From the NCBI RefSeq assembly GCF_003334315.1, contig NZ_QOWR01000010.1: a stretch of DNA of 64,000 nt. The stretch is one strand, 5' to 3'. The position numbers were made by a program, and so were the translations under genes. How positions within the stretch are numbered: position 1 is the stretch's first letter; every line of letters starts with the position of its first letter. The notes below the pieces were generated by a model. That model was not told the DNA's origin, ran no database searches, and was given only the letters and a program-made list of their open reading frames with translations. Positions 1-64,000 of the stretch are shown piece by piece. This stretch comes from Escherichia coli. Lineage in GTDB: Bacteria > Pseudomonadota > Gammaproteobacteria > Enterobacterales > Enterobacteriaceae.

Positions 1-30
1 AACTTGAGGAATTATACTCCCCAACAGATG
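1..30 (+). promoter_or_regulatory. soxS promoter with partial SoxR operator (window starts inside the inverted repeat AACTTGAGG; -10 TATACT at 14-19)
   Basis: Sequence aacttgaggaattatactcc matches the right half of the known SoxR palindrome overlapping the soxS -10; the left half lies outside the window. Confidence 0.8.
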
Positions 31-65
31 AATTAACGAACTGAACACTGAAAAGAGGCAGATTT

Positions 66-389
66 ATGTCCCATCAGAAAATTATTCAGGATCTTATCGC
101 ATGGATTGACGAGCATATTGACCAGCCGCTTAACATTGATGTAGTCGCAAAAAAATCAGGCTATTCAAAGTGGTACTTGCAACGAATGTTCCGCACGGTG
201 ACGCATCAGACGCTTGGCGATTACATTCGCCAACGTCGCCTGTTACTGGCCGCCGTTGAGTTGCGCACCACCGAGCGTCCGATTTTTGATATCGCAATGG
301 ACCTGGGTTATGTCTCGCAGCAGACCTTCTCCCGCGTTTTCCGTCGGCAGTTTGATCGCACTCCCAGCGATTATCGCCACCGCCTGTAG
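66..389 (+). CDS. soxS: SoxS, AraC/XylS-family superoxide-response transcriptional activator (107 aa)
   Basis: ORF track 66..389; protein MSHQKIIQDLIAWIDEH... recognised as SoxS; ATG start, TAG stop at 387-389. Confidence 0.95.
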   Translation: MSHQKIIQDLIAWIDEHIDQPLNIDVVAKKSGYSKWYLQRMFRTVTHQTLGDYIRQRRLLLAAVELRTTERPIFDIAMDLGYVSQQTFSRVFRRQFDRTPSDYRHRL

Positions 390-391
390 TT

Positions 392-1978
392 TTATTGCCC
401 GCGCGTTAACTCCCGCGCGGGTAATTGCTCCATCCATTGCATAAACACCTGCGGCGGCATCGCCTTCGCAAAGAACCATCCCTGGCAATAGCGCACGCCG
501 CGTTTGCGCAGCCAGTTAACCTGCTCCTCAGTTTCGACGCCTTCAGCGATCGTTTTTAACCCCAGGCTGTGCGCCAGCTCGATGATGTGTTCCGCAATCA
601 AATGACTGGTTTTGTGGGTGGTCAGCGTTTCAACAAACGATTTGTCGATTTTCAAAATATCGACATTCAATGATTTAAGGTTATGCAAGTTAGAGTAGCC
701 AATACCAAAATCATCAATTGCCACTTCGTAACCTGCCTGGCGGAAAGCCAGAATAATCGGCGTCATTTTTTCGACATCAAGAAATGCATGCTCAGTCACT
801 TCAAATTTAATTTGCTGCGGACGCACCGCGTATTGCTCTGTTTTCTGATTGATTCGCGCTATCAACCGTGACGTATGAAAATCGGAGGCCGACAGGTTAA
901 TAGAAACATAGCGATCTGCATGTGTTGCCAGGTAATCGCCCAGATCGCGGAAGACATTATCAATAACATAATCAGTTATCTGTTCTATCATCCCCTCCTT
1001 TTCTGCCAGCGGAATAAACTCTGCCGGATTCATTATTTGCCCCTGCTCACCAGGCCAACGTAACAACGCTTCAGCGCCGATACATTTTTCTGTTTTGATA
1101 TCGATTATTGGCTGGTAATAAAGACAAAGTTGATGTTTTTCGAGGGCGCGTTGCAATTTACGTTTGGGAGATAAATAGTTTTGTCGAATACGTAGCCAGA
1201 GTAATAGCAGAACAAGACTCCCCAAAATACCGGCGGGCAACGCAAAAATAAGATGATTATAAAAATGGGTTATAAGACGTTGATATGAAGTCGCAACAAT
1301 GGCTGCAATTGGGCGTTTTGTCGAATAAACTGTCGCATATAAATAGCCATTTCTTTGTACGGTTAAATCCTTCAAATGAATCAGCGGAGAAAACGTTGCT
1401 GCCGAGGCCTCTTTGCTTAACGAGAAAAAGGTTTTCGTCACCGTATCATACACACCCCATTGCAATGTCGGGTCATCAGACATCACTTCACTCCAGAAGA
1501 GAGGGTTGATAACCGCCACATAATTTCCCCGCTGCATATAGGTCATTTTATAGCCAGAGAAAAAAGGCGTATCGCGGTAATAATAGATAGAAACGTTAGG
1601 TTCACGCTTATAATCGGCCGGTGCAATCGTATAGCCGTTTACAGGCGCTATCAGCGATGAGCATAAAAAATGGTTATCACGGGCATAGATCAATTCATTA
1701 ATATAAAGATAGCCACGAATAATATTCAACATTCGCTTTTGATGGGCTGGAGTGCAAACTTGCCCCTGATAGCGTTCAGCTGCATCGCTCACTAAATCTG
1801 CCTGGCGAATGACCAGCTCGGATTTATCCAGTGCCAGTTGAGCAAAGGTTCGGAGCTGATTATTCACTTCTGATTTTGCCCAAAGGAAGGCAATCCATAG
1901 CGAAAGAATGATGGGAAAGAGAACTAAAAAGATAATGCCCGGCAACGCCAGTAATTGGTGTCGTGCACGATGACTCAT
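392..1978 (-). CDS. pdeC: c-di-GMP phosphodiesterase PdeC (YjcC), membrane CSS-domain plus EAL domain
   Basis: ORF track 392..1987 (531 aa); hydrophobic N-terminus, EAL motif (GAEALLRWP); start probably the Met at codon 4; synteny convergent with soxS. Confidence 0.9.
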
Positions 1979-2407
1979 TGCTATCAATTTCCTGCCTGTT
2001 TATACCCGGCCATTGTAAGGTGAAAACCCTGGGTACCGACGTCTTTAGATAAATCTTACGGTATAAATAGCACTTTTGCCTGATTTGAAATTGATACCTT
2101 TCTAATCGTCACCTGGATGAAAATAATTCATTGATATTCAAAATTAATTTCCTACAGGAATGCAGAGGCGGCGGGAAGATATGCCCTTAATGCCACTGAA
2201 AAACCACATAATCTGTACAGCAATAAAAGTCACGGCCTAATATGGCTAACAAACAATCAATTGTGATATAGTTCACAAAATTAATGAAACAAACAGAGTG
2301 TTTCATTTTTGTGTTCTGCAAGCCCCGCGATAGCCAGAGTGTACCACGCCTCCCGTGAACAACGCCGCGCTGTCCAGGGCATCGGCTCTTTTCAGAGGAA
2401 TTGTTTG

Positions 2408-2689
2408 ATGGCTACCCTCACCACTGGCGTGGTTCTTCTTCGCTGGCAACTTCTTAGTGCCGTAATGATGTTTCTGGCCAGCACACTCAACATCCGTTTT
2501 CGTCGGTCTGATTATGTCGGGCTTGCGGTGATCAGCAGCGGTCTGGGCGTTGTTTCCGCCTGTTGGTTCGCAATGGGGTTGCTTGGCATCACAATGGCGG
2601 ACATCACCGCTATCTGGCATAACATCGAGTCGGTGATGATAGAAGAGATGAATCAGACACCGCCACAATGGCCAATGATTTTGACCTGA
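2408..2689 (+). CDS. yjcB: small inner-membrane protein YjcB (93 aa)
   Basis: ORF track 2309..2689; internal ATG at 2408 gives the 93-aa hydrophobic protein MATLTTGVVLLRW...; synteny. Confidence 0.8.
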   Translation: MATLTTGVVLLRWQLLSAVMMFLASTLNIRFRRSDYVGLAVISSGLGVVSACWFAMGLLGITMADITAIWHNIESVMIEEMNQTPPQWPMILT

Positions 2690-2695
2690 TACGTA

Positions 2696-2725
2696 GAAGC
2701 CTCCATAACGGAGGCTTCTTTTTTA
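2696..2725 (+). terminator. rho-independent terminator after yjcB (hairpin gaagcctcc-ataac-ggaggcttc followed by a T-run)
   Basis: Perfect 9-bp GC-rich stem then tttttt read directly from the sequence. Confidence 0.75.
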
Positions 2726-2787
2726 TGGCTGGCAGATGCTTTAATCATCCACCTTAAAACAATATAACCTATTGTTTTAATGACAAA

Positions 2788-3324
2788 TCAGAACGGAATG
2801 TCATCATCAAAGTCCATCGGCGGCTCGTTAGACGGCGCTGCCGGAGCGGACTGCTGCGGGCGAGACTGCGCGCCGCCGCTGAACTGATTGCCACCCTGCG
2901 GCTGCTGAGGCTGACCCCAACCGCCCTGCGGCTGACCACCACCGATATTGCCACCTGCCGGAGCGCCACCACCCTGACGACCACCCAGCATCTGCATGGT
3001 GCCGCCAACGTTCACCACGACTTCTGTGGTGTAGCGATCCTGACCGGATTGATCGGTCCATTTACGGGTACGCAGCTGACCTTCGATATAAACCTGAGAA
3101 CCTTTACGCAGATATTCGCTCGCCACTTCTGCCAGTTTGCCGAACAGCACAACGCGGTGCCATTCAGTCTGTTCTTTCATCTCGCCGGTCGCTTTATCAC
3201 GCCAGGATTCGGAAGTAGCCAGCGTAATGTTGGCAACTGCGCCACCATTTGGCATGTAGCGTACTTCCGGGTCCTGACCCAGATTACCAACGAGAATAAC
3301 CTTGTTTACGCCTCTGCTGGCCAT
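2788..3324 (-). CDS. ssb: single-stranded DNA-binding protein Ssb (178 aa)
   Basis: ORF track 2788..3387; internal start [16 protein letters not shown]; Gly/Gln-rich linker and acidic C-terminal tail DFDDDIPF. Confidence 0.95.
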
Positions 3325-3476
3325 GTTCGTGTCTCCTGAAAAAAATCGTTCTGAATAAGTGTAAACGCGCGATTGTACCATTACCAATAGCGCTTTTACT
3401 ATGTTGTGACCTCGGTTCCGGGAAACAAACCTGGCCAGACATTGTTACACAACACTCCGGGTAATGCATTCCAATA

Positions 3477-3492
3477 CTGTATATTCATTCAG
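3477..3492. promoter_or_regulatory. LexA operator (SOS box CTGTATATTCATTCAG) in the divergent ssb-uvrA promoter region
   Basis: CTGT-N8-ACAG consensus read from the sequence, between the divergent ssb and uvrA starts. Confidence 0.85.
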
Positions 3493-3577
3493 GTCAATTT
3501 GTGTCATAATTAACCGTTTGTGATCGCCGGTAGCACCATGCCACCGGGCAAAAAAGCGTTTAATCCGGGAAAGGTGA

Positions 3578-6400
3578 ATGGATAAGATCGAAGTTCGGGG
3601 CGCCCGCACCCATAATCTCAAAAACATCAACCTCGTTATCCCCCGCGACAAGCTCATTGTCGTGACCGGGCTTTCGGGTTCTGGCAAATCCTCGCTCGCT
3701 TTCGACACCTTATATGCCGAAGGGCAGCGCCGTTACGTTGAATCCCTTTCCGCCTACGCGCGGCAGTTTCTGTCACTGATGGAAAAGCCGGACGTCGATC
3801 ATATTGAGGGGCTTTCTCCTGCCATCTCAATTGAGCAGAAATCGACGTCTCATAACCCGCGTTCTACGGTGGGGACAATCACCGAAATCCACGACTATTT
3901 GCGTTTGTTATTCGCCCGCGTTGGCGAGCCGCGCTGTCCGGACCACGACGTCCCGCTGGCGGCGCAAACCGTCAGCCAGATGGTGGATAACGTGCTGTCG
4001 CAGCCGGAAGGCAAGCGTCTGATGCTACTCGCGCCAATCATTAAAGAGCGCAAAGGCGAACACACCAAAACGCTGGAGAACCTGGCAAGCCAGGGCTACA
4101 TCCGTGCTCGTATTGATGGCGAAGTCTGCGATCTTTCCGATCCGCCAAAACTGGAACTGCAAAAGAAACATACCATTGAAGTGGTGGTTGATCGCTTCAA
4201 GGTGCGTGACGATCTTACCCAACGTCTTGCCGAGTCATTTGAAACCGCGCTGGAGCTTTCCGGTGGTACCGCGGTAGTGGCGGATATGGACGACCCGAAA
4301 GCGGAAGAGCTGCTGTTCTCCGCCAACTTCGCCTGCCCAATTTGCGGCTACAGTATGCGTGAGCTGGAGCCGCGACTGTTTTCGTTTAACAACCCGGCGG
4401 GGGCCTGCCCGACCTGCGACGGCCTTGGCGTACAGCAATATTTCGATCCTGATCGAGTGATCCAGAATCCGGAACTGTCGCTGGCTGGTGGTGCGATCCG
4501 TGGCTGGGATCGCCGCAACTTCTATTATTTCCAGATGCTGAAATCGCTGGCAGATCACTATAAGTTCGACGTCGAAGCGCCGTGGGGCAGCCTGAGCGCG
4601 AACGTGCATAAAGTGGTGTTGTACGGTTCTGGCAAAGAAAACATTGAATTCAAATACATGAACGATCGTGGCGATACCTCCATTCGTCGTCATCCGTTCG
4701 AAGGCGTACTGCATAATATGGAGCGCCGCTATAAAGAGACGGAATCCAGCGCGGTACGCGAAGAATTAGCCAAGTTTATCAGTAATCGTCCGTGCGCCAG
4801 CTGCGAAGGGACGCGTCTGCGTCGGGAAGCGCGCCACGTGTATGTCGAGAATACGCCGCTGCCTGCTATCTCCGACATGAGCATTGGTCATGCGATGGAA
4901 TTCTTCAACAATCTCAAACTCGCAGGTCAGCGGGCGAAGATTGCAGAAAAAATCCTTAAAGAGATCGGCGATCGTCTGAAATTCCTCGTTAACGTCGGCC
5001 TGAATTACCTGACGCTTTCCCGCTCGGCAGAAACGCTTTCTGGCGGTGAAGCACAGCGTATCCGTCTGGCGAGCCAGATTGGTGCGGGCCTGGTTGGCGT
5101 TATGTACGTGCTGGACGAGCCGTCTATCGGCCTGCACCAGCGTGATAACGAGCGCCTGTTGGGTACGCTTATCCATCTGCGCGATCTCGGTAATACCGTG
5201 ATTGTGGTGGAGCACGACGAAGACGCAATTCGCGCCGCTGACCATGTGATCGACATTGGCCCGGGCGCAGGTGTTCACGGCGGTGAAGTGGTCGCAGAAG
5301 GTCCGCTGGAAGCGATTATGGCGGTGCCGGAGTCGTTGACCGGGCAGTACATGAGCGGCAAACGCAAGATTGAAGTGCCGAAGAAACGCGTTCCGGCGAA
5401 TCCGGAAAAAGTGCTGAAGCTGACAGGCGCACGCGGCAACAACCTGAAGGACGTGACGCTGACGCTGCCGGTGGGTCTGTTTACCTGCATCACCGGGGTT
5501 TCAGGTTCCGGTAAATCGACGCTGATTAACGACACACTGTTCCCGATTGCCCAACGCCAGTTGAATGGGGCGACCATCGCCGAACCAGCACCGTATCGCG
5601 ATATTCAGGGGCTGGAGCATTTCGATAAAGTGATCGATATCGACCAAAGCCCAATTGGTCGTACTCCACGTTCTAACCCGGCGACCTATACCGGCGTGTT
5701 TACGCCTGTGCGCGAACTGTTTGCGGGCGTACCGGAATCCCGTGCGCGCGGCTATACGCCGGGACGTTTCAGCTTTAACGTTCGTGGCGGACGCTGCGAG
5801 GCCTGTCAGGGCGATGGCGTGATCAAAGTGGAGATGCACTTCCTGCCGGATATCTACGTGCCGTGCGACCAGTGCAAAGGTAAACGCTATAACCGTGAAA
5901 CGCTGGAGATTAAGTACAAAGGCAAAACCATCCACGAAGTGCTGGATATGACCATCGAAGAGGCGCGTGAGTTCTTTGATGCCGTACCTGCACTGGCGCG
6001 TAAGCTGCAAACGTTGATGGACGTTGGCCTGACGTACATTCGCCTGGGGCAGTCCGCAACCACCCTTTCTGGTGGTGAAGCCCAGCGCGTGAAGCTGGCG
6101 CGTGAGCTGTCAAAACGCGGCACCGGGCAGACACTGTATATTCTCGACGAGCCGACCACCGGTTTGCACTTCGCCGATATTCAGCAACTGCTCGACGTGC
6201 TGCATAAACTGCGCGATCAGGGCAATACCATTGTGGTAATTGAGCACAATCTCGACGTGATTAAAACCGCTGACTGGATTGTCGACCTGGGACCGGAAGG
6301 CGGCAGTGGCGGCGGCGAGATCCTCGTCTCCGGTACGCCAGAAACCGTCGCGGAGTGCGAAGCTTCGCATACGGCGCGCTTCCTCAAGCCGATGCTGTAA
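3578..6400 (+). CDS. uvrA: excinuclease ABC subunit A, UvrA (940 aa)
   Basis: ORF track 3578..6400; two ABC ATPase Walker A motifs ([18 protein letters not shown]) and zinc-finger cysteine clusters. Confidence 0.97.
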
Positions 6401-6406
6401 TCGTTA

Positions 6407-6433
6407 AGGCCGCTTTCTGAGCGGCCTTTTCCT
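6407..6433 (+). terminator. rho-independent terminator after uvrA (aggccgct-ttctg-agcggcct then T-rich)
   Basis: Hairpin plus ttttccttt immediately after the uvrA stop. Confidence 0.7.
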
Positions 6434-6434
6434 T

Positions 6435-6791
6435 TCAGAGTTGCACCAGCAATTTACGTTTTTCTTCCGGCAGCAAATTCACCGCCTGCTGATAAGACGC
6501 ATCCACCAGATAATAGATTTGCGAATCTGGCAGCGAACCGTCGAGATACACGGTGCTCCAGTGCGCTTTATTCAGATGGCGGCTTGGACGCACATCGCTG
6601 TGCTGCTGACGTAGCAGCTCCGCCAGCTCCGGGCTGGTTTTCAGCGAAACAGCTGGGCGATTTTCTACTTCTTTCACCATCGCAAACAGTACATCTTCCA
6701 CTTTGATCTGCGTCGCTTTCCAGTCGTTATGCACGCTCTGTTCTGCGCCTGGTTTTGCCATGCAATATTGTAGCAACTCCGAAATGGTCAT
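6435..6791 (-). CDS. yjbR: YjbR, conserved protein of unknown function (118 aa)
   Basis: ORF track; synteny downstream of yjbQ; sequence recognised. Confidence 0.85.
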   Translation of the reverse strand: MTISELLQYCMAKPGAEQSVHNDWKATQIKVEDVLFAMVKEVENRPAVSLKTSPELAELLRQQHSDVRPSRHLNKAHWSTVYLDGSLPDSQIYYLVDASYQQAVNLLPEEKRKLLVQL

Positions 6792-6794
6792 TTT

Positions 6795-7211
6795 TTACTC
6801 CCCTTGTAGTGTCGCGATGATGCGACGCGATCCGCCGTGGATGCGATGTTCCCCCAGCCAAATGCCTTGCCAGGTGCCGGTCTGAATACGCCCTTTATGC
6901 ACCGGCAATACAAGCGATGTTCCCAGCATTGAGGATTTGATATGAGAAGGCATATCGTCTGCTCCCTCATAGTCATGCTCATAATTTCCGTTGTCGGGAA
7001 CGGTGCGGAGGAAAAAACGCTCCATGTCGTGGCGTACGGTGGGATCGCAGTTCTCATTAAGTGTCAGAGAGGCGGAGGTATGTTGCAGCAACAGATGCAG
7101 TAAGCCGATGTTAACGCGCGGCATATCAGCCAGCTGATTCAGAATTTCATCCGTTACCAGATGAAACCCACGAGATTTGGCGCTAAGCGTGAGCGTCTTT
7201 TGATACCACAT
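6795..7211 (-). CDS. yjbQ: YjbQ, UPF0047-family protein (138 aa)
   Basis: ORF track; 3-bp spacing to yjbR suggests an operon; sequence recognised. Confidence 0.85.
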
Positions 7212-7280
7212 GTGCTGCTCCTTGATAAAACTCTCTTAATCAGTTTGCAGCAAGACAGCGAAAGGATAAAGGTGTGATTA

Positions 7281-7315
7281 AAAAAACAGCATTCGGGAGA
7301 GCATCACGCTCTCCC
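7281..7315 (-). terminator. probable terminator downstream of aphA (gggagagc-gtgat-gctctccc followed, after a short gap, by a T-run on the minus strand)
   Basis: 8-bp perfect stem read from the sequence; the T-run is offset by about 8 nt from the stem. Confidence 0.5.
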
Positions 7316-7321
7316 GCTCTG

Positions 7322-8314
<993 letters not shown>

Positions 8315-8436
8315 TTAATGAACTTAATGATACAGCATTACAAAAACAATCGAAGTTTATAAAGATGATTTCTGATTGACCAGCCCCCTACCCTACAATG
8401 GTGATTAATTTTATTACTCGCGATGGAGATGATGAT

Positions 8437-8640
8437 ATGAATATATCATATGTGAATAGCAACAAAACGACATCTTTACCTGTTGAGCTAGATGCACTAA
8501 ATAATAAAGATATCTCTTATGCCAAAGATTTCTTTTTATACATAGAAACACAGTTAAAAATTGCAAAAGATTTTTTAGACCTGGAGAAGAAGTATCAAGT
8601 TCTATTGCAAGTAAAGTTTTTCACGCATTTATTGATTTAG
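8437..8640 (+). CDS. yjbS: small protein YjbS (67 aa) in an AT-rich region
   Basis: ATG at 8437 inside ORF track 8398..8640 gives a 67-aa product; matches the remembered size and position of yjbS between aphA and tyrB. Confidence 0.6.
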   Translation: MNISYVNSNKTTSLPVELDALNNKDISYAKDFFLYIETQLKIAKDFLDLEKKYQVLLQVKFFTHLLI

Positions 8641-9141
8641 TTAACAAAATCAGGGGTAAGAAAGACTTTATGTATACTTGCACGCTTTGCTGTTTTGCCG
8701 AGGAGGTTAAAGGTGATTATTCTCATTACAGGACCTTTTTATTTGATATTGGTAATCAATATAAGGTTAAACTTACACAAAGCGGAAAAAAGAGTTCTCT
8801 TTAACATTAGAATTTAACGATACTATAATTGAATCTCAGAAAGTCACAGGCAATAAGGCAAAGCATATTCTTGAGGATATAGAAATATTCTATCGTAACA
8901 AACCCGATACTTATTATTAAATTTAATAATGGTTAGATGTGCAGAAATTATTACTCCACCCAAAAAAACAGGATAAGGAATTCCAGATAATTGGGATAAA
9001 CTTAACAATAAAAGAACTAACAACGTTTATTATCTCTCACGTAGAACGATGGCATCAAAAAAATCATCTATAAAGAAAGAGTGAAAGCGACGACAGTTTA
9101 ATTTCACTGCAGGCTGGGTAGCTCCAGCCTGCTTTCCTGCA

Positions 9142-10335
9142 TTACATCACCGCAGCAAACGCCTTTGCCACACGTTGTACATTTGCCGTATTTAACCCGG
9201 CGACACACATGCGACCGCTGGCGATGAGATAGACACCAAATTCTTCACGTAGTCGGTCAACCTGAGCGGCACTTAAACCGGTATAACTGAACATGCCGCG
9301 CTGATTAAGCAGATAATCGAAATTGCGTTCTGGCATCTCTGTGCTTAATACCTTCACCAATTCCTGACGCATTGCCAGAATGCGAGTACGCATCTCTTCT
9401 ACTTCCGCCAGCCAGCTGGCTTTCAATGCCTCGTCATTCAGCACTGCAGCCACCACCTGCGCACCAAAATTCGGCGGGCTGGAGTAGTTGCGGCGAACTG
9501 TTGCTTTCAATTGCCCCAGTACGCGGCCAGCGGCTTCGGCATCTTCACACATAACAGAAAGTCCGCCGACGCGCTCGCCGTAAAGGGAGAAAATTTTCGA
9601 GAACGAATTGCTCACCAGAGCGGGTAATCCAGCGCTGGCAATGGCGCGAATAGCGTAGGCATCCTCTTCCATACCGGCACCAAATCCTTGATAGGCAATA
9701 TCGAGGAATGGAATAAGCTCGCGGGCTTTGAGAATTTCAATCACCGCATCCCACTGATCATTAGTGAGATCGGCACCCGTTGGGTTGTGGCAACATGGAT
9801 GCAGCAACACAATACTGCGGGCAGGTAATGTTTTCAGCGTCGCCAACAGGTCATTAAAGCGCACGCCGTTAGTCGCTTCGTCATACCAGGGGTAAGTACT
9901 CACTTCGAATCCAGCCCCGGCGAATATTGCTACGTGGTTTTCCCAGGTAGGATCGCTGACCCAGACGCCTGATTCCGGGAAGTAGCGTTTCAGGAAATCC
10001 GCGCCCACTTTCAATGCCCCGGAGCCGCCAAGGGTTTGAATGGTTGCTACGCGCTGTTGTTTCAGTACCGGATGGTCCGCACCAAACAGCAGCGGCGCAA
10101 TGGCATGGCGATAGCTGTTAAGCCCTTCCATCGGTAAATAAAGCGAAGCGCCATGAGGCTGCGCATTCAGGCGCGCTTCCGCCTCCGCCACGGCTTGCAG
10201 TTGTGGAATAATTCCGTCTTCGTTGTAGTACAGACCGATACTTAAATTCACTTTGTCGCTGCGAGGGTCTTCTTTAAAACGCTCCATAAGCGTAAGAATC
10301 GGGTCGCCAGCGTAGGCGTCAACTTTTTGAAACAC
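9142..10335 (-). CDS. tyrB: aromatic-amino-acid aminotransferase TyrB (397 aa, GTG start)
   Basis: ORF track 9142..10377 begins at an upstream TTG; GTG at 10335 gives [16 protein letters not shown]..., the known TyrB N-terminus. Confidence 0.93.
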
Positions 10336-10530
10336 GCGATGGTTCTCCAGGTTTACGGGCAGGTGGTTAAAACACAATAAACCGGAAGAAGGCGAAGATC
10401 GAGTGGATGTTCAGGAGCGAACGGCAATTAGCAACAGAGTGAGACTCATGACAAACGTACATCCGCCAGAGGCACGACCTTTATAAGAGCATGAAAGAAC
10501 ATCAACTTATTGAATTTTTAGGATTTTATT

Positions 10531-10563
10531 GGCCGGATAAGGCATTCACGCCGCATCCGGCAC
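10531..10563. repeat. REP (repetitive extragenic palindromic) element between tyrB and alr
   Basis: ggccggataaggc...gccgcatccggc REP consensus palindrome. Confidence 0.8.
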
Positions 10564-10587
10564 AGACAATCAAATATTACAGAACGA

Positions 10588-11667
10588 TTAATCCACGTAT
10601 TTCATCGCGACCCTTGAAGTCAGGCGCGTAATAAGTTCGTAAGCGCTTACTTTCGTCATTTCAGCGATACGTTCTACGGGCAAACCTTCGCCCCATAAAA
10701 TGACCGGATCCCCGGCTTTGTCCTGCGCCTGTGGACCTAAGTCTACGCAGATCATATCCATCGCCACGCGCCCGACAATCGGTACTTCGCGACCGTTCAC
10801 CAGCACTGGCGTACCGGACGGCGCGGCGCGCGGATAACCATCGCCATAGCCCATCGCGACTACGCCAAGACGGGTATCACGTTCGCTTACCCAGGTTCCA
10901 CCATAACCAACAGGTTCTCCGGCTTTATGCTCACGCACGGCAATCAGGCTGGAGGTTAGTGACATCACTGGCTGACAGCCAAAATCGGCACCGGTGGAGC
11001 GATCTTCCAGCGGCGAGACGCCATAAAGAATGATGCCCGGGCGCACCCAGTCAAAATGCGACTGTGGCCACAGCAGAATGCCACCCGACGCGGCAATGGA
11101 ACGTTGACCAGGTTTGCCTTCGCAAAAGGTATTAAAGATAGCGAGTTGTTTCTCGGTTGCGCCACATTTTGGTTCATCCGCGCGCGCAAAATGGCTGACG
11201 ATATTCACCGGCTGACGAACGTTTTTGCACTGGGTCAGGCGATGATAAAACGCCTCAGCCTGTTCCGGCCTTACGCCCAGACGGTGCATACCGGTATCGA
11301 GTTTCATCCAGACGGTAACCGGCTCGTCCAGGCTAGCCTCTTCCAGCGCAGCCAGCTGTTCTTCGTTATGCACGGCGGTATGAAAATGTTGCGCAGAAAT
11401 CGTCGGCAGATCTCTGGCATCAAAAAAGCCTTCGAGTAACAGTACAGGTTTGGTGATTCCCCCCGCACGCAGTCGCAGAGCTTCTTCGAGACGGGCTACG
11501 CCAAAGGCGTCAGCATCGGGGAGCGTTCGCGCGGTCTCAAGAAGACCGTGACCATAAGCGTTCGCTTTCACCACCGCAACCATTTTACTGGCAGGGGCCA
11601 GTTCACGAAGACGTTGCAGGTTGTGTCGCAGAGCGCGGCGGTTAATCACAACAGTTGCCGCTTGCAT
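10588..11667 (-). CDS. alr: alanine racemase Alr (359 aa)
   Basis: ORF track; PLP-lysine motif [10 protein letters not shown]; synteny downstream of dnaB. Confidence 0.95.
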
Positions 11668-11719
11668 TTGTGTTCCTTGATAAGTGTTTGCTTTAATTAC
11701 CTAATTCATAAAATAATTA

Positions 11720-13135
11720 TTATTCGTCGTCGTACTGCGGCCCCGCATAGTTGTCGAAGCGCGACCATTGACCGTTAAAGGTCAGGCGTACCGTCCCGAT
11801 TGGGCCGTTACGTTGTTTACCGATAATAATTTCCGCGATGCCTTTTAAATCACTGTTTTCGTGATACACCTCATCACGATAGATAAACATGATCAAGTCC
11901 GCATCCTGCTCGATAGAGCCAGATTCACGCAGGTCGGAGTTGACCGGGCGTTTGTCGGCACGTTGTTCCAGAGAACGGTTCAACTGGGACAGCGCCACCA
12001 CCGGCACGTTCAGTTCTTTCGCCAGTGCTTTCAGCGAGCGAGAGATTTCTGCAATTTCCAGCGTACGGTTATCGGAAAGCGCCGGTACGCGCATCAGTTG
12101 CAGGTAGTCGATCATGATAAGCCCGATGCCGCCGTGTTCACGGGCAATACGGCGTGCGCGGGAACGCACTTCCGTTGGCGTCAGGCCGGAGGAGTCATCG
12201 ATATAGATATTGCGTTTTTCGAGCAAAATACCCATGGTGCCGGAAATGCGCGCCCAGTCTTCATCATCGAGCTGCCCGGTACGGATTTTAGTCTGGTCAA
12301 CGCGCGACAGCGACGCCAGAGAACGCATCATAATCTGTTCTGAAGGCATCTCCAGCGAGAAGATAAGTACTGGTTTATCCTGCAACATCGCCGCGTTTTC
12401 GACGAGGTTCATCGCAAATGTTGTTTTACCCATCGACGGACGCGCGGCGACGATGATCAAATCCGACGGCTGCAAGCCAGCGGTTTTTTTGTTGAGATCG
12501 TCATAACCGGTGTTTACTCCGGTAACGCCATCGTGTGGCTGCTGAAACAACTGCTCAATACGCGCCACGGTTGCGTCGAGCACATCGGCGATGTTCTTCG
12601 GCCCTTCGTCTTTGTTTGCACGACTTTCGGCAATTTTAAAGACGCGGGATTCAGCAAGGTCCAGCAGATCTTCGCTGGTACGCCCCTGCGGATCAAAACC
12701 GGCTTCAGCAATCTCATTCGCAACCGAGATCATCTCACGGACAACGGCACGTTCACGCACGATGTCAGCATAAGCACTGATGTTCGCCGCACTTGGCGTA
12801 TTTTTTGACAGCTCTGCCAGATAAGCAAAACCACCGACGCTATCGAGTTGCCCCTGGCGTTCCAGCGATTCCGCAAGAGTAATTAGATCGATAGGGCTAC
12901 CGCTTTCCTGCAAACGCGCCATTTCAGTAAAGATATGACGGTGTGGGCGGGTGTAAAAATCGTCTGCTACCACACGCTCGGCTACATCATCCCAGCGTTC
13001 GTTATCTAGCATTAAACCGCCCAACACCGACTGCTCCGCTTCGATCGAGTGCGGAGGCACTTTCAGCCCGGCAACTTGTGGATCGCGTTCGCGGGGTTCA
13101 GCCTGCTGTTTGTTGAAGGGTTTATTTCCTGCCAT
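11720..13135 (-). CDS. dnaB: replicative DNA helicase DnaB (471 aa)
   Basis: ORF track; Walker A ARPSMGKTTFA; sequence recognised. Confidence 0.97.
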   Translation of the reverse strand: MAGNKPFNKQQAEPRERDPQVAGLKVPPHSIEAEQSVLGGLMLDNERWDDVAERVVADDFYTRPHRHIFTEMARLQESGSPIDLITLAESLERQGQLDSVGGFAYLAELSKNTPSAANISAYADIVRERAVVREMISVANEIAEAGFDPQGRTSEDLLDLAESRVFKIAESRANKDEGPKNIADVLDATVARIEQLFQQPHDGVTGVNTGYDDLNKKTAGLQPSDLIIVAARPSMGKTTFAMNLVENAAMLQDKPVLIFSLEMPSEQIMMRSLASLSRVDQTKIRTGQLDDEDWARISGTMGILLEKRNIYIDDSSGLTPTEVRSRARRIAREHGGIGLIMIDYLQLMRVPALSDNRTLEIAEISRSLKALAKELNVPVVALSQLNRSLEQRADKRPVNSDLRESGSIEQDADLIMFIYRDEVYHENSDLKGIAEIIIGKQRNGPIGTVRLTFNGQWSRFDNYAGPQYDDE

Positions 13136-13217
13136 AGTGAATGGAGTTACCGAGATAAAGAATGGGTCGAAACTTTACCATATGAAGCAGACCCTGACGA
13201 TACGTTCTGGAGGACAC

Positions 13218-14201
13218 ATGGCAACACGAATTGAATTTCACAAGCACGGTGGCCCGGAAGTACTTCAAGCCGTAGAGTTCACTCCTGCCGATCCGGCGGA
13301 GAATGAAATCCAGGTCGAAAATAAAGCCATCGGCATCAATTTTATCGACACATATATCCGCAGCGGCCTTTACCCGCCGCCATCGCTACCCAGCGGATTA
13401 GGCACCGAAGCAGCAGGCATCGTGAGTAAAGTCGGCAGTGGTGTAAAGCATATTAAGGCAGGCGATCGTGTAGTCTATGCGCAGTCGGCGTTAGGCGCTT
13501 ACAGCTCTGTGCATAACATTATTGCGGATAAAGCGGCGATTCTGCCTGCGGCAATTTCTTTTGAGCAAGCTGCGGCATCCTTCCTGAAAGGCTTAACGGT
13601 TTATTATCTGCTGCGCAAAACCTATGAAATTAAACCCGATGAGCAGTTCCTGTTCCACGCAGCAGCTGGCGGCGTTGGCTTGATTGCCTGCCAGTGGGCA
13701 AAAGCCCTGGGCGCGAAACTTATCGGCACCGTAGGAACCGCGCAAAAAGCGCAGAGCGCGCTAAAAGCGGGCGCGTGGCAGGTTATTAACTATCGTGAAG
13801 AGAATCTGGTCGAGCGGTTAAAAGAGATCACCGGCGGTAAGAAAGTGCGCGTGGTGTACGATTCCGTGGGCAGAGACACCTGGGAACGGTCGCTGGATTG
13901 CCTGCAACGCCGCGGCTTAATGGTCAGTTTTGGCAACTCATCAGGTGCGGTTACCGGTGTGAACTTAGGCATTCTCAATCAGAAAGGCTCGTTGTATGTG
14001 ACACGCCCTTCCCTGCAAGGCTATATCACCACGCGGGAGGAATTAACCGAGGCCAGTAATGAACTGTTCTCTTTGATTGCCAGCGGTGTGATTAAGGTCG
14101 ATGTCGCCGAGCAGCAGAAATATCCGCTGAAGGATGCGCAGCGTGCGCATGAAATTCTGGAAAGCCGGGCAACGCAAGGTTCCAGCCTGTTGATTCCATA
14201 A
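13218..14201 (+). CDS. qor: NADPH:quinone oxidoreductase Qor (327 aa)
   Basis: ORF track 13110..14201 is over-extended; ATG at 13218 gives MATRIEFHKHGGPEVLQ...; MDR/zeta-crystallin-like fold. Confidence 0.93.
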   Translation: MATRIEFHKHGGPEVLQAVEFTPADPAENEIQVENKAIGINFIDTYIRSGLYPPPSLPSGLGTEAAGIVSKVGSGVKHIKAGDRVVYAQSALGAYSSVHNIIADKAAILPAAISFEQAAASFLKGLTVYYLLRKTYEIKPDEQFLFHAAAGGVGLIACQWAKALGAKLIGTVGTAQKAQSALKAGAWQVINYREENLVERLKEITGGKKVRVVYDSVGRDTWERSLDCLQRRGLMVSFGNSSGAVTGVNLGILNQKGSLYVTRPSLQGYITTREELTEASNELFSLIASGVIKVDVAEQQKYPLKDAQRAHEILESRATQGSSLLIP

Positions 14202-14209
14202 AAGAAATA

Positions 14210-14240
14210 GGGCTTCCACCTGGGAAGCCCTTTCTTTTTA
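14210..14240 (+). terminator. rho-independent terminator after qor (gggcttcc-acct-gggaagccc then tttcttttt)
   Basis: Hairpin plus T-run directly after the qor stop; convergent with pspG. Confidence 0.75.
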
Positions 14241-14366
14241 TAGTTCGGCTGTATGTAGGGTACAGCACGATGAATCTGTTAGAGGCGCAATAGTGACAGA
14301 TTTGATTATCAATTCCTATTTTGTTCTAAGGATAAAACCTTAGGTTGTGATCATCCGCACAATCCC

Positions 14367-14609
14367 TTAGTAACGCCAGCGGTCATAACGCTGATATTTC
14401 GGCACTTTTGGTGCTTTAATCGCCTTAATAACCCACACCACCGCAATCGCCAGTAGTAACCACGGCAGCAACTTAATCATCAATGCCAGCATACCGCCGA
14501 GGAACATAATGGCCGTCGCCACAACCAGCGCGGCGATAATGCCCAGCAACGAAACGCCGGTGACCATCAACATGACAAAAAAGCCAATCACAAAAAGTAG
14601 TTCCAGCAT
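14367..14609 (-). CDS. pspG: phage-shock protein G, PspG (80 aa, membrane)
   Basis: ORF track 14367..14819 is over-extended; ATG at 14609 with RBS GGGAGAG gives MLELLFVIGFFVMLMVTG... Confidence 0.85.
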   Translation of the reverse strand: MLELLFVIGFFVMLMVTGVSLLGIIAALVVATAIMFLGGMLALMIKLLPWLLLAIAVVWVIKAIKAPKVPKYQRYDRWRY

Positions 14610-14640
14610 GATGCTCTCCCAAATATGAAATCTCTTGCAG

Positions 14641-14660
14641 GCATTACAAGAATCATGCCA
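14641..14660 (-). promoter_or_regulatory. sigma54-type promoter upstream of pspG (TGGCAT-N5-TTGTA on the minus strand)
   Basis: GG/-24 and -12 elements with correct spacing about 30 bp upstream of the pspG start; pspG is a known PspF/sigma54 target. Confidence 0.6.
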
Positions 14661-14742
14661 AAAATAATCTATTGATTTAACAGCAAAACGCCCCGCGACG
14701 GTGCGCAGGGCGTGGTGAATTTGACTACTTTTTGGTGAAAAG

Positions 14743-15786
14743 TTAACGCTTATCCGCCACCAGTTTGAGCGCGTGTTCCAGCACGTTAATGTCAGCACCC
14801 GCTTTATGGGCATTTTCACTTAAATAACGCCGCCACTGCCGCGCGCCAGGAATACCCTGGAACAAGCCCAGCATATGCCGGGTAATATGGCCGAGATACG
14901 TCCCCTGGCTGAGTTCACGCTCAATGTACGGATACATGGCGCGCACTACCGCCACCGGATCGGCATCGGTATCCGAGGAACCAAAGATCTCCCGGTCTAC
15001 CGCCGCCAGAATACCCGGATTCTGATACGCCTCGCGCCCGACCATCACGCCATCCATATGTTGCAAATGCGCTTTAGCTTCTTCCAGCGACTTGATGCCA
15101 CCGTTAATCGACATCGTCAGATGCGGAAAGTCACGCTTCAGTTGATACACACGCGGATAATCGAGCGGCGGGATTTCACGGTTTTCTTTCGGGCTTAACC
15201 CCGAAAGCCAGGCTTTACGTGCGTGGATGATGAACATCTCACACTCGCCTTTGCCGGAAACGGTGTTGATGAAATTGCAGAGAAATTCATAGCTGTCCTG
15301 GTCATCGATGCCAATACGCGTTTTCACCGTCACCGGAATCGACACCACATCGCGCATCGCTTTCACGCAGTCGGCAACCAGCTGCGCATTACCCATCAGA
15401 CACGCACCAAACATGCCGTTCTGCACCCGGTCAGACGGGCAGCCGACATTCAGGTTGATCTCATCATATCCGCGCGCTTCTGCCAGCTTCGCACACTGCG
15501 CCAGCGCCGCCGGATCGCTACCGCCGAGTTGCAACGCTACCGGATGTTCTTCTTCACTGTACGCCAGGTAATCACCTTTACCGTGAATAATCGCCCCTGT
15601 GGTCACCATTTCGGTATACAGCAGCGTATTGCGGGAAAGCAGACGCAAGAAATAGCGGCAATGTCTGTCCGTCCAGTCGAGCATTGGTGCAACGCTAAAC
15701 CGACCACTCCAGTGAACGTCAGTTTTTTCAGGCATTGCGCTGGTTTGGTTGATTTTTTGCATTTCAGAATTACCGTGCATTTTCAA
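14743..15786 (-). CDS. dusA: tRNA-dihydrouridine synthase A, DusA
   Basis: ORF track (347 aa); TIM-barrel Dus family; exact start may be 2 codons downstream. Confidence 0.9.
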
Positions 15787-16067
15787 ATGTAGAGATTATT
15801 TTATCGATATATCATGGAGTTATGTTATTCAGCATCACTGTTCAGGAGGCTCAATAACGGGGTACTATACCATAACAACAGGAAGCGCCTGTCTCATTGC
15901 AAAAGAAAAATGAGATCCTCTCAAGGCATGAAGCTCTCACGAAGTGAAGATCTAATCTTATTAGATGTTAGCGTTGTGAAAAGCAATGATAAACAATACA
16001 GATTCGACGATAAATAAAAATCACACATTAAACTCCGGTGATATCTCTCCCTGCTAATAGCACTGAT

Positions 16068-16100
16068 AGAGAAAAAAGAACCCAATAAGCATTGGGTTCT
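16068..16100 (-). terminator. rho-independent terminator downstream of the yjbL/yjbM ORF (agaacccaat-gctt-attgggttct then T6 on the minus strand)
   Basis: 10-bp stem and T-run read from the sequence. Confidence 0.7.
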
Positions 16101-16140
16101 TTTATGTAATACCTTTCATACCATCGAAGAACTTCACATA

Positions 16141-17133
16141 TTATTTCTCCGATTTAACCCCGAATAAATCATAAATTAATTTAGAAGTACCTGTATATAT
16201 TTTAATCTTTTTCTTTGAGTTTGGGTCAAACGACTTAGCAAAGTCAATTAATTTCGGTGCAGCATCTCGCATTTTGCTTAAAATATCAGGGGCGAGCGTT
16301 CCTTCATTCACCAGATGTGACATCTTATCCAGATAGCCATCAAAATTCATTTCTCCCCCATCTGCCAGACGCTTCATTTCTCCCAGGTACTTCTTCATAT
16401 CACGTTGAGATAACTCTTCAAACTGAGCTGTCAGATAGTTCCCATTATGATCATTAATATTCACTTTTTCTGCTCCTGCTAAATCTGTGTAGGCACTAGA
16501 GTATGAAAGTGAAATCAACAGCGAAGCGAATAATTTTAAGCTGTTGTCATCATATTTCTGACATGCATTAACAAACGTTAAAAAACCAGAACCTATTGCT
16601 TGCAAATGTATATTCGCTAAAGGTTCATTATCTTTAGATTCCTCATAAAATAGCTGAACCGTGGAGGGAAGGCCATTCTTGGTTTCTACATCAAAAGTAT
16701 ATCGTTCTATGGGCGTTGCATCTTTATTACCCTCAGTATTACATATACTATTAACCGCGAAATGAAAAATAGCCCGGTCAACAACTGATGCAATAAAGTC
16801 ACGATCGTTTAATTCCTCATCAGTGCAATCTGCAATATACTTATTAACCCACTCTTTGAGATTAGTTATTTGCTCAATTAAAAACACATTTTTTTTACGT
16901 GCATGCCATAAATTATGAGTGATTCTTTGAATAAACAAATCTATTTTTGCAATAATTATATCCCGATGACGCAGCGCTGCATAATCAATAGATTTACCAT
17001 ATATATTATTTAATTTACCTTTGATTGAACCTCTATTATCTAATTTATCTTTGATTGCATCTTCATTATCGAATTGATTTGAATTGAGTGTTTTATTAAA
17101 GTATCCAGTTGCACCGGGTATTATCTTCAACAT
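16141..17133 (-). CDS. yjbM: uncharacterized AT-rich protein; one continuous 330-codon ORF spanning the locus that I remember K-12 annotating as two genes, yjbL and yjbM
   Basis: ORF track 16141..17133; assignment by synteny (between zur and dusA), not by sequence memory; contains an A8 tract at codons 80-82. Confidence 0.6.
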
Positions 17134-17450
17134 GATTCATCTACCTTTTTTGTCGTACCGTGTCCTCCTTATAATTCTTTTGCCATCTGGTCACTATCAA
17201 AAATCGCTCATAATTTCTGAACTACAGGTATGCGTTTAAACCCAGTTAAATAAATAGCGAGTTAACTTGAAGCAATTTATTTAAAAATGAATTATTAATT
17301 ATTATCGTGTTGATAATGGTACGACAAGGCAACATAACACCTTACCTACAAAACAGAAAATCAACATTACGGCAACAATAAGGGTTCTCGGTGTTTTTCC
17401 TGGAACATGGTAAAGTAAGGACATTCTTAACCCCCACTTTGAGGTGCCCG

Positions 17451-17966
17451 ATGGAAAAGACCACAACGCAGGAGTTATTAGCGCAGGCTGAAAAAATCTG
17501 CGCGCAGCGTAATGTGCGCCTGACCCCACAGCGCCTGGAAGTGTTGCGCCTGATGAGTCTGCAGGATGGCGCTATCAGCGCTTATGATCTGCTTGATTTA
17601 CTGCGCGAAGCTGAACCGCAAGCCAAGCCGCCAACGGTTTATCGCGCGCTGGATTTTCTGCTTGAGCAAGGTTTTGTGCATAAGGTGGAATCCACCAACA
17701 GTTATGTGCTCTGTCATCTGTTCGATCAGCCCACCCATACGTCAGCCATGTTTATTTGCGATCGCTGCGGCGCAGTGAAAGAAGAGTGTGCAGAAGGCGT
17801 GGAAGACATTATGCATACGCTGGCGGCAAAAATGGGGTTTGCCCTGCGGCATAATGTGATTGAAGCACATGGGCTCTGTGCGGCATGTGTAGAAGTGGAA
17901 GCGTGTCGTCATCCTGAACAGTGCCAGCATGATCACTCTGTGCAGGTGAAAAAGAAACCGCGTTAA
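17451..17966 (+). CDS. zur: zinc uptake regulator Zur (Fur family, 171 aa)
   Basis: ORF track 17391..17966; ATG at 17451 gives MEKTTTQELLAQAEKICAQRNVRLTPQRLEVL... Confidence 0.93.
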   Translation: MEKTTTQELLAQAEKICAQRNVRLTPQRLEVLRLMSLQDGAISAYDLLDLLREAEPQAKPPTVYRALDFLLEQGFVHKVESTNSYVLCHLFDQPTHTSAMFICDRCGAVKEECAEGVEDIMHTLAAKMGFALRHNVIEAHGLCAACVEVEACRHPEQCQHDHSVQVKKKPR

Positions 17967-18007
17967 GAGGGCGTACATCCTTGTACACGTCGGGCAGGAG
18001 GGATTAA

Positions 18008-18217
18008 TTACCAGCGATATTCATTGCGGGTTTCCCAATCCACGACCTCTTTTTCTGCCTGATCTTTCTGATAACCATAACGTTCCTGGATTTTACCGAC
18101 CAGTTGATCACGTTTACCTTCAATGATCGTCATATCATCATCGGTCAGTTTGCCCCATTGCTCTTTCACTTTACCTTTAAACTGTTTCCAGTTACCGCCG
18201 GCTTCATCTTTATTCAT
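18008..18217 (-). CDS. yjbJ: stress-induced protein YjbJ (CsbD-like, 69 aa)
   Basis: ORF track; sequence MNKDEAGGNWKQFKGKVKEQWGKL recognised. Confidence 0.85.
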   Translation of the reverse strand: MNKDEAGGNWKQFKGKVKEQWGKLTDDDMTIIEGKRDQLVGKIQERYGYQKDQAEKEVVDWETRNEYRW

Positions 18218-18332
18218 AATCAAGACCTCATCGTTAGGTTGTGAATGAGAGTACGTTCACTTTTCTTCTGAACGTGAGATTAAGTGTAGTCAGCAATTTG
18301 GCTTAGGATTATTTATTCAGAATTTTTAACCG

Positions 18333-19712
18333 TCACGTTGCGGCAAACCAGGTACCATTGCGCCAGTGACGCCGCCAGATAGCCGCCAGAGAAAGCCCGC
18401 GCAACGCCAGAAAGACGGTTAATGCCAGCCACAAAGCATGATTACCCAGCCACGGCAGCGTAAGGAGCGTCAGCGCAAAACCTGCGGCGGCCACCGCCAT
18501 ACTGTTACGCATTTCGGTGGCACGCGTTGCGCCTATAAACATGCCGTCCAGCAGATAACACCAGACGCCAACCACCGGCAAAATCACCTGCCAGATAAGA
18601 TAGCGGTCAGCCAGCTGCTGAATCTGGGTTAACGACGTCAGTAACGCAATGATGTGTTCCCCAGCCAGCAAATAAACCACCGAAAACAGTAACGCTACGA
18701 TCCCCGACTGGCGGCACGCTGCCCGCCAGACATCCAGCAACTGGCTACCGTCGCGCGCACCGTATGCCTGACCGGAGTGCGCTTCAACCGCGTAGGCAAA
18801 ACCATCCAGCGCATAGGCGGTAAAGGTGAGTAGCGTCATCAGAACCGCGTTAACAGCGATAATGTCACTCCCCAGTCGCGCGCCAAGTACGGTGATCGCG
18901 CCGAAACAGAGTTGCAACAACAGCGAACGCAGCATGATATCGCGGTTAAGCGCCAGCAAGCGACGGAAGTTTCCTCGCCAGGCAGTTTTCAGCATTTCGC
19001 CGGAAATTCCGCGTAGTTTGAGGATTTTACGCACCATTAGCAGACCAATCAGCAATGTTGCATATTCCGCAATAACCGTCGCCAGCGCCGCGCCCTGCAC
19101 GTTCATATGCAGCCCCATCACCAGCCAGACATCCAGCACAATGTTGAGGATATTGCCGACCACTAACAAAATTACTGGCGCACGGGCATATTGCACGCCG
19201 AGTAACCAACCGAGTAATACCAGATTCGCCAGCGACGCCGGTGCGCTTAACCAGCGGATTTCAAGAAAGCGCCGCGCCTGTTCCAGGACTGCCTCACTAC
19301 CGCCAACAATATGCAGCGCCAGATCGATAATCGGCGTACGCAGCAGCGCAATTAACGCCCCAGCCCCCAACGCCAACAGCAACGGTTGCACCAGCGCACG
19401 GGCTAATGCCTGAGGATTTTTGGCACCATAAGCCTGCGCAGTCAGCCCGGTGGTGCTCATGCGTAAAAACAGCAACAGCATAAAGAGAAAGCTGGTCGCC
19501 GTTGCACCAACCGCCACGCCGCCCAAATAAACCGGGCTATCAAGATGACCAATTACCGCCGTATCGACCAGTCCCAGCAACGGAACGGTGATATTGGAGA
19601 AAATCATGGGTAAGGCGAGATGCCAGAGTGCTTTATCAGATGAAGTGAGGAATGCCATGCAGACAAGCCTGATGAAGAGAGATGAAAAACAAACCGCGAC
19701 GCCAGGCGGCAT
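18333..19712 (-). CDS. dinF: DNA-damage-inducible MATE-family transporter DinF
   Basis: ORF track (459 aa); polytopic membrane protein; 18 bp downstream of lexA in the same operon. Confidence 0.9.
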   Translation of the reverse strand: MPPGVAVCFSSLFIRLVCMAFLTSSDKALWHLALPMIFSNITVPLLGLVDTAVIGHLDSPVYLGGVAVGATATSFLFMLLLFLRMSTTGLTAQAYGAKNPQALARALVQPLLLALGAGALIALLRTPIIDLALHIVGGSEAVLEQARRFLEIRWLSAPASLANLVLLGWLLGVQYARAPVILLVVGNILNIVLDVWLVMGLHMNVQGAALATVIAEYATLLIGLLMVRKILKLRGISGEMLKTAWRGNFRRLLALNRDIMLRSLLLQLCFGAITVLGARLGSDIIAVNAVLMTLLTFTAYALDGFAYAVEAHSGQAYGARDGSQLLDVWRAACRQSGIVALLFSVVYLLAGEHIIALLTSLTQIQQLADRYLIWQVILPVVGVWCYLLDGMFIGATRATEMRNSMAVAAAGFALTLLTLPWLGNHALWLALTVFLALRGLSLAAIWRRHWRNGTWFAAT

Positions 19713-19730
19713 CGCGGTCTCAGAGATATG

Positions 19731-20339
19731 TTACAGCCAGTCGCCGTTGCGAATAACCCCAACCGCCAGCCCTTCAATGGTGAAGCTCTGCTGACGAAGG
19801 TCAACGACAATTGGTTTAAACTCGCTATTTTCTGGCAACAGTTCGACTTTATTGCCCTGTTTTTTCAGGCGCTTAACGGTAACTTCGTCATCAATACGTG
19901 CGACAACGACCTGACCGTTACGTACATCCTGAGTTTTATGCACTGCCAGCAAGTCGCCATCCATAATGCCGATATCTTTCATCGACATCCCGCTGACGCG
20001 CAGCAGGAAATCAGCATTCGGCTTGAACAAGGAAGGATCGACCTGATAATGACCTTCAATATGCTGTTGCGCCAGAAGCGGTTCACCGGCAGCCACACGA
20101 CCTACCAGCGGCAACCCTTCTTCCTCTTCCTGCAACAGACGAATCCCGCGTGATGCGCCGGAAACAATTTCAATAACGCCTTTGCGTGCCAGCGCCTTCA
20201 GATGTTCTTCAGCCGCGTTTGGGGAACGGAACCCCAAACGCTGCGCGATTTCCGCACGCGTCGGCGGCATACCTGTCTGGCTGATGTGATCACGGATGAG
20301 ATCAAACACCTCTTGTTGCCTGGCCGTTAACGCTTTCAT
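19731..20339 (-). CDS. lexA: LexA repressor of the SOS regulon (202 aa)
   Basis: ORF track; sequence recognised including the Ala-Gly autocleavage region (VAAGEPLL) and the S24 peptidase domain. Confidence 0.97.
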
Positions 20340-20347
20340 TCCGCCCC

Positions 20348-20384
20348 CTGGGTGTATATACAGTTATGCTGTGAGTATATACAG
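20348..20384 (-). promoter_or_regulatory. two tandem LexA operators in the lexA promoter (CTGTATATACTCACAG and CTGTATATACACCCAG on the minus strand)
   Basis: Both SOS boxes read directly from the sequence just upstream of the lexA start. Confidence 0.9.
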
Positions 20385-20448
20385 CAAAAGGCGATTTTGG
20401 AACCATAAACTGCACAATAAACCAGAGATTTATCGAAATCTGGAAGGG

Positions 20449-20817
20449 TTATCCAAAATGCGACCATAACAGGATGCACCAGGTTATCACGGCGACGATA
20501 ATCGCAATCAGCACCGCGGCGGATCCCATATCTTTAGCGCGTCCGGAAAGCTCATGGTATTCAGAGCCAATTCGGTCAACCACTGCTTCGATGGCGCTAT
20601 TGAGGATTTCCACAATCATCACCAGCATCACGGAGCTGATAAGCAGCACGCGGGTAATTGCGTCCACATCCAGCCAGCAGGCGATGACCACCGCCAACAA
20701 TACCGCTACGCCTTCCTGACGGAATGCCGCTTCGTTGATCCATGCAGCGCGTAAACCTTTCCAGGAATAGCCAGCAGCTTTGATAATTCGGGTGAATCCA
20801 GTGGTATTATTGGCCAT
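20449..20817 (-). CDS. dgkA: diacylglycerol kinase DgkA (122 aa)
   Basis: ORF track; sequence MANNTTGFTRIIKAAGYSWKGLRAAW recognised. Confidence 0.93.
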   Translation of the reverse strand: MANNTTGFTRIIKAAGYSWKGLRAAWINEAAFRQEGVAVLLAVVIACWLDVDAITRVLLISSVMLVMIVEILNSAIEAVVDRIGSEYHELSGRAKDMGSAAVLIAIIVAVITWCILLWSHFG

Positions 20818-20987
20818 TGAAAGAACCTTTTTACATTATGAGCGTCAATATCAGTGTACCGTTAAATCCGATGATTCGGGTTTGCGTAACGCCGCGCGAA
20901 ACATGAGCGGATACCACAGAATTTCCCATGACTTTCTGCTATCCTTGCCGCGCATTTGCATTATTAACCAGAGGCTTTACATCGTTT

Positions 20988-23411
20988 ATGTCCGGCTGGC
21001 CACGAATTTACTACAAATTACTGAATTTACCATTAAGCATCCTGGTAAAAAGCAAGTCTATTCCGGCAGATCCTGCCCCGGAACTGGGGCTGGATACCTC
21101 TCGTCCAATTATGTACGTTTTACCGTACAACTCGAAAGCAGATTTGCTGACGTTACGCGCCCAGTGTCTGGCTCATGACTTGCCTGACCCGTTAGAGCCG
21201 CTGGAAATCGACGGCACGCTACTGCCGCGCTATGTGTTCATTCACGGCGGGCCGCGTGTATTCACCTATTACACGCCGAAAGAAGAGTCTATTAAGCTGT
21301 TCCACGACTATCTCGATTTGCACCGTAGCAACCCAAATCTGGATGTGCAGATGGTGCCAGTATCGGTGATGTTTGGTCGCGCGCCGGGGCGTGAAAAAGG
21401 CGAAGTAAACCCGCCGCTGCGTATGCTTAACGGCGTACAGAAATTTTTCGCCGTACTGTGGCTCGGTCGCGACAGTTTTGTGCGTTTCTCGCCGTCAGTT
21501 TCGCTGCGCCGTATGGCGGATGAACACGGCACGGATAAAACTATCGCACAGAAACTGGCGCGCGTGGCGCGTATGCACTTTGCCCGTCAACGTCTGGCTG
21601 CTGTGGGCCCACGTCTGCCTGCTCGTCAGGATCTGTTTAATAAGCTGCTCGCCTCCCGCGCCATTGCCAAAGCGGTAGAAGATGAAGCGCGCAGCAAAAA
21701 AATCTCCCATGAAAAAGCGCAGCAGAACGCGATTGCGCTGATGGAAGAGATTGCGGCGAATTTCTCTTACGAGATGATTCGCCTGACTGACCGTATTCTG
21801 GGCTTCACCTGGAACCGCCTTTACCAGGGCATCAACGTCCATAACGCCGAGCGCGTTCGCCAGCTGGCCCACGACGGTCATGAGCTGGTATATGTGCCTT
21901 GCCACCGCAGCCACATGGACTACCTGCTGCTTTCTTACGTGCTGTATCACCAGGGGCTGGTGCCGCCGCATATCGCCGCTGGGATCAACCTGAACTTCTG
22001 GCCGGCCGGGCCGATTTTCCGCCGTCTGGGGGCGTTCTTTATTCGCCGTACTTTTAAAGGCAATAAACTTTATTCCACCGTTTTCCGTGAGTATCTCGGC
22101 GAACTGTTCAGCCGTGGTTATTCCGTCGAGTACTTCGTGGAAGGCGGTCGTTCCCGCACGGGGCGTTTGCTGGATCCGAAAACCGGTACGCTGTCGATGA
22201 CCATTCAGGCGATGCTGCGTGGCGGCACGCGTCCGATTACGCTGATTCCGATCTACATCGGTTATGAGCACGTCATGGAAGTGGGTACTTACGCCAAAGA
22301 ACTGCGCGGCGCGACGAAAGAGAAAGAGAGCCTGCCGCAGATGCTGCGCGGTTTAAGCAAGCTGCGTAATCTCGGTCAGGGTTACGTCAACTTCGGTGAA
22401 CCAATGCCGTTGATGACCTACCTTAACCAGCACGTACCAGACTGGCGTGAATCTATCGATCCCATCGAAGCGGTGCGTCCGGCATGGTTAACGCCGACGG
22501 TCAATAATATTGCTGCCGATCTGATGGTACGCATTAACAACGCAGGCGCGGCAAACGCCATGAACCTGTGCTGTACTGCGCTACTGGCGTCACGTCAGCG
22601 CTCACTCACCCGCGAGCAGTTAACCGAGCAACTCAACTGCTACCTGGATCTGATGCGCAACGTACCTTACTCCACGGACTCTACCGTTCCTTCAGCCAGC
22701 GCCAGCGAGCTTATCGATCACGCGCTGCAAATGAACAAGTTTGAAGTCGAGAAAGACACTATCGGCGACATCATCATTCTGCCGCGCGAGCAAGCGGTGT
22801 TGATGACCTACTATCGCAACAACATTGCGCATATGTTGGTGCTGCCTTCGCTGATGGCGGCAATTGTCACCCAGCATCGCCACATCTCCCGCGACGTATT
22901 GATGGAGCACGTCAATGTGCTTTACCCAATGCTGAAAGCGGAGCTGTTCCTGCGCTGGGATCGCGACGAGTTGCCGGACGTTATTGATGCGCTGGCAAAT
23001 GAGATGCAACGTCAGGGGCTGATTACCCTGCAAGATGATGAGTTGCATATCAACCCGGCGCATTCTCGCACGCTACAGCTGCTGGCCGCAGGCGCGCGCG
23101 AAACGCTGCAACGTTATGCCATCACCTTCTGGTTGTTGAGTGCCAACCCGTCGATCAACCGCGGTACGCTGGAGAAAGAGAGCCGCACCGTCGCGCAACG
23201 TCTCTCCGTGCTGCACGGCATCAACGCGCCGGAGTTCTTCGACAAGGCGGTGTTCAGTTCTCTGGTGCTGACACTGCGTGATGAAGGGTATATCAGCGAT
23301 AGCGGCGATGCCGAACCGGCAGAAACGATGAAGGTTTATCAGTTGCTGGCGGAGTTGATTACATCAGACGTGCGTTTGACGATTGAGAGTGCGACGCAGG
23401 GCGAAGGGTAA
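20988..23411 (+). CDS. plsB: glycerol-3-phosphate acyltransferase PlsB (807 aa)
   Basis: ORF track 20928..23411 is over-extended; ATG at 20988 ([13 protein letters not shown]); HX4D acyltransferase motif in [13 protein letters not shown]. Confidence 0.95.
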
Positions 23412-37723: not shown

Positions 37724-39820
37724 TTAGCGGAAATTGACGCTACGGTCGCTGGTCATGTCATACAACTGGAACTTACGCCCAAGTTGCTGACCACCGTCAC
37801 GCGTCAGCGGCGTCCAGCCAATCGCCGCACGGCTGCGTGTCGGGCCAGACGAGAAGAGATCCAACGGTACCGAGACATACACGCCTTTGGTGAAGTCCCC
37901 TTCGCCGTATTCCTCTTTCGAAACATTAGTGATCGTGGCATAGCCACCCACCACCACGCCGCTATCAAAGCGTTTGGCGATCTCCAGCGTGCCGCCTTTA
38001 TCCCCTGCCAGATACTGCCCGACGCTGGCTTTAACTAACACATCCTGAGCGAAAGATGGCGTCCAGTAGGCGGTCAGATGTCCGGTTTTCACGCTGTAGT
38101 CGGTGAATTTCATCATATCTTTTGCACTACGCCAGTCGCGCTGTTTAACGTAGTTGGCATCCAGACCAAACGCCCAGTTGCTGTCCAGCGGGCGATACAA
38201 CACTTCTGCCCCCGCACCGCCAAACATGGTTTCGAGATAACCACCGTAGACCTGACCGTAGAAGCCGTTGCCCAGATGCTGGAAGTAGTTGGCTTGCAGG
38301 TTATTCACATAGACATCGTTCTGCACATACTCGCGCACATGGGTACGCACGCGCGGTAAGTGCGAGTCCTGCGGAGGATTAGTGTAGTTAAACTTGTCGT
38401 AGTTGTTGGCAAGATTTGCAAACAGGCTGCCGGTGGTCAGCAGATGGTCCGTCAGCCACAAATCTGCCGTTCCCATCACGCCCAGCTGATACATGTAAAA
38501 GTTTTCCGGGCCACCGACCGACTGGTTCAGCACCGGATCGATATGGAAATCAAAGCGTGATTTGTCGATATACCAGCCCTGCTCGGTGGACTGCGGAACC
38601 ACTGGCTCGACGCGTTTTTGCGCCAGCGTCGTTTCGTGGCCCAACGGCTCTCCGGCGAGATGATTTTTCAGGCTGGCGACATCGGTTTCCGTCGTCACCT
38701 GCGGCATGTTAAGGCGATTTTCCGTAATGCGGATCGTTTTGATCCCATCCGGCAGATCGTTCATCACGATCCGATTCGCACGGATGATCCCTTCGCGCGA
38801 ATCACGATATTTCACCTGCTCGCCGGTAACATACAGCGTATCGCCTTTCGCCTGGATCTGTGGATCGGCAAGTCCAGCATTGTATTTCAACAGCGTTAAC
38901 TGATTCGCCACCACCGAATGCTGCAAAATGGCATCCTGCGGCTGCGGTTGATATTGCGGGCGGGCGTTATCGTTGTAAGACGGGCGCAGATCGTTAAAGT
39001 TGGTGCGCAACGTAACGCCAAACATAAAGGTGTTGCCACGTTCATAGCTAAGGTTAACGTCGGCCCAATCGGTAACGCGATAAATCGCACCGACGTTAAA
39101 CTTACTTTTTTGCTCCAGCTTCCCGGCAAAATCCTGCTGATAATTATTGCCTTCATACTCCAGTTTCAGGCGCAGCGGTTGCCAGGGCGTCTGGTATTCC
39201 ACGCCGCCAAACAGTGAGGCAGGACCGTGGAACATCTGGCTACCGTCGATAGATCCCGCCTGTTTGTAGCTGTTATCGCGATAGCAATATTTATCACTGG
39301 CTGAACAGAGCGGATTTTTCACATTACCGCTGGTGCCCAAATATCCCCAGCCCAGGCCGAGCGTAAAATCGAACGGCCCCCAGGCTTTGCTGGCAACAAG
39401 ATATTCCGCATCAAACAGCCCCGTACCGCCGATATCCCGCGCACCAACCGCCACTTGCGGCAGCCAGTAACTCTCTTCCCACAAACGCAGTTTGAGATCG
39501 AAGGCTTTATCTTTATACGTTTGATCGCCAGAGAACGCTTCGACGCTGCTGTACTGCCGGGTGCGCACGTCGGTGTAGCGCAGCGTTGTTTCCAGCCACG
39601 GGAAGAGTTGCACTGAAGCTGAGTAATAACGGTACTGATCGTTATCGCGATAGTTCAGGCTCAACTCCCCTTCCCGCGCCATGCGTGCGGTGGGCGTTTG
39701 TAATAATCCTACGCCACCGAAATCCGACTGCGACGGGCCAATGGGCGCAGGATATGTTTCGCCGTAGCAAGCCATGCTAATGCCCAGCGCCAGTAAGCTA
39801 AGCAGATGTCTTTTTTTCAT
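37724..39820 (-). CDS. yjbH: YjbH, putative outer-membrane lipoprotein/porin of the yjbEFGH exopolysaccharide locus (698 aa)
   Basis: ORF track; signal peptide; C-terminal aromatic residue typical of beta-barrels; synteny. Confidence 0.85.
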
Positions 39821-40557
39821 TATTGGGGTATCCGCTGCGTCAGAGTCTGAAGAATGTCGGCGTTAAGGGCATCAGGCGTCTCACTCCAGACGGAGTCCGC
39901 GAGGCCAACATAAATAATGCTGCCGGGCATCGGCTCTACGTGACGCTTGTTCCAGTAAGCCACCGGCGCTTTTTGCGTGCGTCCGTCCGGGTAAACCACC
40001 CACGCGTAGCTGCGATCCGCACCGCTAAGCAGGTTCTGCCCGGAGAGATAGCTCGCCACGTCGCGACCTGGAGTGAATGGCTGCTTGCCAGGACGGCTGA
40101 TAAGCCCGAACAGCGTGACCGTGGACGGTGGTGGCCCGACCCACAGCGTGTAGTTGCCCTGCAACGGTGGGTTACCGCGTTCGGCAACGCGGACGATATC
40201 AGGATCAAGATTGATTTTTTGCCTGCCCGTCACTTTCAACGCCTGAATTTGCTGGCGTAAGGCGTTAATCGCGGCGGCATCGTCGGCGCTGGAATCTGCA
40301 GCCAGTTCTGCCAGCCGTGTCAGCAACGCCTGCTGCTGCCGCAATGCTGCCGCCGTTGCCAGCTCTTCGCTAATCACCGCACCGGGCCACCAGCTGTTTG
40401 CCAGCCGCGGTTGGCCTACCAGATCGATTAAATGCTCTGCGCCCGTTAGCGTTTTGGCCTCACTGCTGCCATTGCTGAACACCTTGACGGTTCCTGCCGC
40501 GAAGACCGATGACGCTCCCACACTCAAAAGCAACGCGACAAAAGTTTGTTTAATCAT
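39820..40557 (-). CDS. yjbG: YjbG, periplasmic protein of the yjbEFGH locus (245 aa)
   Basis: ORF track 39820..40653 is over-extended; ATG at 40557 gives the signal peptide [20 protein letters not shown]; stop overlaps the yjbH start. Confidence 0.8.
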
Positions 40558-41192
40558 TGTTTTGCCGCCTTGATGAGAGTGGTTTTCACCGGGAAATAAT
40601 CCGCGCCGAGATACTGTTCCGACTGGCGAATTTGCCCTACGCTGTCGATCCAATAGCGGTTATGCCAGCGCGCCTGGTCGGTGGAGACTTCTTCGTCCAG
40701 CACGCGAACCGGGGTTTCATCGCTGCCGACTTTGACGGTATCGGTACCATTCCATTTGAAGACTGATCGTGCGGTGGCGTAGCGTACCTGCTTATACTCG
40801 GTCCAGCCCATCGTGCGCGTCCAGGTTGCACCATCAATGATTTGTGCGGGTTTAATCAGCGGGTCGGCGGCAAGGTTATTCACTTCAATCAGGTTGTCGC
40901 CGCCAAGCAAAGTCTTCACCAGACGACCATGTTGTGTGACGAGAGTGGCTTGATCCTGAGTGACCCATTTTTGTTGTCCGTCTTCAGCGAAGGCCAGCAC
41001 CACAAACAATTGCGGCCCGCCATTAAGCTGCATGTACTGGCTGGCGTAGGGCATATTTTGAATATCATCGTCCGTCAGCTGTACGCCTGGCGTGCCGAAC
41101 AGACTGTCCCACAGTGAATTGCCCAGCTCTTTAGTCGTGGCTGAACAGGCCTGTAATAACAGGCAGATAAGAATGAGTGCAGGTCGCTTCAC
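40554..41192 (-). CDS. yjbF: YjbF, putative lipoprotein of the yjbEFGH locus (212 aa, GTG start)
   Basis: ORF track 40554..41222; lipobox-like LLQAC; stop overlaps the yjbG start codon. Confidence 0.8.
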   Translation of the reverse strand: MKRPALILICLLLQACSATTKELGNSLWDSLFGTPGVQLTDDDIQNMPYASQYMQLNGGPQLFVVLAFAEDGQQKWVTQDQATLVTQHGRLVKTLLGGDNLIEVNNLAADPLIKPAQIIDGATWTRTMGWTEYKQVRYATARSVFKWNGTDTVKVGSDETPVRVLDEEVSTDQARWHNRYWIDSVGQIRQSEQYLGADYFPVKTTLIKAAKQ

Positions 41193-41306
41193 GACTCTTC
41201 TCCAGAGGGGCAGAATAACCACACCGGAGTGTGGTTATGGTTAATCCCCTTCATATTTCAAGCCACAGATGCGATGACTCGAATTATTTTGGGGATACAT
41301 ACTTTA

Positions 41307-41549
41307 TTACTGGGTACTGGTGGTTGTGGTTGTGGTGGTCCCGGTATTAGAACCATCACCGCCACCGGTTGCCGCGAGCGCGACACCCACCGCCGAGCTT
41401 ACGGTGCTGACGCTGGTCGCGGAGGAACTCCCCGCCGAAACCGACGTTGCTGCCGACCCTGCCGCTTCGCCCACCTGTACAGGTGCAGCCCACGCAGAAG
41501 TCGCCGCAAGCGCAGATATGGCAAAAATGCCATACAGAACTTTTTTCAT
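41307..41549 (-). CDS. yjbE: YjbE, small secreted Ser/Thr/Gly/Ala-rich low-complexity protein (80 aa)
   Basis: ORF track; signal peptide [21 protein letters not shown] then a low-complexity repeat ending in a poly-Thr stretch. Confidence 0.75.
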
Positions 41550-41957
41550 AACAATTTCCCTTCATTGAATGAATGGAGATTTACCCAAAAACATTTCGGG
41601 CGGGATCGAGTATACACAACTAAAGCATGCGAATTACGGCGCGGGGAATTAGCGATGGTGTTTTAGGATAATTGGAATGAATATCAAATATAAGTTTCAA
41701 CTTATATTTAAATAACAATAAAAATCATAAACTTAAAATAAAAACAAAAGTAATTAATCTGCGTATTTTCCGAAATAAACAACGATTAAAAATCTATTTT
41801 AGGATTAACCTCACGGTATGATTTCCGTTAAATCACAGACAAGGGGATTTATCTGATAAAAAAATGCCGACATAACGTCGGCATTGTTATTAAGGTTATT
41901 TAATCAATCGTGCTATGTATTAATTGCCGAATACGATGTACATATCGGCATCGACCT

Positions 41958-42035
41958 GTAGGCCTGATAAGACGCGACCGCGTCGCATCAGGCATCGGTT
42001 GCCGGATGCGGCGTGAACGCCTTATCCGGCCTACA
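41958..42035. repeat. REP/BIME elements between pgi and yjbE
   Basis: gtaggcctgataagacgcg... and gccggatgcggcgtgaacgccttatccggcctac REP palindromes. Confidence 0.85.
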
Positions 42036-42060
42036 TAGCGGCATCAGGCATGAACGATGA

Positions 42061-43710
42061 TTAACCGCGCCACGCTTTATAGCGGTTAATCAGACCATTG
42101 GTCGAGCTATCGTGGCTGCTGATTTCTTTATCATCTTTCAGCTCTGGCAGAATACGGTTTGCCAGTTGTTTACCCAGCTCCACGCCCCACTGGTCGAAGG
42201 TGAAGATGTTCAGGATCACGCCCTGAGTAAAGATTTTGTGCTCATACAGCGCAATCAACGCCCCCAGGCTGAACGGAGTGATTTCGCGCAGCAGGATGGA
42301 GTTGGTCGGGCGGTTACCTTCGAACACTTTGAACGGCACCACGTAGTCAAGCGTTGCCGGATCTTTACCCTGATCGCGATATTCCTGCTCAACCACTTCA
42401 CGGGATTTACCAAACGCCAGCGCTTCGGTCTGGGCGAAGAAGTTAGACAGCAGTTTCTGGTGGTGATCAGAGAGCGGGTTATGGGTGATAGCCGGGGCGA
42501 TGAAATCGCACGGTACCATTTTGGTTCCCTGGTGGATCAGCTGGTAGAACGCGTGCTGACCGTTAGTGCCTGGTTCACCCCAGATAATCGGGCCAGTCTG
42601 GTAATCCACAACGTTACCGTTACGGTCAACATACTTACCGTTGGACTCCATATTGCCCTGCTGGAAGTACGCCGCGAAACGGTGCATATACTGGTCATAC
42701 GGCAGAATCGCTTCAGTTTCCGCACCAAAGAAATTGTTGTACCAGATGCCAATCAGCGCCAGCAGTACAGGCAGGTTTTTCTCGGCAGGCGTGGTGGAGA
42801 AATGCTTGTCCATCGCGTGTGCGCCAGAAAGCAGTTCAACGAAGTTATCAAAGCCGATGGAGAGAACAATCGACAGGCCAATCGCTGACCACAAAGAGTA
42901 ACGGCCGCCAACCCAGTCCCAGAACTCGAACATGTTGGCAGTATCAATACCAAACTCGCCAACGGCTTTGGCATTGGTGGAGAGCGCAGCGAAGTGTTTC
43001 GCAACGTGTTTTTCATCACCTGCCGCTTTCAGGAACCAGTCACGCGCGCTATGGGCGTTGGTCATGGTTTCCTGAGTGGTGAAGGTTTTAGATGCTACCA
43101 GGAACAGCGTGGTTTCCGGGTTTACTTTTTTCAGCACTTCAGCGATGTGAGTCCCATCGACGTTAGAAACAAAGTGCATGTTCAGGTGGTTTTTGTACGG
43201 ACGCAGTGCTTCGGTCACCATGTATGGGCCGAGGTCAGAACCGCCGATCCCGATGTTCACTACGTCAGTGATTGCTTTGCCGGTATAACCTTTCCACTCA
43301 CCGGAAATAATCGCTTCTGAGAAGGTTTTCATCTTCTCCAGCACCGCGTTGACTTCCGGCATTACGTCTTTGCCATCAACCAAAATCGGGGTATTGCTAC
43401 GGTTACGCAGCGCTACGTGCAGCACGGCGCGGTTTTCAGTGCGGTTGATCTTCTCGCCAGAGAACATCGACTTAATCGCGCCCGCCAGATCGCACTCTTT
43501 CGCCAGATCCTGTAATTTCGCCAGCGTCTCTTCGGTGATGCGGTTTTTGGAGTAATCCACCAGCATCTGATCGTCGAATGTTGCGGAGAACTTAGAAAAA
43601 CGATCGCCGTCTTTAGCAAAAAGATCGGCGATCGTAACGTCTTTCATTTCATCGAAGTGTTTCTGTAGTGCCTGCCAGGCAGCGGTCTGCGTTGGATTGA
43701 TGTTTTTCAT
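42061..43710 (-). CDS. pgi: glucose-6-phosphate isomerase Pgi (549 aa)
   Basis: ORF track 42061..43716; start [19 protein letters not shown]; sequence recognised. Confidence 0.97.
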
Positions 43711-43893
43711 TAGCAATACTCTTCTGATTTTGAGAATTGTGACTTTGGAAGATTGTAGCGCCAGTCACAGAAAAATGTGATGGTTTTAGTGCCGTTAGCG
43801 TAATGTTGAGTGTAAACCCTTAGCGCAGTGAAGCATTTATTAGCTGAACTACTGACCGCCAGGAGTGGATGAAAAATCCGCATGACCCCGTCG

Positions 43894-43925
43894 TTGACAA
43901 CCGCCCCGCTCACCCTTTATTTATA
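43894..43925 (+). promoter_or_regulatory. candidate lysC promoter (TTGACA -35 with an AT-rich -10 region)
   Basis: TTGACA at 43894-43899 followed about 17 bp later by tttatttataaat. Confidence 0.5.
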
Positions 43926-43940
43926 AATGTACTACCTGCG

Positions 43941-44225
43941 CTAGCGCAGGCCAGAAGAGGCGCGTTGCCCAAGTAACGGTGTTGGAGGAGCCAGTCCTGT
44001 GATAACACCTGAGGGGGTGCATCGCCGAGGTGATTGAACGGCTGGCCACGTTCATCATCGGCTACAGGGGCTGAATCCCCTGGGTTGTCACCAGAAGCGT
44101 TCGCAGTCGGGCGTTTCGCAAGTGGTGGAGCACTTCTGGGTGAAAATAGTAGCGAAGTATCGCTCTGCGCCCACCCGTCTTCCGCTCTTCCCTTGTGCCA
44201 AGGCTGAAAATGGATCCCCTGACAC
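43941..44225 (+). promoter_or_regulatory. lysine riboswitch (LYS element / L-box) in the lysC leader
   Basis: Long structured leader carrying the conserved lysine-riboswitch blocks (AGAGGCGC, GGAGGAGCC, CTGGG, GTGAAA) directly upstream of the lysC RBS. Confidence 0.8.
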
Positions 44226-44234
44226 GAGGTAGTT

Positions 44235-45584
44235 ATGTCTGAAATTGTTGTCTCCAAATTTGGCGGTACCAGCGTAGCTGATTTTGACGCCATGAACCGC
44301 AGCGCTGATATTGTGCTTTCTGATGCCAACGTGCGTTTAGTAGTCCTCTCGGCTTCTGCTGGTATCACTAATCTGCTGGTCGCTTTAGCGGAAGGGCTGG
44401 AACCTGGCGAGCGATTCGAAAAACTCGACGCTATTCGCAACATCCAGTTTGCCATTCTGGAACGTCTGCGTTACCCGAACGTTATCCGTGAAGAGATTGA
44501 ACGTCTGCTGGAGAACATTACTGTTCTGGCAGAAGCGGCGGCGCTGGCAACGTCTCCGGCGCTGACAGATGAGCTGGTCAGCCACGGCGAGCTGATGTCG
44601 ACCCTGCTGTTTGTTGAGATCCTGCGCGAACGCGATGTTCAGGCACAGTGGTTTGATGTACGTAAAGTGATGCGTACCAACGACCGATTTGGTCGTGCAG
44701 AGCCAGATGTAGCCGCGCTGGCGGAACTGGCCGCGCTGCAGCTGCTCCCACGCCTCAATGACGGCTTAGTGATCACCCAGGGATTTATCGGTAGCGAAAA
44801 TAAAGGTCGTACAACGACGCTTGGCCGTGGAGGCAGCGATTATACGGCAGCCTTGCTGGCGGAGGCTTTACACGCATCTCGTGTTGATATCTGGACCGAC
44901 GTCCCGGGCATCTACACCACCGATCCACGCGTGGTTTCCGCAGCAAAACGCATTGATGAAATCGCGTTTGCCGAAGCGGCAGAGATGGCAACTTTTGGTG
45001 CAAAAGTACTGCATCCAGCAACGTTGCTCCCCGCAGTACGCAGCGATATCCCGGTCTTTGTCGGCTCCAGCAAAGACTCACGCGCAGGTGGTACGCTGGT
45101 GTGCAATAAAACTGAAAATCCGCCGCTGTTCCGCGCGCTGGCGCTTCGTCGCAATCAGACTCTACTCACTTTGCACAGCCTGAATATGCTGCATTCTCGC
45201 GGTTTCCTCGCGGAAGTTTTCGGCATCCTCGCGCGGCATAATATTTCGGTAGACTTAATCACCACGTCAGAAGTGAGCGTGGCATTAACCCTTGATACCA
45301 CCGGTTCAACCTCCACTGGCGATACGTTGCTGACGCAATCTCTGCTGATGGAGCTTTCCGCACTGTGTCGGGTGGAGGTGGAAGAAGGTCTGGCGCTGGT
45401 CGCGTTGATTGGCAATGACCTGTCAAAAGCCTGCGGCGTTGGCAAAGAGGTATTCGGCGTACTGGAACCGTTCAACATTCGCATGATTTGTTATGGCGCA
45501 TCCAGCCATAACCTGTGCTTCCTGGTGCCCGGCGAAGATGCCGAGCAGGTGGTGCAAAAACTGCATAGTAATTTGTTTGAGTAA
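44235..45584 (+). CDS. lysC: lysine-sensitive aspartokinase III, LysC (449 aa)
   Basis: ORF track; start MSEIVVSKFGGTSVADFDAMNRSADIV; two C-terminal ACT domains. Confidence 0.97.
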   Translation: MSEIVVSKFGGTSVADFDAMNRSADIVLSDANVRLVVLSASAGITNLLVALAEGLEPGERFEKLDAIRNIQFAILERLRYPNVIREEIERLLENITVLAEAAALATSPALTDELVSHGELMSTLLFVEILRERDVQAQWFDVRKVMRTNDRFGRAEPDVAALAELAALQLLPRLNDGLVITQGFIGSENKGRTTTLGRGGSDYTAALLAEALHASRVDIWTDVPGIYTTDPRVVSAAKRIDEIAFAEAAEMATFGAKVLHPATLLPAVRSDIPVFVGSSKDSRAGGTLVCNKTENPPLFRALALRRNQTLLTLHSLNMLHSRGFLAEVFGILARHNISVDLITTSEVSVALTLDTTGSTSTGDTLLTQSLLMELSALCRVEVEEGLALVALIGNDLSKACGVGKEVFGVLEPFNIRMICYGASSHNLCFLVPGEDAEQVVQKLHSNLFE

Positions 45585-45836
45585 ATACTGTATGGCCTGG
45601 AAGCTATATTTCGGGCCGTATTGATTTTCTTGTCACTATGCTCATCAATAAACGAGCCTGTACTCTGTTAACCAGCGTCTTTATCGGAGAATAATTGCCT
45701 TTAATTTTTTTATCTGCATCTCTAATTAATTATCGAAAGAGATAAATAGTTAAGAGAAGGCAAAATGAATATTATCAGTTCTGCTCGCAAACGAATTCCC
45801 GTACACTGAACTCTCTGGCTCACTGAGGGCACCATC

Positions 45837-46109
45837 ATGGCACTCCCCCGTATTACCCAAAAAGAGATGACTGAACGCGAGCAGCGTGAACTTAAAACAC
45901 TGCTGGATCGGGCGCGGATTGCGCATGGTCGCGTATTGACCAACTCCGAAACCAACAGCATTAAGAAAGATTACATCGATAAATTAATGGTTGAGCGTGA
46001 GGCTGAAGCGAAAAAAGCCCGCCAGTTGAAGAAAAAGCAGGCTTATAAACCGGATCCTGAAGCGTCATTTAGCTGGTCAGCAAATACGTCGACGCGCGGC
46101 AGGCGCTAA
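45837..46109 (+). CDS. yjbD: YjbD, small conserved protein (DUF3811-like, 90 aa)
   Basis: ORF track; synteny between lysC and rluF. Confidence 0.75.
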   Translation: MALPRITQKEMTEREQRELKTLLDRARIAHGRVLTNSETNSIKKDYIDKLMVEREAEAKKARQLKKKQAYKPDPEASFSWSANTSTRGRR

Positions 46110-46241
46110 TCCACAATCAACGCCTGAGATTTTCACTCGTCAGTGTGAACACAATTTTCCCCTCACCCTAACCCTTTTCCCGAAGGGGCGAGGGGACTGT
46201 CCGGGCACTTTTGGGCCGTTTTCATCAGTCTGAGGCGTTAA

Positions 46242-47114
46242 TCAGCGCCCCTTCTTTTTACGCCCCGGCGAGGTAAAACGCTTACCGTTGGACGCCGGGC
46301 GACCGCCTTTTTCCGCCGTTTTTTCCATCTTAACGACTGGACGTTTGATGCCCGCTGTTTTCGGTTTGGCCTTCACTTTAGGTTTTGCCTCGGAAGAGGA
46401 ATTTTCGATGAGCTTAAAGAGGTCGATTAACTCATCATCAGTTAAATCGCGCCATTCCCCCAGCGGAATGCCGCTTAAGCTAACGTTCATGATGCGCGTG
46501 CGTTCCAGCTTTTTCACTTCATAGCCGAAATGCTCGCACATGCGCCGGATCTGACGGTTCAGCCCCTGCACCAGGGTAATGCGGAAGACAAACGGCGCTT
46601 CTTTTTTAACTTTGCACTTTTTGGTCACTGTCCCGAGGATTGGCACCCCCGCACTCATGCCGCGAATAAACTCCTCGGTAATCGGTTTATCGACCGTCAC
46701 CAGATACTCTTTCTCATGATCATTGCCAGCACGCAGGATCTTATTCACCAGATCGCCGTGATTGGTGAGGAAAATCAGCCCCTGGGAGTCTTTATCCAGG
46801 CGGCCAATCGGGAACACGCGTTTGCTGTGGTTAACGAAATCGACAATGTTATCGCGCTCGCCATCTTCGGTGGTGCTTACAATACCAACGGGCTTGTTCA
46901 GGGCGATAAGTACCAAATCTTCGGCTTCCCGAGGTTCAATCAACTGACCGTTTACTTTCACAACGTCGCCGGGTTTCACCTGATCGCCAATGGTGGCTCG
47001 CTTGCCATTAAGGAACACATTGCCTTGCTCGATATAGCGATCCGCTTCGCGGCGTGAGCAAATTCCGCTTTCGCTGATGTATTTATTTAAACGGACTGAT
47101 GAGTCGGGCAGCAT
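46242..47114 (-). CDS. rluF: 23S rRNA pseudouridine synthase RluF (290 aa)
   Basis: ORF track; S4 RNA-binding domain plus RsuA-family catalytic motif ([12 protein letters not shown]); basic C-terminal tail. Confidence 0.93.
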
Positions 47115-47325
47115 AAATTCTCCTGTAAAAAACGGAATATACCGTACCTTTGGGTTGATAAAAAATAGTCATGAGCGAACTATTTGTTATTTCCATTGGC
47201 TTGAATTCGTTACCTGCTCAAATCACTTTCCAGAAGCAATGTGCGACATCGTGAGCCATGTCAGTAAGTGGTTAAATTCGCAGTGGTAGCATGCCTCCCG
47301 TGATTTCTTACTAACCGGAGAAGTA

Positions 47326-48015
47326 ATGGAACTGCTTTTATTGAGTAACTCGACGCTGCCGGGTAAAGCCTGGCTGGAACATGCACTGCCGCTAATTGCT
47401 GAACAGTTGCAGGGTCGCCGCTCAGCGGTGTTTATCCCTTTCGCTGGCGTAACGCAGACCTGGGATGATTACACAGCGAAAACGGCTGCGGTTCTCGCTC
47501 CGCTGGGTGTTTCTGTCACCGGTATTCATAGCGTTGTCGATCCCGTTGCCGCGATTGAAAATGCTGAGATCGTGATTGTCGGCGGCGGGAATACTTTCCA
47601 GTTGCTGAAACAGTGCCGCGAGCGCGGGCTGCTGGCACCAATTACTGACGTGGTTAAACGTGGCGCGCTGTATATTGGCTGGAGCGCAGGCGCTAACCTT
47701 GCTTGCCCAACCATTCGTACCACCAACGATATGCCGATTGTCGATCCGCAAGGTTTCGATGCGCTAAATCTGTTCCCGCTGCAAATCAACCCGCACTTCA
47801 CCAACGCGCTGCCGGAAGGCCATAAAGGTGAAACCCGTGAACAGCGTATTCGCGAACTGCTGGTCGTCGCGCCAGAACTGACGATTATTGGTCTGCCGGA
47901 AGGTAACTGGATCACAGTGAGTAAAGGTCACGCTACGCTGGGTGGCCCGAACACCACTTATGTGTTTAAGGCTGGTGAAGAAGCGGTGCCGCTGGAAGCG
48001 GGTCACCGTTTTTAA
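47326..48015 (+). CDS. pepE: alpha-aspartyl dipeptidase PepE (peptidase S51, 229 aa)
   Basis: ORF track; sequence recognised. Confidence 0.93.
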
Positions 48016-48022
48016 GTGAATT

Positions 48023-48092
48023 GCCGGATGCATGATCCGGCATCTTGTTCATAGTGCCTGATGCGACGCTTGACGCGTCTTATCAGGCCTAC
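48023..48092. repeat. REP elements between pepE and yjbB
   Basis: gccggatgcatgatccggc and gcctgatgcgacgcttgacgcgtcttatcaggcctac palindromes. Confidence 0.8.
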
Positions 48093-48105
48093 AGGATTCA
48101 CAATA

Positions 48106-49737
48106 TTAATACTCGTCCCGTCCTTCATCTTCATCCGGCTGTTCCAGCACACTGTAAGCCACCGAACAAAACAGCGAGTTCAGGCGCTGCATATCTCCCA
48201 GTAAGCCTAAATGTAGCGAACTGGTTTCAATGCTCTGCACGTTTTGCTGATGCAGGCGATCGACGTGGGCGTGGGAATAGCGGCGATTAAGAATGCGAAA
48301 GCGATGCTTACTACGGCGCAAACGACGAGCGCTGGTGACATCGCCAGAGAAGAACACCGACATTGCCAGTTTTAAATTACTGAGCAATTGCTCATAGAGC
48401 GCATCCAGTTCCTTCAAGCCATCAAGCGAAAATGCCCGCCGTGCTGCCAGCGATTTATCAGCAATTTCACTCCCCATGCGCTCGACGATATCGGAAGCCT
48501 GTTCAAGGTTGAGCGACATTTCAATAATCTCCGCCCAGCGACGCGACTCTTCTTCTGCCAGTTCCTCTTTTGGCATCCGCGCCAGATACAGCTTAATGGC
48601 GGTATAGAGAACGTTGATATCATCTGCCAGCTTACGCAGCTCTTTCTCCTGCCGTGGCTCGCCGTGCATCACTTTATTCAGCCCTTCCATCATCTGTTCC
48701 ATGGCGTCGCCAATGCGCAGGGTTTCGCGCGCGGCGTTCGCCAGAGCAAGCGTGGGCGTATCCAGCGCGCTGACATCCAGATGTTTAGGCCGTAGCTGGG
48801 TATCCAGTTCCGGTTCATCGCGAATAATCGTTTTGCAAAACCGTGCCATCGGGTCAACAAATGGCAGCATGACCAGGCAACGTACAAGGTTGTAGAAGAC
48901 GTGGAAATAGATCACCAGTTCCGCTTTTGGCAATGACAACTTCCCCATTGTCTCTGCCAGCAAATGGACAAACGGCAGGATAATCAGGCTACCCACCAGC
49001 TTAAACAGCAGACTACCCAGCGCGACACGGCGGGCTGCGGCATTGGCGGCACTGTTGTTGAGCATCGCCAGCAGGCCGGAACCGAGGTTAGCACCAATCA
49101 CCAGACAGAGCGCCACGGGGAAGGAGATAATGCCTGCGGCGGTCAGAGTCGCAGTCAGCAATACAGCAGCAAGGCTGGAGTAGCTGATAATGGCGAACAT
49201 CGCGCCAATCAGCGCATCCAGCAGAATATCGCCGGTCAGCGAGGCAAAGATCACCTGAACGCCGTTTGCCTGGGTGATCGGCGTTACGGCCTGCACAATC
49301 AACTCCAGCGCTAGCAAAATCAGCCCAAGACCAATACCGACGCGGCCCAGTTGCCCGGCGCGTGACTGTTTGCGTCCGAGGAAAAAAATCACGCCGATAA
49401 AAATAAGTAACGGTGACAGCCAGGATAAGTCGAAGGTGAGAATACGCGCCATTAGCGCCGTCCCGACATCTGCACCCAGCACAATGACCAGAGCCGGTGC
49501 GAGGGCTACCAGATCCTGAGCGACAAACGAGGTCACCAGCATGGTGGTGGCATTACTGCTCTGTACCAGTGCGGTAACGCCGATCCCCGCGCAAAAGGCG
49601 AGCGGCTTTTTTTCGACGCTCCGGCTAAGGACAGTACGCAAACGCGCGCCGAAGACGCGCATTACGCCGGTTCGAACAATATGAGTCCCCCAGACCAGCA
49701 GGGCGACGGCAGAAAGCAGGTGAAGCAGCGTTAACAC
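48106..49737 (-). CDS. yjbB: YjbB, putative Na+/phosphate cotransporter (PhoU-like C-terminal domain), 543 aa
   Basis: ORF track; polytopic N-terminal half, soluble C-terminal half; synteny. Confidence 0.9.
   Translation of the reverse strand: MLTLLHLLSAVALLVWGTHIVRTGVMRVFGARLRTVLSRSVEKKPLAFCAGIGVTALVQSSNATTMLVTSFVAQDLVALAPALVIVLGADVGTALMARILTFDLSWLSPLLIFIGVIFFLGRKQSRAGQLGRVGIGLGLILLALELIVQAVTPITQANGVQVIFASLTGDILLDALIGAMFAIISYSSLAAVLLTATLTAAGIISFPVALCLVIGANLGSGLLAMLNNSAANAAARRVALGSLLFKLVGSLIILPFVHLLAETMGKLSLPKAELVIYFHVFYNLVRCLVMLPFVDPMARFCKTIIRDEPELDTQLRPKHLDVSALDTPTLALANAARETLRIGDAMEQMMEGLNKVMHGEPRQEKELRKLADDINVLYTAIKLYLARMPKEELAEEESRRWAEIIEMSLNLEQASDIVERMGSEIADKSLAARRAFSLDGLKELDALYEQLLSNLKLAMSVFFSGDVTSARRLRRSKHRFRILNRRYSHAHVDRLHQQNVQSIETSSLHLGLLGDMQRLNSLFCSVAYSVLEQPDEDEGRDEY

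Positions 49738-64000: not shown

Follow-up and report, generated by a model that had tools for sequence, protein, structure and literature searches.

A conserved stem-loop of the soxS-sense RNA encoded within the last codons of the convergent gene pdeC in Escherichia coli

The soxS and pdeC (yjcC) genes of Escherichia coli converge, and a GC-rich hairpin lies where they meet. Our comparative analysis argues that this hairpin is genuine and under selection as a structure of the soxS-sense RNA. On balance it is probably a conserved soxS RNA stem-loop that forms or protects the 3′ end of the soxS mRNA, and the evidence for this reading comes from the geometry of the locus, from covariation and strand bias across genera, from genomes in which the hairpin is no longer part of pdeC, and from the composition of the RNA on either side of the stem.

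Convergence of soxS and pdeC and geometry of the hairpin

All positions refer to the window, that is, the whole 64-kb stretch of E. coli DNA that was analysed (Table 1). The first-pass annotation of the window had placed the soxS and pdeC stop codons 2 bp apart, and had described a stem with an 8-nt loop just beyond the soxS stop. The spacing was confirmed by direct reading, by the ORF listing and by the RefSeq annotation of E. coli genomes, in which the same 2-bp gap is found, and the arms of the stem were present exactly as described. The soxS stop codon is TAG in this window and TAA in K-12-type strains. The pdeC ORF extends to position 1987, the annotated start of the 528-aa protein being at 1978.

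With only 2 bp between the two stops, overlap of the soxS and pdeC transcripts is unavoidable, as had been claimed from the arrangement, and ExcludonFinder (NAR 2025, PMC12288877, Table 1) already counts the pair among the convergent excludons, having detected it in at least 50% of 58 MG1655 transcriptomes. A comparative scan, in which one genome per species was taken, yielded 80 soxS loci from the Enterobacteriaceae. A convergent pdeC gene ends between −16 and +15 nt from the soxS stop in 65 of them; the coding regions of the pair overlap in 26 loci, and the gap is exactly 2 bp in 18, all from Escherichia and Citrobacter.

Table 1. Features at the convergent ends of soxS and pdeC (positions in the window)
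Feature	Position	Strand	Remarks
soxS CDS, 107 aa	66–389	+	stop TAG at 387–389; read directly and from the ORF listing
Spacer between both stop codons	390–391		2 bp
pdeC (yjcC) CDS, 528 aa	392–1978	−	stop TAA at 394–392 (reverse complement TTA)
Stem-loop of the soxS-sense RNA	394–425	+	perfect GC core 398–405/414–421, loop 406–413
PdeC codons 516–528, variable C-terminal tail	395–433	−	hairpin in reverse complement at codons 520–527
C-rich, G-poor stretch, candidate Rho-loading region	422–579	+	untranslated soxS read-through RNA

The core of the stem is a perfect, all-GC helix of 8 bp, formed by CCCGCGCG and CGCGCGGG, and on the + RNA the helix lengthens to 12 bp (394–405 paired with 414–425). 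The stem (8–12 bp, −19 to −21 kcal/mol) begins 5–9 nt 3′ of the soxS TAG. As a 28-nt + strand hairpin the element folds at −19.1 kcal/mol with a z-score of −4.25, and none of 200 shuffles was as stable. It is the sole perfect all-GC 8-bp hairpin within the 64-kb window, for which 100 dinucleotide shuffles gave an expectation of 0.15.

A search of Rfam returned no match overlapping 384–425 at E ≤ 1, and only two weak, irrelevant matches elsewhere. We rejected a REP-type repeat as the identity of the element, because the window contains a single copy of it and the 70-nt region around the hairpin has one place per E. coli genome. A long-range helix between soxS codons and positions 446–463, which appears in the minimum free energy (MFE) structure of the E. 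coli region 360–480, was also rejected, as it is not kept in an alignment of 18 sequences.

Conservation, covariation and strand of action

The hairpin, recognizable by the motif GCCCGC...GCGGGC, occurs in Escherichia, Salmonella, Citrobacter and Intestinirhabdus at an identical offset from the soxS stop; many other Enterobacteriaceae, for example Enterobacter and Klebsiella, are without this particular hairpin. Within E. coli, the 70-nt region is kept at 97% identity or more in 5423 of 5426 complete genomes, and in the one divergent allele that was inspected two stem positions are altered, both of them giving G-U pairs.

Covariation was assessed on 23 phylogenetically related sequences, drawn from four genera and aligned without gaps. 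Paired cells make up 85.9% of this alignment as against 78.5% in shuffles, of which none in 500 reached the observed value, and sliding the partners along the sequence lowers pairing to 33–50%. Compensatory changes are found at four pairs, namely 21–50 (UA 13, CG 7), 29–42 (five pair types), 28–43 and 31–40. RNAalifold recovered a 9-bp core at 395–403/416–424 that is both conserved and covarying across genera, and in a wider, 131-nt alignment of 18 sequences this was the only helix with compensatory changes.

A palindrome can in principle fold in either transcript, and the strand of action was judged from shuffle-normalised z-scores and from counts of G-U against A-C cells inside the helix. 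A raw comparison of MFE over the whole region was rejected as a strand test, as control regions proved equally asymmetric, in both directions; of the folding measures, only composition-controlled z-scores set the region apart from the controls. Over the 75 nt 3′ of the soxS stop, the mean z-score in the hairpin clade is −2.54 on the + strand and −0.52 on the − strand, and three control regions inside pdeC gave values of about −0.2 to −1.1. Genera with different hairpins also carry an excess of + strand structure (z = −1.9).

Inside the helix, the nine core pairs of the 23 sequences comprise 161 Watson–Crick cells, 40 cells that are G-U on the + RNA and three that are A-C, which correspond to G-U on the − RNA. 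Core pairing accordingly stands at 97% when the sequences are read as + RNA, at 79% as − RNA and at 78% as DNA. Independent G-U events number roughly ten on the + strand versus three on the − strand and, the sequences being related, this test is suggestive rather than conclusive in favouring the + RNA. The + hairpin is also more stable than its − counterpart in 21 of the 23 sequences (mean −19.7 vs −14.1 kcal/mol). By covariation, G-U bias and z-scores alike, the hairpin behaves like an element of the soxS-sense RNA, in agreement with its initial assignment to the soxS side.

The C-terminal tail of PdeC

Because pdeC is read the opposite way through the element, its last codons spell out the hairpin in reverse complement, and the element encodes PdeC residues 520–527 (P-A-R-E-L-T-R-G). 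Through the stem, codons are paired with codons: Pro CCC faces Gly GGG, and Ala GCG faces Arg CGC. Pfam places a CSS-motif domain at residues 39–243 and an EAL domain at residues 273–505 of the 528, and in 68 aligned PdeC proteins conservation continues to about W515 and is followed by a variable tail of 6 to about 24 residues. In genera with a 16-nt gene overlap, PdeC finishes with (Q/H)AEI, which is what the last soxS codons give when read antisense. The tail of PdeC is thus whatever the strand complementary to the soxS 3′ region happens to encode, up to the first stop codon.

The codon usage of the stem stands out from a protein that is itself divergent, with only 62–66% PdeC identity between E. 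coli and Citrobacter. Among 92 conserved fourfold-degenerate pdeC codons, only 5.4% have the same third base in 90% or more of the sequences; in the stem, Pro520 is CCC in 17 of 17 sequences and Gly527 is GGG in 15 of 16, both of them rare codons, and the third base of Ala521 varies, covarying with its stem partner. Some of the compensatory stem changes alter PdeC amino acids. We prefer the reading in which the RNA structure would be the selected feature and the PdeC tail a tolerated passenger. The suggestion that the hairpin constrains the C-terminus of PdeC thus holds, with a qualification: the hairpin dictates the codons of the tail, with the third positions of Pro520 and Gly527 frozen, but the constraint falls on a hypervariable, evolutionarily expendable tail past the EAL domain, which is lost in 306 of 5426 genomes.

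This loss is due to a single nonsense allele, Q518* (CAA to TAA; codon 518 occupies 425–427, with the change at 427), carried by about 6% of the complete E. coli genomes, Nissle 1917 among them. It shortens PdeC by 11 residues, after which the hairpin is unaltered and intergenic, and the RefSeq annotation of pdeC in these genomes follows the early stop. The hairpin is likewise retained where pdeC has been deleted, which happened three times independently and up to separate positions (+68, +84 and about +35 nt from the soxS stop), in Escherichia sp. MOD1-EC7003, S. enterica subsp. arizonae and Intestinirhabdus alba. These genomes demonstrate, at the level of sequence, a hairpin that is independent of pdeC coding.

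Proposed formation of the soxS mRNA 3′ end

The 3′-end function and the involvement of Rho that we infer for the stem-loop can be set out as a short series of events. RNA polymerase leaving soxS would be unable to stop within 2 bp and would continue antisense into pdeC. As the stem-loop lacks a U-tract, termination would probably be mostly Rho-dependent, taking place on the untranslated, C-rich RNA at about 422–580 and within a few hundred nucleotides. Exonucleases working in the 3′-to-5′ direction would then shorten the RNA as far as the stable stem, so that a defined and protected end would be left near 422–430.

The candidate Rho-loading region has C/G ratios of 1.87, 1.56 and 1.44 in successive 78-nt windows, the first of them at 422–499, compared with a 90th percentile of 1.53 for the window as a whole; a rut-like C/G excess is, however, a weak sign, as the antisense strands of genes are often C-rich. 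The − strand RNA beyond the pdeC stop is G-rich, with a C/G ratio of 0.59. Stable stem-loops without U-runs are known to end Rho-dependent transcripts, with rut sites directly downstream, and in this class the stem-loop blocks PNPase and RNase II (Dar & Sorek 2018). Like the members of that class, the soxS stem-loop is without a U-run and sits just past the coding sequence, and the C-rich stretch after it is a possible counterpart of their rut sites; unlike them, both the stem-loop and the presumed rut are embedded in the coding sequence of a convergent neighbour. By analogy, the missing U-tract and the downstream C-rich tract would best fit the protective stem-loops of Rho-terminated mRNAs.

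Published 3′-end maps bear on this model to a limited degree. In Term-seq data from unstressed MG1655 (Adams 2021), the only 3′ end listed for this locus, a strong one, lies at the soxS start codon, with none at the hairpin or in yjcC/pdeC; since expression of soxS is low in unstressed cells, the lack of an end here does not decide the matter. The Rho-region table of the same study has no entry for soxS, yjcC or pdeC, and the supplements of the SMRT-Cappable-seq operon study make no mention of soxS, yjcC or pdeC.

The main alternative to a protective stem-loop is that soxS ends in a classical intrinsic (Rho-independent) terminator, a role that the first-pass annotation implied for the hairpin and in which it would release RNA polymerase at about 425–432. 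The element resembles intrinsic terminators in its GC-rich stem, in its position a few nucleotides past the stop and in being conserved on the upstream gene's sense strand, and the ExcludonFinder authors state that 146 of their 165 E. coli convergent excludons have overlapping terminators predicted by TransTermHP, a result that they do not give for pdeC-soxS individually. It differs from them in what follows the stem. Neither the + strand tail, UAAUUGCUCC, nor the − strand tail, CAAUAAAACU, has a U-run, and the former scores 1.3–1.6 against 7.15 for a perfect U-run. Across relatives the tail scores range from 0.2 to 2.0, the best being that of Salmonella, whose tail, GUUUGUUGU, is moderately U-rich and counts in favour of a terminator; the tract is absent in Escherichia and in Citrobacter, which has practically no U 3′ of the stem. 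A scan for consensus terminators found no site at the hairpin. A ribosome terminating at 387–389 would also cover the 5′ arm, which begins at 394. With the U-tract absent, the consensus scan empty and no end at the hairpin in Term-seq of unstressed cells, the terminator reading is not supported and we regard it as unlikely; both a protective stem-loop and a weak intrinsic terminator would make the hairpin a soxS 3′-end element. A more doubtful possibility is a regulatory excludon, in which strong induction of soxS would bring polymerases and antisense transcripts into pdeC and lower PdeC by collision or through RNase III, with the hairpin tuning the read-through. The presence of pdeC-soxS among the convergent excludons of MG1655, the conservation of tight convergence across species and the rise of soxS by about 10-fold, to the top transcript percentile, minutes after paraquat would all suit such an arrangement. 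However, a 2-bp gap forces an overlap call in any coverage-based method, and the listing is uninformative on regulation. In K. pneumoniae, yjcC is induced by paraquat and depends positively on SoxRS, its mRNA going down when soxRS is deleted, a change of opposite sign to that expected of such an excludon; in E. coli followed over time after paraquat, yjcC falls in a ‘smaller or delayed’ response cluster; and the hairpin is kept where pdeC is deleted. The pair is thus like other convergent excludons in that its transcripts overlap, and unlike the definition of an excludon in that the Klebsiella data, from a genus in which the gene overlap differs from that of E. coli (−16 nt), point to co-induction of yjcC and soxS and not to mutually exclusive expression. 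It is also unlike excludons that overlap only in a UTR, as the soxS element sits in pdeC coding sequence.

Two further explanations move the function away from soxS, or deny it. The palindrome might act for pdeC or as DNA, whether as a 3′ stabiliser, a translation-termination pause, a bidirectional terminator, or a protein-binding or cruciform site, and the perfect E. coli palindrome does also fold in the − RNA, at −18.7 kcal/mol. We consider such roles very improbable in view of the lower pairing across genera as − RNA or DNA than as + RNA, the weak − strand z-score, the persistence of the hairpin without pdeC and the lack of a second copy in the window. The + strand 5′ flank, GUUUUAUU, is U-rich, and the − strand tail past the stem, CAAUAAAAC, is therefore A-rich, with a score of 0.21. 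Bidirectional terminators reportedly lie between convergent genes, and one palindromic hairpin common to a convergent pair is a likeness to them; this identity was rejected, since the flanks GUUUUAUU and CAAUAAAAC provide no A-tract and U-tract and conservation favours one strand. Lastly, the hairpin could be without function, a palindrome that arose by chance or as a by-product of the amino acids in the tail of PdeC. It does lie wholly in coding sequence in this window, and short palindromes do arise at random, the window containing 51 perfect 8-bp hairpins of any composition (9.7 expected). This explanation is largely refuted by the compensatory changes, which include amino-acid-changing ones, by the frozen rare codons CCC and GGG in a tail that is otherwise hypervariable and outside the EAL domain, by the unaltered state of the hairpin where it is non-coding, and by the rarity of all-GC 8-bp hairpins.

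Stem-loops of transcript ends that lie within a convergent neighbour are a known class, the overlap of soxS with pdeC is already catalogued, and the locus presents no new kind of mechanism. In the searchable literature, which does not extend to the 1991 soxRS sequence papers that may mention the dyad, we found no prior report of the hairpin, of its covariation and strand bias, of its persistence without pdeC or of the writing of the PdeC tail, and nothing specific on the soxS 3′ UTR or on Rho acting at soxS. The locus is a clean natural case in which an RNA element of one gene is selected and the overlapping protein tail of its neighbour is a passenger. SoxS acts fast and is short-lived as a master regulator of tolerance to superoxide and antibiotics; the making and protection of its mRNA end therefore affect how sharply the response is turned on and off. 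For engineering, changing the last codons of pdeC can alter soxS expression, and vice versa. A more far-reaching scenario, which we put forward as a long shot, would couple the soxS burst under superoxide to c-di-GMP signalling: read-through set by the hairpin would transiently lower PdeC, by collision or by RNA duplex formation, and raise c-di-GMP, and in parallel selection on the soxS-sense fold would repeatedly have rewritten the C-terminus of PdeC across the Enterobacteriaceae.

The passenger status of the tail also bears on how C-terminal variants of PdeC with reported links to biofilm phenotypes (PMC10459773) are to be read. Q518* is the C1552T allele that has been reported in strains Tob1 and Fec67. 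In one experimental paper, alleles that are 11 residues shorter are reported to show lower apparent phosphodiesterase activity, but several other substitutions are also present in them.

Configurations of the soxS–pdeC junction in other species

In 15 species, among them Klebsiella, Raoultella, Trabulsiella, Yokenella and Pluralibacter, soxS is longer by two codons and overlaps pdeC by 16 nt (soxS loci L022, L025, L026, L033, L035, L039, L040, L044, L045, L056, L058, L064, L071, L072 and L078). The PdeC protein ends in (Q/H)AEI in all of these species, a C-terminus that corresponds to the last soxS codons read antisense.

In genera that lack a hairpin of the E. coli type, pdeC contains another soxS-sense stem-loop, formed by GCUGCUGCCAGG...CCUGCGGCGGC and derived from the PPQ and QQQ codons of the gene. 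This hairpin includes two U-G pairs and has a predicted stability of −16 to −19 kcal/mol. The E. cloacae group shows a T..T to C..G double change that gives the stem one more base pair and replaces one E and one T of PdeC by A. The tight convergent arrangement itself is interrupted by insertion in four loci of Kosakonia and its relatives (L049, L052, L055 and L057), where 449–2814 bp of other DNA separate soxS from pdeC.

Hairpins in and around the soxS–pdeC–yjcB–ssb region
Feature	Position	Strand	Location or loci
GCUGCUGCCAGG...CCUGCGGCGGC hairpin	+20 to +52 nt past the soxS stop	+	L028, L031, L069 and further loci of the Enterobacter clade
AT-rich perfect 9-bp hairpin, AATGAAACA...TGTTTCATT, then TTTTGTG	window 2283-2315		Between the pdeC start and yjcB
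First yjcB–ssb hairpin	window 2695-2719		Between convergent yjcB and ssb
Second yjcB–ssb hairpin	window 2755-2779		Between convergent yjcB and ssb

Variation of pdeC within E. coli

The nonsense variant Q518* (CAA to TAA at window position 427, pdeC codon 518) is present in 306 of the 5426 complete E. coli genomes, including that of Nissle 1917, and co-occurs with E517G to give a PdeC product of 517 aa (L082 and L083). The same allele has been described in strains Tob1 and Fec67, for which a lower apparent phosphodiesterase activity was reported. Genome matches to window positions 392-1978 also revealed an IS1 insertion within pdeC in some strains (QL57EC and CUVET25-1155), and in TUM9757 the best-scoring place matches only positions 1102-2400, with a second matching place elsewhere in the genome. 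From the IS1 insertions and the partial match in TUM9757, pdeC appears to have been disrupted repeatedly within the species.

The soxS leader and hairpins beyond pdeC

The published Term-seq map of Adams 2021 places a strong RNA 3′ end, with a score of 43001, at MG1655 position 4277382(−). This nucleotide corresponds to window position 67, the T in the ATG of soxS. The location of this 3′ end implies that unstressed cells contain an abundant short leader RNA of approximately 40 nt, spanning the soxS 5′ UTR and ending at the start codon (window positions 26-67). The main text of Adams 2021 does not discuss the 3′ end at the soxS ATG.

The two hairpins between yjcB and ssb are probably the terminators of these genes. 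A weak match to the Rfam family ‘Phe_leader’ at window positions 2635-2724, which with 27.7 bits falls short of the threshold of 55, is attributable to the first of the pair. The AT-rich hairpin upstream of pdeC is terminator-like on both strands.

Follow-up and report, generated by a model that had tools for sequence, protein, structure and literature searches.

An operator-like inverted repeat at the 5′ end of the yjcB transcript of Escherichia coli and its conservation in Enterobacteriaceae

The yjcB gene of Escherichia coli encodes a conserved 93-aa inner-membrane protein, and homologues of YjcB are confined to Enterobacteriaceae. The gene is among those with the strongest induction by severe acid (at pH 4.4 its RNA rises by log2 5.9 and its ribosome footprints by log2 7.7). 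It is also switched on by antibiotics, and its transcription start site (TSS) was seen only under antibiotic treatment. The spacer between yjcB and the divergent gene pdeC (yjcC) contains an inverted repeat with a T-rich tail. A preliminary description of this DNA offered three readings of the repeat: the 3′ end of a small untranslated RNA, an attenuator in a long yjcB leader, or a protein-binding dyad. Here we ask what this repeat is. It looks like a modest, previously unannotated regulatory element, and of the three readings a protein-binding dyad is the one that comparative analysis of the sequence supports best.

We analyzed a stretch of 64,000 nucleotides of an E. coli contig, referred to below as the window. 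It is oriented in reverse to the K-12 genome and includes soxS, pdeC/yjcC, yjcB, ssb, and uvrA (Table 1). K-12 coordinates were converted by subtraction (window position = 4277449 - K-12 coordinate), and the conversion was checked over the pdeC-yjcB spacer. This 429-bp spacer differs from that of MG1655 by one substitution (at 2016) and contains no indels. The gene context agrees with the preliminary description: pdeC lies on the minus strand, and yjcB lies on the plus strand about 96 bp downstream of the repeat.

Table 1. Features of the pdeC-yjcB region and neighboring genes (positions in the window; strand "." means that no strand is assigned)
Feature	Position	Strand	Comment
soxS	66-389	+	
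pdeC/yjcC	392-1978	-	
MarA ChIP-seq motif gcaataaaagtcacg	2220-2234	+	In the yjcB<>yjcC spacer (PMC5684230)
-35-like hexamer CTAACA	2246-2251	+	15-bp spacer to TATAGT
CRP site TGTGAtatagtTCACA, TGTGA-N6-TCACA	2262-2277	.	Predicted site; perfect consensus, centre at -10.5 relative to the TSS
Extended -10 TGaTATAGT	2264-2272	+	Ends 8 nt upstream of the TSS; within the spacer of the CRP site
yjcB TSS	2280	+	Converted from K-12 4275169; gives a 128-nt leader
Left arm AATGAAACA	2283-2291	+	Putative KdgR/PlaR-type half-operator (TGAAAC, A-rich flank); 5′ arm of the hairpin, +4 to +12
Spacer/loop AACAGAG	2292-2298	+	Most other genera have an intact inner half-site, GAAACA, at this place; it is decayed in Escherichia
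Right arm TGTTTCATT	2299-2307	+	Putative right half-operator; 3′ arm of the hairpin, +20 to +28
T-rich flank TTTGTG	2308-2313	+	Initially described as a terminator tail; resembles the T-rich flank of KdgR boxes; this form is limited to Escherichia
yjcB	2408-2689	+	
ssb		-	
uvrA		+	

The repeat consists of the arms AATGAAACA and TGTTTCATT, which are separated by the 7-nt spacer AACAGAG and followed by TTTGTG. The hairpin originally read from this sequence is present: its 8-bp stem ATGAAACA/TGTTTCAT occupies positions 2284-2291 and 2299-2306 and can be extended to 9 bp through the pair A2283-T2307. The range first assigned to it, 2283-2312, covers a real repeat with a real T-rich tail (TTTTGTG, 2307-2313), with coordinates that are about one base off. 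There is also an outer dyad at the DNA level, formed by CACAAAA (2274-2280) with TTTTGTG (2307-2313), with a 3-nt bulge between.

As an RNA structure the hairpin is weak. It has only two G-C pairs and an energy of -6.5 kcal/mol (z = -1.8 versus shuffled sequences); for the first 37 nt of the yjcB mRNA the values are -6.9 kcal/mol and z = -1.2. When the entire E. coli leader is folded, the minimum free energy (MFE) and the centroid structures both contain the hairpin, which does not depend on the remainder of the leader. Perfect 8-bp inverted repeats with loops of 3-10 nt occupy 51 registers in the window versus 9.6 ± 3.8 in dinucleotide shuffles. Those with a T-rich tail occupy 20 registers versus 0.43 in shuffles, and most of these 20 are located at real terminators. 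The pattern TGAAAC-N9-GTTTCA with at most one mismatch has two matches in the window (0.17 expected). The exact one is in the yjcB leader; the other, at 62609-62629, is inside the metA coding sequence and was set aside as a coincidence. The energy of the hairpin alone is unremarkable, and it is conservation that demonstrates the non-randomness of the repeat.

The position of the repeat relative to the promoter is well defined. According to a re-analysis of Cappable-seq data, the primary yjcB TSS is K-12 4275169 on the minus strand (PMC12987492). Consequently the repeat corresponds to +4 to +28 of the yjcB mRNA, and the stem starts 3 nt from the 5′ end. The sequence fits this TSS, with an extended -10 element 8 nt upstream and the hexamer CTAACA 15 bp further. 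The same combination, CTAACA-15-TATAGT, was predicted for the yjcB promoter by Shimada (2014). The promoter block TGGCTAACAAAC is invariant within Escherichia. Our promoter scan missed the yjcB promoter because of its 15-bp spacer.

The predicted CRP site is the sole match to the perfect consensus in the 64-kb window, where 0.04 matches are expected. Its core GTGATATAGTTCACA is kept in essentially all of the 80 species described below, with the dyad located 8-10 nt after it. PhyloScan placed yjcB among its top-ranked CRP predictions. Deletion of crp leads to an increase in yjcB expression, and yjcB is also a member of the crp-knockout iModulon. A CRP site centred at -10.5 should cause repression, in agreement with the rise of yjcB in the crp deletion. 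We also considered class II activation by CRP with GTTTCAT serving as the -10 element and rejected it: this heptamer lacks the key A at position 2, the distance from CRP to GTTTC varies between 21 and 23 bp, and the effect of CRP is negative. Inspection revealed no second conserved CRP site downstream; a TGTGA half-site occurs there in Salmonella and some Citrobacter and is absent in E. coli. In addition to the MarA motif in the spacer, the list of SoxS ChIP-exo targets includes yjcB (PMC5684230). The PPTP-seq supplements have no entry for yjcB.

The repeat is conserved much better than its surroundings. Of 5398 E. coli genomes, 3503 carry a 61-bp core (2258-2318) unchanged, and nearly all of the others are about 98% identical over it, i.e., have one difference per 61 bp. 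In the one strain whose difference was inspected, E2348/69, it is A2283C. The whole pdeC-yjcB spacer diverges to 93% across E. coli genomes, so the core is by far the better conserved part. It occurs once per E. coli genome, contrary to the idea of a repeated element. Throughout Escherichia (E. coli, E. albertii, and more distant members) the arms are invariant except for A2283C in E2348/69. The 7-nt spacer is changed at one to five of its seven positions (four or five in the more distant ones of these species), and there is drift just downstream as well. Since the arms are invariant while the spacer changes, we conclude that the arms, i.e., the N9 dyad, are under selection.

Outside Escherichia we scanned yjcB loci using one genome per species, which resulted in 80 loci; the 78 distinct sequences among them were aligned. 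The element was found in all 80 enterobacterial yjcB loci. Most loci with enough flanking sequence are syntenic, with divergent pdeC upstream and/or ssb downstream. The pentamer GTTTC is invariant in all 78 distinct orthologous sequences, the left arm in other genera is TG[A/T/C]AAC, and the spacing of the outer dyad is 9-10 bp in nearly all genera. The consensus of the alignment is ATGAAACA-GAAACA-n-TGTTTCATT. Thus most genera also conserve the "loop", as GAAACA.

Covariance across the orthologous spacers had been put forward as a sign of a conserved structure, and it was not found: RNAalifold predicts zero consensus pairs for the 78 sequences. When the E. coli stem is imposed on the 78 orthologues, 77.6% of cells are paired versus 76.2% in column shuffles, so column conservation accounts for the pairing. 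The covariation score is 0.117 versus 0.102 in shuffles. A mismatch at the central pair A2287-T2303 affects 32 of the 78 sequences, which have TGTAAC or TGCAAC, and no compensatory change occurs in any of them. The MFE of the 5′-terminal segment varies across species from 0 to -12.5 kcal/mol; the z-scores lie between about -0.4 and -0.7 for the Citrobacter freundii and Enterobacter cloacae groups, whereas those of Salmonella, Klebsiella, and Kosakonia lie between -2.3 and -3.5. Conservation therefore concerns the sequence of the element and not consistently its structure.

KdgR and PlaR (YiaJ) are IclR-family repressors of genes for the catabolism of KDG, pectin derivatives, and plant sugar acids. 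We started from what we take to be the KdgR box and then tested the resemblance on E. coli target promoters. A box of the TGAAAC-N3-GTTTCA type with A-rich and T-rich flanks is present in the promoters of kdgK, kdgT, kduI (two sites), tabA, yiaK/plaR, and eda. The paper that describes the PlaR box gives it as ATnTGAAACnnnGTTCAnTT and calls the KdgR box similar. The yjcB element shares with these operators the TGAAAC/GTTTCA half-sites, the A- and T-rich flanks, the position in the promoter or the early transcribed region, and an adjacent CRP site. Furthermore, its conserved core in most genera, GAAACA-N-TGTTTCATT, has the architecture of the kdgK, kdgT, kduI, tabA, and yiaK operators, including the N3 spacing.

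We built a palindromic position weight matrix (PWM) from seven known KdgR/PlaR sites. The training sites score 13.7-28.1 bits (5.4-25.8 bits in leave-one-out scoring). Only two of 243,479 flanking positions in other loci reach 14 bits, and in the 64-kb window no position scores 14 bits or more. In about 55 of the 80 yjcB leaders the PWM gives 13-24 bits at +9/+10, a match that is not independent of the element being a palindrome, and the leader site ranks first among the PWM positions of its locus in 64 of 79 loci. These results imply that a canonical box is formed by the conserved "loop" GAAACA, as its left half, and the invariant arm, as its right half. A tandem duplication of 6 bp from the inner left half-site would account for the outer left arm.

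In E. coli the arms are exact TGAAAC and GTTTCA hexamers with flanks resembling those of the kduI, kdgT, and tabA boxes. The right half with its flank, GTGTTTCATTTTTG, matches kduI operator 2, ATGTTTCATTTTTA, at 12 of 14 positions. From this match to known operators, the supposed terminator tail would be the T-rich flank of an operator. The spacing of the hexamers is N9, which is 6 bp more than the canonical N3, and the inner half-site is decayed (AACAGAG). The pdeC-yjcB spacer of E. coli contains no N3 box even with up to two mismatches, whereas such a box is present in most other genera. The best PWM score in E. coli, 10.5 bits, is due to the right half alone, and in other Escherichia the score is 2-10 bits.

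We tentatively consider the repeat to be a KdgR/PlaR-type (IclR-family) operator, or an Escherichia-specific derivative of such an operator, in the initially transcribed region of a CRP-occluded promoter. We would give this explanation, the best one that we have, slightly less than an even chance. Since the operator is a palindrome and is transcribed, it would also appear as a weak stem-loop 3 nt from the 5′ end of the mRNA, as a by-product or with a secondary function. The ancestral enterobacterial element would have had three half-sites, TGAAACA-GAAACA-N-TGTTTCATT, with the inner pair at the canonical N3 spacing. In Escherichia the inner left half-site would have decayed, leaving two perfect half-operators with their flanks at N9. 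The extended -10 promoter sits inside the perfect CRP site, so cAMP-CRP would occlude the -10 element, in agreement with the higher expression of yjcB in crp mutants. At +4 to +28 the dyad would be in a classic repressor position, where a dimeric repressor might block binding or escape of RNA polymerase. MarA, SoxS, or Rob may activate transcription from upstream. The binding of a protein to the dyad, the identity of this protein, and repression are what we infer from the anatomy of the repeat, the position of the TSS, the pattern of conservation, and the likeness to known operators. The control region of yjcB comprises an extended -10 element enclosed by a perfect CRP site and, downstream of it, an operator-like dyad conserved throughout Enterobacteriaceae. 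This layout provides testable handles on how yjcB stays silent and when it is released. It also hints that in most genera yjcB is tied to sugar-acid sensing of the KdgR/PlaR type, which may have been rewired in Escherichia.

Several observations count against an operator of this family. The canonical N3 box is lost in E. coli, and N9 should not be spanned by a single dimer of this type. Unlike the known operators, the Escherichia element has a sub-threshold PWM score, and the yjcB element includes a third half-site in direct repeat. CRP appears to repress yjcB rather than activate it, and the 93-aa membrane protein has no known link to sugar-acid catabolism. No derepression of yjcB was seen in a strain whose deletion includes kdgR: the iModulon of this deletion includes kdgK, kduI, kduD, kdgT, and eda and does not include yjcB. 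The text and one supplementary file of the PlaR genomic SELEX study do not mention yjcB. Finally, the invariant arms and changing spacer of the Escherichia element are easier to reconcile with RNA pairing than with a dimer of fixed spacing.

A function at the RNA level is the main rival of the KdgR/PlaR-type operator. Stem-loops of the ompA type at the 5′ end protect mRNA from 5′-end-dependent decay, and the yjcB hairpin is similarly placed, at about 3 nt from where a long leader is mapped to begin. The element could be a stem-loop that shields the yjcB mRNA from such decay (RppH, RNase E) or modulates translation, with an ancestral or coincidental likeness to the KdgR box. We regard this as possible and, on balance, doubtful. 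It is a better fit to the pattern in Escherichia and Kosakonia and a poor fit to the frozen arms and to the clades with a broken stem. In Escherichia the loop varies freely between invariant arms, and the hairpin is present in both predicted structures of the leader. In Kosakonia the outer stem is extended with G-C pairs, and Phytobacter and some Kosakonia have G.U-compatible changes, so that the stems of these genera are strengthened to between -10 and -12.5 kcal/mol. At least one GAAAC partner for GUUUC is kept in every lineage. The decay of the inner left half-site is inversely related to that of the outer one (Spearman correlation -0.39, not corrected for phylogeny). This inverse relation, the G-C extension, and the G.U-compatible changes favour some role for pairing. 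The rise of footprints under acid stress exceeds the rise of RNA, which is a weak hint of post-transcriptional control.

On the other hand, the 78 species yield neither a consensus structure nor significant covariation. The break of the central pair leaves -0.4 to -3.6 kcal/mol in large clades. The sequence of the arm is itself frozen throughout the family, which pairing alone does not explain. The stem of E. coli is weak even by comparison with shuffles (z from -1.2 to -1.8), and yjcB is not mentioned in the RIL-seq-derived lists of sRNA candidates that we searched. In contrast to ompA-type stabilizing stem-loops, the yjcB stem is A-U rich and thermodynamically lost in many orthologues, and what is conserved is the sequence and not the pairing.

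The dyad could also be a DNA operator for a different regulator that tolerates long spacing and acts beside CRP. It might be a CytR-like protein of the LacI family or an uncharacterized dimer or tetramer reading TGAAAC-N9/10-GTTTCA. Selection on the N9 dyad in Escherichia and the outer spacing of 9-10 bp in nearly all genera speak for a regulator of this kind, which we nonetheless consider unlikely. CytR is an anti-activator at CRP-activated promoters. The arms of the yjcB repeat were compared with the CytR octamers, taken as AATGCAAC/GTTGCATT. By these motifs, yjcB resembles the CytR-CRP operators of deoP2, cdd, and udp in having an inverted pair of octamer-like arms, with long spacing, at a distance of about 25 bp from a strong CRP site. 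The arms AATGAAAC and GTTTCATT each match the presumed octamers at seven of eight positions, the centre of the dyad (2295) is 25.5 bp from the centre of the perfect CRP site, and the left arm of some species (loci L029 and L063) contains exact ATGCAAC. However, the invariant arm does not have the C/G of the octamer core: the right arm, with its invariant GTTTC, never has the G needed by the CytR octamer, and the left-arm position at which CytR requires C varies more than any other (A, T, or C). The yjcB promoter has a single CRP site, which overlaps the -10 element, with no conserved second site downstream, and CRP appears to repress yjcB, which does not suit an anti-activator.

A dual element, acting both as DNA and as RNA, seems comparably improbable. 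It would combine a split IclR-type operator at N9/N10, bound by a tetramer or a second regulator, with a sequence-specific 5′ stem-loop. The left arm AUGAAAC might alternatively pair with GUUUCAUG, a near-identical copy of the right arm that covers the yjcB start codon in many genera, so that the mRNA would switch between translatable and masked states. The pairing of the left arm with the start-codon region is perfect in Salmonella and weak in E. coli.

It is less probable still that the repeat has no function in E. coli and is a decaying relic of an ancestral operator, kept by overlap with constrained promoter-proximal sequence. The loss of the canonical box in Escherichia and the absence of a yjcB response in the kdgR-deletion iModulon would suit a relic. 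Nevertheless, the arms are invariant across Escherichia while the spacer and the downstream sequence change freely, and the core is far more conserved in the 5398 genomes than the rest of the spacer.

Termination, which the sequence first suggested, proved to be the least probable of these explanations. An intrinsic terminator or attenuator would end transcripts from 2280 after the T-run (about 2309-2316), giving an RNA of about 30-35 nt or a tuned read-through into yjcB. Its appeal is that of any Rho-independent terminator in a 5′ leader: downstream of the mapped TSS a sense-strand stem is followed by TTTTTGTG in E. coli, E. albertii, and a close relative, and shuffled sequence seldom contains inverted repeats with T-rich tails. 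The preliminary description was right that nothing upstream needs terminating, and the repeat, only 3 nt after the TSS, cannot end the transcript of an upstream gene. It also located the repeat correctly in a long leader, in fact at the very 5′ end of the 128-nt leader, while the attenuation that it considered is unsupported. Since only 3 nt precede the stem, the alternative upstream pairing of an anti-terminator is impossible. The 9-bp stem with its two G-C pairs was not called by our terminator scan, which required at least three G-C pairs and did call the yjcB/ssb terminator at 2695-2719. A T-run of at least four follows the stem in six of the 80 species, almost only in Escherichia, although the dyad is universal. 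The 3′-end maps (Term-seq and TRS) show, in the entries that we examined, only the yjcB/ssb terminator and no end at the repeat, in conditions where yjcB is poorly expressed: the Term-seq supplements give 3′ ends for the ssb terminator, and the only TRS 3′ end of yjcB is 4274721. The 3′ end of a small RNA fares no better, with no Term-seq or TRS end among these entries at K-12 42751xx/42752xx, a product that would be only about 30-35 nt long, and no match in Rfam 15 overlapping 2200-2330 even at E-values up to 10. These facts call for caution in general: a palindromic operator just 3′ of a TSS, with a T-rich flank, can mimic a terminator in the raw sequence.

Two further candidates in the leader were discarded. 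The small ORF of 24 codons starting with ATG at 2284 is contradicted by a 1-nt variation in spacer length, by ATG-TAA in Citrobacter, and by a first base that may be A, T, G, or C across species. A CsrA site is suggested by GGA in the loop of some genera, which is absent in E. coli, Salmonella, and Klebsiella. The rest of the yjcB leader has a conserved long-range helix of its own, formed by GAUAGC (2329-2334) with GCUGUC (2369-2374).

The predicted CRP site upstream of yjcB matches the consensus perfectly, and its 15-bp core, GTGATATAGTTCACA, is kept in essentially all of the 80 enterobacterial species compared. With an extended -10 element lying inside the spacer of the site, CRP and RNA polymerase should compete here for the same DNA. 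One of the compared loci, L002 (NZ_JAUFQN010000013.1), is on a 9.5-kb contig labelled Flavobacterium paronense that is 100% identical to E. coli over pdeC-yjcB-ssb; this contig is almost certainly E. coli contamination of the F. paronense assembly.

In most genera (loci L024-L081 of the comparison) a conserved block, (A)CTGGCGAATAAAAGAACAAA, adjoins the CRP site just upstream. The E. coli sequence at this place is TGGCTAACAAACAATCAAT, and a similar sequence, GCAATAAAAGTCACG, which is the motif published for MarA ChIP-seq, is found about 25 bp farther upstream. This arrangement suggests that a putative mar/sox/rob box was duplicated or shifted in Escherichia.

Features of the pdeC-yjcB-ssb region (window positions)
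Feature	Position	Description
MarA motif	2220-2234	GCAATAAAAGTCACG
Counterpart of conserved block	region 2244-2261	TGGCTAACAAACAATCAAT
CRP site	2262-2277	perfect consensus; 6-bp spacer
Extended -10	2264-2272	TGaTATAGT; inside CRP-site spacer
24-codon frame	2284-2358	MKQTECFIFVFCKPRDSQSVPRLP
Leader helix (predicted)	2322-2334 with 2369-2380	GAUAGC/GCUGUC plus GCC/GGC
Dcm site	2374-2378	CCAGG
Near-copy of dyad right arm	2400-2410	overlaps yjcB start codon
Bidirectional terminator	2695-2719	strong, G+C-rich; between convergent yjcB and ssb
yjcB-ssb spacer	2690-2790	integration hotspot 39
Inverted repeat	2755-2779	perfect, 10-bp, A+T-rich; TAAAACAATA-TAACC-TATTGTTTTA; just beyond ssb stop codon

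The right arm of the inverted repeat in the yjcB leader (the dyad, 2283-2307) is nearly duplicated at the yjcB start codon, where the sequence reads GTTTGATG in E. coli and GTTTCATG in many genera (L007, L009-L013, L027, L028, L038-L043). Because of this near-copy, the left arm has a possible alternative pairing partner in the translation initiation region of yjcB; in Salmonella these two sequences match perfectly over 8 nt. The left arm also contains an ATG, 4 nt from the transcription start site, that opens a 24-codon frame. This candidate was rejected as not conserved: it is reduced to ATG-TAA in Citrobacter, and the spacer length is variable.

Downstream of yjcB, published 3' ends are located at the terminator (K-12 positions 4274757/8 on the ssb strand and 4274721 on the yjcB strand), for which Rfam gave sub-threshold matches only. 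The arms of the A+T-rich repeat also carry the KdgR-like hexamers TAAAAC/GTTTTA, but with N13 spacing. In a published study the yjcB-ssb spacer is E. coli integration hotspot 39, where some strains have an island of 18 kb for antiviral defence (Detocs, dGTPase); the window lacks this island.

RNAalifold, applied to 27 long leaders, predicted a conserved long-range helix with slight covariation, and this predicted helix accounts for the conserved blocks CGATAGCCAGAG and GCGCTGTCC. It is missing from the Enterobacter-type leaders, which are about 60 nt long. A Dcm site lies on the 3' side of the helix; according to a preprint, yjcB is among the genes most increased by dcm deletion.

Follow-up and report, generated by a model that had tools for sequence, protein, structure and literature searches.

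The window analyzed here—the whole 64,000-nt stretch of Escherichia coli DNA—contains, on its minus strand, an uninterrupted 330-codon open reading frame (ORF) at 16141..17133, located between dusA (14743..15786, minus strand) and zur (17451..17966, plus strand), as the initial annotation had described. In the ORF listing, the frame begins with an ATG, encodes 330 aa, and ends with a stop codon at 16141-16143; on the basis of the ORF, a Pfam match, and RefSeq entries, the product is a full-length DUF2713 protein, the unsplit form of K-12 yjbL and yjbM, and the gene is referred to below as yjbLM. dusA was placed from the annotation of near-identical strains, and the zur start at 17451 was inferred from a 516-nt annotation; the order zur–gene–dusA is the orthologous position of K-12 yjbM. 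The run of eight T's that had been pointed out at 16889-16896 on the plus strand is indeed present in the sequence, and is an A8 homopolymer on the coding strand, where codons 79-86 read CGT AAA AAA AAT GTG TTT TTA ATT. The run thus comprises codons 80 and 81 and the two first bases of codon 82 (R79 K80 K81 N82), and is both the site of the K-12 frameshift and the site of recurrent +/-1 length changes described below.

The GC content over about 15850-17350 is 0.30-0.38, with flanks of 0.51-0.57, bearing out the AT-rich, horizontally acquired look first ascribed to the region. The AT-rich divergent intergenic region common to zur and yjbLM (17134..17450) is the counterpart of a K-12 "promoter island" of 526 bp between zur and yjbL, which three methods predicted to be foreign and which was bound by H-NS in all ChIP studies considered (PMC3661553, Table 1); the gene is probably foreign in origin. 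Two weak sigma-70-like matches were found in this region on the minus strand (17327..17298 and 17200..17171), with no excess of promoter-like matches in 17134..17450 over shuffles. The claim that the gene has its own terminator also stood, in that an intrinsic-terminator-like hairpin on the minus strand (16064..16103), with a 13-bp stem, a 4-nt loop, and then a T-rich tail, lies ~38 nt past the stop; the scan for such sites found one, vs 0.7 expected in shuffles. In strain F467, whose locus is 99.9% identical, an IS1 element is inserted in the zur-side promoter region, ~200 nt upstream of the intact gene (L030 1686-2383).

Comparison with K-12 places the break exactly at the tract. MG1655 (NC_000913.3) lists two genes between zur and dusA—that is, yjbL (b4047, 84 aa) and yjbM (b4048, 235 aa)—matching the two-gene annotation given initially. 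An A7 run in K-12 aligns exactly where the 330-codon ORF has A8; the upstream K-12 frame (MLKI...HARKKMCF*) ends after 84 aa, precisely the termination predicted for the loss of one A, and beyond it 246 codons stay open as far as the normal stop. The window therefore carries in unbroken form a gene that K-12 has in two pieces, as had been proposed, and yjbL and yjbM are, judging from the alignment, two fragments of one gene left by a -1 frameshift. The two alleles align end to end with 94% DNA identity. Besides the A tract, they differ at ~60 SNPs and by a 6-nt deletion that stays in frame, so K-12 is a different allele, and not simply the A8 allele minus one A. The split itself is not new, having already been flagged by the RefSeq pipeline: PGAP labels the locus as one frameshifted DUF2713 pseudogene in K-12-derived, BL21, and many other assemblies, and the intact protein is listed as a "DUF2713 family protein" (WP_000912575.1 / WP_000912573.1) in strains that are 99.8-99.9% identical. 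New are the population picture of the tract, the demonstration that yjbL and yjbM make up one domain, and the fragment shape of the existing Pfam and PHROG models.

The product had initially been described as having no recognizable motif. In fact, it shows a significant HMM match to Pfam DUF2713 (PF10897; E=8.6e-140; aa 95-330; model positions 2-235 of 235), making it a member of this family, and the description holds only insofar as DUF2713 is a family without an assigned function. Two PHROG profiles, likewise with function unassigned, cover the protein in pieces—PHROG 28007 (40 positions) at the N-terminus and PHROG 29005 (246 positions) further on. Both the latter and the 235-position Pfam model begin just past the tract; having the length of the K-12 fragment, these models describe a pseudogene fragment, not the whole protein. 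A profile search run exhaustively against 1.84 billion representatives returned only 58 matches, which included, besides fragments, eight distant paralogues (300-430 aa, identity 18-24%), and the paralogue matches cross the tract (profile position about 45 to 250). Only K63, W76, and F123 are invariant in the family alignment, the first two lying upstream of the tract and F123 downstream, and the best-conserved family motif, AK[IL]D-F-Q-IT--LW--S-K-V-LI, surrounds the tract. Thus, with the best conservation around the tract and the paralogues aligned across it, the frameshift cuts a conserved helix of one domain.

A structure prediction, which had been proposed as a check, was obtained using the paralogues, and the AlphaFold model (pLDDT 70, pTM 0.70) shows residues 1-53 as disordered, ahead of a body made mainly of helices plus one small sheet; the part of the proposal aimed at fold relatives yielded none for the 330-aa product, and no match to it was found in NCBIfam, in PADLOC, or in a PDB sequence search. 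The N-terminus, predicted to be disordered (aa 1-53, pLDDT <50), carries a decapeptide repeat, D-A-x-K-D-K-L-D-N-x, encoded by a 30-nt tandem repeat of 2.4 copies identified by TRF (17005..17075, minus strand). Alignments showed that the copy number of this repeat varies in frame among alleles, giving classes of 318/320, 328/330, and 338/340 aa, with 3.6 copies in strain E15 (locus L009 1348-1455). A second run, a G5 on the minus strand (GAT GGG GGA GAA; 16354..16358), is replaced at the same site by G8 (GAC CGG GGG GGG) in the 340-aa allele class (L009, L018, L019, L023, L017), which is compositionally unexpected in a gene of 35% GC, and by G9 in strain 503025, where it constitutes a second frameshift.

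A word-indexed search returned 139 clusters, the named ones of which are all from E. coli except for one partial Klebsiella pneumoniae sequence, and Shigella members were present among the AlphaFold database matches. Scans of species-representative genomes, by orthologue alignment and by paralogue alignment, confirmed no further member; one of the paralogues (P0144) was not found at the DNA level in complete E. coli genomes, and another (P0151) was not found in plasmids. The gene is best explained as an E. coli-restricted, accessory member of the DUF2713 family. Between alleles, dN/dS is 0.4-0.6 at a dS of 0.1-0.14, rising to 0.6-0.9 against divergent alleles, and the A7 clade has too few substitutions for an informative dN/dS; by the between-allele measures, the gene is fast-evolving and highly polymorphic.

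To describe the tract in the population, 5426 complete E. coli genomes were sampled, the counts being of assemblies, among which laboratory K-12 and B derivatives are over-represented. The first 12 tract-bearing alleles sampled all had the same 43-nt context around the run, so exact matches to this context with each run length were counted by word-11 blastn. The locus was matched in 4299/5426 genomes, leaving ~1100 without a match. The exact context was found with A6 in 15 genomes, A7 in 2236, A8 in 932, and A9 in 13, so that the tract is A7 in MG1655 and ranges from A6 to A9 across strains, its length having changed repeatedly on identical allele backgrounds, in line with the variability that had been anticipated. 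Because the tract varies and K-12 carries A7, the two readings that would have argued against the initial annotation—an invariant tract and an A8 run in K-12—both fall away. The A8 form encodes 330 aa, and A7, A6, and A9 all lead to truncation at about codon 84. One of the A6 entries, an assembly of DH5alpha, probably reflects an error. Roughly 42% of complete genomes are out of frame at the A run, and the broken A7 form is the majority form at yjbLM, most strains carrying a broken copy. Two further classes, together ~830 genomes, have no such run: a sister allele with CGT GAA AAA AAT (G + A7), which is in frame (~655 genomes), and alleles of roughly 70% identity without a run at codons 80-82 (~178 genomes); the sampled members of these run-less classes were intact in 4/4 cases. 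Two of the ~70%-identical alleles (L014, L015) contain another in-frame A8 further downstream, at gene nt about 702-712.

The run has changed length repeatedly. A K-12-like and a window-like haplotype can be told apart by two SNPs located 21-30 nt upstream of it; the K-12-like one has A7 in about 1901 genomes and A8 in 71, the window-like one A7 in 335 and A8 in about 861 (about 1901 and about 861 being totals minus the measured minority classes); all four combinations of haplotype and tract are thus present within 30 nt. Reading of the full locus at 24 loci gave closely matched pairs. Apart from the tract, E15 (A8) and strain 190 (A7) differ by 0 SNP over ~1 kb, as do SCEC020001 (A8) and 120899 (A7), and O121 RM8352 (A8) differs from K-12 (A7) by 1 SNP over the same distance, with the three backgrounds being mutually 16-50 SNPs apart. 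A7 on the E15-type haplotype was found in 29 genomes of diverse sources and is therefore not a single-assembly artefact, and the A8 state in O121 was found in at least six assemblies. Furthermore, O121 (A8) has four derived sites in common with K-12 (A7), UTAK-12 (A7), and MB52 (A6), and ARS-C101 and O103:H2, both A7, have the ancestral bases at these four sites. This division of derived and ancestral sites requires at least two tract changes within the K-12-type allele, and the A8 of O121 may be a reversion from A7. Counting the B/ATCC 8739, MB52 (A6), and O91 (A9) lineages, we infer from these sequences that slippage occurred independently five times or more in the 20 tract-bearing alleles, although short gene-conversion tracts could lie behind a few of the changes. 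As a recurrent evolutionary event, slippage at the run has strong support. In none of the sampled A7 and A6 alleles (0/12) was a second lesion found, and restoring the tract to A8 gave a full ORF in each; the absence of second lesions is weak evidence, because each allele class has diverged by only a few SNPs.

At the tract position, paralogues and sister alleles have Ser/Arg-Glu-Lys, with S-E-K in the more distant alleles and the paralogues. Given a Glu codon at position 80 in these relatives, the A8 run arose by a G-to-A change (Glu80 to Lys) in GAA-AAA-AAT. The presence of a run is unsurprising, since 26% of dinucleotide shuffles of this AT-rich gene contain an A/T run of at least eight; what goes beyond chance is that the run is polymorphic. 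The run was absent from the sampled sister and outgroup alleles and from the paralogues, so neither an unexpected length nor selective maintenance of the tract was found across the family.

The only other homopolymer of at least eight in the window, an A8 at 56190-56197 on the plus strand, provided a control. It lies in an ORF (54981..56555) identified as espL4, a homologue of the ShET2/EspL-family effectors, by Pfam Toxin_15 (E=5.8e-96) and RefSeq naming. Like the yjbLM run, this run occurs in an AT-rich accessory gene, has the same codon pattern (in espL4, GAT AAA AAA AAT), and is A8 in the intact form and A7 in the frameshifted form. Its exact A8 context was present in 3073/4092 genomes; in a sample of 40 rows taken at even spacing, about 7 were one base shorter, and the two of these that were read (C7 and NCTC9064) are A7 and annotated as frameshifted. 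The two genes differ in their majority forms, which is the intact A8 in espL4 (3073/4092) and the broken A7 in yjbLM (2236 vs 932). With the same A8/A7 polymorphism present in espL4, recurrent frameshifting is not special to yjbLM. No behavior distinguishing yjbLM from runs of equal length was found in this comparison, which comprises the single control espL4 and an inspected part of its one-base-shorter class.

Overall, we consider it probable that the tract is an ordinary homopolymer hot spot that repeatedly inactivates a dispensable, H-NS-bound accessory gene. According to this explanation, the G-to-A substitution (Glu80 to Lys) closed the interruption in the ancestral GAA-AAA-AAT, leaving eight A's in a row by accident, and replication slippage at the A8 would then have removed or added one base many times independently. 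As the gene would be dispensable under most conditions, the broken A7 could persist and become the majority form. The gene has also been inactivated in other ways, by the G8-to-G9 change in strain 503025 and by an IS5 insertion, and the ~1100 genomes that lack any match point the same way. Function would be lost again and again over evolutionary time, in principle reversibly, with no regulated or selected switch and hence no adaptive switching.

The initial annotation had suggested a slipped-strand ON/OFF switch, and a genuine contingency locus would differ from a hot spot in that the A tract, together with the G8 in some alleles, is kept because stochastic ON/OFF expression is advantageous under fluctuating selection by host, phage, or competitor, with A7 as "phase OFF". 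The locus has the anatomy for it, namely a frame-setting repeat inside the ORF and a tract that is polymorphic and homoplastic among close strains, and in these respects—an in-frame homopolymer, +/-1 changes that toggle the full-length product, and homoplastic length—yjbLM resembles the contingency loci of Haemophilus, Neisseria, Campylobacter, and Helicobacter. The four lengths found for the tract, its five or more independent changes among 20 alleles, the otherwise intact A7 and A6 alleles, the possible reversion in O121, and the second polymorphic homopolymer (G8/G9) in the 340-aa class, with its compositionally unexpected G8, are all consistent with such a locus, and the high allelic diversity, the dN/dS of 0.4-0.6, and the variable N-terminal repeat resemble those of genes under conflict or diversifying selection. 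However, yjbLM differs from the same loci in its short tract of eight A's, a length at the level of composition (reached in 26% of shuffles), its recent origin from an interrupted sequence, and its mismatch-repair-proficient host; in E. coli with functional mismatch repair, eight A's make a short tract for high-frequency switching, and phase variation there normally operates via invertible elements or Dam methylation. The run derives from a single substitution and is absent from the four sampled intact sister and outgroup alleles, and the A8 control in espL4 behaves alike. Irreversible inactivation also occurs, an IS5/ISKpn26 element splitting the yjbLM gene in strain SCPM-O-B-9427 (L031 657-1637), and the gene is silent in K-12 (PMC3661553, PMC9841429). 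The evidence thus fits a generic mutational hot spot at least as well as an ON/OFF switch, and a contingency locus at yjbLM is considered unlikely. Fast, selected switching, if true, would make yjbLM an unusual contingency locus with a mechanism rare for E. coli.

In a more specific form of the switch, yjbLM would be a true slipped-strand phase-variable gene, slippage under fluctuating selection tuning the ON/OFF state, the repeat number and, in some alleles, the G8 run of a protein that evolves fast and may be secreted in the manner of an effector, with K-12 being "phase OFF"; this is regarded as somewhat more doubtful still. A distant 397-aa paralogue (P0144), on a metagenome contig (L024 1187-2380, 3842-4777), lies near a gene that joins a SopD-type N-terminal region to pentapeptide repeats; this neighbor of one paralogue and the polar, disordered N-terminus hint at a type III effector, as a lead only, to which none of the tests made lent support. 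The yjbLM gene is flanked by housekeeping genes, and espL4, at 39 kb away, does not amount to linkage; no similarity of the yjbLM product to a known effector was found in fold or sequence, that to SopE/BopE being at noise level. A KfrA_N gene also lies near the 397-aa paralogue, in an effector-like, possibly plasmid-borne context.

That A7 alleles still yield a functional product, either by transcriptional or -1 ribosomal slippage restoring ...RKKNVFLI... or through YjbL and YjbM acting as separate polypeptides, is improbable. A -1 slip of the P-site tRNA-Lys on AAA-AAA-A, or one extra A in the mRNA, would recreate the A8-encoded protein exactly, and the downstream frame is open in all sampled A7 and A6 alleles; a GUG also lies 2 nt past the run, and the stop codon of yjbL and the beginning of the downstream frame overlap. 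Seven A's are, however, below the run length for efficient slippage in E. coli. Programmed -1 frameshifting was considered and rejected as unlikely, because there is no SD-like sequence in the 20 nt upstream to act as a stimulator and no downstream RNA structure, the 100 nt downstream folding with z = +0.46 vs shuffles. In its A-rich slippery run, where a -1 change joins two frames, yjbLM is like dnaX, IS1 insAB', and Shigella mxiE, but it differs from these in having no stimulatory SD or structure, in a two-frame state that is derived and strain-specific, and in a downstream part that is negligibly expressed in K-12 (PMC9841429). Indeed, YjbM abundance was reported as 0.002 ppm, with no SD (PMC9841429). 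The two-frame arrangement was not found to be conserved among homologues, the tract-less alleles and the paralogues being single ORFs, and the single-ORF arrangement is ancestral. Furthermore, separate YjbL and YjbM fragments are unlikely to fold, because the frameshift cuts the most conserved helix of the family, between the invariant W76 and F123.

It is most improbable that the tract differences are homopolymer sequencing or assembly errors. In favor of errors are the low counts of A6 (15) and A9 (13), a DH5alpha assembly with A6 in place of the A7 expected of K-12, and the many long-read assemblies among the complete genomes. Against errors, the A7 and A8 classes are large (2236 and 932) and follow lineages: K-12 and B derivatives are all A7, at least six O121 assemblies have A8 and several O91 assemblies A9, and 29 diverse genomes have A7 on the E15-type haplotype. 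The MG1655 reference is itself A7 and is, in effect, already confirmed.

The practical value of the analysis lies mainly in annotation: MG1655-based resources split one gene in two, and Pfam DUF2713 and a PHROG family were built from a fragment. Functional work is best carried out with an A8 or tract-less allele, such as that at 16141..17133. The ~42% of genomes that are out of frame and the espL4 pattern serve as an example of silent accessory genes being lost repeatedly through short homopolymers, and the population picture provides a baseline for judging claims of phase variation.

In the literature, a search for "DUF2713" returned no paper, and most literature on "yjbM" concerns an unrelated ppGpp synthetase of B. 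subtilis. For the E. coli genes, yjbL and yjbM have been handled as a young two-gene operon (PMC12218254), and a "response regulator" label has been cited for YjbL (PMC12871917). A point mutation in yjbM from laboratory evolution, when introduced alone, gave a growth-rate recovery of ~1% (PMC2784333).

Follow-up and report, generated by a model that had tools for sequence, protein, structure and literature searches.

The closest described system to yjbEFGH is the paralogous gfcABCD module, which encodes a small Thr-rich secreted peptide, a lipoprotein, a periplasmic GfcC-fold protein and a 698-aa two-barrel outer-membrane protein. GfcB and GfcC bind 1:1 with a KD of ~100 nM, GfcB pulls down both GfcC and GfcD, and GfcC or GfcD is toxic when expressed alone but not when all three proteins are co-expressed (PMC8592465). 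Vibrio wbfDCB, Aeromonas gfcABCD and the Burkholderia GfcC-GfcD fusion OtnG, which are distant relatives (<50% identity), likewise combine a lipoprotein, a GfcC-like and a YjbH-like component in a unit linked to capsule or exopolysaccharide (PMC8592465). Only simulations underlie the lateral-gate, lipid-anchored cargo model put forward for GfcD (PMC11494523). The known barrels closest to YjbH are the 12-stranded KdgM/NanC acidic-oligosaccharide porins and the amyloid exporter FapF; by sequence, YjbH does not belong to the FapF family. The yjb genes themselves are cited as an operon throughout the literature, with yjbG described as polycistronic with yjbF, and the operon is under Rcs (RcsA-RcsB) control.

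We compared these systems with the yjb locus in a 64,000-nt window of an Escherichia coli genome (contig NZ_QOWR01000010.1), the window being the whole stretch of DNA that was analysed. Four genes lie on the minus strand: yjbE (41307..41549; ATG start, 80-aa precursor), yjbF (40554..41192; GTG start, 212 aa), yjbG (39820..40557; ATG start, 245 aa) and yjbH (37724..39820; ATG start, 698 aa). Their products matched the Pfam families PF11106 (YjbE; E = 5.5e-33), PF11102 (YjbF; 6.6e-63), PF20616 and PF06251 (YjbG; 8e-50 and 2e-42) and PF06082 (YjbH; 1e-270), while NCBIfam profiles gave no match for any of the four. The DNA of the locus is 100% identical to that of E. coli ATCC 8739 and carries the same annotation there, and its near-identity to the K-12 genes and its position between pgi and psiE establish orthology with K-12 yjbEFGH. 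The gene names given in a first-pass annotation of this DNA are thus supported by Pfam and by both reference annotations. The locus is carried by 5412 of 5426 complete E. coli genomes, and the order E-F-G-H on one strand was kept in 79 of the 82 loci examined, with three exceptions. As that annotation had also proposed, all four same-strand genes appear to encode exported proteins, as judged from N-terminal composition: each product begins with positive charges that lead into a hydrophobic core.

The likeness to gfc extends from the proteins to the layout of the genes. YjbF and GfcB share 39% identity, YjbG and GfcC 42%, and YjbH and GfcD 65%. Both modules have an ATGA overlap of 4 nt followed by an overlap of 1 nt, a GTG start for the lipoprotein gene, and a gap after the first gene (106-114 nt) that contains a stem-loop, although the gfcA-gfcB stem-loop has a different and weaker sequence than the yjb hairpin (z = -1.4). 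Families, collinear order, export signals and K-12 orthology together place the locus in the yjbEFGH/gfcABCD-type envelope module. In contrast to gfc, which continues into gfcE-etp-etk (Wza/Wzb/Wzc-type), the yjb locus has no such linked genes and is not a group 4 capsule operon proper; no glycosyltransferase or Wza/Wzc genes were found there. Compared with the exopolysaccharide porins PgaA, PelB and BcsC, yjb also lacks TPR or other periplasmic scaffold domains and has no synthase genes nearby. Like curli (CsgG/CsgE/CsgF), it encodes a small secreted subunit-like protein alongside an export apparatus of the outer membrane within a single locus, but the suggestion that its proteins might resemble curli secretion components was not borne out, as we found neither a CsgG-like fold nor a family match. 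The region is the yjbEFGH operon on the E. coli chromosome (strain ATCC 8739), and we consider it probable that the operon works by the mechanism proposed below.

YjbF matched the YmcC structure (PDB 2IN5; E = 2.7e-43) and belongs to the GfcB/YmcC family. The lipobox previously noted in it is recognisable as LLQAC with Ser at +2 on visual comparison with the PROSITE lipobox rule; a stricter pattern gave no match. By its sequence, we classify YjbF as a GfcB-fold lipoprotein of the outer membrane. YjbG matched the crystal structure of GfcC (PDB 3P42; E = 2e-54), comprises the GfcC N and C domains and has a signal peptide with a predicted cut at VFA|AG; we class it as a periplasmic GfcC-family protein. 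The assignment of YjbH as a large outer-membrane protein agrees with its 698 residues, its PF06082 match and a confident AF2 model (pLDDT 90, pTM 0.88) in which residues ~30-275 form an N-terminal barrel, ~300-390 a periplasmic alpha/beta domain and ~420-698 a second, C-terminal barrel. The two-barrel architecture had been modelled in earlier publications (PMC8346858, PMC9603273, PMC11494523), with which this fold agrees, and a sequence search for solved structures found none of a YjbH or GfcD relative. Among representative sequences, many YjbH relatives are 930-1400 aa long and are extended by 250-350 aa at the N terminus, a size that would suit GfcC-GfcD-type fusions. YjbH also carries a lipobox-like ISMAC, absent from the first-pass annotation; its paralogue GfcD has been shown experimentally to be cleaved by signal peptidase I without acylation (PMC8592465).

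The junctions between the last three genes depend on correct start sites, and the mechanical list of open reading frames gives longer starts for yjbF (GTG at 41222) and yjbG (TTG at 40653). We take the shorter starts to be correct because they yield proper signal peptides, because a GGAG lies 7 nt 5' of the yjbF GTG at 41192, and because both are annotated in ATCC 8739 and K-12 RefSeq and conserved in 80 species. The yjbF start codon was GTG in 79 of 80 Enterobacteriaceae loci, and yjbE has an ATG start with a good Shine-Dalgarno sequence. With these corrected starts, a revision that could in principle have abolished them, the overlaps remain. The yjbG start overlaps the yjbF stop at an ATGA (40554..40557, minus strand; ...AAAACAATGATTAAA) with 4 nt shared, and the yjbG stop and yjbH start form a TAATG (39818..39822, minus strand; ...CCAATAATGAAAAAA) in which TAA and ATG share 1 nt (39820); both overlaps noticed at first sight are therefore real. 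The first was found in 79 of 80 loci; the second, examined in 81 loci, was -1 in 76 and -4 in 3. The gfcB/C and gfcC/D junctions are ATGA and TGATG, so that both overlap types, kept in ~79 of 80 Enterobacteriaceae species, recur in paralogous gfcBCD.

Junctions of these two types, with 4 nt or 1 nt shared (ATGA, TAATG/TGATG), are the commonest in bacterial operons, and for this reason a single instance is not beyond chance. Retention across ~80 species and in a paralogue is, on the sequence comparison, beyond chance. We considered whether the overlaps might reflect mere genome compaction, with each gene initiating independently and the junctions fixed by protein-level constraint on the flanking codons. 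Besides the general frequency of such junctions, this explanation draws on yjbG, whose own well-placed Shine-Dalgarno sequence (AAGG, -6.8 kcal/mol) means that its translation need not depend on yjbF. It also draws on Buttiauxella and Cedecea, in which a REP-like insert directly follows the ATGA start and the signal peptide is preceded by another ATG that does not overlap and has a GG-rich region of its own upstream, so that the overlap may go unused in those genera. Compaction does not readily account for yjbH, however. The best anti-SD duplex of yjbH reaches only -3.3 kcal/mol, near the background of -2.0 at random positions and well short of the other three genes (-5.3 to -6.8), so that yjbH itself lacks a usable ribosome-binding site. 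Nor does compaction readily explain why the junction type is unchanged despite divergence of YjbG to 55% identity and recurs in the gfc paralogue at 39-65% identity, and the toxicity of unbalanced GfcC or GfcD gives a selective reason for coupling. On balance, we regard independent initiation as unlikely.

Translational coupling at both junctions is a well-supported prediction, strengthened by the conservation of the overlaps and by the missing yjbH Shine-Dalgarno sequence; the same idea has been published for gfcBCD 'and homologous operons' (PMC8592465). Under coupling, ribosomes ending yjbF would restart at the ATGA to make YjbG, and those ending yjbG would restart at the TAATG to make YjbH. 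Such serial restart would therefore produce YjbF, YjbG and YjbH in a fixed ratio.

Upstream, transcription of pgi is parted from the yjb operon by the pgi intrinsic terminator (41863..41885, minus strand), a 10-bp stem followed by a run of T. A candidate -10 hexamer of a putative yjbE promoter, TATACT (41609..41614, minus strand), lies within the block TTGTGTATACTCGA, which is at least 95% conserved across 76 species. The candidate has a poor -35 element, as expected of an activator-dependent (Rcs) promoter, and a search for sigma-70-like promoters on the minus strand between 37000 and 42200 found none. Transcription would start ~50 nt upstream of yjbE, from an activator-dependent promoter 3' of the pgi terminator. 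Allowing up to three mismatches, we found no match to the RcsAB-box consensus upstream of yjbE, and the six matches in the whole window are at chance level. Two blocks containing ATCCTAAAA (41677-41657 and 41813-41797) differ in how well they are conserved; neither was assigned as an Rcs site because the distal one (41813-41797) falls inside a match to STnc430. A hairpin in the yjbE 5' leader pairing the Shine-Dalgarno sequence was dropped as a candidate, its fold being no better than that of shuffled sequences (z = -0.9). Downstream of yjbH, a G+C-rich hairpin with a 9-bp stem (37685..37712, no strand assigned; -23.2 kcal/mol, z = -3.7) lies between the convergent yjbH and yjbT stops and is followed by yjbT and psiE. 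This hairpin is a probable two-way transcription stop and would mark the distal end of the operon.

Published expression data bear on whether the four genes form one unit. Colicin M co-induces yjbE, yjbF, yjbG and yjbH (log2 5.7, 5.7, 4.3 and 5.2, respectively), and a LolCDE inhibitor co-induces all four. Separate transcription would have contradicted the four-gene locus of the first-pass annotation; this co-induction, together with the polycistronic yjbF-yjbG message, instead supports one operon. A hairpin with a U-rich tail 3' of yjbE could still be taken to mean that yjbE is effectively a separate gene and that yjbFGH is expressed mainly from its own promoter, without a single four-gene unit. 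We consider this very improbable: the minus-strand search cited above offers no sigma-70-like promoter for yjbFGH, the yjbE-yjbF spacer is only ~63 nt in most species, the four genes are induced to a similar extent, and both the literature and the conserved gene order treat the locus as a unit.

The hairpin between yjbE and yjbF (41215..41238, minus strand) has the form AUAACCACAC-UCCG-GUGUGGUUAU, followed by UCUGCCCC (UUUUGCCC in most species), with a 10-bp stem of -14.3 kcal/mol; the whole E. coli spacer folds at -40 kcal/mol (z = -4.9). It is unannotated and present as a single copy in 5421 E. coli genomes, and it is unique in the window. Most species have UUUUG or UUUCG as the tail, E. coli has UUAUUCUG, a weak U tract, and a simple scan for consensus terminators did not call the hairpin. 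The 9-nt arms TAACCACAC/GTGTGGTTA were identical in all 79 loci, with no compensatory changes; the third-codon positions of the flanking genes have only 56-60% identity to E. coli. The loop was UUCG in 72 loci, UCCG in 3, UACG in 2, UGCG in 1 and CUCG in 1, and thus a UNCG loop with a C-G closing pair in 78 of 79. The transcribed strand always carries the hairpin, which lies 18-25 nt (in some cases 45-82 nt) upstream of the yjbF start, and insertions in the spacer flank the hairpin on one side or the other without ever interrupting it. Escherichia and some Citrobacter carry an extra hairpin on its 5' side (41243..41297, minus strand) that is missing from most genera, in which the spacer is ~63 nt; it resembles a shortened ERIC/IRU-type insertion. 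A weak match to the isrH sRNA at 41244-41296, below the gathering score, was attributed to this ERIC-like insert and rejected.

The element probably attenuates transcription or stabilises the mRNA, and in this way would set how much YjbE is made relative to YjbFGH. The hairpin would stop part of the transcripts, or shield the yjbE segment from 3' decay, and so leave YjbE in excess, while YjbF would be translated from its conserved GTG on read-through mRNA. Termination can be at most partial, because yjbF is induced as strongly as yjbE. The intercistronic stem-loops of papBA and the malEFG REP elements raise the product of the first gene over those of the downstream genes. As in yjb, a stable hairpin there follows a gene for a small, presumably abundant product and precedes machinery genes, with read-through; the yjb element differs in its cross-genus invariant sequence, in its UNCG tetraloop, and in not being a repeated REP element.

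From the sequence, two invariant arms would be just as compatible with a palindrome that binds a protein. The palindrome might then act as DNA, or as RNA recognised by a specific protein, serving a dimeric factor as an operator or internal regulatory site rather than being a plain hairpin; ordinary terminators usually drift, whereas these arms are the same in 79 of 79 species, and the element occurs once per genome. Against such a site, the near-confinement of the loops to UNCG with a C-G closing pair is a signature of RNA stability that has no obvious meaning for double-stranded DNA. The T-rich tail in most species, the constant strand, the position shortly before the yjbF start and the exclusion of insertions likewise fit a transcribed hairpin better, and no candidate binding factor is known. 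We therefore prefer an attenuating or stabilising RNA hairpin and consider a DNA-level or protein-binding site unlikely.

The product that this hairpin would favour is an unusual protein. YjbE has a Sec signal peptide with a predicted cut at AWA|AP, leaving a mature peptide of 59 aa that starts with APVQ, includes exactly seven consecutive Thr and is 88% Ser/Thr/Gly/Ala/Val, in keeping with its earlier description as an 80-aa low-complexity Ser/Thr/Gly-rich protein. It is low in complexity yet unusually conserved, with a median identity of 90%, and its mature sequence is better conserved than YjbF or YjbG. YjbE and GfcA share their composition and a C-terminal ...GDG.S.NT.TTT.ST.. ending, but homology between them was not detectable by BLAST (E = 65), and GfcA had no match to the Pfam YjbE family. 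We expect the product of yjbE to be secreted as a small peptide rich in Ser/Thr/Gly/Ala and without predicted structure. When mature YjbE was fused to mature YjbH through a 30-aa Gly/Ser linker, the AF2 model gave a pLDDT of 28-44 for the YjbE part and no confident docking of YjbE to YjbH, and is uninformative on this point.

By analogy with GfcB-GfcC-GfcD, YjbF, YjbG and YjbH would form one outer-membrane complex around the two-barrel YjbH, and yjbEFGH is a stress-induced set of four genes, probably for an outer-membrane polysaccharide-export-type machine. The complex would export or anchor a surface polymer, which could be a polysaccharide, possibly lipid-linked, or possibly YjbE itself. In published work, mutations in yjbE, yjbG or yjbH, or an IS1 at or near yjbF, lead to mucoidy or colanic-acid anchoring phenotypes, which upholds the proposed influence of the locus on exopolysaccharide. 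Loss of the complex would cause an envelope defect that switches on Rcs and leads to colanic-acid overproduction, seen as mucoidy. The idea that Rcs in yjbFGH mutants is triggered by jammed YjbE alone is disfavoured, since mucoidy also follows from an insertion in yjbE and, reportedly, from deletion of the whole operon in an rpoS background. In a more specific but doubtful version, YjbE would be a precisely specified cargo or surface component, not disordered filler, and could pass through the small KdgM/FapF-like barrel of YjbH; the invariant UNCG hairpin would be a dedicated regulatory RNA element, possibly protein-bound, setting the ratio of cargo to machine, and a disturbance of the system as a whole would be the signal for Rcs in yjb mutants that become mucoid.

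The yjbEFGH operon and its stop/start overlaps have been described before, so that the observation in the first-pass annotation is correct and ordinary and adds nothing beyond the published record. The operon itself is a near-universal member of the E. coli "y-ome" with strong induction by envelope stress, and it has been struck repeatedly in evolution experiments selecting mucoid cells resistant to predators or sedimentation. What our analysis adds are a yjbH gene lacking its own ribosome-binding site, a conserved GTG start of yjbF and an invariant hairpin between yjbE and yjbF. All three, with the GTG weak but conserved and the hairpin, unannotated, separating yjbE from the machinery genes, offer handles for experiments. 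From these three features we therefore predict a designed stoichiometry, in which cells would make much YjbE and little, equimolar YjbF, YjbG and YjbH.

The yjbEFGH locus consists of four consecutive ORFs, all on the minus strand in both the ORF list and the raw sequence, from which we recomputed their limits: yjbE (41549-41307; ATG start, 80 aa), yjbF (41192-40554; GTG start, 212 aa), yjbG (40557-39820; ATG start, 245 aa) and yjbH (39820-37724; ATG start, 698 aa). A mechanical ORF finder proposed longer forms of yjbF (GTG 41222) and yjbG (TTG 40653), which we rejected because their signal peptides would lie behind charged extensions, because no Shine-Dalgarno sequence precedes them (for the yjbF GTG that we chose, GGAG lies 7 nt upstream), because RefSeq annotates neither ATCC 8739 nor K-12 in this way, and because other genera do not conserve them. 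Of 80 species, 79 begin yjbF with GTG, the start codon of gfcB as well. Each of the four N termini is laid out like a Sec signal peptide, charge followed by a hydrophobic stretch, in agreement with the first-pass annotation of four same-strand signal-peptide genes, which merely left the strand unstated.

Over its 3.8 kb the segment matches E. coli ATCC 8739 at 100% identity. Among 5426 complete E. coli genomes, 5422 have it in one copy, and in 5412 at least 80% of it is present, at 95-100% identity. It is flanked by pgi on one side and by yjbT, psiE and xylE on the other. YjbF (Pfam YjbF/GfcB) has a solved relative in YmcC, which is GfcB (2IN5, E 2.7e-43), and YjbG (Pfam GfcC_N and GfcC_C) in GfcC (3P42, E 2e-54), while YjbE and YjbH match the Pfam families of the same names and have no solved relative by sequence. 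Identity to the K-12 paralogues is 39% for YjbF and GfcB, 42% for YjbG and GfcC, and 65% for YjbH and GfcD. YjbE showed no significant similarity to GfcA (BLAST E 65), nor did the Pfam YjbE model match GfcA; the two have only composition and a similar C-terminal ending in common. The region belongs, as a textbook case, to the yjbEFGH/gfcABCD family, and differs from the group 4 capsule operon proper, defined by the Wza/Wzb/Wzc genes, in lacking these. Some variants of YjbG were also seen. In some E. coli strains (e.g. O174:H8; protein P0023 and similar) it is 215-216 aa long, with a clean 29-residue deletion (residues 78-106) between repeated RQQQA/RQQIQA motifs, and one E. coli genome encodes a 324-aa YjbF-YjbG fusion (P0005) with YjbF and GfcC Pfam domains, probably the product of a frameshift in or close to the overlap of the two genes.

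The yjbF/yjbG junction reads ACAATGATT, its ATG and TGA having 4 nt in common, and the yjbG/yjbH junction reads AATAATGAAA, its TAA and ATG having 1 nt in common. Since individual ATGA and TAATG junctions are common in operons, we compared 80 orthologous loci from different Enterobacteriaceae species (YjbG identity 54-96%). Measured to the start codon nearest the E. coli yjbG start, the yjbF stop overlaps by 4 nt in 68/81 loci, by 1 nt in 4/81 and by 11 nt in 1/81; counting any in-frame overlapping start, the overlap is kept in 79 of 80. The yjbG/yjbH overlap is 1 nt in 76/81 loci, 4 nt in three and 0 in one, and the sole outlier (L010), in which yjbE is also disrupted, looks like an assembly error. 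Buttiauxella and Cedecea loci with apparent yjbF/yjbG gaps still have the ATGA start, in frame. Directly after this start, loci L065, L066, L068, L074 and L076 (Buttiauxella, Cedecea and Dryocola; locus coordinates about 5900-6010) carry an in-frame REP-like insert (…TAGGTCGGATAAGCGCAGCGTCATCCGAC…), so that YjbG either gains a long, charged extension at its N terminus or is translated from a second ATG immediately ahead of the signal peptide. Buttiauxella L079 and L080 have a second ATG in addition to the overlapping ATGA start, with no REP-like insert seen. The junctions of the gfc paralogue are likewise ATGA and TGATG. The overlaps reported in the first-pass annotation are thus real with corrected starts, at 4 nt and 1 nt, and are kept across ~80 species.

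The best anti-Shine-Dalgarno duplexes were -5.3 kcal/mol for yjbE, -6.4 for yjbF and -6.8 for yjbG; that of yjbH was -3.3 kcal/mol, against -2.0 at random positions, which suggests that yjbH translation very probably relies on ribosomes coming from yjbG. Independent initiation could occur at yjbG as well. In the gfc operon, Larson et al. described gfcB-C and gfcC-D overlaps of 1-4 bp, "also seen in homologous operons", and proposed that translational coupling keeps stoichiometry; GfcB and GfcC form a 1:1 complex (KD about 100 nM), GfcB as bait pulls down GfcC and GfcD, and the toxicity of GfcC or GfcD expressed alone is relieved by co-expression of all three (PMC8592465). The coupling reading is sound, but has already been published.

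The 114-nt yjbE-yjbF spacer of E. coli forms two hairpins (-40 kcal/mol, z -4.9); in most genera the spacer measures 60-65 nt. The 5' hairpin (41243-41297, minus strand) is an insertion confined, in the comparison of loci, to Escherichia and a few Citrobacter, and seems to derive from an inserted palindromic element by shortening. In Citrobacter locus L007 the version found at this position is much longer, about 130 nt (compare L004 and L011), and looks like an ERIC/IRU element. Other genera carry REP-like inserts on the opposite side of the 3' hairpin, which is itself never interrupted by insertions. This 3' hairpin is found in 79 of 79 loci, usually 18-25 nt upstream of the yjbF start, and its two 9-nt arms (TAACCACAC / GTGTGGTTA) show no variation at all. 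Its loop is UUCG in 72 loci, UCCG in 3 (the window among these), UACG in 2, UGCG in 1 and CUCG in 1; one exception aside, these are UNCG tetraloops with a C-G closing pair, a signature of RNA stability. The stem is followed by a U-rich tail, which in most species is UUUUG or UUUCG and in the window UUAUUCUG. Third-codon positions of the adjoining coding DNA in the same loci are just 56-60% identical to E. coli, and the hairpin is therefore under strong selection. It occurs once in the window; in 5421 E. coli genomes it is present as one copy and carries no annotation. A stem-loop with a T-rich stretch behind it is found between gfcA and gfcB too, though it differs from this one and is weaker (z -1.4).

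Arms that are the same in every locus yield no covariation in support of the hairpin, and its conservation could possibly reflect a sequence-specific binder, on RNA or DNA. Read as an RNA structure, the hairpin may partially terminate transcription or shield the yjbE segment against 3' decay and, together with the GTG start of yjbF, would keep YjbF, YjbG and YjbH low relative to YjbE. Published transcriptomes speak against separate transcription: yjbE, F, G and H are co-induced by colicin M (log2 5.7, 5.7, 4.3 and 5.2) and by a LolCDE inhibitor (15-, 24-, 16- and 5-fold), so any termination at the hairpin is partial.

Upstream of yjbE, beyond which lies the strong pgi terminator (41885-41863, minus strand), the best-conserved block over 76 species is TTGTGTATACTCGA (41619-41606, minus strand), with TATACT as -10; its poor -35 would fit a candidate activator-dependent promoter. 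The operon depends on RcsA-RcsB, and its polymer is still undefined (PMC5461412). A consensus search with up to 3 mismatches found no RcsAB box upstream of yjbE. A (T)TAATCCTAAAA-like motif occurs there twice, 134 bp apart (41677-41657, moderately conserved, and 41813-41797, strongly conserved; minus strand); judged from sequence, both copies resemble one half of an RcsB-type box, and neither passed the 3-mismatch search. Between pgi and yjbE, on the strand that does not encode them, Rfam's enterobacterial sRNA STnc430 is matched over its full length (41746-41895, plus strand; 77.7 bits, gathering score 47); a sigma-70-like promoter (ATAACA-16-TAAAAT, 41712-41739, plus strand) lies just ahead of the match, which ends at the two-way pgi terminator. 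This match, without annotation in ATCC 8739 and K-12, overlaps conserved blocks otherwise mistakable for yjbE regulatory sites. A REP-type element (41961-42031, minus strand; Rfam naRNA4, 79.5 bits) lies directly 3' of the pgi stop. At the other end, a 9-bp G+C-rich hairpin (37712-37685; -23.2 kcal/mol, z -3.7) separates the convergent stops of yjbH and yjbT (37399-37677, plus strand; 92 aa, annotated as periplasmic). Between yjbT and psiE, a weaker REP-like match (37264-37356; 29 bits, below threshold) is overlapped by a 47-aa 'hypothetical protein' ORF (37255-37398, minus strand), present in the ATCC 8739 annotation and absent from that of K-12.

The exported products were evaluated for conservation and structure. 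YjbE had been described as an 80-aa Ser/Thr/Gly-rich protein with a poly-Thr stretch; its 59-residue mature part is 88% Ser/Thr/Gly/Ala/Val, and a run of seven Thr and a further segment are almost invariant. Median identity across the 78 species was 90% for YjbE, 79% for YjbF, 67% for YjbG and 88% for YjbH, so that YjbE, despite its "low complexity", is conserved above YjbF and YjbG and similarly to YjbH. This argues for a specific role, perhaps as cargo, primer or anchor, rather than a mere spacer. In an AF2 model of a YjbE-linker-YjbH fusion, YjbE remained at pLDDT 28-44, giving no computational support for docking. The YjbF lipobox, LLQAC, was recognized by eye; a strict pattern search did not match.

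We modeled YjbH from an alignment of 54 diverse relatives out of 2663 representative clusters (mean pLDDT 90, pTM 0.88). The predicted N-terminal barrel, alpha/beta domain (about residues 300-390) and C-terminal barrel agree with the published model, in which a FapF-like barrel and a PgaA-like barrel flank a periplasmic domain (PMC8346858, PMC9603273). The matches listed by structural comparison include the oligogalacturonate porin KdgM (15.5), the amyloid exporter FapF (14.9), NanC (13.9), the autotransporter-type barrels Intimin and NalP (about 13), and the exopolysaccharide porins PelB (11.0), PgaA (10.6) and BcsC (10.3). Of the similarities to be looked for according to the first-pass annotation, that to curli was not seen, no CsgG-like match being among those listed. 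Foldseek with the whole chain gave generic barrels only, and hence no solved two-barrel relative. Published proposals have a lipid-anchored polysaccharide pass through a lateral gate (PMC11494523) or an amyloid-like or O-antigen-modified small protein exit via the small barrel (PMC8592465, PMC9603273). YjbH residues 16-20 (39761-39775, minus strand) form a lipobox-like ISMAC, and K-12 annotation calls it a 'putative lipoprotein'. Because signal peptidase I cleaves GfcD after the corresponding position and GfcD is not acylated (PMC8592465), this label is probably mistaken; YjbH is predicted to begin with ETYPAP once mature.

An influence of the locus on exopolysaccharide is borne out by the literature. 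Mucoid, predator-resistant E. coli have been found to acquire mutations in yjbE, yjbG or yjbH (PMC8540638), and IS1 insertions in yjbF or between yjbE and yjbF increase colanic-acid-dependent resistance to sedimentation, through Rcs response activation as inferred by the authors (PMC8117528).

The yjbEFGH observation is correct, and its interpretation is sound and already published. To it we add the quantified conservation of the overlaps, a yjbH without a Shine-Dalgarno sequence, the conserved yjbF GTG, the invariant UNCG hairpin and an unexpectedly conserved YjbE. These modest additions leave the classification unchanged and sharpen a testable model of designed stoichiometry.
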